From: Candidatus Woesearchaeota archaeon CG10_big_fil_rev_8_21_14_0_10_33_12 | GTDB lineage: Archaea > Nanobdellota > Nanobdellia > Woesearchaeales > CG1-02-33-12 | Length of the DNA stretch: 47,393 nt | Reading direction: 5' to 3' | Assembly: GCA_002762865.1 (NCBI GenBank) | Contig: PCYE01000003.1 | Coordinates: forward strand, 1-47,393 | Shown: positions 1 to 47,393 of the stretch, piece after piece | Layout: each line of letters starts with the position of its first letter | How positions within the stretch are numbered: position 1 is the stretch's first letter | Made by a program: the position numbers and the translations under genes | The notes under the pieces: model-generated | Told to the model about the DNA's origin: nothing | The model's input: only the letters and a program-made list of their open reading frames with translations | The model's database searches: none

Positions 1-47
1 TGGGCTACGCTCCCACCCCCAGACAGCCTTCGGGCTGTTTGGGTTAA
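1..47 (+). ncRNA. 3' end of an unidentified GC-rich structured RNA running off the window, or a strong stem-loop terminator
   Basis: The first ~45 nt are GC-rich in an AT-rich genome. An 11-bp stem, cccagacagcc(18-28)/ggctgtttggg(33-43), has one G-U pair and is capped by a TTCG tetraloop (29-32). A T-run (aaattttt) follows. The RNA's identity cannot be determined from this fragment. Confidence 0.3.
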
Positions 48-292
48 TAAATTTTTAGATTTTCAACGGTGCCAATAAACAAGCGAAACATTTAAATAAT
101 TCTGTTCAAAATGCCTGTAACATGAAAGAAATAAAGTTAATAGGAAATATGAATGAGTTCTTTTTAGATATATTCCTGTTAACAACACGTTAGTTCTAGT
201 GCATTTTTATAACAAAGCTTAAATACTATTTTGTTGTTTTATGGTTTTATTAAAAAATATTAAATAAAATAATGATTATGGAGGATATTCAA

Positions 293-2203
293 ATGATAAA
301 AATAAAATTCCCAGATGGCTCAAAAAAAGAATATGAAAAAGGGATAAGTGTAATAGAAGTAGCAAAAGATATAGGGGAAAAGCTTGCAGAAGATGCAATT
401 GCAGCAAAGCTTAACAATGAACTGGTTGACCTCAGCACAAAGATAAACAAGGATTCAAACCTAAAGATAATAACTTTTAAGGATGATGCTGGTAAAGAGG
501 TTTTCAGGCACTCCAGTTCGCATTTGATGGCCCAGGCAATAAAAAACCTTTACCCTGATGTTAAGTTTGCTATCGGACCTGCAGTTGAGGAGGGTTTTTA
601 CTATGATGTTGATTTAAACAAAAAGCTTACACCAGAAGATTTTGTAAAGATTGAAAAAGAAATGGATAAGATAGTCAAGGAAAACTTAAATATTGAGAGA
701 ACTAAGCTGACAAAAAAAGAGGCATTGAACCTATTCAGGGACAATCCATACAAAACAGAGATGATTAATGAGCTGGAAGATGAAAAAATAAGCATCTACA
801 AGCAGGGCAATTTCATTGATTTCTGCCGCGGGCCTCATGTTCCATCAACAGGAAAACTAAAGGCGTTCAAACTGACAAAGCTTGCCGGAGCTTACTGGAG
901 AGGAGATGCAAAAAACAAGCAATTGCAGAGAGTTTATGGAATCTCCTTCCCAGACAAAAAACAGCTAAATGCATACCTAACCTTATTAGAAGAGGCTGAA
1001 AAAAGAGACCACAGGAAGCTTGGAAAAGAGCTTGATTTGTTCAGCGTGCATGATGAAGGCCCGGGATTTCCTTTCTTCCACCCAAAAGGAACATTTATTT
1101 TCAGGGAATTACAAAAATTCTGGAGAGAGGAGCATGTAAAGGCTGGCTATAAAGAAGTGATAACCCCAATAATCCTCAACAGAAAATTATGGGAACAGAG
1201 CGGACACTGGGACCACTACAAGGAAAACATGTACTTCACAAAAATAGATAGCGAGGATTATGCAATAAAACCCATGAACTGCCCCGGCGGAATATTGATT
1301 TACAAAACAAACATAAGGTCTTACAGGGATCTTCCGTTGAGGATGGGTGAAATGGGAATTGTGCACAGGCATGAGATGTCTGGCGTGCTTGCAGGATTAT
1401 TCAGGGTCAGATGCTTCACACAGGATGACGCCCATATTTATATGACAGAGGAGCAGATAAAAGACGAGATAATAGGGGTTATTAATCTTTCAGAAAAATT
1501 CTACAATCTATTCGGATTTGAATACAATGTAGAGTTAAGCACAAAGCCAGACAATGCAATGGGCTCTGATGAAGTTTGGGAAAAGGCAACAGCCGGATTA
1601 AAGAATGCCCTTGATGCAAAAAAGATGAAGTACAAGATAAATGAGGGAGACGGGGCATTCTACGGACCAAAAATAGACTTCCATCTAAAGGACTGCCTGG
1701 GAAGGACATGGCAGTGCGGCACTATACAGCTTGACTTTGCAATGCCTGAAAAATTCGATTTGACATATGAGGGAAATGATGGAAAAAAGCATAGGCCCAT
1801 CATGATACACAGGACTATCTATGGCTCAATGGAAAGATTTTTAGGCATACTTATAGAGCATTATGCAGGAAAGTTTCCTTTATGGCTCTCTCCAACACAG
1901 GCAATAATCCTAAATATAAATGACAGCCACATCCCTTATGGAGAAAAAGTAAAACAGGAACTGGAAAAAAGCAGCATAAGGGTTGAGACTGATTTTAGGG
2001 CAGAGACCATGCCAAAGAAAGTCAGGGAAGCACAGCTAAATAAAATCCCTTTAGTATTAACAGTTGGAGACAAGGAAAAAGAAAACAACACTGTTGCTGT
2101 AAGAACCCTTGACGGCAAGGTTTACTTTGGCATAAAAACAGGAGATTTAATCAAAAAAATGCAAGAGACCATTGATAACAAATCGTCTGAGATTAAGTTT
2201 TAA
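293..2203 (+). CDS. thrS: Threonyl-tRNA synthetase, bacterial/eukaryal-type architecture (TGS, HxxxH editing domain, class II core, anticodon-binding domain)
   Basis: MIKIKFPDGS forms the TGS-like N-terminus. RHSSSHLMAQAIK is the editing-domain HxxxH motif. The class II core contains FRVRCFTQDDAHIY and GPKIDFH. GGAGGA lies 7 nt upstream of the ATG at 293; the in-frame ATG at 272 is the alternative start. Confidence 0.9.
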   Translation: MIKIKFPDGSKKEYEKGISVIEVAKDIGEKLAEDAIAAKLNNELVDLSTKINKDSNLKIITFKDDAGKEVFRHSSSHLMAQAIKNLYPDVKFAIGPAVEEGFYYDVDLNKKLTPEDFVKIEKEMDKIVKENLNIERTKLTKKEALNLFRDNPYKTEMINELEDEKISIYKQGNFIDFCRGPHVPSTGKLKAFKLTKLAGAYWRGDAKNKQLQRVYGISFPDKKQLNAYLTLLEEAEKRDHRKLGKELDLFSVHDEGPGFPFFHPKGTFIFRELQKFWREEHVKAGYKEVITPIILNRKLWEQSGHWDHYKENMYFTKIDSEDYAIKPMNCPGGILIYKTNIRSYRDLPLRMGEMGIVHRHEMSGVLAGLFRVRCFTQDDAHIYMTEEQIKDEIIGVINLSEKFYNLFGFEYNVELSTKPDNAMGSDEVWEKATAGLKNALDAKKMKYKINEGDGAFYGPKIDFHLKDCLGRTWQCGTIQLDFAMPEKFDLTYEGNDGKKHRPIMIHRTIYGSMERFLGILIEHYAGKFPLWLSPTQAIILNINDSHIPYGEKVKQELEKSSIRVETDFRAETMPKKVREAQLNKIPLVLTVGDKEKENNTVAVRTLDGKVYFGIKTGDLIKKMQETIDNKSSEIKF

Positions 2204-2233
2204 TTTTTTATTTTCTTTGAATAAAACAAAAGA

Positions 2234-2266
2234 TTTATAAAGGAATTGTAACTAGCTAGTTACAAT
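2234..2266 (+). promoter_or_regulatory. TATA-like box (tttataaa, 2234-2241) followed by a perfect 22-bp palindrome attgtaactag|ctagttacaat (2245-2266); candidate operator
   Basis: The palindrome was verified base by base. It lies 16 nt upstream of the ATG at 2282, where an archaeal transcription start would be expected relative to the TATA box. Confidence 0.4.
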
Positions 2267-2281
2267 AGAACAAAGATAAAA

Positions 2282-2581
2282 ATGAAAGATGTTTACAAAA
2301 CTTCAAAGTACCCTAATTCAGTAAATGATTGTGGTTGCGGTTATGCTAACAAGATCATTGAAGAATTAAGAGGTATAGAAACATATGCTCTTGCTAAAGA
2401 ATTAAGTCAAATAGGATCATTCTTACCAAAAGATAAGATAGGAGCTAAATCTCCATCTGATGAAAACCTGCAGGATATGATTGATTCAGGGAAGGATTTC
2501 TTTGATATTCCTGAATTACCTTTGAGATTATCAAATAATAAGTCAGAGATTGTTAAAGAAAGATCTTTTAATAGTAGATAA
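2282..2581 (+). CDS. Hypothetical protein (99 aa) with no recognisable motif
   Basis: This is the only long ORF in the gap and sits downstream of the TATA box and palindrome. It has a CGCG motif near the N-terminus. I recognise no family. Confidence 0.45.
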   Translation: MKDVYKTSKYPNSVNDCGCGYANKIIEELRGIETYALAKELSQIGSFLPKDKIGAKSPSDENLQDMIDSGKDFFDIPELPLRLSNNKSEIVKERSFNSR

Positions 2582-2651
2582 TTATATTTTATTTAAAAAA
2601 TTCATGTTTTTTCTAAAGGTTTATAAATAAAAACCTGTTCTTAGCTGTAAA

Positions 2652-4013
2652 ATGGTGCTTGAGAAACTTGGAAATTCATTAAAAAATACATTGAGCAAGA
2701 TAGCTAAAGCCATATTTGTTGACGAGAAGCTCATTAATGAGCTTGTCAAAGACATACAGCGAGCTTTATTGCAGGCAGATGTTAATGTAAAGCTTGTTTT
2801 TGATTTAAGCAATAAGATAAAAGAGCGGGCCTTAAAAGAGGAAACCCCTGCTGGCCTCACAAAAAAAGAATACCTTATAAAAGTAGTTTATGAGGAATTA
2901 GTGAACTTTGTCGGAAAAGAAGAAGGCAAAATAGAAATTAAGAAAAAACCAACAAAAATAATGCTTGTTGGTCTGTTTGGCTCTGGAAAAACAACTCAGG
3001 CAGGAAAGCTCGCTAAATTCTATACAAAAAGAGGCTATAAGGTTGCACTGGTTGGCCTTGATACCCATAGGCCTGCTGCAATGGAACAAATTGAGCAGAT
3101 AGCAAAAAAAGCAAATGTTCCTGTTTTCCTTGACAAAAAGGAAAAAAATCCATTGAAGATATGGAAAAATTTTGAAAATAAGTTCAATAAGTATAATATA
3201 ATAATCATAGACACTTCTGGAAGGGACGCATTATCAAAAGATTTGATTGAAGAAATAAAAAATATAAACAAAGCTGTAAAGCCAGAGGAAAATCTCTTGG
3301 TAATAAGTGCAGACATTGGCCAGGCAGCTCAGAAACAGGCACAGGCTTTCAATGAGTCATGCAGGATAACAGGCGTTATAGTAACAAAGATGGATGGCAC
3401 TGCAAAAGCAGGAGGTGCTTTAACAGCATGCGCTGCAACAGATGCAAAGATAAAATTTATTGGTGTTGGTGAAAAATTAGATGATTTAGAGGTTTTCAGG
3501 CCAGAAGGCTTTATTTCAAGGCTTTTAGGCATGGGTGACCTTGAAGCATTATTAGAAAAAGCAGAACAGGCAATATCCAAAGAGGATGCAGAGGATTTGG
3601 GAAAAAGATTTCTCAAGGGAGAGTTTAACTTAATTGATTTGTATGAGCAGATGCAGGCAATGAGCAAGATGGGGCCTTTGAGCAAGATAACAGAGATGAT
3701 ACCTGGATTTTCCCAGTTAAAGATGCCAAAGGAAATGTTAAAAGTTCAGGAAGGAAAACTGAAAAAATGGCGCTTTATAATGGACTCAATGTCAAGGGAA
3801 GAGCTTGAAGACCCAGACATTATAAGTATTACAAGAATTGACAGGATTGCAAAGGGCTCAGGAACATCTACAAAAGAAATAAGGGAATTATTAAAGCAGT
3901 ACAGGCAGAGCAAAAAAATGGCAAAGCTCTTTAAGGGTGGCAGCCCAAAGAACATGGAAAGAATGATGAAAAAATTCAGTGGCAAGGGTATGCAAGGTAT
4001 GAAGTTCAAATAA
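2652..4013 (+). CDS. srp54: Signal recognition particle protein SRP54
   Basis: GLFGSGKTT is the P-loop and DTSGR and TKMDG are the other GTPase motifs. The Met-rich C-terminal M domain contains MQAMSKMGPLSKITEMIPG. Confidence 0.93.
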   Translation: MVLEKLGNSLKNTLSKIAKAIFVDEKLINELVKDIQRALLQADVNVKLVFDLSNKIKERALKEETPAGLTKKEYLIKVVYEELVNFVGKEEGKIEIKKKPTKIMLVGLFGSGKTTQAGKLAKFYTKRGYKVALVGLDTHRPAAMEQIEQIAKKANVPVFLDKKEKNPLKIWKNFENKFNKYNIIIIDTSGRDALSKDLIEEIKNINKAVKPEENLLVISADIGQAAQKQAQAFNESCRITGVIVTKMDGTAKAGGALTACAATDAKIKFIGVGEKLDDLEVFRPEGFISRLLGMGDLEALLEKAEQAISKEDAEDLGKRFLKGEFNLIDLYEQMQAMSKMGPLSKITEMIPGFSQLKMPKEMLKVQEGKLKKWRFIMDSMSREELEDPDIISITRIDRIAKGSGTSTKEIRELLKQYRQSKKMAKLFKGGSPKNMERMMKKFSGKGMQGMKFK

Positions 4014-4088
4014 AGAAATCTCTAGTTTATTGTAGAAAGCACTCTTTTATCAATACATTTATTAAATCCCTGCTCAATTTCATTTCCT

Positions 4089-4802
4089 ATGAAAGACTTC
4101 GAACTGATGCTGGCACCGATGGAAAGCCACACTGGCCCAGAGTTCAGAGAGCTATGCTACAAAAAAGGAGCAGATTCAACATTCACTGAAATGGCAAGGA
4201 TATCTGGATTAGCCAAGCGCAATAAAAGTACATTAGAAAAAATTAAAATTCCAAAGCCAATTCCAACTTACATTCAACTGATTGGATCAGATATTACAGA
4301 CTTAAATAAGTTTCTGCAAAACTTTTTACCTCAAAAAGGATTCTTAGGATTCAATCTAAACTTGGGCTGTTCAAGTCCGAACATGGTTCAAGTAGGGTTA
4401 GGTTGCGCTTTAATTAAAAGAATAAGTAAAGTTAAAAAAATAATTCAGACAATACAGGATTACAGTCATCCTGCATCGATAAAATTAAGATTGGGAATGA
4501 ACAAATTCGAAAAGCAAAAAAAAGTCTATCTTAACTTGATAAACGAAGTAGATGCAGACTTCTTTATAGTTCATGCAAGAGATGGTAAACAAACCCTCAA
4601 AGATCCTGCGGACTTTAGCGTTTACAACGAAATAGTCAAGACAAATAAGATTATAATAGCAAACGGCGACATAAGAACAAAGGAGCAGGTACAATATCTA
4701 AATGCTATTGGAATAAAAGGTGCAATGATAGGCCGAGCTGCATTAAAGAATCCTGATATATTCAATAATCTAAAGCAGAATGGGCTATTTGTAAAAGCAT
4801 AA
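4089..4802 (+). CDS. dus: tRNA-dihydrouridine synthase-like flavoprotein (short form, 237 aa)
   Basis: MLAPMESHTGPEFR is a Dus-type N-terminus. NLNLGCSSPN carries the catalytic-Cys region. KLRLG, HARDG and GDI..MIGRAAL are TIM-barrel FMN motifs. There appears to be no C-terminal helical domain. Confidence 0.7.
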   Translation: MKDFELMLAPMESHTGPEFRELCYKKGADSTFTEMARISGLAKRNKSTLEKIKIPKPIPTYIQLIGSDITDLNKFLQNFLPQKGFLGFNLNLGCSSPNMVQVGLGCALIKRISKVKKIIQTIQDYSHPASIKLRLGMNKFEKQKKVYLNLINEVDADFFIVHARDGKQTLKDPADFSVYNEIVKTNKIIIANGDIRTKEQVQYLNAIGIKGAMIGRAALKNPDIFNNLKQNGLFVKA

Positions 4803-4861
4803 CTTATTAATGATATACCTTTTAGATAAATTATAGTTATTAAGTAATTTCTAAAATATTG

Positions 4862-5293
4862 TCAAACAAGATTGTTTATTATTGCTGAAATCACAAAGCC
4901 TAATGCTAAGCCGAAAATCAGGCCAATTAAAAACCTATCTGTGAAAAAGTTTGTTTTATCTTTTACAACAAGGCCACTTTTTAGCTTTTCAAGCTGCTCA
5001 ATCCTCTGGCTAACTGTTTCAAATGCTTTTTTCCTGGTTTTGGCTTTCAGCAAGTCATTGCTTAGTTCAACATCTTCAATAATATCTTTAACCCAGTTGC
5101 TGAAATCATTTTTTTCTTTTGTCACATGATGCTTAAAAGCATCATTACCCATTATTTCCAATGCTTCAGCAAGCTCCTGCAGGTTCTTTATTGATGTTCC
5201 CATATGAATATTAAATTCATGTTTTGGAACAACATCATTTAAGATTAAGTTTGCATCTTCTGGCAATAAATTATTTTTTGCTATTTTAATCAC
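4862..5293 (-). CDS. Uncharacterised protein, paralog A of the F..G..KN..L...M...F.HHV...NDF.W domain, with a C-terminal TM anchor
   Basis: The motif block is HEFNIHMGTSIKNLQELAEALEIMGNDAFKHHVTKEKNDFSNWVKDI. The C-terminal hydrophobic helix is FLIGLIFGLALGFVISAIINNLV. The start is GTG, 6 nt after the stop of paralog B. Confidence 0.65.
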   Translation of the reverse strand: MIKIAKNNLLPEDANLILNDVVPKHEFNIHMGTSIKNLQELAEALEIMGNDAFKHHVTKEKNDFSNWVKDIIEDVELSNDLLKAKTRKKAFETVSQRIEQLEKLKSGLVVKDKTNFFTDRFLIGLIFGLALGFVISAIINNLV

Positions 5294-5299
5294 CTTTTT

Positions 5300-5611
5300 T
5301 TAGTTGAATTTTTTTATTATATGCTTTAATATAATTATCTGTGTTTTATCTTTCTCAGTTGTTTTCAAAAGTTCTTCTGCAAGCTTTTCCTCTTTAAATA
5401 TCTCTTTTATCCAGCTCGCAAAATCATTTTTCATATCGTTGACATGATATCTGAATACTTCGTCAGACATTTTATCAAGCTGTTTAGACAAATCCAATAC
5501 ATTCTTTAAAACAGTTCCATCATTAACAAAAAAATAATGGTCTGAATTTGCGTCCTTCAATATATCCTTCTTTTCTATTTTTTTCTCTTTAACTCTTTTT
5601 TGTGTTTTCAT
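5300..5611 (-). CDS. Uncharacterised protein, paralog B of the same domain (soluble, 103 aa)
   Basis: The motif block is HYFFVNDGTVLKNVLDLSKQLDKMSDEVFRYHVNDMKNDFASWIKEI. Its ATG overlaps the GH57 TGA stop as ATGA (5608-5611). Confidence 0.7.
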   Translation of the reverse strand: MKTQKRVKEKKIEKKDILKDANSDHYFFVNDGTVLKNVLDLSKQLDKMSDEVFRYHVNDMKNDFASWIKEIFKEEKLAEELLKTTEKDKTQIIILKHIIKKFN

Positions 5612-6825
5612 ACTAACACCTCTTTTTTTAATATATTTTTTTCTGAATGCTCTTTTAACCTGAAATTCATATCATTTAATATATTCATAAAAGTTATGAA
5701 TGCATCATAGGGATTATCATAAGGATTGAAGTATTTATGCACATCGCCATCATTGAACCATTTTGTACACATGTAATAAAAATGGTCGCTTGTCTGAAGC
5801 TTTCTCCAATCATTAATGAGTTTTTTATCCTTTGATTTTTTTATGGCATCTTCAATCTGGTATATCTCATTTATTGCTGACTTCTGCATGTCATTTCCAT
5901 CCCATGCGCTTGTATCCCTTTCAACATCTGCCCATGAAACAGGGCTGTGAATGTCTAATTCTGCAACCGGATTATATGCTTTTATTGCCTCACTAGGTGT
6001 CTTAAAATCATTGTCAGGATGCTTTAATAACTCCTGAGGCAAATGCCTTAAAAAATTAAATATTCCTGTATCTTCCCACTGGTGCTCTCCAAAGGTTTCA
6101 TAATCCATAAATAAATTAACTACATTCCCATTTCCATTAACAGCATTAACCCAATTAGTGTATTTATCAACTGTAAGTGGCCATTCCTTCCAGCCCTTAT
6201 CTGAAAACCTGAATGCAATATCGTCAGAAAGCTTGTAATTTTTAAGCAAAAGCTTAATTCTTGATGTTGTTTTTGGAGTATAAATAAAATTAGGTGATCT
6301 CCAGCCAAGTATATGGTCTGCTCCCTCTGCAAGTATTCCCTTATAACCCATTGATTCAACAAAATTTGCAAGCTCATTATTATAAACAAGCTCTGTGTTC
6401 CTAAAAACAGATGGATTCTGCTTAAACAAGCTTCTTATTTTTTTATTATGCAAAATAACCTGCTCCTTAAATTCCTGTTTTGAATGCAGGAATGCAAGCG
6501 AATGATAATATGTTTCATCAAGTATTTCAACCTTCCCTGTATCAACCAAATCCTTAAATGATTGCAAAACTTCTGGCATAAATTCCTCAAATTGCTCTAG
6601 GATAACACCTGAAAAAGAATAGCTTATCTTAAATTCTTCATGCTTGTTAAGCAGATCAAGCATTAGCTTGTTGGTTGGAAGATAACATTTTTCTGCAACT
6701 TTTTGTAGTATATCTAAATTCTTCTGCTTATTAGTGTAACTATGATTCTTTCCAATCTCAAAAACATTATAATTCCTAAGCCTGTAGGGCTGATGAACCT
6801 GAAAATAAAAACAAATTGATACCAT
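5608..6825 (-). CDS. Glycoside hydrolase family 57 (alpha-amylase/alpha-glucan-active enzyme)
   Basis: The N-terminus ICFYFQVHQPYRLRNY is typical of GH57 (HQP motif). Other family-like blocks are TELVYNNE, DYETFGEHQW and WADVERD. Confidence 0.8.
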   Translation of the reverse strand: MVSICFYFQVHQPYRLRNYNVFEIGKNHSYTNKQKNLDILQKVAEKCYLPTNKLMLDLLNKHEEFKISYSFSGVILEQFEEFMPEVLQSFKDLVDTGKVEILDETYYHSLAFLHSKQEFKEQVILHNKKIRSLFKQNPSVFRNTELVYNNELANFVESMGYKGILAEGADHILGWRSPNFIYTPKTTSRIKLLLKNYKLSDDIAFRFSDKGWKEWPLTVDKYTNWVNAVNGNGNVVNLFMDYETFGEHQWEDTGIFNFLRHLPQELLKHPDNDFKTPSEAIKAYNPVAELDIHSPVSWADVERDTSAWDGNDMQKSAINEIYQIEDAIKKSKDKKLINDWRKLQTSDHFYYMCTKWFNDGDVHKYFNPYDNPYDAFITFMNILNDMNFRLKEHSEKNILKKEVLV

Positions 6826-6834
6826 TTTTAATCT

Positions 6835-7584
6835 TTAATGTGTAAGCCACCCTCCGTCAACAAATAATGTAATGCCAGTTATATAATCTGAATTATCTGA
6901 GGCAAGGAATAGGGCTGCATTTGCTATGTCTTCTGGCTTTCCAATTCTGCTTAATGGAATATTGGCAAGCAGTGTTTCCTTTGTTGCTTTATCTTCTAAT
7001 AAGTCTTTTGTCATATCTGTTTCTATCACGCCTGGGCCGATTGCATTAACATTTATTTTATATTGCGCTAGCTCTAGAGCAAGCTCTCTTGTTATGTTTA
7101 TTATTGCTCCTTTTGAAGCACAGTAAGCACTAGAGTTTGCAAATCCTACCTGGCCTGCAATAGATGCTATATTAATTATCTTGCCTTTGCCCTGTTTTAT
7201 CATCTCTGGAACAACAGCTTTTGAACAGAGAAAAACTCCCTTAAGGTTTATGTCTAAAGTCCTGTCAAAATCCTGCTCTGTAACATCAGTTAATGATTTT
7301 TGCATATATATTCCTGCATTATTAACAAGTATATCAACTTTGCCAAATTTTTCTGTTGTTAAGTTTATCATTTGGCTAACATCTTCAGGATTGGAAACAT
7401 CTGTCTTAACAGCCAAAGCATTTCCATTAATAGCCTTAATCTCTTCAACTAGTTTATTGCAATCATCTAGGTTTATGTCACTAACAACAATATTTGCTCC
7501 TGCTTTTGCCAAAGCAAGTGCTATTGCCTTTCCAATCCCTCTTCTTGAACCTGTTACAATCGCTACTTTATTTTTTAGATTCAT
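6835..7584 (-). CDS. Short-chain dehydrogenase/reductase (FabG-like)
   Basis: TGSRRGIGKAIA is the TGxxxGxG cofactor motif. NNAG is present, and YCASKGA is the YxxxK catalytic motif. Confidence 0.85.
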   Translation of the reverse strand: MNLKNKVAIVTGSRRGIGKAIALALAKAGANIVVSDINLDDCNKLVEEIKAINGNALAVKTDVSNPEDVSQMINLTTEKFGKVDILVNNAGIYMQKSLTDVTEQDFDRTLDINLKGVFLCSKAVVPEMIKQGKGKIINIASIAGQVGFANSSAYCASKGAIINITRELALELAQYKINVNAIGPGVIETDMTKDLLEDKATKETLLANIPLSRIGKPEDIANAALFLASDNSDYITGITLFVDGGWLTH

Positions 7585-7597
7585 TCTAATACCCCCT

Positions 7598-8818
7598 TTA
7601 TGAACTGCTTAATACTTTTTTATAAACGTCAATGCATTTTTTGGCACTGTCATTCCAGCTGATTTTTTTTATTTCTATCAGACCATGCTCCTTTAAGCAA
7701 TGATGCAATGCATTATATTTAAGTACTGCTATTATCTTGCTGGCCATCTCATCAATATCCCAAAAATCAACCTTAAGGCAGTTTTTTATAACTTCTGAAA
7801 CACCTGACTGCTTTGAGATGATAACCGGGGTTCCGTTTCTCATTGCTTCTAATGGCGTTATTCCAAATGGCTCTGAAACAGAGGGCATAACATACAAGTC
7901 TGCCATTTTATATGCCCTGTTAATATCATCGCCACGCAAAAAGCCGGTAAATAAGACATGCTGTGCAATCCCTAACCTTGCTGCTCTTTCTATCATATCT
8001 ACTTCCATATCACCAGAGCCTGCAATAATAAACTTAATATTTTTTTCATTTTCAAGCACTTTTTTAGCAGCATCAAGGAAATAATCAGGGCCTTTTTGCA
8101 GTGTTATTCTTCCAAGGAATAAAACTATTTTATCCTGGCTTTTTATCTTAAACTCTTCAGTATCAGGGAAGCTTTTAAATTCAACAGCATTGTGAACTAC
8201 AAAAACTTTTTCAGAGCTTATTCCATAATGCTCTACTATTTTATTTTTTGTAAAGTTAGATACTGCTATAATCAAATCTGCAGCATGCATTCCCATTCTT
8301 TCAATATCATAAACAGCCTGGTTTGGATGGTCTCCTGTGCGGTCAAATTCAGTTGCATGAACATGCATAACCAATGGTTTTTTTGAGACTTTTTTTGCCT
8401 CAATTCCTGCCAAATAAGTCATCCAGTCATGGCAATGTATTAAATCAAAAGTCTCATTTTCAGCTATTTCCCTTGCTTTTCTGGCATATCTGTGAACTTC
8501 TTCAAATAAGTTTTGGCCATAAACCCTATTAAAATTCTTGTCTGAATTCATACATCTTTTCTTATGCATAGTTTCATATCCCTCTGATGATATATAAGGG
8601 ACCAATAATGAATCTACAGTTTTGATGTTAACAAAACTTGTAGAAAATGCAATTATCATATCAACAAAATCTGATTTAATTGGCTTTGGTGCTGTTGGGA
8701 TTACAAATGTTATATTAATGCCCTGTTTGCTTAGGCCTTTTGTAAGGCCATAGCATGCTGTTCCCAATCCACCTGTATTAAAAGGAGGAAATTCCCAGCC
8801 AAACATCAAAACTTTCAT
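7598..8818 (-). CDS. GT-B glycosyltransferase of GT4/GT5 type (archaeal/bacterial glycogen-synthase-like)
   Basis: The N-terminus MKVLMFGWEFPPFNTGGLGTACYGLTKGL resembles the starch/glycogen-synthase K-x-GGL region. EPFGITPLEAM is the E-x7-E motif. Confidence 0.65.
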   Translation of the reverse strand: MKVLMFGWEFPPFNTGGLGTACYGLTKGLSKQGINITFVIPTAPKPIKSDFVDMIIAFSTSFVNIKTVDSLLVPYISSEGYETMHKKRCMNSDKNFNRVYGQNLFEEVHRYARKAREIAENETFDLIHCHDWMTYLAGIEAKKVSKKPLVMHVHATEFDRTGDHPNQAVYDIERMGMHAADLIIAVSNFTKNKIVEHYGISSEKVFVVHNAVEFKSFPDTEEFKIKSQDKIVLFLGRITLQKGPDYFLDAAKKVLENEKNIKFIIAGSGDMEVDMIERAARLGIAQHVLFTGFLRGDDINRAYKMADLYVMPSVSEPFGITPLEAMRNGTPVIISKQSGVSEVIKNCLKVDFWDIDEMASKIIAVLKYNALHHCLKEHGLIEIKKISWNDSAKKCIDVYKKVLSSS

Positions 8819-8995
8819 TCAAACCCCTTTTTTGTTTATATAGCCAAATCTAACTAAAATAACTGGAAAGGCTTATTATATAAATAACTTACCAATTACT
8901 GCATAGTAACATAAGCATAGATTTGTTTACAAGTTAACCCTTAAAGAGATAAAACAAAACATATTTATATAAGTATTATTTGATATATGACATAA

Positions 8996-9589
8996 AAGGG
9001 GTGGTTTAGTATTAATACAGTTGAAATTGACCAGCAAGAGTATCTTATAATAAAAGAGCTTGTAAAAGATCCAAGAATTTCTGACAACCAGATAAGCAAA
9101 AAAACAAAAGTTCCTGTAAAAACAGTAAACAGGAAAAGAAAGCTTCTTGAGAAAAGCGGAATAATAAGTTATCATACAAACGTTGATAACACTCTTACAG
9201 GAACAGGAAAATTTGGCGCAAAGCAACAATATATAATAACCTTCAAGTATGGTATTACAAGAAGCATAATATTTGAGATTCTGAAGAGTAATATTCCTTC
9301 CAAGATAGAGATGAAACATATTTCTGAATGTTCAATCGGAGATAAGGATGGCCATGCAATTGTCACAATGACAATAGAGTCAAGGGTTGAATCTGACATA
9401 ATTGAGGTCTTTAATGCTGAGATTCTGCCAAAATTAAAAAGATTGCTTGGAGAGGATGCTGTGATAAAAACAGATGTGCTTACATTCAATTCACATTTCA
9501 TAAAGATGCATAATTACATGCCGTTTATTAACATGAGAAACGGAAAGATAAAAGAAGAATGGTCTGATGACCTGGTGTTTATTGATTAA
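8996..9589 (+). CDS. Lrp/AsnC-like HTH transcriptional regulator; open frame without a canonical start (possible pseudogene or non-canonical initiation)
   Basis: The frame translates as ..IDQQEYLIIKELVKDPRISDNQISKKTKVPVKTVNRKRKLLEKSGIISYH.., an AsnC-type HTH, and continues into the tracked 9311-9589 ORF. There is no in-frame ATG, GTG or TTG between the TAA at 8993 and the ATG at 9311. Confidence 0.55.
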   Translation, partial: KGWFSINTVEIDQQEYLIIKELVKDPRISDNQISKKTKVPVKTVNRKRKLLEKSGIISYHTNVDNTLTGTGKFGAKQQYIITFKYGITRSIIFEILKSNIPSKIEMKHISECSIGDKDGHAIVTMTIESRVESDIIEVFNAEILPKLKRLLGEDAVIKTDVLTFNSHFIKMHNYMPFINMRNGKIKEEWSDDLVFID

Positions 9590-9590
9590 A

Positions 9591-11378
9591 ATGGAAAAAG
9601 AAGCAGATTATTTGTTTGAGATTTCATGGGAAATATGTAACAAAGTTGGGGGTATTTATACTGTTGTTAAATCAAAGGCTGCTGAAATAATGGAATATTA
9701 TAAGGAAAATTATTTTGCAATAGGCCCTTTTTTTCCAGAAAAAGTGGCTGGGGAATTCCAGGAAAAAGTTCCTCCAGATAAACTAGCCAAAGCATTTGAA
9801 AAACTACAAAAACAAGGCATAAAGTGCCATTATGGAGGTTGGCTTATTAAGGGTGAACCTAACACAATTCTGGTTGATTTCAGTGGATTTACATCTAAAA
9901 AAGATGAAATAAAAACAAGCTTGTGGCAGAATTTTAAGATAGATTCACTTAACACACAATACTTTGATTTTGATGAGCCTGTTATCTGGTCATATGCTGT
10001 TGGGAAGCTTTTAGAGGAAATAAAAAATGTTTTCAATGATAAAAAAATTGTTGCGCAGTTTCATGAATGGCTAGCAGGAGCAGGCCTGCTTTACCTAAAG
10101 CAGAATAATGTCAAGGTTGCAACTGTTTTTACAACACATGCAACAATTCTTGGCAGGACAATGTCCTTTGCAAATGAAGAACTTTATGAAATATTTGACA
10201 AGATAAATCCAGAGAAAAAGGCATATGAATATGGTATACAGGCAAAATACCTTACAGAAAAGCAAAGTGCATTAAATGCAGATGTTTTTACAACTGTAAG
10301 TGAGATTACAGCCATAGAAGCAGAGCATCTCTTGGGAAAAAAGCCAGATGTTCTTTTGCCAAATGGCCTTGACCTTAAAAAGTTCCCGACATTTGAGGAG
10401 GCATCTATAAAACATCGTTTATACAGGGAAAGAATAAAGGAATTTCTGATGTATTATTTTTTTCCATATTATTCATTTGACCTTGATAATACTCTTCTTT
10501 ATTTCTTATGCGGAAGATATGAATTCAGGGCAAAGGGCATTGATATATTTATTAAGGCATTAGCAAAATTAAATGAAAAACTTAAAAAAGAGGAATCTAA
10601 CAAAACCATTGTGGCTTTTTTCTGGGTTCCTGGCAATATTAGGGCAATAAAAACAGGATTACTTGAAAATAAAACCTTTTTTGAAGACATAACAGATGCT
10701 ATTGATGATGATATAGGTGAAATTAAAAACAGGATAATTTATTCAATAGTTTCAAAAAAGAGCATTACAGAAAAAAACATTTTTGATGAAGACTTTCTGC
10801 ATGAAAACAAAAAAAAGGTTTTAAAGCTAATGAAAAAAGGGGATCCAGAGCTAACAACACATGATTTACAGGATGAAAAAAATGATTCTATTATCAAGTC
10901 CCTTAATGAAGCTGGCTTATTAAACAAAAAAGAAGACAGGGTAAAGGTTGTTTTTTATCCAATCTATCTAACTGGAGCTGATCAGCTGCTTGACCTGGGC
11001 TATTATGAATGCATGCAGGGCTCACATCTTGGTGTTTTTCCATCATACTATGAGCCATGGGGTTACACACCATTGGAAGCAGCTGCACTTGGTGTTTCAT
11101 CTGTAACAAGTGACTTGGCTGGATTTGGCAGGTATGTTAATGAAAAATCTGTGCAAACTAAAAATCCAGGAATATTTGTTTTGAAAAGATTAGGCAAAAA
11201 AGATGATGAGGTTGTTAATGAGCTTACTAATGCATTTTATTATTTCAGCAATTTATCAAAGCAGGAAAGAATAAAAAACAAGATGGAAGCACAAAGGTTA
11301 GCTTCATTGGCTGACTGGGAGGTTTTAATTAAAAATTATATTCAGGCACATAATCTTGCTATAAAGAGGCTTGGTTAA
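9591..11378 (+). CDS. Glycogen synthase, eukaryote-type (GT3 family-like)
   Basis: FEISWEICNKVGGIYTVVKSKA matches the hallmark N-terminal block of GT3 glycogen synthases. FHEWLAG, TTHATILGR, GVFPSYYEPWGYTPLE and the length (~596 aa) also fit. I prefer the ATG at 9591 over 9567, which overlaps the upstream gene. Confidence 0.75.
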   Translation: MEKEADYLFEISWEICNKVGGIYTVVKSKAAEIMEYYKENYFAIGPFFPEKVAGEFQEKVPPDKLAKAFEKLQKQGIKCHYGGWLIKGEPNTILVDFSGFTSKKDEIKTSLWQNFKIDSLNTQYFDFDEPVIWSYAVGKLLEEIKNVFNDKKIVAQFHEWLAGAGLLYLKQNNVKVATVFTTHATILGRTMSFANEELYEIFDKINPEKKAYEYGIQAKYLTEKQSALNADVFTTVSEITAIEAEHLLGKKPDVLLPNGLDLKKFPTFEEASIKHRLYRERIKEFLMYYFFPYYSFDLDNTLLYFLCGRYEFRAKGIDIFIKALAKLNEKLKKEESNKTIVAFFWVPGNIRAIKTGLLENKTFFEDITDAIDDDIGEIKNRIIYSIVSKKSITEKNIFDEDFLHENKKKVLKLMKKGDPELTTHDLQDEKNDSIIKSLNEAGLLNKKEDRVKVVFYPIYLTGADQLLDLGYYECMQGSHLGVFPSYYEPWGYTPLEAAALGVSSVTSDLAGFGRYVNEKSVQTKNPGIFVLKRLGKKDDEVVNELTNAFYYFSNLSKQERIKNKMEAQRLASLADWEVLIKNYIQAHNLAIKRLG

Positions 11379-12321
11379 AATAGAACTTAGGAAAGATTAT
11401 ATTTTGAACAGATGGGTGATTATAGCTTCTGAAAGAAAGAAAAGGCCAAAAGAATTTAAAAAAATCAAGGCAAATAAAGAGGGAATTTGCTATTTCTGCC
11501 CTGGCAATGAAAATCTCACCCCAACTGAAACTGGAAGGATTGAAAAAGATAGCAAGTGGATTATAAGGTGGTTTCCAAACAAGTTCCCTGCTGTAAGCCA
11601 TGAGGGAAACCCATCAATAAGAAGCACAAATAAGTATTTTACATATGCTGATGCATTTGGAATCCATGAAGTAATAGTTGAAACACCTGACCATGATAAG
11701 CAGCTTGCTGACTTATCAGAAGAGCGCATAAAAGAGGTTTTGAAGGTCTATGCTAACAGGATAACTGAATTAAGCAAAACAGACGGCACAAAATATGTAA
11801 TTGTCTTCAAGAATGAAGGGATGGAAGCAGGAACATCACTGGTTCATTCGCACACACAGGTTATGACTTATAACAAAGTTCCTGTTCTTGTTGAGGAAGA
11901 AGTTAATGCAGCCAGGGCTTATGGAACATGCCCTTATTGTGAGATAATCAATATTGAAAAAAACAGTTACAGAAGAGTCTTTGAAAATAATAATTTTGTA
12001 AGCTTTACGCCATATGCCTCAAGATTTAATTATGAAATCTGGATATTTCCAAAAGAGCATATAAAAAACATAACTGAAATGGATGAAGTTAAATTAGATG
12101 ATTTGGCTTCAATACTTAAAAAGATTTTGATGAAACTAAAAGAAATGAATCTTCCATATAATTTTTTCCTTCACTATGCTCCTGATGGGAAAGACTTACA
12201 TTTTCATATTGAAATATGCCCAAGGCTTGCTACATGGGCTGGCTTTGAGCTTGCAACAAATGCAACAATAAATTCTGTAAGCCCGGAAGATGCTGCAAAA
12301 TTTTACAGGGGAGAGGAATAG
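11371..12321 (+). CDS. galT: Galactose-1-phosphate uridylyltransferase-type HIT nucleotidyltransferase (GalT / ADP-glucose phosphorylase-like)
   Basis: CYFCPGNE is the Zn-site CxxC. HSHTQV is the HxHxQ active site. The second half-domain contains FENNNFVSFTPYASRFNYEIWIFP. The TTG start overlaps the GT3 gene by 8 nt. Confidence 0.8.
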   Translation: MVKIELRKDYILNRWVIIASERKKRPKEFKKIKANKEGICYFCPGNENLTPTETGRIEKDSKWIIRWFPNKFPAVSHEGNPSIRSTNKYFTYADAFGIHEVIVETPDHDKQLADLSEERIKEVLKVYANRITELSKTDGTKYVIVFKNEGMEAGTSLVHSHTQVMTYNKVPVLVEEEVNAARAYGTCPYCEIINIEKNSYRRVFENNNFVSFTPYASRFNYEIWIFPKEHIKNITEMDEVKLDDLASILKKILMKLKEMNLPYNFFLHYAPDGKDLHFHIEICPRLATWAGFELATNATINSVSPEDAAKFYRGEE

Positions 12322-12366
12322 AAAAAGATAAAAAAATATTTGAATTTAGTTTTTCTGCTCAATAAA

Positions 12367-14175
12367 ATGGTAAAGATAGTTCATTTATTAAATAATCACA
12401 AGATAGAAAGCAAATCAACTAAAGATACTAGGCTTCTGATTACAAACAGGAAAGGAGGATATTTCTGTCTTGCTAATATGGGTAAAAGTAGGTATGATGG
12501 GCTTTTCTTTTTTGATGAAAAAGTGTATAAGGTTATTGAAAGCCTGAATATAGTTGGTTCTGCTAAGGCAGGCAAGATAATCAATAAGTTTTATGAAATC
12601 AAAAGGGAATGGGACAATACAGCTGAAACATTTTTCATGCCCAACAATTATGATTCATTGGTTTATGAGACAACCCAGCCAAGCAATATTGAAATAGTCC
12701 TTGATGCAAAAGAAAGCTATGACCATAGGCAGTGGGGCAGATTTTATACTATTTGTCAGGAAGATGATAAAATAATAGTTAAGTTTGTTAAAAAAACAGA
12801 TTCAAGGGAAGACAGTTCTGATGGCAGTGAAGAATACTCTTTATTTTTGGTGCTTAAGTTTGAGGGCATGTTCAAGAAAGCTGAAGAATGGGAAAAAAGA
12901 AATTATGAATTTGACAAAAAAAGGAATTCAATGCCTTATGAAAGATATGTTTTTTCAGCGCTAAATTTAAAGACAGAAAGGGTTGTTTTAAGCTTCTCAA
13001 AAAACAAGGAAAGGGCAAAAAAAGAAGCAGACTATGTTTTTAGGAATATTGAAAATTTAAGAGAAAAGCAAAAAGAATATTATGATAGCCTGTTAAAATC
13101 AAGAAAAAATATTAAAAATGAGGTTATGATGGCATATTCTTGCACAATAAACTCGCTTGATTCATTAACTGTTGATAATAAAGGTATTTTTGCCGGTCTG
13201 CCATGGTTTTTCCAGTTCTGGACAAGAGATGAGGCCATTTCATTAAAGGCTTTGATGTTACAGGGAAATTTTAGTTTAGCAAAAAATATCTTATTTAGGC
13301 ACCTGAAATCTGTTTTGCATGATGGAAAGCTTCCAACAAAGCTAGACTCTTTATTAAGGAGCGCTGATTCTGCTGGCTGGGTTTCAAAAAGAGCAGAAGA
13401 TTTGATTTATATCTTAAAAAATAAAAAAATTCTTGAGAAGCAATTTACAAGAAATGAAATTGAAGAAATAGAAGAAAGAATTGGTCATTCTCTTGACTTT
13501 ATGATAAAATATCACACGCGGGATAATCTCGTCCTTAATAATGCAAAAGAAACATGGATGGACAGCCTGCAAAGGGATGGCTTTAGGATAGAGATTCAAG
13601 CAATGCAGTTAAGCATGTATAAGCTAATGCATGAGCTTACAAATAACAGAATTTATCGAGAACTTGAAGATAATTTAAAAAAAGAGGTTAGAGATAAGTT
13701 TTGGAACAAAAAATGTCTTGCAGATGGGTTAGATGATTTTACTATAAGGCCAAATGTGTTTATTGCATATTACATGTATCCTGAACTTTTGACAAATAAA
13801 GAATGGATTACATGCTTTGACAATGCATTAAAAAGTTTATGGAATGATTGGGGCGGAGTTTCAACAATAGACAAAAACAATCCCTTGTTTAGGCCAGAGC
13901 ATACAGGAGAAATTAATGAAAGTTACCATAATGGTGATTCATGGTTCTGGATAAACAACCTTGCTGCAATTACTTTGTATAGATTGGATAAAAAAAGATA
14001 CAAAAAATACATTGATAAAATATTACAAGCAAGCACAAAAGAGATTTTATGGCAAGGGGCAATAGGCCATCATGCTGAGCTATCAAGCTCTAAAGAGCTA
14101 AGGTCAGAGGGTTGCCTGGCCCAGGCATGGTCTGCTGCAATGTATATTGAACTAATCAACGAGATTTACAAATAG
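12367..14175 (+). CDS. Glycogen debranching enzyme, amylo-alpha-1,6-glucosidase (GDE C-terminal domain type)
   Basis: GLPWFFQFWTRDEAISL is the GDE_C WF..W.RD block. The (alpha/alpha)6-barrel C-terminal half contains HNGDSWFWINN and EGCLAQAWSAA. TTG at 12340 is the alternative start. Confidence 0.75.
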   Translation: MVKIVHLLNNHKIESKSTKDTRLLITNRKGGYFCLANMGKSRYDGLFFFDEKVYKVIESLNIVGSAKAGKIINKFYEIKREWDNTAETFFMPNNYDSLVYETTQPSNIEIVLDAKESYDHRQWGRFYTICQEDDKIIVKFVKKTDSREDSSDGSEEYSLFLVLKFEGMFKKAEEWEKRNYEFDKKRNSMPYERYVFSALNLKTERVVLSFSKNKERAKKEADYVFRNIENLREKQKEYYDSLLKSRKNIKNEVMMAYSCTINSLDSLTVDNKGIFAGLPWFFQFWTRDEAISLKALMLQGNFSLAKNILFRHLKSVLHDGKLPTKLDSLLRSADSAGWVSKRAEDLIYILKNKKILEKQFTRNEIEEIEERIGHSLDFMIKYHTRDNLVLNNAKETWMDSLQRDGFRIEIQAMQLSMYKLMHELTNNRIYRELEDNLKKEVRDKFWNKKCLADGLDDFTIRPNVFIAYYMYPELLTNKEWITCFDNALKSLWNDWGGVSTIDKNNPLFRPEHTGEINESYHNGDSWFWINNLAAITLYRLDKKRYKKYIDKILQASTKEILWQGAIGHHAELSSSKELRSEGCLAQAWSAAMYIELINEIYK

Positions 14176-14210
14176 CAAATTATTTAAACTAATTTCTCAA
14201 TTTAAGTTAT

Positions 14211-14723
14211 ATGCTAATTGGAATAATATCTGACACACATGACAATGCAAGAAACCTTCTGAAGGCCGTTGAGCTTTTTAATGAAAAGGAAGTAGGCCTT
14301 GTAATCCACTGCGGCGACTGGGTTTCCCCTTTTATGCCTGATTTCTGTGATAAATTAAATTGCAAGATTATATCTGTTTTTGGAAACAATGATGGAGATA
14401 TTTTCAGGTTTCTTAGCAGGAATGAAAAAGAAAGATGGAATATTGAATTTGAAAGAGATTGTGTTGAGATGAATATTGATGGAAAGAAGATAGCAGCTTA
14501 CCATGGCCACTCAAAACCTCTGCTTCAATCATTGATTAAGTCTCAAGATTATGATGCTGTTTTTTCTGGTCATAATCACAAGGCCTCAGTTGAAAAAAAG
14601 GGAAAAACACTTCATGTGAACCCTGGCTCAACAAGCGGAGTTTGTGAATCAAAGTTGTCTGATAAAATAACAATTGCAATATATGACACAAAAACAAACA
14701 AGGCCGAGATTGTTTCTTTGTGA
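14211..14723 (+). CDS. MJ0936/YfcE-family metallophosphoesterase
   Basis: The calcineurin-like metal-binding motifs ISDTHDN, HCGD, GNNDGD, YHGH and GHNH appear in order. Confidence 0.8.
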   Translation: MLIGIISDTHDNARNLLKAVELFNEKEVGLVIHCGDWVSPFMPDFCDKLNCKIISVFGNNDGDIFRFLSRNEKERWNIEFERDCVEMNIDGKKIAAYHGHSKPLLQSLIKSQDYDAVFSGHNHKASVEKKGKTLHVNPGSTSGVCESKLSDKITIAIYDTKTNKAEIVSL

Positions 14724-14767
14724 TTTAATTAGCAACTTTTTTATATTAACAGATTAATTCAAGAAAG

Positions 14768-16042
14768 ATGAAAATAATAGCTGACCTCCACATTCATTCC
14801 AAATATAGCAGGGCCACTTCCAAACAATTAAATATTCAAAATCTTGAAAAGTATGCAAGGCTTAAGGGCCCAAACCTTCTAGGCACAGGCGACTTTACTC
14901 ATCCTTTATGGATTAAAGAGCTTAAATCAGAACTTACAGAGGATGGAACAGGAATTTTAAAGACAAAAACAGGCTTTAACTTTATTCTTCAGACAGAAAT
15001 CTCTTTAATGTACACCCAGGATGGAAAGTCAAGGAAGATTCATAATGTTATACTTGCAAGAAATTTTGGTGTTGTTGAGCAGATAACAGAACAGCTAAAG
15101 AAATTAGGCCGTGTTGATTATGACGGAAGGCCAATCTTTGGAATAAGCTGCCCTGATTTTGTTGAGATGATGAAAAAGGTTGATAACAGCATTGAAATAA
15201 TTCCTGCTCATGTCTGGACTCCCTGGTTTGGATTGTTTGGCTCAAAATCAGGCTTTGATAGTGTGCAGGAATGCTTTAAAGACCAGACAAAGCATGTCCA
15301 TGCTTTGGAAACAGGCCTTAGCTCAGACCCTGCAATGAACTGGCGTTTAAGCTCACTGGATAAGTACACCTTAATAAGCAATTCTGACCTGCATTCTTTC
15401 TGGCCATGGCGTATTGGCCGGGAGTGCAATATCTTTGATTTAAAAGAATTAACTTATGATTTATTGTTAAATGCAATAAAAACAAAACAAGGCTTAACTG
15501 AGACAATAGAGGTTGACCCGAGCTATGGAAAGTATCACTTTGATGGGCATAGAAACTGCAATGTATGCATGAGCTCAAATGAATCATTAGAACACAAGGA
15601 TGTCTGCCCTGTTTGCAAAAGAAAATTAACAATAGGGGTATTGCACAGGGTTGAAGAACTTGCTGACAGGCCTGCTGGCTTCAGGCCAAAAGATGCTGTT
15701 CCATTCAGATCATTGATTCCACTGTCAGAAATTTTATCAAAACTGCTGAATTCAGGAATTGCAACACAAAAGACATGGAAAGCATATTATAGTCTGGTTA
15801 ATGAATCAAGGTCAGAGATGGATGTTCTGCTGGATTTATCATTTGATGAGCTAAAAAAGATAACCAATGAAAAGACTGCAGAGGCAATAATTAATATCCG
15901 CAATGGAAAAATAAAGATTCAGCCAGGCTTTGATGGCGAGTATGGTTATCCAATATTTCCTGATGAAAGTGTAAAAGAAATATTTTCAAAAAGAAATGTA
16001 TCATTACAAAAAAGTCAGAAAGGTTTGAATGAATTTATTTAA
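14768..16042 (+). CDS. endoQ: PHP-domain endonuclease, Endonuclease Q-like (cleaves at deaminated bases)
   Basis: MKIIADLHIHSKYSRATS is a PHP N-terminus of the type I recall for Pyrococcus EndoQ. The Zn-finger cysteines are HRNCNVC...CPVCKRKL. The length (424 aa) is in the range I recall for EndoQ. Confidence 0.7.
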   Translation: MKIIADLHIHSKYSRATSKQLNIQNLEKYARLKGPNLLGTGDFTHPLWIKELKSELTEDGTGILKTKTGFNFILQTEISLMYTQDGKSRKIHNVILARNFGVVEQITEQLKKLGRVDYDGRPIFGISCPDFVEMMKKVDNSIEIIPAHVWTPWFGLFGSKSGFDSVQECFKDQTKHVHALETGLSSDPAMNWRLSSLDKYTLISNSDLHSFWPWRIGRECNIFDLKELTYDLLLNAIKTKQGLTETIEVDPSYGKYHFDGHRNCNVCMSSNESLEHKDVCPVCKRKLTIGVLHRVEELADRPAGFRPKDAVPFRSLIPLSEILSKLLNSGIATQKTWKAYYSLVNESRSEMDVLLDLSFDELKKITNEKTAEAIINIRNGKIKIQPGFDGEYGYPIFPDESVKEIFSKRNVSLQKSQKGLNEFI

Positions 16043-16070
16043 ATTATAAAAAAGTTAAAAAAATAAAAAT

Positions 16071-16493
16071 TTATTTTACAATAACTGTTCCTTTGAAGTG
16101 TATTATTGCATCCATAACTTCATAGGTTCCTGCTTCATTGAATTTGTATTCAAATGTATCTCCTTCTACTAACCTTTGACTTTTGTCTACACCAGTTATG
16201 CTAATTATGTGTACCCCACCCATGTTTTTCCATGTAACAACTGTGCCAACACTTACTGTTAGCTCTTCAGGATCAAATCCTGCTCTAAGAACTTGAACAT
16301 CTGTTACTTCACCAACAGCTTCAGGTTCTTCTAATTCCCCTTCCACTGGACCTTCAGGTCCTACTGGTGGCTGTTCTTCTGCTGGCAGTGTTACTTCTGG
16401 ATTAACAGTTTCTCCTGGTTGCTCTGGGACTTTTGCAGCACACCCACTTAGCATAATCACAACCAATACTGCCAAAATATATTTTATTTCCAT
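16071..16493 (-). CDS. Secreted lipoprotein with a cupredoxin-like C-terminal domain and degenerate copper-site ligands
   Basis: The signal peptide plus lipobox is VIMLSGC. A Pro/Glu-rich linker follows. The cupredoxin-like block is VSVGTVVTWKNMGGVHII...GTYEVMDAIIHFKGTVIV, with no Cys at the type-1 Cu position. GAGGTGA lies 5 nt upstream of the ATG. Confidence 0.6.
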   Translation of the reverse strand: MEIKYILAVLVVIMLSGCAAKVPEQPGETVNPEVTLPAEEQPPVGPEGPVEGELEEPEAVGEVTDVQVLRAGFDPEELTVSVGTVVTWKNMGGVHIISITGVDKSQRLVEGDTFEYKFNEAGTYEVMDAIIHFKGTVIVK

Positions 16494-16532
16494 TTTTTCA
16501 CCTCAAAAAAGCATTTTTATAATTTTAGTTTC

Positions 16533-17168
16533 TTATCTTTTAAATATCTTTTGGTATTTTTTAAAATCACACAGTTTGATTATAACACATTTATCACATT
16601 TTGGTTTTATTGGATTGCAAATCGTCTGTCCATGCTTTACAAACAATTCATTAATTTTAATCCAGTATTTTTTTGGAATTTTCCTCATCAGTTCATGCTC
16701 TGTCTGCTCAGGAGTTTTTGTTTTTACAATTCCAAGCCTGTTTGATATTCTATGGACGTGAGTATCAACAGGTATTGCCGGTTTCCTAAATGCATAAACA
16801 AGAACGCAGTTTGCTGTCTTTCTTCCAACTCCCGGAAGCTTCAAAAGTTTATCTAGTTCATGAGGAACTCTGCCATCATACTCGTCTAATAAAATTCTGC
16901 TAACCTCTTTTATTCTCTTTGCCTTCACATTATAAAAGCCTGATTGTTTTATCAATTTCTTTACTTCAGAAATATCTGCATTCAGAATCTTTTTGGCTGT
17001 ATCAAACCTTGAAAAAAGTTTTTTTGATGCAATTAGTGTGTTCTCATCCCTTGTGCGCTGGCTTAACATAACTGAAATAAGCACCCTGAATGGCTTTTCT
17101 CTTGAATAAAAAGTTAAATTATAATTTTTGTTTAATAATTTAACTATTTTGGTTATTTTATCCGGCAT
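16533..17168 (-). CDS. nth: Endonuclease III (DNA glycosylase/AP lyase)
   Basis: LPGVGRKTANCVL is the HhH-GPD motif. The catalytic Asp is in VDTHVHR. The 4Fe-4S cluster loop is CNPIKPKCDKCVIIKLC. Confidence 0.9.
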   Translation of the reverse strand: MPDKITKIVKLLNKNYNLTFYSREKPFRVLISVMLSQRTRDENTLIASKKLFSRFDTAKKILNADISEVKKLIKQSGFYNVKAKRIKEVSRILLDEYDGRVPHELDKLLKLPGVGRKTANCVLVYAFRKPAIPVDTHVHRISNRLGIVKTKTPEQTEHELMRKIPKKYWIKINELFVKHGQTICNPIKPKCDKCVIIKLCDFKKYQKIFKR

Positions 17169-17255
17169 TTAACCATAGAGTAAACAGAAACTATTTAAAG
17201 TTTTATAAAAAATAAAAGCTGCCTAGAAAAAGATTAGGCAGTTAAAAGAATAATT

Positions 17256-17351
17256 TTATCTTCTCTTTTTCTTCTTTACTACTCTCTTCTTGGCCTTTTT
17301 CTTAGGTTTTCTCTTGACTGTTTTCTTTTTAGCTTTCTTCTTTGCTGCCAT
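17256..17351 (-). CDS. Candidate 31-aa extremely Lys-rich microprotein
   Basis: The hand translation is MAAKKKAKKKTVKRKPKKKAKKRVVKKKKRR*. A strong SD, GAGGTGA, lies 6 nt upstream of the ATG (forward ccattatttttcacctc). It is too short for the ORF track. Confidence 0.4.
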   Translation of the reverse strand: MAAKKKAKKKTVKRKPKKKAKKRVVKKKKRR

Positions 17352-17867
17352 TATTTTTCACCTCTGGATTTTTTGTGTTTTGAACAACACTAATTTTATT
17401 TTTTGTTTTTATTGTTTAAATAGTTTTCGTTTTTTTCTAAAAAAAATTATTTCTCGTCGATAATTTTTTGTTTTTTGAAGTTAAAAAATAGTTTTTTTGA
17501 AAAAAATTTGAGTAAGTTGTTAAAAGGTAAAAACAAAAATAATTACAAAACTAAATTAAAAAGAATTATAATCAATAAAAAATTAATTTTATCGTCGCTG
17601 TTAAAAAATTTAAAAATTTGCTTAAAGATATTTGATGAAAAATTTAAAAATATATTTTTCAGAAAAAAATAGAATATTAAATTATATTTTTATTTTTAAA
17701 AAATTTTAAATTGTGTTATTGATCCAAAATTAAATTTTCATTAAAATTTTTGATATAAAAAGAGCGGTGATTTTATTTTTTAAAATTAGCAAAGAAATTA
17801 TAAAAAATTAGTGAGTTCTAAAAAATGGTTACAAAGATTTATAAAGAATTAAAATAAAGTATACAAA

Positions 17868-17884
17868 AGCTAGAGAATCTAGCT
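17868..17884 (+). promoter_or_regulatory. Inverted repeat agctaga-gaa-tctagct between a TATA-like box (tttataaa, ~17838) and the SD/ATG of the 17902 gene
   Basis: The 7-bp arms were verified. The repeat lies 7 nt upstream of the SD-like GAGGTG (17892-17897), which precedes the ATG at 17902. Confidence 0.3.
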
Positions 17885-17901
17885 ATAAAGAGGTGCAAAC
17901 A

Positions 17902-18258
17902 ATGGAGAAAAAAATAGGAGAGGTGTCATTTGTTCTTGGAGTTGTTCTTGCAGTGATCATTGGATTGATAGATGTTTACTTGGGAGCATTAGGACCTTGG
18001 TTAATATCCATCTTGATATTGTTGGGATTGATAGTTGGGTTTGTTAACATAAGTGGTAAGGAAACAAAGGATTTTGTGTGGATAGCAGTGGCATTAGTGC
18101 TGGTTGCATACATAGGAGGAGCCTCTGGTACACTAACAAGCGTGCTGTATATTGGTGAATATCTGAGCGGGGTGTTTAATGCTATAATGGCATTTGTCGT
18201 GCCAGCAGTAGTTGTAGTTGCTCTGAAAGAGATATATTCACTTGCACAGGTAAAATAA
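17902..18258 (+). CDS. Small integral membrane protein (about 4 TM helices)
   Basis: Hydrophobic segments include VSFVLGVVLAVIIGLI, LISILILLGLIVGFV, VWIAVALVLVAYIGG and AIMAFVVPAVVVVAL. The SD GAGGTG lies 4 nt upstream of ATG 17902; the track's start at 17893 is the GTG inside that SD. Confidence 0.6.
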   Translation: MEKKIGEVSFVLGVVLAVIIGLIDVYLGALGPWLISILILLGLIVGFVNISGKETKDFVWIAVALVLVAYIGGASGTLTSVLYIGEYLSGVFNAIMAFVVPAVVVVALKEIYSLAQVK

Positions 18259-18353
18259 AAATTTATTTTTTAATTTTTTTATTTATTTTATTATAATTTC
18301 TTAAGTTTAACGTATTTTTCTCAGAAAGATATATAAACATAAAGCTTTATTTA

Positions 18354-19340
18354 ATGAGTAGAATGTATGATATTATTACAGTAGGTTCGGCAACTGTTGA
18401 TGTTTTTGCAAATACAGAGTCTGAGCTTATAAAGATAAAAACATCAAATTCTGAAGAAGAATTAATTGCTTATCCTTCTGGCTCTAAGATTCTGATTAAA
18501 GAATTAAGGTTCACAACAGGAGGTGGCGGAACAAATACTGCTGTTTCTTTGGCAAGGCTGGGCCATAAAGTAGGTTATTTAGGAAGTTTAGGTAATGATG
18601 AGAATGGAAGAAAAATTCTTGATTTATTAAAAAAAGAAAAAATAGATTTCATCGGCAAATTAATTAATGATACTACAGGCTATTCCATAATTCTTGATTC
18701 AATAGAGCATGACAGGACTATTCTGACATACAAGGGTGCAAATGATAAATTAAAGTTTTCTGACATTAACCTAAAAAAACTGAAAACAAAATGGTTTTAT
18801 TTTTCTTCAATGATTTCTGAGTCATTTAAGACATTGGAAAAACTGGCAGAATTTGCTGAAAAAAACAAGATTAATATAGCATTTAATCCAAGCACTTATC
18901 TGGCAAAAAAAGGCATAGACTATTTAAAAAAAATTCTAACTAGAACAAGTATACTAATATTAAATAATGAAGAAGCTTTATTATTAGTAGGAAAAAATAA
19001 TGTTAAAACAATGTTAAAGGAATTATATAAGCTTGGACCAGAAATAATAATAATTACCGACGGAAAAAAAGCAATTAATGCTTATGATGGAAAAAATATT
19101 TATGTTCTGATTCCAAACAAGATAAGGGTTGTTGAGAGCACTGGTGCAGGAGATGCATTTGCTTCATCCTTCCTGTCAGGCATGATAAAAAAGAATAATG
19201 TTGATTTTGCATTGAGGTTGGGCTTGGTAAACTCAGAATCAGTTATACAGAAGAGCGGTGCAAAAAATAAATTATTAAAATACAGGGAAGCACTGGAAAT
19301 TATCAAGAAAAGCCCAATAAAAATAAAAAAGCTCAGCTAA
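18354..19340 (+). CDS. PfkB-family carbohydrate/nucleoside kinase (ribokinase-like)
   Basis: The N-terminal block VGSATVDVF...GGGGTNTAVSLARLG and the C-terminal TGAGDAF ATP/anion-hole motif both fit the family. Confidence 0.8.
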   Translation: MSRMYDIITVGSATVDVFANTESELIKIKTSNSEEELIAYPSGSKILIKELRFTTGGGGTNTAVSLARLGHKVGYLGSLGNDENGRKILDLLKKEKIDFIGKLINDTTGYSIILDSIEHDRTILTYKGANDKLKFSDINLKKLKTKWFYFSSMISESFKTLEKLAEFAEKNKINIAFNPSTYLAKKGIDYLKKILTRTSILILNNEEALLLVGKNNVKTMLKELYKLGPEIIIITDGKKAINAYDGKNIYVLIPNKIRVVESTGAGDAFASSFLSGMIKKNNVDFALRLGLVNSESVIQKSGAKNKLLKYREALEIIKKSPIKIKKLS

Positions 19341-19381
19341 AAATAGAAATATTTAAAAAACAAAACTATTTTAGTGTAAAA

Positions 19382-19942
19382 ATGAAAATTGTTGGCATAA
19401 GCGGTTCTCCGACTAAAAGCGGAAATAATGAGAGAGTAATAGACTATGTGCTTGATATTGCAAAGCAAAGGGGCTTTATCACAGTAAGGATATGTCTCTC
19501 GGAGTATAAGATAGCAGGATGTAATGATTGTGGATTATGCAAGGATAAAAAAGAATGCAGTATAAAGGATGATATGAAAAAACTATTGCCATTATTGGAG
19601 GATTCTGATGCAGTTATTGTATCTAGCCCTGTTTATTTTGGCTCTGTCAGCTCGCAATTAAAGGCATTCTTTGACAGAACCCTGGTTTTGAGAAAAGCTG
19701 GCTTTTTATTAAAAAATAAAGTTGGAGCTGCTGTTGCTGTTGGAGGATCAAGAAACGGCGGCCAGGAAAAAACCATTGAGGCAATACATGCCTGGATGAA
19801 CATCCATGGAATGATTGTTGTTGGAGATGGGAGCCATTTTGGCGGAATTGTGCAAAAGCCGTTTGAAGAGGATAACATAGGTATAAGAACTGTAAAGGAC
19901 ACAATTTATAAGGTCTGTGATGTCCTTGATATGATAAAATAG
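19382..19942 (+). CDS. Iron-sulfur flavoprotein / NADPH-dependent FMN reductase family
   Basis: MKIVGISGSPTKSGNN is a flavodoxin-like FMN site. The compact Cys cluster CNDCGLCKDKKEC is typical of Isf. SPVYFGSVS is also present. Confidence 0.75.
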   Translation: MKIVGISGSPTKSGNNERVIDYVLDIAKQRGFITVRICLSEYKIAGCNDCGLCKDKKECSIKDDMKKLLPLLEDSDAVIVSSPVYFGSVSSQLKAFFDRTLVLRKAGFLLKNKVGAAVAVGGSRNGGQEKTIEAIHAWMNIHGMIVVGDGSHFGGIVQKPFEEDNIGIRTVKDTIYKVCDVLDMIK

Positions 19943-19951
19943 GAAAAAGAG

Positions 19952-20749
19952 GTGGATTTTTTGACAAAATTGCAGATGCAGAAGATAATGCATAATGAGA
20001 GGTCTTTGTTTCTTGCATATGACCAGGGCCTTGAGCATGGGCCAACAGATTTTAACCTCAATAATGTTAATCCGGATTATGTTCTTAAAATAGCAGAAAA
20101 TGGAAAATACAATGCTGTTATACTGCATCAGGGGGTTGCTGAGAAATATTATGACAAGCATAATACAACTGTTCCATTAATTGTAAAGCTTAATGGCAAG
20201 ACAAATCTTGTTAAGAGTGATCCGGTCTCAAGCCAGGTTTGCTCTATTGGCCGTGCTGTAAAGCTTGGAGCAGAAGCTGTTGGTTATACAATATATCCTG
20301 GCTCTGAGTTTGAACATAAGATGTTTAAGGACTTTGGCAAGCTTGTTGAAACAGCCCATACCTATGGAATTCCTGTTATTGCCTGGGTTTATCCCCGTGG
20401 AAAGTTTGTTCATGATGGACTTTCAACTGAAACAATTGCTTATGCTGCACGTATAGGACTTGAGCTTGGAGCGGATTTTGTAAAAATAAACTATAACAAT
20501 GATTTTGAGGGATTTAAATGGACTGTAAAATCAGCTGGAAAAGCAAAAGTGCTGGTTGCTGGCGGGCCCAAGCTGTCTGACAAAGAGCTATTGCAAAGAA
20601 CCTATGAGGTCATGAAAGCCGGCGCCTCAGGCCTTGCAGTTGGCAGAAATATCTGGCAGCACGAAAAACCCTTGGAAATAACAAAGGCCCTGAAGAAAAT
20701 TATCTTTGAGAATAAAAGTGTCAATGAGGCATTGAAAATATTAAAATAA
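19952..20749 (+). CDS. fbaB: Class I fructose-bisphosphate aldolase, archaeal type (DhnA/FbaB family; an ADH-synthase paralog is possible)
   Basis: Family blocks are FLAYDQGLEHGP, DFVKINY (Schiff-base Lys region) and AVGRNIWQ. The start is uncertain: GTG 19952 lies inside an SD-like GAGGTG, and an in-frame TTG at 19961 is the alternative. Confidence 0.75.
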   Translation: MDFLTKLQMQKIMHNERSLFLAYDQGLEHGPTDFNLNNVNPDYVLKIAENGKYNAVILHQGVAEKYYDKHNTTVPLIVKLNGKTNLVKSDPVSSQVCSIGRAVKLGAEAVGYTIYPGSEFEHKMFKDFGKLVETAHTYGIPVIAWVYPRGKFVHDGLSTETIAYAARIGLELGADFVKINYNNDFEGFKWTVKSAGKAKVLVAGGPKLSDKELLQRTYEVMKAGASGLAVGRNIWQHEKPLEITKALKKIIFENKSVNEALKILK

Positions 20750-20760
20750 AAAAAATTTAA

Positions 20761-21213
20761 TTATTTAACTTCCATAAAAAAAGTTTTCTCTGTTTGACTT
20801 ATAGTTAGAGTACAGGAATATAGTTCTGAAGGAGTGTCTTTAGGAACAGATACTAAAGCAGAATACCTTTCCCAACTGCCAACAGGAATATTCAGACCTG
20901 AAGCCTTTACTGTTACCTCACTAATTCCCTCGCATGTTATTTGTGGAATTACTGTATTAGGAACATCATCTTGCTCATTGTTATAGAATCCAATAGTCAT
21001 TTTGTTATCTCTTCCTCTTTGTATGTCTGAAGGAATAAAACTTATTGGATCGCCTAAAGTTGGCTCTATTTCTAAAATTGGAAATTCTTTAAACCTGTCT
21101 ATGAACCTTTGCATGGTTCCAGTAATAAAACCCAAGGCAATACCTAAGGTAACAATAGCAAGAATCAGTATCACAACCATATTTATAGAAAGAGTAATCC
21201 CTTTTTTATTCAT
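20761..21213 (-). CDS. Archaeal type IV pilin-like protein (class III signal peptide)
   Basis: The N-terminus MNKKG|ITLSINMVVILILAIVTLGIALGFI has a short basic leader, a KG/I prepilin-peptidase-type site and a hydrophobic helix. Confidence 0.65.
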   Translation of the reverse strand: MNKKGITLSINMVVILILAIVTLGIALGFITGTMQRFIDRFKEFPILEIEPTLGDPISFIPSDIQRGRDNKMTIGFYNNEQDDVPNTVIPQITCEGISEVTVKASGLNIPVGSWERYSALVSVPKDTPSELYSCTLTISQTEKTFFMEVK

Positions 21214-21350
21214 TTTTGCACCTCATTTTTCATAATCCTAGTTTTAGTTTTATTAAGTCAATAATAATCATAGTAGTATTTAAATGTTTTGAAAATTCCT
21301 TTATAGCCAATGTATTAAGAAAAAAACACTAAAAATATTAAAATAAATCC

Positions 21351-21974
21351 TTAATAACCATACTTGCCCTTTAAGGGCACAAACACAAAACTGCCAAGTG
21401 ATTCTGTTTTTAATTCTTTACCTTTTTTTACGCCTTTTATCATGGTTTGGCCAAGAAAATAAGCAACAGGAGCAACTATTATTCCATTCTGCTTTAGCTG
21501 CTCTATCAAAGGCGGAGGTATTTTCGGGCATGCAGCAGTAACAATTATCTTGTCATAAGGCGCTTTTTTCTCATAGCCCTGGGAGCCGTCATAATTTATT
21601 ACTTCAATATTTTTTATTCCAGCTTTTTTTATGTTGTTAGATGCAAAATCTGCAAGCTCTGGAATGATTTCTGTTGTGTAAACAAATTTTGCCATCTTGG
21701 ATATTATTGCAGCACAATAGCCAGAGCCAGCACCAACCTCTAAAACCCTGTCTGTTTTTTTTAAATCAAGGGCATTGATCATAATCATAACAGTTGTTGG
21801 CTGTGATATTGTCTGGCCCTTCAGAATAGGCAGTGGATAGTCACCATAGGCCTCATTTAATGACTCACCTAAGATAAATTCCTCTCTTGGAATTGCTTTA
21901 AAGGCCTTTATCAGTTTTTTATCTGTAATGATTTTATTGTCAGTCCAGTATTTTACTAGTTCTTCCTTCCCCAT
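21351..21974 (-). CDS. pcm: Protein-L-isoaspartate O-methyltransferase
   Basis: GQTISQPTTVMIM and VLEVGAGSGY (SAM motif I) are present, and the length is typical. Confidence 0.88.
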   Translation of the reverse strand: MGKEELVKYWTDNKIITDKKLIKAFKAIPREEFILGESLNEAYGDYPLPILKGQTISQPTTVMIMINALDLKKTDRVLEVGAGSGYCAAIISKMAKFVYTTEIIPELADFASNNIKKAGIKNIEVINYDGSQGYEKKAPYDKIIVTAACPKIPPPLIEQLKQNGIIVAPVAYFLGQTMIKGVKKGKELKTESLGSFVFVPLKGKYGY

Positions 21975-22092
21975 ATTAAATGCCTGAGAGTTCCTAAATA
22001 TAAATAGTTTTTTAATTATTTAAACAGAAAGGTTTATATAAACATTTGATTAAGTTTTTAACATTAGCTTATTTAAAACAAGAGGTGTTATT

Positions 22093-24459
22093 ATGAAAAC
22101 AATATCATGGTTCAAGGAAATATCAAAAGACAATATTTCTATTGTTGGCGGCAAAGGAGCTAATCTTGGTGAGATGTATAATTTAGGCATGCCTGTTCCT
22201 CCGGGATTTATGGTAAATGCAGATGCATATAAGGAATTTATAGAAAGGGCAAACATAAAAGAAAAAATAACACAAATTCTTTCAGGGCTTAATGTTGAAA
22301 ATAATGAAGAACTGCAGAATAAGGCAAATGAAGTGCAGAAACTAATCATAGCAACAGAGATTCCTGATGATATTAAAGAAGAGATTATAGATGCCTATGA
22401 AAGCATGGGCATAACTGATAAACCGGTAAATGCTGCTGAGCTCGTAAAGAAAGGAGAAGATGAGTTTGTTGCAGTTAGAAGCAGCGCAACTGCAGAAGAC
22501 CTTCCAGAAGCTTCATTTGCAGGACAGCAGGCAACATTCCTAAACATAAAAGGAAGCGGGGATGTTGTCAAGGCAGTAAGGGCATGCTGGGCATCACTAT
22601 TTACTGCAAGGGCAATCTACTACAGAATAAAAAATAATTTTGAGCATATGCAGGTATTGATAGCAGTTGTTGTGCAGAAAATGGTTAATTCGCAGAAAGC
22701 AGGAATAACTTTTTCTATAAACCCCTCAACAAATAATGAAAGCGAGATTATAGTTGAAGCATGCTTTGGCCTTGGAGAGGCAATTGTCTCTGGCTCTGTA
22801 AATCCTGATTCCTACATTGTTGATAAAAGCTCTATGAAAATAAAAAGCAAGGACATAAAAGAGCAGGAATGGGCGTATGTCAGGGATGAAACAGGAAAAA
22901 CAGTGAAAAAAACAATAATTAAGGACAAAAGAGGAACTCAGATATTAAAAGACGAAGAAATACTTGGCTTGGCAGAGATTGCAAAAAAATTAGAAGACCA
23001 TTATAACAAGCCACAGGATATTGAATGGGCTATTGAAGGCGGAAAAATATATGTTGTGCAGACAAGGCCAATAACAACAATGAAAAAGATTGAAGATGAA
23101 AAAACAGAGGAGATAAGAGTTGAAGAGCAAAAAGAAGAAGAGCAGGCTGATGAGAAGGGCACAAACATCTCAGATGCAAAAGTTCTTGTAACTGGAAATA
23201 CAGCAAGCCCTGGTTTTGCTTTTGGTATTGTGAAGATTGCAAACGAGCCAAACGAATTTTCAAAAGTCCAGAAAGGGGATGTTCTTGTAACAAAGATGAC
23301 AAACCCGGATATGGTGCCGGTAATGAAAAGGGCATCAGCCATTGTAACTGATATGGGAGGAACAACATGCCATGCAGCAATTGTAAGCAGAGAAATGGGA
23401 ATTCCATGCATTGTTGGAACAGGCAATTCAACCTCTGTTTTAAAGGAAAACACAATGATTACTGTTGATGCAACACATGGCAAGGTTTATGAAGGAAAAA
23501 TAACAATAAAAAAACCAAAGCAGGCAGAAGAAACAAAAGAAGAGTATGGTGAGTTAATCACAGCAACGCAAATCAAAGTGGTAATGGACTTTCCAGACTA
23601 TGCTGAAAAAGCAGCTGCAACAGGGGCAGATGGGGTTGGTTTGTTAAGGGCAGAGCATATGATCCTTGGCTCTAAAGTTCATCCAGCTTATTTAGTAAAG
23701 CAAGGCAGAAAGCAAGAGCTTATTGATATATTAGTTAAAGGAATATCAACTGTTGCGAGGGCATTTGACGGCAAGCCTGTATGGTACAGGACACTTGATG
23801 CTCCAACAGACGAGTTCAAAAGCCTTGAAGGCGGAGAAGATGAGCCTCAGGAAGAAAATCCGATGCTTGGCTGGAGAGGAATAAGGCGCTCACTTGATCA
23901 AAGAGGAATGCTTAAAGCTGAGTTTGAGGCAATCAAAAAAGTGCATGAGATGGGGCTCAAAAATGTTGGTGTAATGATACCACTGGTAACAAGAGTAGAT
24001 GAAGTAAAACAGGCAAAAGAAACCCTTGAAGAAGTCTTTGGTGACGAGTTTGTTGAATTTGGGATCATGGTTGAAACCCCTGCAGCAGTATGGATAATAG
24101 AGGATATCTGCAAGCTCGGAATTGATTTCATAAGCTTTGGAACAAATGACCTAACACAATACACCCTTGCAATTGATAGAAACAATGATCTTGTGCAAAA
24201 GCATTATGATGAGCTGCATCCAGCAGTGCTTGCAGAAATATCAATGGTTATTAAGGCATGCAAGAAATATCATGTGCAGACTTCAATATGCGGACAGGCC
24301 GGCTCACAGCCTAAGATGGCTGCATTCCTTGTAAGGCAGGGCATTGACAGCATAAGTGCAAACCCAGACGCTGTTCACCAAATAAGGCACACAGTTGCAA
24401 TAACAGAAAAAAGGCTTTTATTAGATGCAGAGAGAAGGAATCTGAGGCCACAGCAATAA
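22093..24459 (+). CDS. ppsA: Phosphoenolpyruvate synthase (pyruvate, water dikinase)
   Basis: IVGGKGANLGEM marks the ATP-grasp N-terminus. GGTTCHAAIVSREMGIPCIVG is the phospho-His swivel domain. The PEP-utilising TIM barrel contains NPMLGWRGIRR and SFGTNDLTQY. The SD AGAGGTG lies upstream. Confidence 0.92.
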   Translation: MKTISWFKEISKDNISIVGGKGANLGEMYNLGMPVPPGFMVNADAYKEFIERANIKEKITQILSGLNVENNEELQNKANEVQKLIIATEIPDDIKEEIIDAYESMGITDKPVNAAELVKKGEDEFVAVRSSATAEDLPEASFAGQQATFLNIKGSGDVVKAVRACWASLFTARAIYYRIKNNFEHMQVLIAVVVQKMVNSQKAGITFSINPSTNNESEIIVEACFGLGEAIVSGSVNPDSYIVDKSSMKIKSKDIKEQEWAYVRDETGKTVKKTIIKDKRGTQILKDEEILGLAEIAKKLEDHYNKPQDIEWAIEGGKIYVVQTRPITTMKKIEDEKTEEIRVEEQKEEEQADEKGTNISDAKVLVTGNTASPGFAFGIVKIANEPNEFSKVQKGDVLVTKMTNPDMVPVMKRASAIVTDMGGTTCHAAIVSREMGIPCIVGTGNSTSVLKENTMITVDATHGKVYEGKITIKKPKQAEETKEEYGELITATQIKVVMDFPDYAEKAAATGADGVGLLRAEHMILGSKVHPAYLVKQGRKQELIDILVKGISTVARAFDGKPVWYRTLDAPTDEFKSLEGGEDEPQEENPMLGWRGIRRSLDQRGMLKAEFEAIKKVHEMGLKNVGVMIPLVTRVDEVKQAKETLEEVFGDEFVEFGIMVETPAAVWIIEDICKLGIDFISFGTNDLTQYTLAIDRNNDLVQKHYDELHPAVLAEISMVIKACKKYHVQTSICGQAGSQPKMAAFLVRQGIDSISANPDAVHQIRHTVAITEKRLLLDAERRNLRPQQ

Positions 24460-24460
24460 A

Positions 24461-25072
24461 TCAGACTTTTACATTTAATTTTTTTAATTCTTTAATTAGA
24501 TTTTCATAAGAAGTATAATATATTCCATGAATACCCAGCTTTGATGCAGCGTCAGAATATTCTTTTATGTCATCTATGTAAACACATTCATCTGGCCTAA
24601 GATTTAATTTATTAATCGCATCAAGGTATATTTCTTTCTTTGGTTTTGCATATCCAAGTTCAAAGGATAATGTAACAGAATCAAATAAAAGGAACTCTCT
24701 TAATTTTTTAATTACGCAGTCAAAATCAACTTTTGTTGTGTTTGAAAGCAATGCGACCTTATAATTTTTCTTAAATTTTTTAATTAAATTAAGAGTAGAT
24801 GGAATTTTTTCAAAAAGCCTGTCTGTATACTCCTTAAAAAATTCTTTTTGGGTTATTGAAAGATTGCATTGCTTCTTTATAATTCTAAAAAAGTCTATTT
24901 CTGATAGTTCTCTTAATTCAAATTTATCCTGCAATCCTGATTTAAATATAAGATTACTAATATATTCATAACTTTTATTGGATTTTTTAACAACTTTCTT
25001 CAGAAAAATATCATTGTCCCATTTATGGATTACATTTCCATAATCAAAGATGATTGCCTTTATCATAAACAA
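24461..25072 (-). CDS. HAD-superfamily hydrolase (subfamily IA-like)
   Basis: IIFDYGNVI is motif I, LLSNT is motif II and YIDDI is motif IV. The gene converges on ppsA with a 1-nt gap. Confidence 0.7.
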   Translation of the reverse strand: MFMIKAIIFDYGNVIHKWDNDIFLKKVVKKSNKSYEYISNLIFKSGLQDKFELRELSEIDFFRIIKKQCNLSITQKEFFKEYTDRLFEKIPSTLNLIKKFKKNYKVALLSNTTKVDFDCVIKKLREFLLFDSVTLSFELGYAKPKKEIYLDAINKLNLRPDECVYIDDIKEYSDAASKLGIHGIYYTSYENLIKELKKLNVKV

Positions 25073-25161
25073 AGAATATTAACAGGTTAAATAAAAGCTT
25101 TTTGGAAAATTAATTTTCAATATAGAAAAATATTTAAAAAAAACAAGTTTATAATTTGCTT

Positions 25162-25491
25162 ATGAATCGCGGCAGGCCAGTCCAGAGCAAAATAAGGCAG
25201 AATGTTATTGAGATACTCTATTTTCTGAAGAGTGCCTATGGGTATGATATATACAAAAAATACATTGATATTTTTCCTGCTGTGACCATGCGCTCTATTT
25301 ATTATCACCTTAAGAAAGGTCTTGCTTTAAAGGAATTCAAGATAAGCAAAGTAAAGAGTGAAAAAGGCAACTATTCATGGGGGCCAGAGGCTGAAAAGAT
25401 TTACTACAAGCTTGACATAAATGCAAGGCCCCAGATAGACAAAAGAGTTAAAAAATACTTTGAAAAAAGAAATTCTAAAAAAATCCAATAA
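25162..25491 (+). CDS. Winged-helix transcriptional regulator, PadR-like
   Basis: IEILYFLKSAYGYDIYKKYIDIFPAVTMRSIYYHLKKGLALKEF fits the PadR-type wHTH pattern (GY.I ... S.Y..L). Its 3' end overlaps the convergent M50 protease gene by 17 nt. Confidence 0.5.
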   Translation: MNRGRPVQSKIRQNVIEILYFLKSAYGYDIYKKYIDIFPAVTMRSIYYHLKKGLALKEFKISKVKSEKGNYSWGPEAEKIYYKLDINARPQIDKRVKKYFEKRNSKKIQ

Positions 25492-26689
25492 TAAGCCTAA
25501 TAATATTCTGGATAAATGGCCATAAAACATTAATCAAAACAAGCCCCAGGAAAACAAAGCTGATTGCTTTCCAAATCTTGTCGCCATTCTTTTTCTTAAA
25601 GAGTTTGTGCATTGCTAACTGAAGCATCCTTCCGCCGTCTATTGGGCCTAAAGGAACTAGGTTAAACAATCCGATCCCTAAGTTTAGAACATAAAGCCAG
25701 TAAAACAATCCAACAAACCAAATAAAAACATCTGGAAGAATTTTTCCGTATTTTTGCAAGACATTTTCTTTTATTTCCTGATTCTGGGTTAAATAGATTC
25801 CAAGATAGCCCATACTTTTATTATCAGGGCTTTCAGCAAGGGTAATATTATAATCTGTTACATTTGTTGTAATAACAATAGATTCACTAGGAGTTTTATT
25901 TTGCATTATCTTTGTGAAATTCTCCACAGTGGTAATTGGCATATTATCTATACCAATTATCAGCTCATTTTCTGTCATCCCTGCTTCTTCTGCAGGAAAG
26001 GTTTCATTGCCTGGGGTAAAGCCTGTTACCAGAACACCATCATAATTAAATATTGCATTGGAAACTGGTGCAAAAACAAGCCCCATTATAGCCAAAACAA
26101 CAAAGGCAAATATAATATTAGAAAAAGGCCCTGCTGCAAAAATAGACAATTGCTGTATATGAGGTCTTTCTCTTAATTCTTTTTCATCTGGCTCAACAAA
26201 TGCTGCAGGGATTACAGGAACAAAAATATTAAGGAAAGCTAGTCCGCTTGATTTTATCTTAATTTTATATAATCTTGCCACAACACCATGAGAGAACTCA
26301 TGCACAAGGGCAAGCAAAAATATGGATATAATCCAGTAAAAGAAAGGAACATAAAAAGCTCCCTTAACCTTAAATGGAACCACCATCCCAACACCTGAAA
26401 CTGCTGCCGGCTTTGTAACCAGACCGTAAAAGTTCTGAATAAGGAGGACAGACATTATAACCATACCTAAAAATCCAATTACAATGCCAGAATATGCCAG
26501 ATATTTTAACAATTTTGGATGTTTTTTGGCCATCCTATCCATTAATTCTAGTCCAATCTTAGTTTTGTACATAGCAAAATAAAGGAATGGATAGAATATC
26601 TTCTGAATAATTATTTTCTTTCTGTTAATATAAAGAAAAAGCAACATGCAGCCTATAAATATAAAAGCGCATATAGTCTGAATATCCAT
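25475..26689 (-). CDS. Site-2 protease family (M50) membrane metalloprotease with an inserted PDZ-like region
   Basis: HEFSHG is the HExxH motif in a TM helix. NLVPLGPIDGG is the second M50 signature. The protein has multiple TM helices. Confidence 0.85.
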   Translation of the reverse strand: MDIQTICAFIFIGCMLLFLYINRKKIIIQKIFYPFLYFAMYKTKIGLELMDRMAKKHPKLLKYLAYSGIVIGFLGMVIMSVLLIQNFYGLVTKPAAVSGVGMVVPFKVKGAFYVPFFYWIISIFLLALVHEFSHGVVARLYKIKIKSSGLAFLNIFVPVIPAAFVEPDEKELRERPHIQQLSIFAAGPFSNIIFAFVVLAIMGLVFAPVSNAIFNYDGVLVTGFTPGNETFPAEEAGMTENELIIGIDNMPITTVENFTKIMQNKTPSESIVITTNVTDYNITLAESPDNKSMGYLGIYLTQNQEIKENVLQKYGKILPDVFIWFVGLFYWLYVLNLGIGLFNLVPLGPIDGGRMLQLAMHKLFKKKNGDKIWKAISFVFLGLVLINVLWPFIQNIIRLIIGFF

Positions 26690-26690
26690 T

Positions 26691-26852
26691 TTATTTCTTT
26701 CTAAGGGGCCTTAATGCCTTGCTATTGCATTTCCTGCACTTGATTTTTCCCTGAAGAACCTTCATTATATTAGCCCTTATTTTTGTCTTGCAGTTTTTGC
26801 ATACAAATATATTGTGAATTATTCTTGCTTCTGCTTCTGGAAATTTTACCAT
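26691..26852 (-). CDS. rpl40e: 50S ribosomal protein L40e (eL40), 53 aa; not in the ORF track
   Basis: The hand translation is MVKFPEAEARIIHNIFVCKNCKTKIRANIMKVLQGKIKCRKCNSKALRPLRKK*. It has the conserved FPEAEARI start and a CxxC...CxxC zinc ribbon. Confidence 0.85.
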   Translation of the reverse strand: MVKFPEAEARIIHNIFVCKNCKTKIRANIMKVLQGKIKCRKCNSKALRPLRKK

Positions 26853-26859
26853 TTTACAC

Positions 26860-27255
26860 CTATTCTGATTTAATCTGTTTCATAATCTTACTACCTATTA
26901 TTGACCAATAAAGCACATTAGAGCCAGGAATGCAGTCTGCTTTCAGCTCTTCTGGAACCTCTATATCAAAGGTCTCGTATGTTTCTGCATCCATCACATT
27001 AGCTATGTTATCATGTACTGATAAAACCTGTGCTGTTTTTTTGTCTATTACAGGAGTTGGTACCATATCATGACCAGGCATTACTATGTCTCTTTTTTTG
27101 TTGTCAATAATGCCTATTGCTGTTATCCTAACCTTTGCATGGCCATGCTTTCCTGGCCTTGATATCTGGACACTTGTTACTTTGCATGGAACATCATCAA
27201 GTACTATATACCTGCCCTCTTGGATAGAGGTTGCTGCAATAAGTTTTGTTGCCAT
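26860..27255 (-). CDS. eif5a: Translation initiation factor 5A (aIF5A)
   Basis: SRPGKHGHAKVRI is the hypusination loop. The length (131 aa) and OB-fold C-terminus also fit. Confidence 0.92.
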   Translation of the reverse strand: MATKLIAATSIQEGRYIVLDDVPCKVTSVQISRPGKHGHAKVRITAIGIIDNKKRDIVMPGHDMVPTPVIDKKTAQVLSVHDNIANVMDAETYETFDIEVPEELKADCIPGSNVLYWSIIGSKIMKQIKSE

Positions 27256-27311
27256 AATAATTACCTAATTATAATAAAGGGAAAACCAGCTATATTTATA
27301 GTTTTTGATTT

Positions 27312-27980
27312 TTACCAGCTAAATTGGTTTAAAAACTCCTTATATTTTGATTTTCTGATTAACATCTTTATTTTTTTGTCCATCTCTTTATAGTTGTTAA
27401 ACTCCTTTTCTTTTTCCTTAAACTCCCTTGTATGGTGGTAGCTTCTGTTATCTTTGTTGTTGAATTTCAGCTTTTTATGAAGCATCTCATGATACATAAG
27501 ATAATCAAGAAGCTCTGGCTCTGCATCAATGAAAATCCTGCTTATGCTTATTGTGTCTGTATGATAATCATAAGAGCCGAGTTTTCTTTTTGAATTGCTT
27601 CCCCATTCAAGATTTGGTATCTCAACAATGTTATAAAAATATTCTTTATTCACCCTGTTGAAGGAACTTTCGAGTGTTGGGTCTGATTTTTGCTTTGGAA
27701 TTGATATATGAAGATTCCTTATAAAATAATTGTACAAATCAATGTTTATTGTCTGTTTTTTATCATTAAATACTTTTAGAAGAAGGCTTTGTATTAATCC
27801 AATAACAATGTCTTTGCTTATATGCTTCCACTGCCTGCTTAAGCTAAATTCAAGATTATTTTTAGTGTATCTTACATTAGCATTGTATGGCTTGAACCTC
27901 GCAGTATATTTGATTTTTACAGAGTAATTAAATACTTTATTAGGATAAAGCTTCTCAAAAGCCTCTTTGATTAGTTGCAT
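27312..27980 (-). CDS. Predicted zinc metallopeptidase (HExxH; DUF45/SprT-like)
   Basis: YHEMLHKKLKFNNKDNRSYHHTREF has HExxH followed by a downstream His and Phe, as in YgjP/DUF45-type proteins. The family assignment is tentative. Confidence 0.45.
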   Translation of the reverse strand: MQLIKEAFEKLYPNKVFNYSVKIKYTARFKPYNANVRYTKNNLEFSLSRQWKHISKDIVIGLIQSLLLKVFNDKKQTINIDLYNYFIRNLHISIPKQKSDPTLESSFNRVNKEYFYNIVEIPNLEWGSNSKRKLGSYDYHTDTISISRIFIDAEPELLDYLMYHEMLHKKLKFNNKDNRSYHHTREFKEKEKEFNNYKEMDKKIKMLIRKSKYKEFLNQFSW

Positions 27981-28015
27981 TTTAAAAAAGAAATTGTTTT
28001 GCTATAATAATCTTT

Positions 28016-29110
28016 TCAAACCTCATATCTTAGGATAGCAGCTATCTTGCCTATCTCCCTTAGCTGAACCCCTTCTCTTGTTTCTGTTGAGATTATGTTA
28101 ACAACAGTGCCAAATGTTTTTGCCAGAGCCTCCATTTCATCTATTATATTCTCATCAAGGCTCTCTGAAAGCAATAATATATCTACAGCACCAATCTCAA
28201 GGTTTTTTTTCACTTCATTAAAACCATAGCTGACTATTCCTGGCTTTGTTGATAATAAATTAAAGAATTTTGCCATTATATTCTTTTCAACTGCTACCTC
28301 TTCCTTTGCCAATACATCCTGGGACTTGTCTAATAATTCCTGCAGCCCAAATTCCTCTGTGTAGGACAAATCCTTTATGGAAATTATTTTCTTTTTGACC
28401 TCGTTTGTTATGTATCCGCCGTCAACAAAGTCATATTTTGTGGGGCCAGGGCCGCCAACAATTATTCCTTTAAGCTCTTTTAGTGTTAAAAACTGGTTTT
28501 TCATGTATTCTGCAACCTTTTTAAAATGGTCTTTTGCGGCACCCTCTCTTATTCTTGCAAAACGGGCTGCTGATTGTCCGCCTGCCTTAAACTTTCCAGG
28601 CACTTGCGAGTGTGTCTTAACCAAGGGGATTATTGTTTTTCCTTTTAAAAGAGCAATGTTTGCGTCTCTTCTGTCCAGCACAACAAGGCCATAAACCTCT
28701 TTTGTGTCAAGCATATCCCTTAACAGGTCAAGGACAAACTGCTTGTCACACCTGTATATTCGGGTATTTAAAGGCACTGGCGGCTCTATGCTCCATACTT
28801 CCAAATCAGTCTGCCCCTCTCTTTCAGCAACATTACCGGAAAAAACAGTCAGGCCATTTTCTGGTGTCTGCTTGAATAATCTCAAATGCTGGACCATTCT
28901 CTCAAGTGCATCAATAACATTTTTCCTTGTTGAAGCTGATTTTATATTGGTTGCAGTTCCCTGCTCCTGCTTTAAATGGTTTATTATCTTATTTATATCA
29001 TAGCCAGCAGGAATATAAACAGTAACAAGCTCTGTGTGCGGCCTTCTGAATATCTCGAGCTTCTTAATAAATTTCTTCAATTCGTATCTTTGTTTTTCAG
29101 TTAGTGCCAT
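28016..29110 (-). CDS. prf1: Peptide chain release factor aRF1
   Basis: TATNIKSASTR is the NIKS stop-codon recognition motif. KFKAGGQSAARF is the GGQ motif. Confidence 0.92.
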   Translation of the reverse strand: MALTEKQRYELKKFIKKLEIFRRPHTELVTVYIPAGYDINKIINHLKQEQGTATNIKSASTRKNVIDALERMVQHLRLFKQTPENGLTVFSGNVAEREGQTDLEVWSIEPPVPLNTRIYRCDKQFVLDLLRDMLDTKEVYGLVVLDRRDANIALLKGKTIIPLVKTHSQVPGKFKAGGQSAARFARIREGAAKDHFKKVAEYMKNQFLTLKELKGIIVGGPGPTKYDFVDGGYITNEVKKKIISIKDLSYTEEFGLQELLDKSQDVLAKEEVAVEKNIMAKFFNLLSTKPGIVSYGFNEVKKNLEIGAVDILLLSESLDENIIDEMEALAKTFGTVVNIISTETREGVQLREIGKIAAILRYEV

Positions 29111-29207
29111 ATTTATAAAGAATTAGAGGCAATATATAAAATTTTGGTAAATGAGATTTTAAAACAAAAGATTTAAATAATGCCCATATTCCCTAAGATT
29201 GTTAGTT

Positions 29208-29393
29208 GGGGCTGTAGGGTAGCTTGGTTCATCCTTTCTGGTTTGGGTTGTTAAAACACAAGAAACCAGACGACCCCGGTTCAAACAAATGGTTATGCTC
29301 ATTTGATACGCAAAGAGCGACATTCAATTGCTCTGCAATTGAAGTCCCTTGAGCTCGCTAAAGCTCGCCAGGTTGGAAGTCCGGGCAGCCCCA
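29208..29393 (+). tRNA. trnP: tRNA-Pro (anticodon UGG) with two introns: 17 nt after position 37 (29248-29264) and ~94 nt inside the T-loop (about 29286-29379)
   Basis: The acceptor stem is GGGGCTG(29208-14)/CAGCCCC(29386-92) plus discriminator A, with no encoded CCA. The D-arm has G10:U25, A14, G18G19 and A21. The anticodon stem is TCTGG(29237-41)/CCAGA(29266-70) with loop TT-TGG-G[intron]A. The T-stem is CCCGG(29275-79)/CCGGG(29381-85) with loop TTCAAA[intron]T. The spliced length is 75 nt. Confidence 0.8.
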
Positions 29394-29418
29394 GTTTATA
29401 ATAATATGAGGAAACAAA

Positions 29419-29655
29419 ATGGCAAAGGTTAAGGGTTTGGGATCTATTAAAAGATTTGGATCAAGATATGGAAGAACAGTCAAGCTAAAACTTGCAAAGA
29501 TTGAAAAAGAACAGAGAAAAAAGCACAAATGCCCCTATTGCAGTAGCCTACAGGTCAAGAGAGTAGCTGTTGGGATATGGTCCTGCAGGAAATGCAAGGC
29601 TAAGTTTACAGGAAAGGCATATACAATTGCAAAAGATGAGAAAAAGGTGCTCTAA
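29419..29655 (+). CDS. rpl37ae: 50S ribosomal protein L37Ae (eL43)
   Basis: RFGSRYGRTVK, CPYC...VKRVAVGIWSCRKCKAKFTGKAY form the eL43 zinc-ribbon pattern. Confidence 0.9.
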   Translation: MAKVKGLGSIKRFGSRYGRTVKLKLAKIEKEQRKKHKCPYCSSLQVKRVAVGIWSCRKCKAKFTGKAYTIAKDEKKVL

Positions 29656-29793
29656 ATGGTAGAATACAAATGTTTTAACTGCAATAAAAAAGTATCCATA
29701 AATTACCTAAGGAAGAAAATCAGATGCCCTTATTGTGGGTCTAAAATACTTTTCAAGCCAAGAACAACAATAACAAAGGTCAAGGCCAGATGA
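29656..29793 (+). CDS. rpoP: DNA-directed RNA polymerase subunit P (RpoP/Rpb12), 45 aa; not in the ORF track
   Basis: The hand translation is MVEYKCFNCNKKVSINYLRKKIRCPYCGSKILFKPRTTITKVKAR*. It has CxxC...CxxCG.+IL.K.R. It starts one nt after the rpl37ae stop, and its TGA overlaps the next ATG as ATGA. Confidence 0.8.
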   Translation: MVEYKCFNCNKKVSINYLRKKIRCPYCGSKILFKPRTTITKVKAR

Positions 29794-30023
29794 TTTATTC
29801 AGCTAAGATAAGAGTTTGCAAGAACCCATCTATTATTTATAAATGCTTTATTTCAGAATCAAAAAGTTTAAAAACAGACAGGTCAGATTACACTATAAAG
29901 AAACATAAGGATTACGTTGAATTCAGTATCAAGGCAAAAGACTCTGTTGCATTAAGAGCAACCTTTAATTCAATCATAAAAATGCTTACTGTCTATGAAA
30001 AAATAGAGGGATTAAAAAAATGA
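29790..30023 (+). CDS. pcc1: KEOPS complex subunit Pcc1
   Basis: FSIKAKDSVALRATFNSIIKMLTVYEKI matches the Pcc1/CTAG signature (A.D..ALRA..NS). The ~77-aa size and the conserved archaeal context rpl37ae-rpoP-pcc1-pfdB also fit. Confidence 0.72.
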   Translation: MIYSAKIRVCKNPSIIYKCFISESKSLKTDRSDYTIKKHKDYVEFSIKAKDSVALRATFNSIIKMLTVYEKIEGLKK

Positions 30024-30349
30024 ATGTTTCAAAGGAAACAGAGCAAAAAATCCAGCAGTTGCAGCTTATTGAACAGAGTATGCAGCAGTTCTTAATGCAA
30101 AAACAAAGCTTTCAGACACAGCTAGTGGAAATAGAATCAGCATTAAAAGAGCTCAAGAATTCTGAAAAAGCATATAAGATAGTTGGTAATATAATGGTTT
30201 CCTCAAAAAAAGAGGAATTAGAAAAAGACCTAAAATCAAAAAAAGAAACAGTGGAGCTAAGAATAAAGATGCTTGAAAAACAAGAGGAAAAAATCAAGGA
30301 GAAAGCAGACAAGATTCAAAAAGAAGTTCTCAAAGAAATAAAAGAATAA
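30020..30349 (+). CDS. pfdB: Prefoldin beta subunit
   Basis: The protein has a coiled-coil, hairpin, coiled-coil layout: QQLQLIEQSMQQFLMQKQSFQTQLVEIESALKEL...YKIVGNIMV...LEKQEEKI. It overlaps pcc1 as ATGA. Confidence 0.85.
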   Translation: MNVSKETEQKIQQLQLIEQSMQQFLMQKQSFQTQLVEIESALKELKNSEKAYKIVGNIMVSSKKEELEKDLKSKKETVELRIKMLEKQEEKIKEKADKIQKEVLKEIKE

Positions 30350-30360
30350 TAACCTTAAAC

Positions 30361-30615
30361 ATGACAGAAGAAAAATTAAAAGAGATTATTGATGCCCTCT
30401 CAGAACTTGGTAATGATTCAGCAGTCCCTAAGAATGTAAAAAACAAGGTAAATCAGATGATTAATATTCTAGAAGATGATTCAGAACTTTCGATAAGGGT
30501 CAATAAGGTCTTGAACGAGCTTGATGAGATAGCAGATGACACAAACATGCAGGCTTATACAAGAATACAGATATTAAATATTGTATCTTTATTAGAAACA
30601 ATTCAGACTAGCTAA
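30361..30615 (+). CDS. UPF0147-family small helical protein
   Basis: LSELGNDSAVPKNVKNKVNQMINIL resembles the D.SVP+N+R block of the archaeal UPF0147 (COG1698) family. It is 84 aa long. Confidence 0.55.
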   Translation: MTEEKLKEIIDALSELGNDSAVPKNVKNKVNQMINILEDDSELSIRVNKVLNELDEIADDTNMQAYTRIQILNIVSLLETIQTS

Positions 30616-31195
30616 TCTTTTTCTTTTTGACTTTGACAATTGTTTTCTTTGTTAATAAAGAATTAGGAATATAGATTATATCTCCTTGTTTTGTTTCTAT
30701 TGTTGTTTCAACAAGGTTTACATGAACAATTTTTCCTTTAATGTTATCTACCTTAATAATATCCCCTTCCTTAATAAACCTCTTTTGGTGTATAAAAAAT
30801 CCTGCAAACATGTTTGGCATAAAATCTTTTATTGAAAGCATTATTGATATTATTATTATGATTAATATTGCTCCTGATATCATATGGAGAACAACAGTTG
30901 TAAGGCCAAGCTGATTTAAGGCCATTACAATAAATATAAAATAAATGAAATAAGTAACAAAAGAAGATATTATTTCCTCCATAGAAATCTTTATTCCCGC
31001 TGATTTTTTTATAAGATTATTGAGTTCAATCTCATGAAGCAATTTATGAATAAGTTTTCCTAATAGTTTTCCAGCAACAAGGCCAATCAGCACTATTATT
31101 ACTGCAACAACCAGTTTAGTGAAAATGCCTGATAAAAGGTTAGGTAAATGGCTTATTGATTCACCCACAACAGATACATTATTTATAGGGTCCAT
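30608..31195 (-). CDS. Small-conductance mechanosensitive channel (MscS-like, short form)
   Basis: TM helices are followed by the beta-domain FIKEGDIIKVDNIKGKIVHVNLVETTIETKQGDIIYIPNSLL, typical of MscS. Confidence 0.75.
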   Translation of the reverse strand: MDPINNVSVVGESISHLPNLLSGIFTKLVVAVIIVLIGLVAGKLLGKLIHKLLHEIELNNLIKKSAGIKISMEEIISSFVTYFIYFIFIVMALNQLGLTTVVLHMISGAILIIIIISIMLSIKDFMPNMFAGFFIHQKRFIKEGDIIKVDNIKGKIVHVNLVETTIETKQGDIIYIPNSLLTKKTIVKVKKKKIS

Positions 31196-31242
31196 AGAAA
31201 CTATGAGGTAGAATTCATTTAAAAAGCTTTGTTTTTACAGGA

Positions 31243-32961
31243 CTATTTAATGCATGATTTGACAAATCCAAAAAATAAGGGAGAAGGCTTGTTTAATGAA
31301 GATTTGAATTCTGGATGTGATTGTGTTGCTATAAAAAATTTATGGTTTGGCAATTCTATAAATTCCATAAGTTTTGTGCCGTCTGTTCTTAGGTGATAAC
31401 CTGAAAATATAAGGCCTTTATCCTGAATCTGTTTTGTAAAATCAGGGTTAACCTCATATCTGTGTCTGTGCCTTTCGATTATAACCTTGTTATTTTCATT
31501 TAAAACCCCAAGCCGAAAAAGCTGGTTGCTTTCTTTTTTTATCTCTTTTATGCGTTCTGCATCTGTTTCTAGCCTTCCTAATTTTCTGTATAATTCAAAA
31601 ACTATTGAGTTTTCATCAAGAATTGCTGCATACGCACCAAGGCGCATAGTTCCTCCGTATTTTTGGTCTTTTATTAGGTCTTTCTGTGATTCCAATATTT
31701 TTATTACAGGGTATTCTGTCTTTTCATCAACTTCTGTGGTGTTTGCATCTTTCATATTGCAGACATTTCTTGCAAATTCAACAATCGCAAGCTGCATCCC
31801 ATAGCATAAGCCCAAAAAAGGTATATTGTTTTTTCTTGCAAATCCTATTGCTTTTATTTTTCCTTCAACACCAGAAGCACCAAAACCTCCAGGCACTATT
31901 ATGCCATCATAATTTTTTAGCTCATTCAAGGCGTTTTCATCTTCCTCAAATTTTTTTGAATCAATCCATTTTATTTTTACACTAAAACCAAGGTTAGCGC
32001 CAGCATGCTGAAGAGCCTGATTCACAGAAACATATGAGTCCTTTAACCCATAATCCCCTATGTTAATGTACTTGCATACCATCGCTATTGTTACATCTTT
32101 TCCACTGTTTGTAACATTATTAACAAGATTTTTCCATTCTGTCCAGTCAGGGTTTTTCCTTGGTATAATCTTAAATTCATTAAGTATTTTCATGCCCATT
32201 TTATCTTTCTCAAGGTCAAGTGGTATCCTGTAAATTGTGTCAATATCCGGTTCAGAAATTATATGGTCTGATCTTATGTTTGCATATATCTCTATCTTTT
32301 TTTTTCTTACGTTGTCAAGCTCTTTTTTGGCGCGGCATATTATGAAATCAGCAAAAATTCCGTTCTCACCAAGCATTCTTATTGCCTGCTGAGTAGGCTT
32401 TGTTTTCATCTCATCAATGTGTGAAGGAATAGGAAGATATGTAACCAGAATGTATATCATATTTTCTTTACCTATATCCCTTTCAATGCTTTTCATTGCA
32501 AAAAGGAATGGGATATTCTCATAATCGCCTATTGTTCCCCCAACCTCAATTATGCAGAAATCATAACCATCTGAAGCATCTTTTATCCTTCTTTTTATCT
32601 CATCAGGTATGTGGGGTATGAACTGGACTGTTTTTCCAAGATACTTTCCTGCTCTTTCATCATCTATAATTTTCTTATAAATCTGCCCTGTTGTTAGGTT
32701 GTTTTTCTTTGGTATATCCATATTAAGAAAACGCTCATAATTCCCAAGGTCCTGGTCTATCTCACCACCATCATATGTAACCCAGACCTCACCGTGTTCT
32801 GTCGGCCTTAATGTGCCTGCATCATAATTTATATAAGGGTCTATTTTTATGGCAGTAACACTAAACCCATATTCCTGAAGAATCTTACCAATAGAAGCAA
32901 CTGTGACACCTTTGCCTACTCCAGAAATTACTCCACCTGAAACAACAATAAACTGTGGCAT
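31243..32961 (-). CDS. pyrG: CTP synthase
   Basis: The N-terminus is FIVVSGGVISGVGKGV. The glutaminase triad region is GLCYGMQ (Cys) and HRHRYEVN. Confidence 0.93.
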   Translation of the reverse strand: MPQFIVVSGGVISGVGKGVTVASIGKILQEYGFSVTAIKIDPYINYDAGTLRPTEHGEVWVTYDGGEIDQDLGNYERFLNMDIPKKNNLTTGQIYKKIIDDERAGKYLGKTVQFIPHIPDEIKRRIKDASDGYDFCIIEVGGTIGDYENIPFLFAMKSIERDIGKENMIYILVTYLPIPSHIDEMKTKPTQQAIRMLGENGIFADFIICRAKKELDNVRKKKIEIYANIRSDHIISEPDIDTIYRIPLDLEKDKMGMKILNEFKIIPRKNPDWTEWKNLVNNVTNSGKDVTIAMVCKYINIGDYGLKDSYVSVNQALQHAGANLGFSVKIKWIDSKKFEEDENALNELKNYDGIIVPGGFGASGVEGKIKAIGFARKNNIPFLGLCYGMQLAIVEFARNVCNMKDANTTEVDEKTEYPVIKILESQKDLIKDQKYGGTMRLGAYAAILDENSIVFELYRKLGRLETDAERIKEIKKESNQLFRLGVLNENNKVIIERHRHRYEVNPDFTKQIQDKGLIFSGYHLRTDGTKLMEFIELPNHKFFIATQSHPEFKSSLNKPSPLFFGFVKSCIK

Positions 32962-33064
32962 ATTTTAATAAATTATTGCATGTATTTATAACTTTTGAAT
33001 TTTTATATTATAAAAAAGGTTAATGTAGAAAAGAATATAAAGAGAGTTTACCTTTTTATTGAAA

Positions 33065-34222
33065 ATGGTTCAAAGGAAAAAATCAAAGAGTGTTAAGCTA
33101 GATAAAAGGCTTGAGAAACAGCCTGAAAAAAAGACTAATTATGATAAAATCAGGGAGTTTGAGCACGAGCTTTCAACCACAAAATACAACAAAAGAACCC
33201 AGCATCACATCGGTCTTGTAAAGGCAAAGATAGCTAATTTAAAGAAAAAAGAGCTTGCACGCTCAGAATCAAAAGGAAAAAAAGAGGGCTATTCTGTAAG
33301 AAAAACAGGTGATGGGACAGTTATTATTCTTGGATTCCCATCAGTTGGAAAATCTACTTTATTAAATAAGATTACAAATGCTAATTCTCCGGTTGGAAGC
33401 TATGATTTCACAACCTTAAGTGTTATTCCTGGAACAATGGACTACAAACATGCGAAGATACAGATTCTTGATGTTCCTGGAGTTGTATCTGGGGCAGCAT
33501 CTGGGAGAGGCCGTGGAAAAGAAGTGCTTGCAGTCATGCGCAACTGCGATTTGGTGCTTGTTCTTCTTGACATAAACAGGCTTAATGAATATAAAGTGCT
33601 ATGCAATGAGGTTTATGAAACAGGGATAAGGATGAACCAGAAAAAGCCTGATATCAGGATAAAAAAGAAATCCAGGGGAGGAATTAGGATAGGAAAAACT
33701 GTTCAACTGCCTGATCTGGATGATGAAACAATAAAAGATATAATGAAAGAATTTTCAATATCCAATGCAGAGGTTCTTATCAGGACGCAGATAAATGCAG
33801 ACCAGCTTATTGATTGTATAGAAAGCAACAAAAAGTATGTCAATGCAATTATTGTTATAAATAAGATTGACCTTGCAACTACTGAGCAAATAGAGGATGC
33901 AAAAAGAAAATTCCCTGATGCTGTCTTGATATGCGCAAACAATCCTTCTAACATAGATGAATTAAAGGAAAATATATACAGGAGGCTTGAATTAATAAGT
34001 ATCTACCTCAAAGAAGTTGGAAAAAAAGCAGATTTGGATGTTCCATTAGTAATAAATAGGAATTGTACAATAGAGGATGTTTGCAATAAGCTCCATAAGG
34101 ATTTTGTCACAAAGTTCAAGTTTGCGCGTGTCTGGGGAAAATCTGCAAAGTTTGGCGGGCAGATGCTAAGGCTGAAGCATAATCTTTTAGATGAGGATAT
34201 TGTCGAGATTCATTTAAGATAA
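33065..34222 (+). CDS. Developmentally regulated GTP-binding protein (DRG/Rbg-type OBG GTPase with C-terminal TGS domain)
   Basis: GFPSVGKSTLLN is G1, DVPG is G3 and NKID is G4. The C-terminus has a TGS-like domain. TTG at 33059 is the alternative start. Confidence 0.85.
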   Translation: MVQRKKSKSVKLDKRLEKQPEKKTNYDKIREFEHELSTTKYNKRTQHHIGLVKAKIANLKKKELARSESKGKKEGYSVRKTGDGTVIILGFPSVGKSTLLNKITNANSPVGSYDFTTLSVIPGTMDYKHAKIQILDVPGVVSGAASGRGRGKEVLAVMRNCDLVLVLLDINRLNEYKVLCNEVYETGIRMNQKKPDIRIKKKSRGGIRIGKTVQLPDLDDETIKDIMKEFSISNAEVLIRTQINADQLIDCIESNKKYVNAIIVINKIDLATTEQIEDAKRKFPDAVLICANNPSNIDELKENIYRRLELISIYLKEVGKKADLDVPLVINRNCTIEDVCNKLHKDFVTKFKFARVWGKSAKFGGQMLRLKHNLLDEDIVEIHLR

Positions 34223-35095
34223 ACTTTTAAGGTAATCTTTTTTGTATTTGAAGCCATTCTTTTTTGCTAATTTCAATATTGCCTTGTCAATTCCAGAGCC
34301 ATACTGTGCAGCTGTTTTATTCCTGAATGCAAATTCTCTTGGCAGGCCTAAATCAATGGCAATTTCCCTAAGGATATATTTTCTTATATTATCTTTTATT
34401 TTATATTCTGAGGGGGTTTGCATGGCTAATTTTATTATATTTTTATCAAGAAATGGGGTGATTAACTCTGCATTCAGGTTTTTGGATATAAGAAAGTCCC
34501 TTTCCACGTCATTATAGATGTTTTTGATGCTTGAGATACATTCTTTTTTTATGTCTTTAGTTTTTTCAAATCTTGCATAGCCGGCAAAAAGCTCATCAGC
34601 TCCCATCCCTGTTAAAATAAAATTATTGTTATCCTTTTTTGCGAGGTCTAAAGCAGCATAAACAACACAGCCAACCCCTGCATTAACAACATCTTTTTTT
34701 TTGGTTATTTTAATTGTTTTTTTTAAAAGTTTTTCAACTTCTTCAAGTTTTATTGTTTTTGTTTTAAGGTTAATGTTTATTGAATCTGCAATCTTTTTTG
34801 CATACTCAAGGTCTTTTGAGTTTTCGAGGCCAATTGAATAACAAATGAAGTTAAGATTTAGTTTTTTGCATATCAATGTAATTGTTGAGGAGTCTATGCC
34901 TCCTGAGAAAAGAATTCCAAATTTTCTTAAGTTAATGGTCCTTTTTTTTATTGAATTTACAAGGCTATCTTTAACTAATTTCCTGCATCTTTCCTTATCA
35001 ATTTCTGGTTTGTTTGTTTTCAGGCCATTAATGTATTTGTTCCATTCATCTTTATGAATAAGATTTCCATTTTTAATTATCCCCTGCATCTCCAT
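34214..35095 (-). CDS. Asparagine-synthetase-type PP-loop ATP pyrophosphatase domain protein (no glutaminase domain)
   Basis: FGILFSGGIDSS is the SGGxDS PP-loop. ILTGMGADELFAGYARF is an AsnB C-domain motif. At only 293 aa it lacks the N-terminal Ntn amidotransferase domain. Confidence 0.7.
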   Translation of the reverse strand: MEMQGIIKNGNLIHKDEWNKYINGLKTNKPEIDKERCRKLVKDSLVNSIKKRTINLRKFGILFSGGIDSSTITLICKKLNLNFICYSIGLENSKDLEYAKKIADSININLKTKTIKLEEVEKLLKKTIKITKKKDVVNAGVGCVVYAALDLAKKDNNNFILTGMGADELFAGYARFEKTKDIKKECISSIKNIYNDVERDFLISKNLNAELITPFLDKNIIKLAMQTPSEYKIKDNIRKYILREIAIDLGLPREFAFRNKTAAQYGSGIDKAILKLAKKNGFKYKKDYLKSLS

Positions 35096-35184
35096 GCTTT
35101 TATCAAAAATTTATGAAGTTTAAAAATATACCTTTTTTGGTTAAAAATCCCAAAAGAATAAATATAAGTAATAAAAACTAGTTA

Positions 35185-35424
35185 TTGGTGATAGTTATGG
35201 TAAAGAAAGCAAGCAAAGAAGAGATGATTGGCTTTCATAAGGGGGCATTAACAACCTTGGCAAAGGAAAGGCAGGAAATGGCCAAGATATTGAGCATTGT
35301 GGAACAGCTTATGCAGATGCATGTAAAGTCATTGCAGGAGTTAGGAGTTGACCTTACAAAAGAGATTAAAAAAGAGAAAACATCAGCCAAAAAGCCAAAA
35401 ACACCTATAGAAGATATAATATAA
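35185..35424 (+). CDS. Hypothetical small helical protein (75-79 aa)
   Basis: This is the only ORF in the gap. Its coding-like composition differs from the flanks, and the hairpin plus T-run terminator follows directly. I recognise no family. Confidence 0.4.
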   Translation: MVIVMVKKASKEEMIGFHKGALTTLAKERQEMAKILSIVEQLMQMHVKSLQELGVDLTKEIKKEKTSAKKPKTPIEDII

Positions 35425-35425
35425 T

Positions 35426-35446
35426 AAAAATCCATAATGGATTTTT
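35426..35446 (+). terminator. Hairpin plus T-run directly after the stop of the 35185-35424 ORF
   Basis: aaaaatccat-a-atggattttt is a perfect 10-bp inverted repeat ending in T5. Confidence 0.5.
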
Positions 35447-35455
35447 AGGACACAA

Positions 35456-35535
35456 GGAAAACTTAGTTTTCCGGTGAACTTAGAAATTTGCAAGGCAAAT
35501 TTCTTGTTTCCCAGAAATCAGTAAAACTGATTTCT
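35456..35535. repeat. Three further consecutive perfect hairpins in the convergent intergenic region
   Basis: The hairpins are ggaaaac-tta-gttttcc (35456-72), agaaatttgc-aag-gcaaatttct (35482-504) and agaaatcag-taaaa-ctgatttct (35513-35). In addition, cttagaaat (35479-87) is complementary to atttctaag (35530-38), which allows an alternative long-range pairing. Confidence 0.5.
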
Positions 35536-35580
35536 AAGGATGCCAAAAATACAGAGTATTTAAATCGCAGACAATAAGCT

Positions 35581-36690
35581 TCACTCAATCCCTTTGAAAA
35601 TATCCTGAAATAATTCAAGGATGCAACGTGATTCAGGCCTTTCTTCAATCACATTTTCTATAATTCTTTTATTCTTTTCTTTGTAGGTAACCCAGTCTGC
35701 AGATCCATTCTCTGCAGTTTTGTGCATGTCCTTGCTTCTTATCTGGGTTTCAATCGGCTCTCCGAAAAAGTCTCCTATAATATGGTATGATTCATATTCA
35801 TTATTTTTAATAAGAGGAAGATTATCCCTCTTTAAATATGGCTTGGTCTGCTTGATAGTATACCAGTATTTATCAGATTCCCTGTAAGCATAATTAACAA
35901 GAATAACCTTCTTACTATCTTCATCTAATACCTGGCCGCATGACTCAGCAATTTTTTTTACTGTTGGAATTATGTCGCCCTCTTTTTTGGTTATGACCCT
36001 GACTGCTTTTCTGTCTGCAATATCTGTTATATCAGTATAGTTAGTCTCAATCTTGTCAGCTTCTGCCCTTATTTTTTTGTTTAAGTATTGCTCACAAATC
36101 AAAATAAATGCTTTCTGGCTTAGGCTGTCATAGTGTTTTAGCCTTGCCTGAATCTCTGAAATAACCTCTTTTGCTTTATCTTCATGGATATAATCTAAAA
36201 TTTCCCTTATGTATGACCTGTTTATTTTAATTTTGATGTTTTCTTCATTCATATACTCTTTTGTAAAATTTTGCTGTTTTCTAATCTGGTTTTCTGTAAA
36301 TTTAAAATCAGTTGTTGATTCCATTTCTTTTTTTAGGTTATCTTCAATATTTAACTCTATATTTTGGTTTATACTGCTATTAGGCCTAGTAATATCATAA
36401 TCAATAATAAATTCTGATTTGATGTTTGGGTTTAACTCCTGATTGTATAAAAGGTTTTCATGGGTGAAATTCATAAACCAAGAAAGTAAAAACCTGTCAT
36501 TAATAGATATTTCTTCATATTTTTTCTTGGCAGAGTTGATTATTCTTTCTAGTTTTTTATCCCTACTGAGATGCCCAGATAAGGGAAAATCTATGATTTT
36601 ATTTAAATCAGACTTGAAACTGGATTTAAGATTACTAAGATAATCAACTAATTCTTTTTTTTCTTTGTAATTTTGGGGGAAAGCCAGCAT
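35581..36690 (-). CDS. RelA/SpoT-domain nucleotide pyrophosphokinase (small alarmone synthetase / toxSAS-like) with an unrecognised ~155-aa N-terminal domain
   Basis: The C-terminal half carries four motifs in order: ARLKHYDSLSQK (R.K...S...K), DITDIADRKAVRVI (DIA..R strand), YESYHIIG (Y.SYH) and IETQIRSKDMHKTAENGSADWVTYK (E.QIR[ST]..MH..AE...YK). Confidence 0.7.
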   Translation of the reverse strand: MLAFPQNYKEKKELVDYLSNLKSSFKSDLNKIIDFPLSGHLSRDKKLERIINSAKKKYEEISINDRFLLSWFMNFTHENLLYNQELNPNIKSEFIIDYDITRPNSSINQNIELNIEDNLKKEMESTTDFKFTENQIRKQQNFTKEYMNEENIKIKINRSYIREILDYIHEDKAKEVISEIQARLKHYDSLSQKAFILICEQYLNKKIRAEADKIETNYTDITDIADRKAVRVITKKEGDIIPTVKKIAESCGQVLDEDSKKVILVNYAYRESDKYWYTIKQTKPYLKRDNLPLIKNNEYESYHIIGDFFGEPIETQIRSKDMHKTAENGSADWVTYKEKNKRIIENVIEERPESRCILELFQDIFKGIE

Positions 36691-36758
36691 TTTTATTTAA
36701 TAAGTATATTAATTGTTTATAAAGCTTTCTATTTTTACTACTGTTAAGGTGACATCCT

Positions 36759-36778
36759 CCCCGCACTAAAGTGCGGGG
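36759..36778. repeat. IS end hairpin (tnpA-distal end)
   Basis: ccccgcac-taaa-gtgcgggg is a perfect 8-bp stem. It overlaps the tnpA stop codon. Confidence 0.7.
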
Positions 36779-37215
36779 CTTCCTGTGAAGTGGCTTAAGG
36801 AAGTTTGGTGCACATTCATTTGATTTTTTATATATTCATCAACTGTTTCTACTGTGTTGTATCCAACGCTGCTTGCATAAGCTCCTGGGCTAAAAAGATG
36901 TCCTCGCGGATATCTCAATTTAAATTTTGGTTGCTGCCTGAAAAGTTGGTAGCTGAGATTTCCTTTCAGAAGTTGTAATGCTTTGCTTTGGCTCATGCTT
37001 GGTGGTGTTTCTACACTGATATGTATGTGTTCAGGCATTACAAAAAGCTCCCTAATTATTATTCTGTGCCTTTGCGCTGTTTTTTTTAGAATTTCTTCGC
37101 ATAAGTTTTTATACTTGTCCTGCTTAAATATTTTATATCTGTATTTTGTGCACCATTCAAGATGATGCACATTCACGCCGACCTTGTGCGCATGGTGTTT
37201 GATTTCAAGTGCCAT
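36766..37215 (-). CDS. tnpA: IS200/IS605-family Y1 (HUH) transposase TnpA
   Basis: HLEWCTKYRYKIF, PEHIHISV (HUH motif) and SSVGYNTVETVDEYIKNQ (catalytic Tyr region) are present. I prefer the start at MALEIK (37215) over the track's 37242. Confidence 0.85.
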   Translation of the reverse strand: MALEIKHHAHKVGVNVHHLEWCTKYRYKIFKQDKYKNLCEEILKKTAQRHRIIIRELFVMPEHIHISVETPPSMSQSKALQLLKGNLSYQLFRQQPKFKLRYPRGHLFSPGAYASSVGYNTVETVDEYIKNQMNVHQTSLSHFTGSPAL

Positions 37216-37328
37216 TTTGTGTCTCCGGCGAAGAAAGCTCACGCTAACTTGAGGAGGTTAGTGCGTGGCGCAAAAAATTTCGTTCGCCACGCTTTTTTTA
37301 TTTTACAAGTAGAAAAACTTAGCCATTC

Positions 37329-37353
37329 ATCTCACGCACTAAAGTGCTGAGAT
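37329..37353. repeat. IS end hairpin (tnpA-proximal end)
   Basis: atctcacgcac-taaa-gtgctgagat forms 10 bp with one bulged C. It has the same GCAC-TAAA-GTGC apex as the other end. Confidence 0.7.
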
Positions 37354-37397
37354 TTCTGGCTTATGCGATTAAAATTATACTGTAAAAAATAAATTAT

Positions 37398-37865
37398 CTA
37401 TTCTGGGATTTCTAAATTATACTTAAACCTTCTTACCTTTGGAACAAAATTAAGTATCTTGCCTTGTTTGTACTTGCCTGTACCAAGAAAATCATTTTCA
37501 TACTTCAGTATTACAAAACCAGTGTAATTGCCTTTTATATCTATATCCTCACCTTTAAGCCACTGCATGGCCTGTTTTTCATCTAGTTTAATAGTATTTA
37601 GTTTTGCACTTTTACCTATTAATTGTGAGCCCTCAATGCTAAGCCTTAGCTCATTGTTTTTAAGTTCTCCAAAGTAAAGGCCGATTGAATTAATTCTTAG
37701 TTTTTCAAGGTTTAAATTAAACACTTCTTTATTTACAAGAAATATCTTATTTTGGGTATTCATCAAGAAAGCAAGTTCTGTCTTGAAATCAGCATTCCAT
37801 TGTTTTTTTATCAAAGCTAGTATTTCTTTAATCTTTTTTCTGTTTAGTATTTTTAGTTCAAGCAT
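37398..37865 (-). CDS. NIP7-like / PUA-domain RNA-binding protein (ribosome-biogenesis-type)
   Basis: It is ~155 aa long. GLYFGELKNNELRLSIEGSQLIG and the C-terminal PUA-like block GFVILKYENDFLGTGKY are present. It starts 3 nt after the aIF5B stop. The assignment is tentative. Confidence 0.5.
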   Translation of the reverse strand: MLELKILNRKKIKEILALIKKQWNADFKTELAFLMNTQNKIFLVNKEVFNLNLEKLRINSIGLYFGELKNNELRLSIEGSQLIGKSAKLNTIKLDEKQAMQWLKGEDIDIKGNYTGFVILKYENDFLGTGKYKQGKILNFVPKVRRFKYNLEIPE

Positions 37866-37868
37866 TGG

Positions 37869-39629
37869 TCAGACACCCCAGAGAGAATTTTCCTTTCTCA
37901 TCATTACTGCAATCTCTTTCAAGAGGGTTATCTCCCCTTCTGTCAGATGTTTTTTCAGCTCTTTTAGCTTTTTGAAATCGCTTTCTGGAATTACAGAATA
38001 TAGTATGTCACCTTCATTTATTTGCCTTCCTACAGTAACTTTATCTAAGGATATCGCAACTTGCTTCCCTTTTTCAGCTTCTGTAACTTTCTTTTTTTCA
38101 GATTGTATGCTTTTTATTGTCGTGAGATGAATAACATCTTTCATTAGCCGCATATTGGTTTTTATTTTGCCCTCAAGAATGTCTACCCCAACAACTGCAG
38201 GGTTATTCTGCCTAAAAACATAGCCAGGCATTATTTTGATTTTGCAAGGCCTGATAAGCATCTCCACCTCAGCTGCCTCACGCCTTTTTGTCTCACCCAC
38301 AACCCATTTTTCAAAATCTTCTATAAGCTTATAAATGATATCACTTGTAAAAATCTTTACTTTTTCTGATTTTGCATCATCATTTAAAGATACATTAAAG
38401 CCGATTACAACTGCTTTTAATGGGTCCTTCTCGTAGTTGCTATCTGCATCAATTACATCTTTTTTTGAGATATTGCCAATTGATGCCCGTCTTATATTGA
38501 TATTCTTCTCCCTGAATATATTTATTAATGCCTCAAGAGAGCCAAGTGAATCTGCCTTTAAAATAATTCCTTGTATATCTGTTTCTATTATAACCTCGGA
38601 AACTAATTTCTGGATTTCCTGTTTTGTTTTCTCAAGAGAATCTTTTGAGCTAGACATTAACGGCATTCCTGCAACAACATTCTCTATTTCAGGGGCAGAT
38701 ATTCTCAGGCATCTGGCAGCACATACACTGCTAACCTGTTTAAACCTTGCTTTCTTGTCTCTTATCTCTGACAATGGCATTGGCTCAAACAATGCCCTTA
38801 CCTTTGTTACAACTGGTTTCTTTATACCGCCAATAACAATAACATCATCTTTTTTTAATGTGCCGTCATAGATAATGACATCTATGGCCACTCCAAGACC
38901 CTTTCCCTCTTTAACCTCTAGTACAGTTCCTTTTGCCGGCCTGTTAATATCGCACTCCAGGCGGCCTTCAAGATACTTCTGTGCAAGTCCTGTTAGGACC
39001 ATCAACAGCTCTGGAATCCCCTCTCCTGTTTTTGATGAAACTGGAATTATTGCAATCTCTTTTGTGTAATCTAAAACCCTGTCAAAGCGCTCACTTGCAA
39101 ATCCAAACTCATGCAGTTTTCCCAAAATCTCATAAAGCTTTATATCAAGCCTTTTCTGGACATCCTGCCCTTGGTTAGAAATGCTCTTTAAGATATTGTC
39201 CTTAGTTGAGTTCCATCCAGGTAATAAATCTATCTTGTTTGCTACAACAATAAAAGGAGTTTTCTTGTGCTTTAATATCTCAACTGCCTCTTCTGTCTGG
39301 GGCTTAAAGCCCTCATTAATGTCAACAACAAGAATAGCTATATCTGCAAGGCTTCCTCCCCTTTTCCTGAGGTTTGTGAATGCAGCATGCCCTGGAGTGT
39401 CAATAAATAAAAGCCCTGGAATTGTGAATTTTATTTTTAATGAATCAAGCAATGGCCCGCATACCTTCTTAATAGTATCAAGGGGAATTAAAGAAGCCCC
39501 TATTGCCTGTGTTATTGCCCCTGCCTCATCCTTAACAATATGGCTATGCCTGATATAATCAAGCAGGCTTGACTTTCCATGGTCAACATGTCCCACAACA
39601 GTGCATACAGGAGATCTGATAGTGTTCAT
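37869..39629 (-). CDS. infB: Translation initiation factor aIF5B (IF2-type GTPase)
   Basis: RSPVCTVVGHVDHGKSSLLD is G1, DTPGH is G3 and NKID is G4. Four-domain length is present. I prefer the start at MNTIRSP; the track's 39728 start would overlap the divergent trm1. Confidence 0.9.
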   Translation of the reverse strand: MNTIRSPVCTVVGHVDHGKSSLLDYIRHSHIVKDEAGAITQAIGASLIPLDTIKKVCGPLLDSLKIKFTIPGLLFIDTPGHAAFTNLRKRGGSLADIAILVVDINEGFKPQTEEAVEILKHKKTPFIVVANKIDLLPGWNSTKDNILKSISNQGQDVQKRLDIKLYEILGKLHEFGFASERFDRVLDYTKEIAIIPVSSKTGEGIPELLMVLTGLAQKYLEGRLECDINRPAKGTVLEVKEGKGLGVAIDVIIYDGTLKKDDVIVIGGIKKPVVTKVRALFEPMPLSEIRDKKARFKQVSSVCAARCLRISAPEIENVVAGMPLMSSSKDSLEKTKQEIQKLVSEVIIETDIQGIILKADSLGSLEALINIFREKNINIRRASIGNISKKDVIDADSNYEKDPLKAVVIGFNVSLNDDAKSEKVKIFTSDIIYKLIEDFEKWVVGETKRREAAEVEMLIRPCKIKIMPGYVFRQNNPAVVGVDILEGKIKTNMRLMKDVIHLTTIKSIQSEKKKVTEAEKGKQVAISLDKVTVGRQINEGDILYSVIPESDFKKLKELKKHLTEGEITLLKEIAVMMRKENSLWGV

Positions 39630-39705
39630 CTTACTTACCAGGAAATTATATTCACTTTTAAAGCTTTCCAAAAGTTTTATATTAATATGGGTTCTTATAT
39701 TTTCT

Positions 39706-40842
39706 ATGGAGATAATACAAGAAGGCAAAGCAAGAATAAAAACATATACAGCTGAAACAGTATCAAGAGATATGCCTGTATTTTACAACCCTGCTATGAA
39801 TCTTAACAGGGACATAAATGTTTTGCTGTTAAACTCAATTAATAAAAAAAATATGCAGGTTGCATTGCCACTGGCTGCAACAGGAATTAGAGGGATAAGG
39901 TTTCTGCTTGAACTAAAAAAAGCAAAAGTAAAAACAATCTCATTCAATGACAGGAGTATTGATGCATTCAAACTAATAAAGGGCAATTTAAAGCTAAACA
40001 AAATTAAATCAGGCAAAAAGATAATTGTAACAAATCTCGATGCAAATGAGTTTCTTTTAAGCTCCAAGGGATTTGATTATATTGACATTGACCCATTCGG
40101 CTCGCCAAACTTTTTTTTAGACAGTGCAATAAAAAGGCTTGCCCGCGGGGGAATTCTTGCTGTGACTGCAACTGACACTGCGGCATTGTGCGGGACCTCA
40201 AAAAATGCATGCCTTAGAAAATACTCTAGCAAGCCATTGAAAAATGAGTTCTGCCACGAAACAGGATTAAGGATTCTTATTTCAAAAGTCCAGTCAGCTG
40301 GGGCACAGTATGACAAGGCATTGATACCAGTCTTCTCATACTCAAAAGAGCATTACTTCAGGGTTTTCTTTGAATGCGAAAAGGGAAAGAAAAAAGCAGA
40401 TGAAATAATAAAAAACTATGGCTATATTCTTCACTGCAAAAAATGCCTTTTCAGGGAAAATGCAGATAGCATATTCAATGATGAAAAATGCCCGTTGTGC
40501 AAATCAAAACTTGACTATGCAGGAAAGATTTGGCTTGGCCAATTGTATGACAAAAATCTTGCAGACAAGATGAATCAGGAGGCCAAGAAAAGCGAAAACA
40601 AGGAATTGATTAAACTAATGAAAATAATAAGCAATGAATCAAAAATAAATGAAGTTGGATTTTATGATTTAGCAAAAGTTGTTAAACACAACAAGCTGAA
40701 AAATGTCCCTAAAAAAGAACTTTTAATTGATGAGATAAAAAAACAGGGATTTAAAGCTGCTGAAACACACATAAGGCCAAACTCAATAAGAAGCAGTATA
40801 ACAATAAAAGGCTTGGTAAAAATCATAAAAAAACTGAACTAA
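39706..40842 (+). CDS. trm1: tRNA (guanine26-N2)-dimethyltransferase Trm1
   Basis: EGKARIKTY..VFYNPAMNLNRD is the Trm1 N-terminal signature. DIDPFGSP is the SAM-MTase motif. The C-terminal domain has the Zn cysteines CKKC...CPLC. I prefer the start at MEIIQEG. Confidence 0.88.
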   Translation: MEIIQEGKARIKTYTAETVSRDMPVFYNPAMNLNRDINVLLLNSINKKNMQVALPLAATGIRGIRFLLELKKAKVKTISFNDRSIDAFKLIKGNLKLNKIKSGKKIIVTNLDANEFLLSSKGFDYIDIDPFGSPNFFLDSAIKRLARGGILAVTATDTAALCGTSKNACLRKYSSKPLKNEFCHETGLRILISKVQSAGAQYDKALIPVFSYSKEHYFRVFFECEKGKKKADEIIKNYGYILHCKKCLFRENADSIFNDEKCPLCKSKLDYAGKIWLGQLYDKNLADKMNQEAKKSENKELIKLMKIISNESKINEVGFYDLAKVVKHNKLKNVPKKELLIDEIKKQGFKAAETHIRPNSIRSSITIKGLVKIIKKLN

Positions 40843-41127
40843 TCATAAGTCAAAGTCATCTATGAATCCTAGGATTGTATTGTATTTCTCAAGATAATGG
40901 AAGCCCTTATCACTGAGGGTTATATACTTTTTTTTCTTTTTGTCATATATCTCCTTGACAAATCCCTTGCCTAAAAGCTCCTCAAAATAATCATTAAAAC
41001 TCTGGCTTGAAAGGTTTGATTTTCTTAATAAAGGGGTGGGTTTTATTGAGTTATGGTTATCCTGAATAATCCTCAGAAAGTCATATATAACCTCCAGCCG
41101 GTCTCTCTTCTTGTTCATTTTATCCAC
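40843..41127 (-). CDS. Small winged-helix DNA-binding protein (archaeal wHTH)
   Basis: RDRLEVIYDFLRII....KPTPLLRKSNLSSQSFNDYFEELLGKGFVKEI....ITLSDKGFHYLEKY shows a classic wHTH layout. It overlaps the upstream membrane-protein gene by 13 nt. Confidence 0.6.
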   Translation of the reverse strand: MDKMNKKRDRLEVIYDFLRIIQDNHNSIKPTPLLRKSNLSSQSFNDYFEELLGKGFVKEIYDKKKKKYITLSDKGFHYLEKYNTILGFIDDFDL

Positions 41128-41774
41128 TTCAAAACCTTAAAGTAAACAGCGACAAAAACAATTATTGAAACTGCCTGAAAAAAAATCTTAGAGCCAAAAG
41201 GCAGTATTCTTCCAGGGCTCAATAAGAATAAATTTATCAGCCAGAGCAACAATATCAAAAAGTATAATGTTCTGGTATATTTTTTCTTGTTTTTCTTGTG
41301 ATTTCTTGTACTTATTATTACAGTAAACAAGAGTAGTACAAGCTGAAGAAGGGATATTAAAATAAGTGACCTTGAAAAAAATGCTGTAATAGAAATGAAG
41401 ATTGCAACTGCATTTGATAAAATTATAAAATTTCTGTATTGGATTTTTTTCCATATTGTGCTGTATATCAAAAAGAATATAGCCATTGTACTTAAGTAGG
41501 TTACAGGCACTGTAAGTACAGGCAAAAACATTATTCTTCTTGGTATTATAAATCTGAATGATATGCCTGTCAGAATCACCAAATGAAGTAGGAACCTTGA
41601 AACATATGCAAGGCTCAAGAAAAGAAACGCACTGCGAAAGTATTTGATTCCCTGATGCTTGGTTAGTTCATAAATCTCTTTAGTCTTATGATAAACTAAA
41701 AAGCAAAGTACTACAACTATAAGACTATAAAAGAACTCTGCTTCAAATCCGCTTTCTAAAAAAGGGGGCATCAT
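41115..41774 (-). CDS. Polytopic membrane protein of unknown function (about 6 TM helices)
   Basis: Hydrophobic helices are repeated throughout the protein. I recognise no catalytic motif. Confidence 0.55.
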   Translation of the reverse strand: MMPPFLESGFEAEFFYSLIVVVLCFLVYHKTKEIYELTKHQGIKYFRSAFLFLSLAYVSRFLLHLVILTGISFRFIIPRRIMFLPVLTVPVTYLSTMAIFFLIYSTIWKKIQYRNFIILSNAVAIFISITAFFSRSLILISLLQLVLLLFTVIISTRNHKKNKKKYTRTLYFLILLLWLINLFLLSPGRILPFGSKIFFQAVSIIVFVAVYFKVLKWIK

Positions 41775-41905
41775 TTTTAATCACCTAAGCTTCGGTTATA
41801 TTTAAAGGTATATAAAAAATGTGGATTTAAAGTGTACATTTATGCTTCTTTTTGTTTAAATATGACCTGCTATTTATATGATTAAAAACCATGGAGGTAT
41901 GGAAA

Positions 41906-42403
41906 ATGAAAAATTTAACAAAATTTGGAATTGTGGCTTTGCTTTTGGTAAGCCTGGCCGGCAGTGTCTTTGCTTTTTCAGGCAGAGGTTTTGGCAATGA
42001 AGAAACGAGACAAGCTATTGAATCCGGGGACTATGAAACATGGAAAGAAGCCATGACTTCACAGCTGACTGAAGAAAGATTTAATCAGATGAAGGAAAAC
42101 CATAACCAGATGGCTGAAAAGAAAGCTGGGATGCAAGAACAAAGAGAATCAGTTGAAGCTGCTATTGAAGCAGAAGACTATGATGCATGGGTTCTAGCAG
42201 TTGAAACCTGTCCAAGAGAAAACAAATTTGCAGAAACTGTGACAGAAGAAAACTTCAAAACCTTTGTTGCAATGCATAACGCAATGCAAGATAAGGACTT
42301 TGAAACAGCCAAAGCACTTGCTGAAGAACTTGGCCTTGAAAAGCCTGAAGGCAAGATGGGCGGAAGGTTTGGTCATAGAATGCATAATATGCCTAGCGAA
42401 TAA
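41906..42403 (+). CDS. Secreted helical protein with internal DY[ED].W repeats
   Basis: The signal peptide is MKNLTKFGIVALLLVSLAGSVFA. Repeats are AIESGDYETWKEAM, AIEAEDYDAWVLAV and KDFETAKALA. The SD GGAGGT lies 7 nt upstream of ATG 41906. Confidence 0.6.
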   Translation: MKNLTKFGIVALLLVSLAGSVFAFSGRGFGNEETRQAIESGDYETWKEAMTSQLTEERFNQMKENHNQMAEKKAGMQEQRESVEAAIEAEDYDAWVLAVETCPRENKFAETVTEENFKTFVAMHNAMQDKDFETAKALAEELGLEKPEGKMGGRFGHRMHNMPSE

Positions 42404-42463
42404 ATCATAAATTTTATTTTTTTATTTTTTAAAACTATAGAATAGTTTAGGAAGAAGGTAAAA

Positions 42464-42586
42464 ATGCTTGAAAAAATAAAAAATAAGGTTAAACAAAAAA
42501 ATAATCATCCAAATGATGACTGGATTGAAATAAAGAATAGTCTTGAAGAGCTTGATTATTATCAGCTAATAGACAGTCTTGATTGA
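42464..42586 (+). CDS. Candidate 40-aa small ORF
   Basis: The hand translation is MLEKIKNKVKQKNNHPNDDWIEIKNSLEELDYYQLIDSLD*. An AAGGT SD-like sequence lies 5 nt upstream. There is no other support. Confidence 0.25.
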   Translation: MLEKIKNKVKQKNNHPNDDWIEIKNSLEELDYYQLIDSLD

Positions 42587-42700
42587 GGATTTTTTGTAAG
42601 TTAACTATTTTAAAAAGTGGACTGTAAATCCATTACCCTTATAAATAACCTTCTTGATGGTTTAAAATAATCTTTTGCAAAACAATAAAAGGTAACAAAG

Positions 42701-43060
42701 ATGGATAAAACAAACATGTTTGTAATAATTATCATTATAGTTTTTATATCTTTAATCTCAGGATGTTCTTCTAGCGATAAAAAACCAGAGTTTAATCGGG
42801 TAAGAGAAGGTTATTTAAATCAAACTAAGCCAACGCCAGATGAAAGAAGGCAGGGAAATATGACTGAAGAACAAAATCAGGAGATTCCTGAAGAAATGCA
42901 GCAAAATTTAAAAATGGCCTGTGAAGGCAAAAGCGAGGGAGAAAGCTGTCAACTTCAGGGACAGTTTGAAGAAGTTGAAGGTATTTGCAGTAATATAAAT
43001 GGGGGTTTGATTTGTAAATTAGACAGACCAATGGGACAAATGGAAGATGAAAGAAAATAA
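42701..43060 (+). CDS. Small lipoprotein with a 4-Cys C-terminal module
   Basis: The signal plus lipobox is FISLISGC. The C-terminus is CEGKSEGESCQLQG...GICSNINGGLIC. Its 3' end overlaps the ABC ATPase gene by 14 nt. Confidence 0.6.
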   Translation: MDKTNMFVIIIIIVFISLISGCSSSDKKPEFNRVREGYLNQTKPTPDERRQGNMTEEQNQEIPEEMQQNLKMACEGKSEGESCQLQGQFEEVEGICSNINGGLICKLDRPMGQMEDERK

Positions 43061-43742
43061 TATTATTTTGCATCTGGATAATGTGTGGAAGATTTACAAG
43101 ATGGGAGAGGTAGATGTTCCTGCTTTAAGAGGTGTTACAGTAGAGATTAAGAAAGGTGATTTTGTTGCGATAATCGGAGCCTCTGGAAGTGGAAAATCAA
43201 CTATGATGAACTTAATTGGTTGTTTAGATATCCCTTCAAAAGGAAATATACTTCTGAAAAATCAGGATATAACAAAAATATCGGAATCTGACTTGGCGAC
43301 TCTTAGAGGCAGGACCATAGGCTTTATCTTTCAGCAATACAACCTTATTCCAAGCATGACTATTTATGCTAATGTTCTTTTGCCTATGGAATTTCTTGAA
43401 TATGATGATAAAACTGCTTCAGAAAAAACAAGAAAAATTCTGGAGACTGTAGGCTTGGGAAAATATATGCATCATTTGCCTACCCAGCTTTCTGGTGGTG
43501 AGCAGCAAAGAGTCTCTATTGCAAGAAGCTTAGTTACAGATCCAGAAATAATTCTTGCAGACGAACCTACGGGAAATTTGGATAGTGTAACAGGAAAAAG
43601 CATTATGGATATGTTTTATAATCTTTGGAAAAAGGAAGGTAAGACAGTCATTATGGTAACTCATGACCTTAAGTTAGCTGAATATGCTCATACGACCATT
43701 GAACTAAAAGATGGTCAGATAAAAACAATAAATAAAAAGTAG
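43047..43742 (+). CDS. ABC transporter ATP-binding protein (MacB/LolD-type)
   Basis: GASGSGKST is Walker [14 protein letters not shown] is the signature motif, [11 protein letters not shown] is Walker B and VTHD is the H-loop. Confidence 0.92.
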
Positions 43743-43751
43743 GTGATAAAT

Positions 43752-45152
43752 ATGAAAAAAACAATTGTTATGTATGTTTTGGTGTTAGTGCTTATAGGTA
43801 TGTTTTCAGGTTTTGCACAAGCAGCGAGCGATACTAAACTAATTATTGTTAGCTTGGTAAACCAGGATCCAGACCCAGCAATCGCAGGTGATACTGTTGA
43901 AGTAAGGATTGGTGTTGAAAACAGGGGAGGAGTTCCTGCAGAAGATCTTGTATTAGAGTTTGTCCCCCAATATCCTTTTATTGCAGTTACAGGAGAAAAC
44001 AATGTCAAAAAAGTCGGAACACTTAGCGCATATCAGTATGATGCCGATATGAAGATTATAAAATTTAAAGTAAGGGTTGACAGGGATGCTACTGCTGGGC
44101 AATATGAAATGAAAATAAAGGAGTATGAAGAAGGAAACACAGCTGTTAGTTCTACAAGGAGCATTAATATAGAAGTAAAAAGCAAGGAGAGTGCAGAAAT
44201 AATCCATATTGACAAAACAACACTTATCCCTGGAAAGGAAACCAGCCTTAAGTTCACTATAAACAATGTTGGCAGCGCTTCATTAAGAGACCTTACTTTC
44301 AGCTGGGTAAATGAAGATAACATTGTTCTTCCTGTGGGAAGCGATAACACAAAGTATGTTAAGTACATTGATGTTGGCGACAGTGCTGAACTAGACTATC
44401 AGGTTATTGCTGATTCAAATGCTGAAGCAGGATTATACAAGTTAGATTTGACCTTAGTTTATGACGATCCTGCAAGCGACACAGAAAAAGAGATTAACAC
44501 AATTGCTGGAGTGTATATCGGTGGAGGAACTGATTTTGATATTGCATTTTCTGAAACCTCAAGTGGCCAGACTTCATTTACTATTGCTAATATCGGCAGC
44601 AATCCTGCATCCTCTGTTTCAGTAATTGTTCCTCAACAGGAAGGATGGACAGTCTCTGGCTCTAATTCGATGATAATTGGAAACTTGAATACAGGAGACT
44701 ACACTGTTGCTAGCTTTGAATTGCAATCCTCACAATCAGGGATGGATGCTACAGGCCAGCAAAAGAATATGACACAAGAAGAATTAATGGCGCAAAGAAC
44801 GCAAACACAAGGCTATCTAAAAATTCAAATAGCTTACACAGACACAATGGGAGAAAGAAAATTAGTTGAGAAAGAGGTAAGCATGAACTCTCAAAATTTA
44901 GTGGGAACAACAACAGATTCAGAAGCCACAACAACTCAAGCAACAATGGCTAACTTTAGAGGAAGAGGAATGGTTCAGCAGAAGAGTTTCTTTTCTATGT
45001 ATAAATGGTATATTATGGTACTGGCTGTTTTGGTAGTTTTTGGCTCAGCGTTTTGGAAATACAGAAAAGAAAAACTCCTTGATCCAACTTTTAAATTTAA
45101 GGATGTCTTTAAAATTAAGACTATCTTCAAGAAAAAGAACAAAGCAAGATGA
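43752..45152 (+). CDS. Cell-surface protein with repeated CARDB/COG1361-like beta domains and a C-terminal TM anchor
   Basis: A signal peptide is present. The NQDPDPAIAGDTVEVRIGVENRGGVPAEDLVLEF-type block is repeated: KETSLKFTINNVGSASLRDLTF and TSFTIANIGSNPASSVSV. The C-terminal TM helix is WYIMVLAVLVVFGSAFW. Confidence 0.7.
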   Translation: MKKTIVMYVLVLVLIGMFSGFAQAASDTKLIIVSLVNQDPDPAIAGDTVEVRIGVENRGGVPAEDLVLEFVPQYPFIAVTGENNVKKVGTLSAYQYDADMKIIKFKVRVDRDATAGQYEMKIKEYEEGNTAVSSTRSINIEVKSKESAEIIHIDKTTLIPGKETSLKFTINNVGSASLRDLTFSWVNEDNIVLPVGSDNTKYVKYIDVGDSAELDYQVIADSNAEAGLYKLDLTLVYDDPASDTEKEINTIAGVYIGGGTDFDIAFSETSSGQTSFTIANIGSNPASSVSVIVPQQEGWTVSGSNSMIIGNLNTGDYTVASFELQSSQSGMDATGQQKNMTQEELMAQRTQTQGYLKIQIAYTDTMGERKLVEKEVSMNSQNLVGTTTDSEATTTQATMANFRGRGMVQQKSFFSMYKWYIMVLAVLVVFGSAFWKYRKEKLLDPTFKFKDVFKIKTIFKKKNKAR

Positions 45153-46387
45153 AGCTAATTAAGTGCCTGAAGCATGCCTTTGGAATGGTGCTGCACAGCA
45201 AGGTTAGAAGCTGGCTGACAATCCTTGGAATAGTGATAGGCGTTGCCTCAGTTGTAGCAATCATGTCCATAGGCGGTAGCATGCAAGATACAATGACTGA
45301 GCAGCTTGGCGGGCTTGGCGGAGATATTCTGACTTTGACTGCGGGCTTTTCAAGAGGGATGAGCATGTTTGGTATGGGTGATGGTGAAGGCCCTGAAGGA
45401 GGAGGTTCAACAGCAACTGATGAAGAGCCTGTTCTTGACAGGACTGATGTCCAGGCCCTGAGAGCAATACCTGACATTGAAGCCTTTGACACCCAGATTA
45501 GCGGAAGTGTTGAAGTGAGTTACCTTGGGAAATCTGGTTCTGTCCGCTTGACTGGAGTTGACCAAAAAGTCTGGTCAAGGGTAACAACTTCAGAAATAGG
45601 AGAAGGCAGAATGCTTGATTCTGCTGACCAAAATGTAATTGTTATAGGTGGAAAATTAGCTGAATCCTATTTTGATAAGCCTATTGGGCTTAATCAGATG
45701 GTTACAATAGAAGAAAATGTTTTTAGGGTTGTAGGAATACTTGATGATACAAGCACTAACATCTATATGCCAATACAAATGGCTTACCAAATGCTTGATG
45801 ACAAAGAAAATGGAATTTATGATTCTATTGTCATAAAAGTAAAAGACGAAGAAAAGTTAAATGAAACTATTGGAAAGATAGAAACAAAACTAATGATGAT
45901 AAGGCATGTCACTGAAAAAACAAAGGACTTTTCAATAAGTTCAAGTAAGCAGATGCAGGAAACAAGATCAGAGATGATGTCCTCAATGAATTCTTTTTTA
46001 ATAGCTATTGCAGCTGTCTCATTGATTGTTGGGGCTGTTGGAGTAGCAAATTCAATGTTCACTTCTGTCCTTGAAAAAACTAAAGAAATTGGTATAATGA
46101 AATCTATAGGGGCAAGGAACAAAGATATCCTGTCTATTTTCCTGTTCAATGCTGCACTTATCGGTCTTGTCGGAGGATTTCTCGGGGTTATTTTTGGAAC
46201 AATCCTTTCCGCGATGTTGCCGGCGCTGATGGGTGAAACAAGTATGCTCAGAGGGGGAACATTTGTTTCAGTAAATTCAATAATTATAGCACTTTCAGTC
46301 TCAGTAATTATCGGAATAATTGCAGGCTTTGTTCCTGCATACCAAGCCTCAAAGCTAAAGCCGGTTGATGCATTACGATACGAGTGA
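45149..46387 (+). CDS. ABC transporter permease, FtsX/MacB family with a large extracytoplasmic domain
   Basis: The N-terminal TM is followed by a ~230-aa loop and three C-terminal TMs. EKTKEIGIMKSIGARNKDIL is the FtsX-family signature. It overlaps the upstream gene as ATGA. Confidence 0.88.
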   Translation: MKLIKCLKHAFGMVLHSKVRSWLTILGIVIGVASVVAIMSIGGSMQDTMTEQLGGLGGDILTLTAGFSRGMSMFGMGDGEGPEGGGSTATDEEPVLDRTDVQALRAIPDIEAFDTQISGSVEVSYLGKSGSVRLTGVDQKVWSRVTTSEIGEGRMLDSADQNVIVIGGKLAESYFDKPIGLNQMVTIEENVFRVVGILDDTSTNIYMPIQMAYQMLDDKENGIYDSIVIKVKDEEKLNETIGKIETKLMMIRHVTEKTKDFSISSSKQMQETRSEMMSSMNSFLIAIAAVSLIVGAVGVANSMFTSVLEKTKEIGIMKSIGARNKDILSIFLFNAALIGLVGGFLGVIFGTILSAMLPALMGETSMLRGGTFVSVNSIIIALSVSVIIGIIAGFVPAYQASKLKPVDALRYE

Positions 46388-46404
46388 AATGAGTATCGCT
46401 AATG
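46371..46404 (+). terminator. Stem-loop spanning the permease stop codon (candidate terminator)
   Basis: cattacgatac(46371-81)/gtatcgctaatg(46393-404) forms 11 bp with one bulged C. No clear T-run follows, so its function is uncertain. Confidence 0.25.
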
Positions 46405-46475
46405 TCAAGGAACGAAGTGACAGACGCTTAGGTATGAGTAAGAATTTTGATAAAAATTAGAAAAAGTTTTTTTAA

Positions 46476-46751
46476 CTAACCAATAGCCCTTCTGACATCT
46501 ATTACTTCGGCAGAGCTTACTCCTTCTATTGATGACACGTTCTGCTCAAGCCTGTCAGTGCTTCCAATGTCTTCATTGCTTACAAATATCAGGTTAAGGG
46601 CTTTTAAGCCAAATGCAATGGGCTCTATTTCAACTTTCCCCACTTCGCCGCCATACTCTGCAATAAATATCTTAGCTTTCTCTTCTATTGCTTTTAAGTC
46701 TGTCTCAGGGTTTTCAGGCATTATCCTAAGTGTTATTACTACATCTGCCAT
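46476..46751 (-). CDS. ef1b: Translation elongation factor aEF-1 beta
   Basis: MADVVITLRIMPENPETDL...FGLKALNLIF fits the ~90-aa archaeal EF-1beta. I prefer the start at MADVV over the track's 46778, which overlaps the upstream Zn-ribbon gene. Confidence 0.85.
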   Translation of the reverse strand: MADVVITLRIMPENPETDLKAIEEKAKIFIAEYGGEVGKVEIEPIAFGLKALNLIFVSNEDIGSTDRLEQNVSSIEGVSSAEVIDVRRAIG

Positions 46752-46755
46752 TTTT

Positions 46756-46932
46756 CTAGTTTGGGCCTGTAAAACCACATTCAGGGCACGTATACATTGC
46801 TGCTATCTCCCTACAGTGCTTACAGCGTACTATTTCAGATTTACCGCAGTTAGGGCACTTAAATACTGCCGCTCCTTCTTTATTTGTCATTCTCTTATTG
46901 CAAGAAGAGCAAGTAAGTTCTTTTTCATCCAT
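46756..46932 (-). CDS. Small zinc-ribbon protein with four CxxC motifs (COG2888-like, HVO_2753-type); not in the ORF track
   Basis: The hand translation is MDEKELTCSSCNKRMTNKEGAAVFKCPNCGKSEIVRCKHCREIAAMYTCPECGFTGPN* (58 aa). Its stop lies 4 nt before the aEF-1beta start, the conserved archaeal gene pairing as I recall it. Confidence 0.75.
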   Translation of the reverse strand: MDEKELTCSSCNKRMTNKEGAAVFKCPNCGKSEIVRCKHCREIAAMYTCPECGFTGPN

Positions 46933-47079
46933 TTTAATTACCTCAATTAGTATAATATAACAAAATGGTTCTTTTAGCTAACTTAAAAACCTTATGATTT
47001 TATATAAAGTAGTTATAATATAATTACTATTTAAAAAGTATAACAAAAGTTTTTAAATAAATAAAAAAATGTTATTCAT

Positions 47080-47393
47080 ATGCCTATAGTTAAACAACAT
47101 CTTAAAGACTTAGAATTGCCAGACCTTCCTGATTTTAAAGTTAAAGAAAAAATTCCTGTTTCTAAATCAATTGAAAAAAATGAGTTAGATAAAAGTGTTG
47201 AGAAACCAAAATCAATAAAAAAACTCCCTAAAGAAAAAGTGCAAGAAAAAAAATTGAAAAGTAAACCAATGGAGAAAAAGATAAAACCAGAGCACCATTT
47301 TATCTTAAAGGGAGGCCATAGGATTAAAAACATGAAGGAACTTAAAGAGTCAATTAAGTTTATGGATAAATCCACATTTGATCATCATGTAAA
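47080..47393 (+). CDS. Partial CDS running off the window: paralog C of the F..G..KN..L...M...F.HHV domain, with a Lys/Glu-rich N-terminal extension
   Basis: The hand translation is MPIVKQHLKDLELPDLPDFKVKEK...KPEHHFILKGGHRIKNMKELKESIKFMDKSTFDHHV.., open to the window end. It aligns with paralogs A and B. The opposite-strand tracked ORF 47076-47375 is low-complexity shadow. Confidence 0.6.
   Translation, partial: MPIVKQHLKDLELPDLPDFKVKEKIPVSKSIEKNELDKSVEKPKSIKKLPKEKVQEKKLKSKPMEKKIKPEHHFILKGGHRIKNMKELKESIKFMDKSTFDHHV

Follow-up and report, generated by a model that had tools for sequence, protein, structure and literature searches.

We analysed a stretch of DNA (hereafter the window) that makes up nt 1-47393 of a contig of 55.8 kb; the genome has a size of 1.05 Mb and a GC content of 33%. 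ORF calling in the window yielded two adjacent genes, A and B, and a third gene, C, which is cut by the window end; the proteins encoded by all three carry the same module. A and B close one arm of a gene cluster that consists of two divergent arms, i.e., GT4/5-SDR-GH57-B-A and HTH_24-GT3-GalT-like-GDE. The features are as follows:

4862-5293, minus strand: gene A, a tail-anchored single-module protein of 143 aa, counted from a GTG start (ORF; PF19027 20.0 bits; 46 homologues), with the module at residues ~20-95 (nt 5009-5236)
4865-4933, minus strand: C-terminal transmembrane (TM) helix of A, FLIGLIFGLALGFVISAIINNLV, ending at the last residue (hydropathy)
5300-5611, minus strand: gene B, a soluble single-module protein of 103 aa (ORF; PF19027 25.1 bits; 41 homologues), in which a Lys-rich N-tail (residues 1-18) precedes the module (residues ~19-95, nt 5327-5557) and a helix closes the C-terminus
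5608-6825, minus strand: predicted GH57 glucan enzyme, 405 aa (Pfam Glyco_hydro_57, E 2.3e-78)
6835-7584, minus strand: short-chain dehydrogenase (SDR), between the GT and GH57 genes (Pfam adh_short_C2, E 2.9e-75)
7598-8818, minus strand: GT4/GT5-type glycosyltransferase (GlgA-like), the first gene of the operon (Pfam Glycos_transf_1, Glyco_transf_4 and Glyco_transf_5)
9011-9589, plus strand: HTH_24-like regulator, which diverges from the GT operon and overlaps the start of GT3 (tblastn)
9567-14175, plus strand: the divergent glycogen genes, whole arm
9567-11378, plus strand: GT3 eukaryote-type glycogen synthase (Pfam Glycogen_syn, E 1e-164)
11371-12321, plus strand: GalT-like uridylyltransferase (GalP_UDP_transf, E 4e-23)
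12340-14175, plus strand: GDE_C amylo-1,6-glucosidase (GDE_C, E 5e-38)
47080-47393, plus strand: 5' part of gene C, encoding a K/E-rich N-extension and the module (ORF; block HMM)

A and B are the last cistrons of the GT-SDR-GH57 operon, and the ATG of B overlaps the TGA of the GH57 gene in an ATGA at 5608-5611, with a GAGGTG box located 7 nt 5' of this ATG, within the GH57 gene. Both the operon position and the overlap had been proposed in an earlier note on this DNA, as had a C-terminal TM anchor in A, a soluble B and a K/E-rich N-extension in C. All of these hold, with the extension of C lying 5' of the module. As regards the anchor, the hydropathy profile of A contains one segment only (window 116-134, score 1.81), within a 23-residue hydrophobic stretch that runs from residue 121 to the C-terminus at residue 143. 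A is therefore built as a tail-anchored protein, with a single C-terminal TM segment preceded by an N-terminal domain. The same layout was found in all 61 TM-bearing relatives, each of which has exactly one TM segment and no more than 20 residues beyond it.

B and A share a reading frame in the window and are separated by one TAA and two codons. A single gene broken by a stop codon, or one subject to programmed read-through, was considered and rejected. Full-length B orthologues are 102-111 aa long (41 homologues) and, in a relative with 76% identity, a gap of 16 nt puts B and A out of frame, so that B and A are to be regarded as two genes; they are separate genes in all relatives. Furthermore, of 76 adjacent pairs of module genes, just 10 share a frame and are separated by a single stop, whereas one-third would be expected by chance. 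Identical copies of B occur on 30 contigs and of A on 23 contigs, which rules out an assembly artefact; the recurrence of B also speaks against a broken gene. The 46 homologues of A are mostly 139-143 aa in length and keep the C-terminal hydrophobic stretch.

The best NCBIfam match of the GT4/GT5 gene is glgA_Coryne, at a score below the cut-off, and this gene lies directly 5' of GH57 in most related loci. By tblastn, an SDR gene occurs at this position only in the closest relatives (loci L135-L137), whereas in farther relatives GT4/5 is followed directly by GH57. The regulator of the divergent arm was delineated by comparison with the HTH_24 protein of a related locus (L004), which aligned to the window at 9023-9586 with 62% identity over 188 aa (tblastn). 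The cluster encodes two unlike enzymes of glycogen-synthase type on divergent strands, i.e., the GlgA-like GT4/GT5 protein (7598-8818) and the GT3 Glycogen_syn protein (9567-11378). The labels of the orthologues and of neighbouring records are Nanoarchaeota or Woesearchaeota. The locus was found in many groundwater and aquifer metagenomes, and a search for transcript evidence returned it from groundwater and aquifer DNA runs only.

By BLASTP, A and B aligned without gaps over 74 aa (36% identity, E 8e-17), and the module that they share extends over ~77 aa. The C fragment was matched by B with an E of 2e-4 and was found at 26 bits (E 4e-6) by an HMM built from A and B. The claim of the earlier note that three proteins share one block was thus correct as to the sharing and too low as to the number, given that the same HMM identified six module copies in the genome, i.e., A, B, C and three more. 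The first of these is a standalone 112-aa protein (C30:23430-23768) whose gene adjoins an L11 gene. The second forms the C-terminus of the kleisin ScpA, encoded outside the window (C7:1221-2240; Pfam SMC_ScpA 3e-16 and DUF5752 3e-8). The third, a weak match of 18 bits, lies at the C-terminus of a membrane HerA/DUF87 ATPase, also encoded outside the window (C47:8745-11090). In the contig, C runs to 48561 and encodes a protein of 493 aa that is mostly coiled coil. An internal duplication of ~110 aa was observed within this coiled coil (C34:47080-48561; FKAMKKELEEFKEKQKTIKKNEEIL... versus FECIKTELNQFKEKQKDIEKNKEIL...), and the sequence of C has an 11-residue X run, due to N bases, inside the module.

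The Pfam family PF19027 (DUF5752; gathering cut-off 23 bits, model length 208) matched B above the cut-off (25.1 bits) and A below it (20.0 bits), while C had no Pfam match. B aligned to model positions 51-88 and A to positions 128-199; the 208-position model therefore holds the block twice. When B and A were read as one frame, the score against PF19027 rose to 37.2 bits. The earlier note had suggested a Pfam DUF with a glucan or trehalose link, and PF19027 is that family. Judging by these profile matches, the module is the repeat unit of DUF5752.

The structure predicted for B by AF2 (pLDDT 87.5) consists of a beta-hairpin followed by five helices. A Foldseek search with this model retrieved OrfY of Thermoproteus tenax (4CSO, chain D) with a probability of 0.96 over 77 columns, an rmsd of 2.0 A and a TM-score of 0.53 normalised to the query, so that the B model has the fold of an OrfY repeat. 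No other PDB match to the B model had a probability above 0.13. In addition, the sequence profile of B orthologues matched both OrfY repeats at NDFxxW. We assign A and B to the OrfY/DUF5752 superfamily, as members with a single repeat.

This superfamily is large. The module profile has matches in 4832 clusters (50% identity) at E<=1e-3; at E<=1e-10 the number is 3459. Proteins matched at E<=1e-3 are 89-1970 aa long, with 1-3 modules each. Among 148 modules from different genomes (87 soluble first-position and 61 tail-anchored), the F/G/L/H-V/N-D-F/W positions were 82-100% conserved, with the exception of His, which was conserved at 74% in the tail-anchored class. The block is thus a real domain, as the earlier note had supposed, rather than a low-complexity coincidence. 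The conserved positions are common to the two classes, and no class-specific residues were found within the 148 modules when soluble and tail-anchored forms were compared. On helix 3, F64, W67, I68, I71 and F72 line up as an i/i+3/i+4/i+7/i+8 stripe; in the AF2 model of B, N62-D63 caps the N-terminus of this helix and G32 occupies the hairpin turn. In view of this stripe, N-cap and hairpin glycine, and going by sequence periodicity, the invariant positions would be explicable as determinants of the fold.

We examined the linkage of the module to glucan genes in three sets of loci. In a phylum sample of 201 genomes, Pfam DUF5752 was present in 104 and GH57 in 117. GH57 was found in 96 of the 104 DUF5752-positive genomes, and the module in 8 of the 84 genomes negative for GH57. 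When only Pfam matches were counted, the module lay 0.3-2.3 kb downstream of the GH57 match, and on its strand, in 62 of the 77 genomes that had the two. In the second set, made up of 100 fetched GH57 loci and that of the window, a clade-specific HMM search showed that GH57 is directly followed by one to four same-strand module genes in 94 of the 101 loci, with median gaps of ~15 nt. The first module gene overlaps or abuts the GH57 stop in 33 of these 94 loci, and no fusion of GH57 to a module was seen among the 101. One module gene was present in 32 loci, two in 49, three in 12 and four in 1, i.e., at least two in 62 of the 94. The locus with four (L035, G117:C7:43939-48696) has them consecutively after GH57, in the order soluble, TM, soluble, TM, and this run looks like a duplicated B-A pair.

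The third set, a species-wide scan of 80 loci, was mostly from Woesearchaeota and Nanoarchaeota, with some records labelled Aenigmatarchaeota, Paceibacterota, other Patescibacteria or Dehalococcoidales; not all of these MAG labels can be relied upon. GH57 lies directly upstream of the module in 35 of the 80 loci, usually with GT4/5 before it, and in a further 12 loci the flank holds other glycogen genes, among them cases in which modules are directly upstream of GT3 synthases. The GT4/5-GH57-module order was observed in Woesearchaeota, in Aenigmatarchaeota and in records labelled Paceibacterota or other Patescibacteria (CPR). Finally, one related genome (G155) encodes a canonical two-repeat DUF5752 protein (214 bits) whose gene overlaps that of a TreT trehalose synthase (TreT_GT1) by 14 nt, and the same genome also has two module genes after GH57. 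Taken together, the 94 of 101 GH57 loci, the 35 and 12 of the 80 loci in the species-wide scan and the OrfY-treT overlap bear out the preferential linkage of homologues to glucan genes that had been predicted from this one locus.

The genes that follow GH57 are of two types and are typically found in a fixed order, in which the gene for a soluble protein whose N-tail is rich in lysine (B type) comes before that for a tail-anchored protein (A type). The first-position protein lacks a TM segment in 87 of 94 loci and has a pre-domain tail with a median net charge of +6; this N-tail is strongly basic in 59 of the 94. The second-position protein has one C-terminal TM segment, located after the module, in 43 of 62 loci, and the last module gene encodes a TM segment in 60 of 94. 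In a maximum-likelihood tree of modules (173 leaves, 148 of them in the two classes; 80 alignment columns), in which most deep nodes are unresolved, 9 label changes are needed to account for the two classes, versus ~50-58 when the labels are shuffled; the B-A pair is therefore old. On this phylogenetic evidence, the B type and the A type are two ancient paralogue classes.

The modules also tend to occur in twos or more, given that OrfY has two per chain, many relatives have 2-3 per protein and 62 of the 94 loci have at least two module genes. We asked whether B and A might represent a collinear split of OrfY, with B corresponding to repeat 1 and A to repeat 2. When class HMMs were run against both repeats of canonical OrfY and of tandem-module proteins, they scored the two repeats about equally, which does not support such a split. 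AF2 was also applied to the in-frame B-TAA-A read-through, using seven rows that are naturally paired in frame. It returned confident domains with a pTM of 0.45 and did not reproduce the domain arrangement of OrfY (TM-score 0.23-0.27, rmsd >20 A); these models therefore provide no computed B-A interface.

OrfY of T. tenax and DUF5752 are the closest known counterparts of A and B. The likeness extends to the fold of the module (probability 0.96, rmsd 2.0 A, 77 columns), the NDFxxW motif, the score of B above the Pfam cut-off and the position beside an enzyme of alpha-glucoside or alpha-glucan metabolism, with orfY overlapping treT in the related Woesearchaeal genome. However, OrfY is one soluble chain (215-216 aa in 4CSO) with two modules, and DUF5752 proteins have two tandem modules in a chain of ~200-230 aa, whereas A, B and C have one module each. 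Moreover, B has a Lys-rich tail, A has a C-terminal TM anchor, and the neighbour in the window is GH57 rather than TreT, so that the orfY-treT pairing does not occur there. The relation is a distant one, with the class HMMs scoring 21-26 bits on the canonical OrfY repeats. In our reading, the A-B pair is a variant architecture of the catalogued and structurally solved DUF5752/OrfY family, with single modules, one TM anchor and a GH57 neighbour. A literature search on DUF5752, OrfY and 4CSO found nothing in the library covered, the trehalose literature that was checked made no mention of orfY, and no experimental data on the function of any family member were found.

On the basis of these findings, we tentatively propose, with a probability of roughly 0.4, that A and B are a non-catalytic accessory pair for alpha-glucan enzymes that is paired through its modules, is partly membrane-anchored and holds or regulates GT4/5 and GH57. 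At the broader level of a non-catalytic partner for glucan metabolism, as had been suggested for the two genes initially, the idea is supported by the linkage to GH57 in 94 of 101 loci; a regulator, a glycogen-granule tether and a membrane tether, which the earlier note had put forward more specifically, are candidate roles. A and B would act as accessories of the alpha-glucan (glycogen) enzymes that are encoded upstream of them. The core partner would be B, a soluble protein that carries a lysine-rich N-tail and whose translation is coupled to that of GH57. A, tail-anchored in the membrane, would pair with B module to module, in the manner of the two modules within one OrfY chain or of those in many proteins with tandem modules. 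By binding to GH57 or the GT, A and B together would recruit the GT4/5-GH57 machinery to the cytoplasmic face of the membrane and hold or regulate it there. We infer the module-pairing accessory role because the coupled gene order is conserved, the genes fall into two classes and the modules are habitually found in twos. Since 32 of the 94 loci have one module gene, the membrane-anchored partner would be either dispensable or supplied from elsewhere. Also counting against the proposal are the read-through models, which gave no B-A interface, the failure to find GH57-module fusions in the 101 loci or class-specific residues in the modules, the equal scores of the two classes on the OrfY repeats, and the half of the family that lies outside glucan contexts. 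Because nearly all related genomes show this arrangement, A and B are nonetheless likely to represent a helper of sugar-storage enzymes that has not been described before.

A precedent for a co-transcribed partner that activates a sugar enzyme by complex formation exists in T. tenax, in which TPSP is activated by a GT in the trehalose synthase complex (PMC3634074). The TPSP operon of that organism also encodes a membrane protein, a mechanosensitive channel (PMC3634074). The activator in this case is a GT4 glycosyltransferase, however, and not an OrfY-type module, and a sequence or fold relationship to A or B is not expected.

The module is not specific to glucan genes. Approximately half of the copies in the family lie outside glucan contexts, e.g., fused to ScpA, to HerA-type and KaiC-type ATPases or to envelope proteins. 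Among 68 long family members, the fusion partners include DUF87/HerA (8), KaiC-type ATPases (5), CarboxypepD_reg envelope proteins (5) and ScpA (1). Under the accessory-pair proposal, the module on ScpA, the HerA/KaiC-type ATPases and the envelope proteins would be a docking unit of a like kind. This distribution also counts in favour of a second explanation, which we consider possible and somewhat less probable, namely that the module is a small-ligand sensor that binds a sugar, nucleotide-sugar or signalling nucleotide and signals to the protein to which it is fused or adjacent, the candidate recipients being GH57, GT3, TreT, ScpA and the HerA/KaiC ATPases. Its occurrence as a promiscuous terminal add-on in many unrelated architectures is a pattern typical of regulatory input domains, the polar-aromatic H-V-x4-N-D-F-x2-W motif is near-invariant in all contexts, and several enzymes of one pathway (GH57, GT3 and TreT), rather than one, are associated with it. 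However, the invariant positions can be explained by the helix-3 stripe, the N-cap and the hairpin glycine, and Foldseek detected no similarity to known ligand-binding folds.

Membrane or granule tethers that serve glucan metabolism are known in eukaryotes. Stbd1 combines a TM anchor with a CBM20, and plant PTST a coiled coil with a CBM48; the CBMs of both are beta-sandwiches with proven affinity for glucan. The logic of these architectures resembles that of A and B, in that a small non-catalytic protein joins a membrane anchor or coiled coil to a targeting module, by which glucan or its enzymes are positioned. By analogy, the module might itself bind alpha-glucan, with A tethering glycogen particles to the membrane and B coating or targeting them. 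The glycogen-cluster context in 94 of 101 loci and the tail anchor of A would fit such a role, as would the conserved Trp, Phe, His, Asn and Asp, which are residue types of sugar-binding sites. The module of A and B is mostly helical, however, and has no CBM similarity: no CBM family matched A, B or C in Pfam at E<=0.1, and none matched the B model in the PDB. Furthermore, glucan binding would make no sense of the fusions to ScpA, HerA, KaiC and envelope proteins, and TreT, the partner of canonical OrfY, makes a disaccharide and not a polymer. We therefore regard direct glucan binding as improbable.

Least probable is a DNA-binding transcription factor for the glycogen/trehalose operon, with the lysine-rich tail of B aiding DNA binding; the depositors of 4CSO named the molecule 'transcription factor', 59 of the 94 first-position proteins have the strongly basic N-tail and one copy is fused to the kleisin ScpA, but no HTH, wHTH or RHH match was obtained in Pfam, no HTH structure was among the single-module Foldseek matches (best non-OrfY probability <=0.13; TetR-family matches to the fused B-A model at E>=1.8 and probability <=0.04), many members have a tail anchor or form part of the cytoplasmic tail of a membrane protein, the cluster already has an HTH_24 regulator of its own, and A and B are last cistrons that are translationally coupled to an enzyme.

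A broader and rather speculative extension would make the OrfY-type module a docking or signal-input domain of general use in small-genome archaea and bacteria (DPANN and CPR). It would link sugar storage (GH57, GT3 and TreT), chromosome organisation (ScpA), HerA-/KaiC-type ring ATPases and the cytoplasmic tails of giant envelope proteins in one membrane-associated network, or place them under one shared intracellular cue, e.g., a nucleotide messenger. If so, the module would organise the cell or serve signalling in a manner for which no counterpart has been described. The C47 protein that bears the weak module copy has 781 aa, with an extracellular N-domain, one TM segment, the HerA/DUF87 P-loop ATPase and the OrfY-type module; its gene adjoins a wHTH gene and genes for large secreted proteins.

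Returning to the accessory-pair reading, glycogen clusters of DPANN and CPR carry a near-constant module gene or pair, from a family, DUF5752, that goes unmentioned in the literature library searched. If the pair positions or regulates glucan enzymes, carbon storage would prove to have had a component missing in organisms that account for a large part of the microbial diversity of groundwater. Such a role would also give OrfY/DUF5752, for which a crystal structure has been solved, its first functional handle, and this handle is testable because a canonical DUF5752 member exists in the genetically tractable Sulfolobus acidocaldarius.

Near-cognate codons after well-placed Shine-Dalgarno boxes were observed at two genes of the cluster (window 8998-9013 and 5282-5299). 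The HTH_24 regulator gene appears to have an ATT start, with GGGGTGG-N6-ATT in the window versus GTG in a relative. Gene A has GGTGAT-taaa-ATA at the spot at which relatives have GGTGAT-N4-ATG, and its listed GTG start falls inside the Shine-Dalgarno-like GGTGAT box; the start call for A is accordingly uncertain, and the protein would be 140 aa long if the start were the ATA at 5284. These near-cognate starts may reflect AUU/AUA initiation in this lineage or shifted starts.

What the first reader, a model, noticed from the sequence alone, without database searches (positions are those of the whole stretch)
35581..36690. RelA/SpoT-domain (alarmone-synthetase / toxSAS-like) protein with a novel N-terminal domain in an archaeon, next to an IS element
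Residues ~180-340 (nt ~35670-36150) carry the four ordered hallmarks of the RelA/SpoT synthetase fold:
- R.K...S...K (ARLKHYDSLSQK)
- the DIA..R strand (DIADRKAVRVI)
- Y.SYH (YESYHIIG)
- E.QIR[ST]..MH..AE...YK (IETQIRSKDMHKTAENGSADWVTYK)

The first ~155 residues (nt ~36226-36690) match nothing I recognise. There is no hydrolase (HD) domain and no TGS or ACT domain. The gene stands alone: it converges with a tiny ORF downstream, and an IS200 element sits ~50 bp upstream of its promoter-like TTTATAAA.

(p)ppGpp signalling is generally regarded as absent or rare in archaea. In bacteria, stand-alone RSD proteins include small alarmone synthetases, toxSAS toxins that make ppApp or pyrophosphorylate the tRNA CCA end, and fused toxin-antitoxin phage sensors such as CapRel. 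One hypothesis is a single-chain sensor/regulator plus RSD effector with reversed domain order relative to CapRel. That would make it a candidate self-contained stress or defence module in a small-genome archaeon.
Basis: partly seen in the sequence, partly recalled or inferred. Interest (0 to 1): 0.75.

Follow-up and report, generated by a model that had tools for sequence, protein, structure and literature searches.

The report
Archaeal RelA/SpoT synthetase, unknown N-domain
A small-genome (Woesearchaeota-type) archaeon carries an intact gene for an enzyme of the bacterial 'alarmone synthetase' (RelA/SpoT) family joined to a conserved domain of unknown function; it is a rare, testable candidate for stress-nucleotide signalling in archaea, but nothing indicates a toxin-antitoxin or antiviral module.

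Summary
The ORF at 35581-36690 (-) encodes a 369-aa protein whose residues ~177-345 form a RelA/SpoT synthetase (SYNTH) domain (Pfam 40.5 bits against a cut-off of 27; hhalign 98.8%). All top fold matches are RelP, RelQ or Rel. The Mg2+ carboxylates (D226, E314), the ATP-sandwich arginines (R183, R231) and the acceptor-stacking Tyr (Y299) are conserved across relatives only 24-29% identical. The N-terminal ~176 residues match nothing known. They occur only in this tiny archaeal family and are its most constrained part. No HD, TGS or ACT domain is present.

The nearest relatives are housekeeping (p)ppGpp synthetases, not toxSAS or CapRel. There is no PADLOC hit, no viral, phage or plasmid copy and no conserved antitoxin. 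The convergent 75-aa ORF is a widespread Woesearchaeota gene. The IS200 is a window-specific insertion that leaves a conserved promoter intact. Still, the gene is rare and fast-evolving, and it sits in a variable slot between conserved translation genes. RelA/SpoT genes in DPANN archaea were already reported from annotation.

Best reading: an active pyrophosphokinase, most likely an alarmone synthetase regulated by its N-domain. The acceptor cannot be read from sequence. It is a new variant of a known kind, of moderate interest.

The parts
35581..36690 (-). Complete gene for the 369-aa RSH-family protein (stop codon 35581-35583)
   Evidence: ORF list and sequence. Pfam RelA_SpoT is above its cut-off. 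Whole-gene dN/dS against five orthologs is 0.14-0.32.
36163..36690 (-). Family-specific N-terminal region (residues 1-176). The model shows a long helical hairpin (8-34, 45-80), a long beta-hairpin (89-114), three short helices and strand 153-166.
   Evidence: No Pfam, PDB, hhalign or Foldseek match. Found only with the SYNTH domain in about 6 clusters at 50% identity among 1.84 billion representatives. AF2 pLDDT is 88-97 over most of it. dN/dS for residues 1-110 is 0.04-0.26, the lowest in the gene. Residues I32, F72, F94, D128 and S159 are invariant family-wide.
35656..36162 (-). RelA/SpoT synthetase (SYNTH) domain, residues 177-345, with two family-specific insertions (~190-212 and ~255-280)
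   Evidence: Pfam. hhalign against long RSH gives 98.8%, E=1.3e-16. The PDB profile search gives 1vj7 at E=1.1e-13. All top 50 Foldseek hits are RSH synthetases. The insertions are seen in alignment A3.
36013..36015 (-). Codon of D226, counterpart of the Mg2+-coordinating Asp (RelSeq D264, RelP D107)
   Evidence: Alignment to 1vj7. Invariant in 30 of 30 sequences. The residue's role is taken from PMC7983052. Coordinates.
35749..35751 (-). Codon of E314, counterpart of the catalytic Glu (RelSeq E323, RelP E174)
   Evidence: Alignment to 1vj7. Conserved in at least 90% of sequences in A3, with Asp in P0019. Coordinates.
35794..35808 (-). K295-N-N297-E-Y299, the acceptor-site loop (RelSeq K304, N306, Y308). 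Y299 is the base-stacking Tyr.
   Evidence: Invariant in 30 of 30 sequences. Aligned. The roles of Y308 and N306 are taken from PMC7983052. Y128 of FaRel2 is the equivalent residue.
36691..36748 (-). Conserved upstream block with an archaeal TATA-like TTTATAAA (36716-36723, about 29 nt before the ATG) preceded by AGAAAG and CTTAA.AGTAGTA
   Evidence: Nearly invariant in 7 orthologous loci although synonymous sites differ by 25-55%. Coordinates. Promoter function is inferred.
36749..37385 (-). IS200/IS605-type insertion (~635 bp; boundaries good to about +/-15 bp). The Y1 transposase ORF is at 36766-37242, with hairpins at both ends (36759-36778 and ~37335-37356). It is specific to this window.
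   Evidence: Pfam Y1_Tnp E=2e-26. Gap alignment against L001, L007 and L008, which lack it. Hairpins. Single copy in the window and in all loci.
35197..35424 (+). Convergent 75-aa gene. It is a conserved Woesearchaeota/Nanoarchaeota small protein of unknown function and not a dedicated partner.
   Evidence: 90-92% identical in close relatives and 61-76% in lineages where the RSD protein is 24-27% identical. At least 2744 clusters against about 20 for the RSD family.
37398..37865 (-). Upstream co-directional gene for a 155-aa PUA-like protein. It is the native upstream neighbour, now separated from the RSD gene by the IS.
   Evidence: Pfam Methyltranf_PUA. Adjacent to the RSD gene in L001-L008 and L010-L012, and two or three genes away in L014 and L017.

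Best explanation
The gene encodes a catalytically competent, single-chain member of the RelA/SpoT-homologue (RSH) superfamily. It is chromosomal and carried by a few lineages of Woesearchaeota-type (DPANN) archaea.

Shown:
- Residues ~177-345 form a SYNTH domain.
- The residues that in Rel, RelP and RelQ hold the ATP adenine (R183, R231), the Mg2+ ion (D226, E314), the triphosphate (K185, S189, K193) and the acceptor base (N297, Y299, with K283, K295 and H303 nearby) are all conserved.
- The domain is preceded by a ~176-residue region that is private to the family and under strong purifying selection.

Inferred:
- The enzyme transfers the beta,gamma-pyrophosphate of ATP to the 3'-OH of a purine nucleotide. 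The acceptor is most likely GDP or GTP, giving (p)ppGpp, and less likely an adenine nucleotide.
- The N-terminal domain, which the model predicts to form one compact body with the SYNTH domain (pTM 0.86), controls activity by autoinhibition, oligomerisation or ligand or partner binding. It would take the place of the HD and C-terminal regulatory domains of long RSHs.
- The gene has its own conserved TATA-type promoter about 29 nt upstream of the ATG, so it is probably transcribed alone as a (near-)leaderless mRNA.
- The IS200 copy is a recent, incidental insertion. At most it adds read-through transcription.
For: - Domain and catalytic set. Residue roles are from PMC7983052.
- The canonical strand-helix placement of R183/K185/S189/K193 appears in a confident model (pLDDT 85, pTM 0.86).
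- The catalytic positions stay invariant across relatives only 24-29% identical, and the gene is under purifying selection. The chemistry is therefore maintained.
- The nearest sequences and structures are bona fide (p)ppGpp synthetases: long Rel and RelA at E=1e-13, RelP and RelQ at 1e-7, and Foldseek RelP at 7e-6. No toxSAS matches the sequence profile even at E<=10.
- No defence model matches. There is no virus, phage or plasmid copy. No antitoxin is conserved.
- GC content at the locus is the same as in the surroundings.
- The gene occupies the same genomic region (aIF5B, PUA-like protein, Trm1, small ORF, eIF2alpha/S27e/Nop10) in lineages whose core proteins are only 47-57% identical. This indicates long vertical residence.
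- The upstream promoter block is conserved.
- RelA/SpoT-annotated genes have been reported in many DPANN genomes (PMC8407392).
Against: - No enzymology exists for this family.
- (p)ppGpp had not been detected in any archaeon as of 2021 (PMC8646023).
- No hydrolase (HD/SAH) gene was found in the window or in ~305 kb of related contigs. Whole genomes could not be searched.
- Published work finds no clear sequence signature separating tRNA-modifying RSHs from alarmone synthetases, and acceptor specificity varies among close enzymes. The acceptor is therefore a guess.
- Two family-specific insertions flank active-site elements and could redirect specificity.
- The gene is very rare: about 6 clusters at 50% identity, against at least 2744 clusters for the neighbouring small gene.
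- It evolves about twice as fast as its neighbours, lies in a variable slot, and is disrupted in one relative. These traits are more typical of accessory or conflict genes than of a core regulator.
- The good AF2 model rests on a shallow family alignment for the N-domain.
Confidence: 0.5

Rival explanations
1. It is a self-contained toxic RSH effector, an archaeal analogue of CapRel or fused toxSAS with reversed domain order. The N-terminal domain keeps the SYNTH domain off until a trigger such as virus infection or a translation defect releases it. The enzyme then pyrophosphorylates the tRNA 3'-CCA end, or makes (pp)pApp, and stops growth.
For: - The architecture is a single chain with an extra conserved domain.
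- The distribution is very patchy and evolution is faster than in neighbouring genes.
- The gene lies in a slot with lineage-variable content.
- One ortholog carries a frameshift and deletion.
- In one lineage an AAA_14/DUF4143 ATPase matching the PADLOC candidate system PDC-S01 lies next to it.
- Y299 equals the Tyr that stacks on the CCA adenine in FaRel2, and tRNA-type enzymes have no diagnostic signature, so they cannot be excluded.
- PUA-domain (RNA-binding) genes recur next to it.
Against: - There is no PADLOC hit.
- No toxSAS chain matches the sequence profile even at E<=10, and CapRel is only a weak Foldseek hit compared with RelP, RelQ and Rel.
- There is no viral, phage or plasmid copy.
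- No antitoxin is conserved.
- The putative sensor domain is the most conserved part (dN/dS 0.04-0.26).
- The other occupants of the variable slot match no defence model.
- The protein is slightly acidic overall (pI 6.2), not basic.
Confidence: 0.2
2. It is a non-toxic, translation-linked pyrophosphokinase. Its acceptor is an RNA 3' end or another ribose 3'-OH (tRNA, rRNA or a cofactor) rather than GDP or GTP, and it works together with the neighbouring PUA-domain or translation-factor proteins.
For: - A PUA-type gene lies directly upstream and co-directional in three deeply separated lineages, and two different PUA families are involved: Methyltranf_PUA in the window clade, and MCT-1/Tma20-like with gaps of 8 and 60 nt in L017 and L014.
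- aIF5B, PTH2, Trm1 and DRG lie nearby.
- Two insertions lie next to acceptor-site elements.
Against: - The linkage can be explained by regional synteny of translation genes in these compact genomes. The same core genes flank unrelated cargo in other Woesearchaeota.
- The contexts of P0016 and P0019 lack an adjacent PUA gene.
- The gene has its own conserved promoter.
- The acceptor-site residues match those of guanine-nucleotide-using enzymes.
Confidence: 0.15
3. The protein is a shrunken long-RSH N-terminal half. On this view the 'novel' N-domain is a degenerate, inactive HD pseudo-hydrolase plus helical linker, as in RelA, rather than a new domain.
For: - The total length (369 aa) is close to that of Rel N-terminal fragments (~385 aa).
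- The nearest sequence relatives are long RSHs.
- Sub-threshold HMMER alignments put profile position 16 against Rel residue 85 (scores around 0).
Against: - hhalign of residues 1-177 against long-RSH HD regions gives a probability of 0.08%.
- The model has long beta-strands (89-114, 153-166), whereas by my own knowledge the HD fold is all-helical.
- No His-Asp metal-site motif is conserved.
- The one full-length Foldseek alignment to a Rel HD+SYNTH structure (7oiw_A, 328 columns) has rmsd 16.9 and TM about 0.25. The other Rel hits align only 150-190 columns, about the size of the SYNTH domain.
Confidence: 0.05
4. It is a decaying or catalytically dead remnant with no enzymatic role.
For: - One ortholog is disrupted.
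- dN/dS in the SYNTH part is moderately high (0.19-0.45).
- An IS sits next to the gene.
Against: - The reading frame is intact in the window and in more than 10 orthologs.
- All catalytic residues are invariant across 24-29% identity.
- Whole-gene dN/dS is well below 1.
- The promoter is conserved and left untouched by the IS.
Confidence: 0.05

Closest known systems
Small alarmone synthetases RelP/RelQ (SAS1/SAS2; PDB 6ewz, 6fgx, 5ded)
   Same: - They are the best structural matches (Foldseek E=7e-6 to 1e-4, TM normalised to target 0.41-0.47).
- The SYNTH core and the catalytic, ATP and acceptor residues are the same.
- Like this protein, they have no HD, TGS or ACT domain.
   Different: - SAS are single-domain proteins of ~190-230 aa. 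This protein has an extra conserved ~176-aa N-terminal region and two insertions inside the SYNTH domain.
- Sequence identity is only 15-20%.
- The host is an archaeon.
- Oligomeric state and allosteric regulation are unknown.
Long RSH enzymes (Rel, RelA, SpoT), e.g. RelSeq 1vj7
   Same: - They are the closest by sequence (profile E=1e-13; about 40% identity over the K.NGY.S.H...E.Q.R..MH..AE..A.H..YK core).
- The catalytic residues map one to one: D226 = D264, R231 = R269, Y299 = Y308, E314 = E323.
   Different: - This protein has no HD hydrolase domain (hhalign 0.08%).
- It has no TGS, ZFD or ACT/RRM ribosome-sensing domains.
- It is half the length.
CapRel(SJ46)-type fused toxin-antitoxin tRNA pyrophosphokinase (PDB 7ztb)
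   Same: - Both are single polypeptides combining a SYNTH domain with an extra, possibly autoinhibitory, domain.
- Both share the SYNTH fold (Foldseek E=2e-3).
   Different: - The extra domain is N-terminal here, not C-terminal.
- No sequence-profile similarity is found even at E<=10, and there is no PADLOC hit.
- The gene is not on phages or prophages.
- The extra domain is the most conserved part here. By my own knowledge the CapRel sensor is hypervariable.
SAS with N-terminal extra domains, and archaeal 'divRel' SAS (Atkinson et al. 2011, PMC3153485)
   Same: - There is precedent for SYNTH-only RSHs carrying an unrelated N-terminal domain (actRel with DUF429).
- There is precedent for sporadic SAS in archaea without a recognisable hydrolase (Methanosarcina acetivorans divRel).
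   Different: - The N-domain here is not DUF429, since it has no Pfam hit.
- The host is a DPANN archaeon rather than a methanogen.
- The family is vertically retained in a syntenic region across deep lineages. The sporadic RSHs reported earlier were attributed to horizontal transfer.
RelA/SpoT genes annotated in DPANN genomes (Li et al. 2021, PMC8407392)
   Same: The same superphylum and superfamily are involved. RelA/SpoT was reported in 41.7% of Woesearchaeota genomes and inferred to be of bacterial origin.
   Different: - That report is an annotation count with no architecture or subfamily given.
- The family here is far rarer: about 6 clusters at 50% identity among 1.84 billion representatives. 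It is therefore at most a small subset, defined by its private N-domain.

Membership tests
RSH superfamily, SYNTH (RelA_SpoT, PF04607) domain | Significant match to the family HMM above the curated cut-off | tested here: met
   40.5 bits against a gathering cut-off of 27, E=3.8e-10. hhalign against long-RSH SYNTH gives 98.8%, E=1.3e-16.
RSH superfamily, SYNTH (RelA_SpoT, PF04607) domain | Mg2+-coordinating Asp and catalytic Glu (RelSeq D264, E323) | tested here: met
   D226 and E314 align to D264 and E323. D226 is invariant and E314 is at least 90% conserved in 30 sequences.
RSH superfamily, SYNTH (RelA_SpoT, PF04607) domain | ATP-adenine-sandwiching arginines (R241, R269) and the R.K...S...K phosphate motif | tested here: met
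   R183, K185, S189 and R231 are invariant in 30 of 30 sequences. They lie on strand 177-184 and helix 187-202 in the model. Pfam and hhalign place the HMM start at 205 instead. I attribute this to a ~20-aa insertion.
RSH superfamily, SYNTH (RelA_SpoT, PF04607) domain | Acceptor-stacking Tyr in the K.NGY.S.H loop | tested here: met
   K295, N297 and Y299 are invariant and H303 is at least 90% conserved. They align to K304, N306, Y308 and H312.
RSH superfamily, SYNTH (RelA_SpoT, PF04607) domain | SYNTH fold | tested here: met
   All top 50 PDB Foldseek hits are RSH synthetases, using a model with pLDDT 85.
RSH superfamily, SYNTH (RelA_SpoT, PF04607) domain | ATP-dependent 3'-pyrophosphotransfer activity | not testable with these tools
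   This needs enzymology.
Small alarmone synthetase (SAS) | SYNTH domain without HD, TGS or ACT domains | tested here: met
   There are no such Pfam hits. The N-region against HD gives 0.08%.
Small alarmone synthetase (SAS) | Small, essentially single-domain protein | tested here: not met
   The protein has 369 aa, with a conserved 176-aa extra region and two insertions.
Small alarmone synthetase (SAS) | Assignment to a named SAS subfamily (HMMs of Atkinson 2011 or Jimmy 2020) | not testable with these tools
   The subfamily HMMs are not available. The held supplements of Jimmy et al. contain no archaeal names.
toxSAS toxin-antitoxin module | Conserved adjacent antitoxin gene in the same operon | tested here: not met
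   Downstream neighbours differ in every lineage. The convergent 75-aa ORF is a widespread lineage gene.
toxSAS toxin-antitoxin module | Sequence or structure closest to toxSAS subfamilies (FaRel, FaRel2, PhRel, PhRel2, CapRel, Tas1) | tested here: not met
   No toxSAS chain is hit at E<=10. CapRel's Foldseek E=2e-3 is weaker than RelP, RelQ and Rel.
toxSAS toxin-antitoxin module | Growth inhibition on expression | not testable with these tools
   This needs an expression experiment.
CapRel-type fused defence system | C-terminal pseudo-ZFD antitoxin/sensor domain fused to toxSYNTH | tested here: not met
   The extra domain is N-terminal. The C-terminus is only two helices (332-366). There is no PADLOC hit.
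CapRel-type fused defence system | Location in prophages or defence islands | tested here: inconclusive
   The gene is not on viral contigs, phages or plasmids. It does lie in a slot of variable content between core genes. The other occupants of that slot match no defence model.
Long RSH (Rel/RelA/SpoT) | N-terminal HD (pseudo)hydrolase domain plus C-terminal TGS/ZFD/ACT region | tested here: not met
IS200/IS605 (the neighbouring element) | Y1 (HUH) transposase and subterminal hairpins, without long inverted repeats | tested here: met
   Pfam Y1_Tnp E=2e-26. Hairpins lie at 36759-36778 and ~37335-37356. The insertion is delimited against empty sites.

The most novel reading that the evidence does not exclude
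The protein is an autonomous, single-chain archaeal growth-arrest switch. Its private N-terminal domain senses a translation- or virus-derived cue and releases an RSH domain that pyrophosphorylates the tRNA CCA end or makes (pp)pApp. That would be a CapRel-like logic invented independently, with reversed domain order, in DPANN archaea. It would be carried in a variable genomic slot next to aIF5B and PUA-protein genes.
Probability: 0.15. Interest if true: 0.8.

Novelty: new variant of a known kind. Interest (0 to 1): 0.5.

Why it matters
Whether archaea use (p)ppGpp-type alarmones at all is an old open question. The nucleotide had not been detected in any archaeon as of 2021 (PMC8646023), and archaeal RSH genes are known only from annotation.

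This family offers a concrete test object. It is a short, intact synthetase with a complete active site, retained under selection in several Woesearchaeota lineages. It can be expressed and assayed directly.

Its N-terminal domain has no detectable relative and is more constrained than the catalytic domain. It is therefore probably a new way of regulating an RSH enzyme.

If the product is (p)ppGpp, the neighbouring aIF5B and DRG/Obg-type GTPases would be obvious candidate targets. By my own knowledge, their bacterial counterparts IF2 and Obg bind (p)ppGpp. If instead the enzyme acts on tRNA, it would extend RSH-mediated translation shut-off to archaea.

Tried and rejected
1. The first AF2 run used only the 13 close homologs and gave pLDDT 35, which is unusable. 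Adding five distant family members and SYNTH segments of long RSHs gave pLDDT 85.

2. I tested whether the N-domain is a degenerate HD pseudo-hydrolase. hhalign gave a probability of 0.08%, and the model contains long beta-strands. I rejected the idea at this sensitivity.

3. I tested whether the 75-aa convergent ORF is an antitoxin or partner. It does co-occur with the RSD gene in three deep lineages. However, it belongs to a family of at least 2744 clusters spread over Woesearchaeota and Nanoarchaeota, most of which lack the RSD gene. I rejected it as a partner.

4. I tested whether the unannotated 405-460-aa proteins in the same slot in other Woesearchaeota are hyper-divergent family members. 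hmmsearch --max found no score above ~8 bits, and they show almost no similarity to each other; the only hit is a 59-aa stretch shared by L018_423 and L022_311. Rejected.

5. PADLOC on the RSD protein and on the slot proteins found nothing, apart from an AAA_14/DUF4143 ATPase (PDC-S01) next to P0016.

6. A tblastn search for an HD/SAH hydrolase in the window and in ~305 kb of related loci found nothing. This is uninformative for whole genomes.

7. The viral-contig scan and the phage and plasmid tblastn searches gave only chromosomal SpoT/Rel in mis-filed records.

8. I looked in the literature for residue-level rules that predict the acceptor (G, A or tRNA) and found none usable.

9. The held supplements of Jimmy et al. 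contain no archaeal names.

10. The genome-collection scan with the divergent alignment A2 failed because it has no conserved 7-mer. It was rerun with A1.

11. Rfam and tRNA scans of the window found nothing.
Full report
**The observation**

The window has an ORF at 35581..36690 on the minus strand, ATG to TGA, encoding 369 aa. Pfam's RelA_SpoT model (PF04607) matches residues 205-340 with 40.5 bits against a gathering cut-off of 27, at E=3.8e-10. NCBIfam gives only partial, far sub-threshold matches to long-RSH models. Direct phmmer against PDB sequences finds only Rel and RelA enzymes.

**Organism and setting**

The neighbours are archaeal housekeeping genes:
- aIF5B
- a PUA-like 155-aa protein
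- Trm1
- a DRG-type GTPase with a TGS domain
- an Asn-synthase-like protein
- CTP synthase
- ThrRS
- SRP54

GC content is 31-33% at the locus, within the window's range of 23-41% and with no local anomaly. Orthologs at 72-80% identity occur in metagenomes. They also occur in GTDB species genomes titled Candidatus Woesearchaeota archaeon. Two MAGs labelled Methanosarcinales carry the same syntenic, low-GC region and are probably mis-binned. The small neighbouring ORF's relatives are named Woesearchaeota or Nanoarchaeota. The host is therefore a DPANN, Woesearchaeota-type archaeon.

**The family**

A word-indexed search of 5.8 billion proteins returned only 13 proteins, all at least 71% identical. 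An exhaustive HMMER profile search of 1.84 billion cluster representatives returned 11 hits:
- the window's own cluster;
- five full-length distant relatives (P0014, P0016, P0018, P0019, P0020; 378-447 aa; 24-29% identity);
- one fragment;
- one repeat artefact;
- three short SYNTH proteins.

All distant relatives sit on archaeal contigs carrying genes such as S27e, eIF2alpha, Nop10, aIF5B, eIF1A and LSM. They share both halves of the protein. This is therefore a very small, archaea-only family with a fixed architecture.

**The catalytic domain**

A profile of the family aligns to RelSeq (1vj7) at E=1.1e-13. The residue correspondences are:

| Window | RelSeq |
|---|---|
| D226 | D264 |
| R231 | R269 |
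| K283 | K297 |
| K295 | K304 |
| N297 | N306 |
| Y299 | Y308 |
| H303 | H312 |
| E314 | E323 |
| Q316 | Q325 |

In a 30-sequence alignment with long-RSH SYNTH segments and three SAS-like proteins, these positions are invariant: R183, K185, S189, D226, R231, K295, N297, Y299, R318, M322, E327 and A331. These are at least 90% conserved: K213, A229, H303, G310, E314, Q316, Y336 and K337.

According to PMC7983052:
- D264 and E323 are the catalytic, Mg2+-coordinating residues;
- R241 and R269 sandwich the ATP adenine;
- Y308 stacks on the guanine, with N306 nearby.

One subtlety concerns the first motif. Pfam and hhalign begin their alignment near residue 205 and place the canonical R.K...S...K motif on residues 205-216. 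Three things favour residues 183-193 instead:
- the family-wide invariant motif with exactly canonical spacing is at 183-193;
- MAFFT aligns it with the canonical motif in all 30 sequences;
- the confident structure model puts 177-184 in a strand and 187-202 in a helix, the canonical arrangement, while 206-218 is the only low-confidence loop.

A second insertion (~255-280) precedes K283.

**Structure**

With the deeper alignment, AlphaFold2 gave mean pLDDT 85 and pTM 0.86. The first attempt, using close homologs only, gave pLDDT 35.

Foldseek against the PDB returned only RSH synthetases in the top 50:
- RelP, 6fgx, E=7e-6
- RelQ, 5ded
- RelSeq
- S. aureus Rel
- RelA
- SpoT
- CapRel, 7ztb, only at E=2e-3

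Against predicted viral structures, the significant matches were a phage RelA/SpoT protein and a large 'DdrB-like' phage protein. Other large phage proteins and another RelA/SpoT protein followed just below. Nothing accounts for the N-terminal region.

**The N-terminal region (residues 1-176)**

It has no Pfam, NCBIfam, PDB-sequence or Foldseek match. No protein among the 1.84 billion representatives carries it without the SYNTH domain.

I tested whether it could be a degenerate HD pseudo-hydrolase. The overall length resembles a Rel N-terminal half. hhalign gave a probability of 0.08%, and the model contains long beta-strands (89-114, 153-166) after a long helical hairpin. I reject that idea at this sensitivity.

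The region is not a junk extension. It is modelled confidently, it has family-wide invariant residues (I32, F72, F94, D128, S159), and its first 110 residues have the lowest dN/dS in the gene. The values are 0.04-0.26 there, against 0.19-0.45 for the SYNTH part and 0.14-0.32 overall.

**Context**

In all close relatives the order is Trm1 / aIF5B / PUA-like / RSD / small convergent ORF / Asn-synthase-like / DRG, with no IS. One exception is L006, where the downstream side is rearranged.

The IS200-type element has these features:
- a Y1 transposase with Pfam E=2e-26;
- hairpins at both ends;
- a length of ~635 bp, spanning ~36749-37385.

It is a window-specific, single-copy insertion between the PUA-like gene and the RSD gene. 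It ends exactly at the edge of a 58-nt upstream block that is almost invariant among orthologs. That block contains TTTATAAA at 36716-36723, about 29 nt before the ATG. The gene's own promoter is therefore intact and conserved. I infer independent, probably near-leaderless transcription.

The convergent ORF (35197-35424, 75 aa) is a real gene. It is 90-92% identical in close relatives and 61-76% identical in the L014 and L017 lineages, where it again lies beside the RSD cluster. However, its family has at least 2744 clusters across Woesearchaeota and Nanoarchaeota. It is a lineage housekeeping gene, not a dedicated partner.

**Deep synteny and a variable slot**

In L014 and L017 the arrangement is small ORF - DUF371 - MCT-1/Tma20-like PUA - RSD, with gaps of 60 and 8 nt before the RSD gene. 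The PUA-like gene lies two or three genes further on, followed by aIF5B in L014 only.

In Woesearchaeota that lack the family, the same flanks enclose unrelated, unannotated genes:
- L018: 423 + 122 aa
- L020: 460 + 101 aa
- L022: 311 + 405 + 135 aa

These match neither the family HMM nor, apart from one weak 59-aa similarity, each other. They match no PADLOC model.

The RSD gene is therefore an old resident of a conserved translation-gene region, but it sits in an interval whose content turns over. It also evolves faster than its neighbours:

| Comparison | Neighbour identities | RSD identity |
|---|---|---|
| Window vs L014 | aIF5B 57%, PUA-like 51%, small ORF 76% | 27% |
| Window vs closest lineages (L008, L011, L013) | DRG, PUA-like and aIF5B 85-93% | 72-73% |

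One ortholog (L008) has an internal deletion with a frameshift.

**What it most likely does**

The conserved chemistry indicates an active ATP-dependent 3'-pyrophosphokinase.

For the acceptor, the family keeps the acceptor-site residues of guanine-nucleotide-using enzymes. It is closest in sequence and structure to bona fide (p)ppGpp synthetases. No toxSAS chain matches the profile even at E<=10. There is no PADLOC hit, no viral, phage or plasmid copy, and no conserved antitoxin.

I therefore favour a nucleotide alarmone synthetase regulated by the N-domain, at about 0.5. This is an inference:
- Kurata et al. report no clear sequence signature that separates tRNA-modifying RSHs from alarmone synthetases.
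- Acceptor specificity varies even among related enzymes.
- (p)ppGpp had not been seen in any archaeon as of 2021.
- I found no hydrolase in the limited DNA available.

The toxSAS/CapRel-like reading (about 0.2) draws support from rarity, fast evolution, the variable slot, the single-chain two-domain architecture and the nearby RNA-binding PUA genes. It is weakened by the strong conservation of the would-be sensor domain and by the absence of every defence hallmark I could test.

**Comparison with what is known**

The protein is a member of the RSH superfamily, and every testable defining feature is met. It does not fit three narrower groups:
- It is not a textbook SAS, which is a small single-domain protein.
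- It is not a long RSH, because it lacks HD and the C-terminal domains.
- It is not a toxSAS or CapRel system, because it lacks an antitoxin, a C-terminal sensor and any defence-model hit.

There is precedent for SAS with unrelated N-terminal domains (actRel with DUF429) and for sporadic archaeal SAS without hydrolases (PMC3153485). RelA/SpoT annotations have been counted in 41.7% of Woesearchaeota genomes and attributed to transfer from Bacteria (PMC8407392). The mere presence of an RSH gene in a DPANN archaeon is therefore not new.

Three things are new:
- a distinct, tiny family with a private, strongly constrained N-terminal domain;
- two insertions within the SYNTH domain;
- the family's placement in a variable slot among translation genes.

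**Verdict**

This is a new variant of a known kind, with interest 0.5. It is worth a bench test because the assay is simple and bears on whether archaea make alarmones.

Noticed in passing
window 35197-35424 (+); L014:231-455; L017:6890-7144; L018:6001-6219; L020:6001-6213; L022:6001-6225: A 70-84-aa protein (MVKKASKEEMIGFHKGAL...KKPKTPIEDII) is very widely conserved in Woesearchaeota and Nanoarchaeota, with at least 2744 clusters. It has no Pfam domain and is annotated 'hypothetical' or, in JGI, 'thiaminase' (probably wrong). It usually lies beside DUF371 and an Asn-synthase-like gene. It is far more conserved than its neighbours, which suggests an unrecognised core function.
   Followed up: partly
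L018:6693-8385; L020:6802-8548; L022:6302-8823; L014:2563-4274; window 35581-37385: The interval between small ORF/DUF371 and PUA-like/aIF5B is a variable slot in Woesearchaeota. It holds unrelated ORFan genes, often one of 400-460 aa plus one of 100-135 aa, with no Pfam or PADLOC hits. It may be an integration hotspot or a set of very fast-evolving genes.
   Followed up: partly
L008:8790-8950: The ortholog in this contig has a stop after residue 31 and resumes in another frame about 22 codons later. This is a deletion plus frameshift. The called 296-aa product starts at an internal Met. It is either a pseudogene or an assembly error.
   Followed up: partly
alignment A1, window residues 320-333 (nt ~35692-35731): Two allelic forms of the helix after the catalytic strand occur among close orthologs: 'DMH---ETAE.GSADW' and 'YMDIIAEAKEESAASW', the second with a 3-aa insertion. 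Their distribution does not follow similarity elsewhere in the protein. For example, P0006 is like P0004 and P0005 in its N-terminal part but carries the second form. This suggests recombination between alleles.
   Followed up: no
L016:612-2096 (-): Next to the distant family member P0016 lies a divergently oriented AAA_14/DUF4143 ATPase that matches the PADLOC candidate system PDC-S01 (E=4e-37), followed by a 2'-5' RNA ligase (LigT-like) gene. This is the only defence-flavoured neighbour seen in any lineage.
   Followed up: no
L014:442-1297; L017:7131-7992: DUF371 and an MCT-1/Tma20-like PUA protein (DUF1947/PUA_eIF2D) form a tight co-directional pair immediately upstream of the RSD gene in two deep lineages, with gaps of 8 and 60 nt. 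This may be an operon or merely synteny.
   Followed up: partly
window 36749-37385: The IS200/IS605-type element has only a Y1 transposase and no TnpB. It is single-copy in the window and co-directional with the RSD gene. Its 3' hairpin (36759-36778) is not followed by a T-run, so read-through into the RSD promoter region is conceivable. A Y1_Tnp gene also lies near the same region in L020 (11577-12056).
   Followed up: partly
window 5608-11378: A glycogen/alpha-glucan gene cluster is present: GH57 glycoside hydrolase, a short-chain dehydrogenase, a GT4/starch-synthase-like glycosyltransferase and a eukaryote/archaeal-type glycogen synthase (PF05693). That is a notable storage-polymer capacity for a small-genome DPANN archaeon.
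   Followed up: no
window 37869-39728 (-) and 39601-40842 (+): The mechanically listed aIF5B ORF (619 aa, TTG start) overlaps the Trm1 ORF (GTG start) by ~128 bp. Orthologs are called at 586 aa and 373-382 aa, so the true starts are probably internal and the two genes are divergent with a short shared promoter region.
   Followed up: no
L010 (CAYOHL010000018.1) and L013 (JAFCBX010000040.1): Two public MAGs labelled Methanosarcinales carry this low-GC Woesearchaeota-type syntenic region, with neighbour proteins 75-90% identical to the window's. This is probably mis-binning or mislabelling. It could alternatively hint at physical association of the DPANN archaeon with Methanosarcinales hosts.
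   Followed up: no
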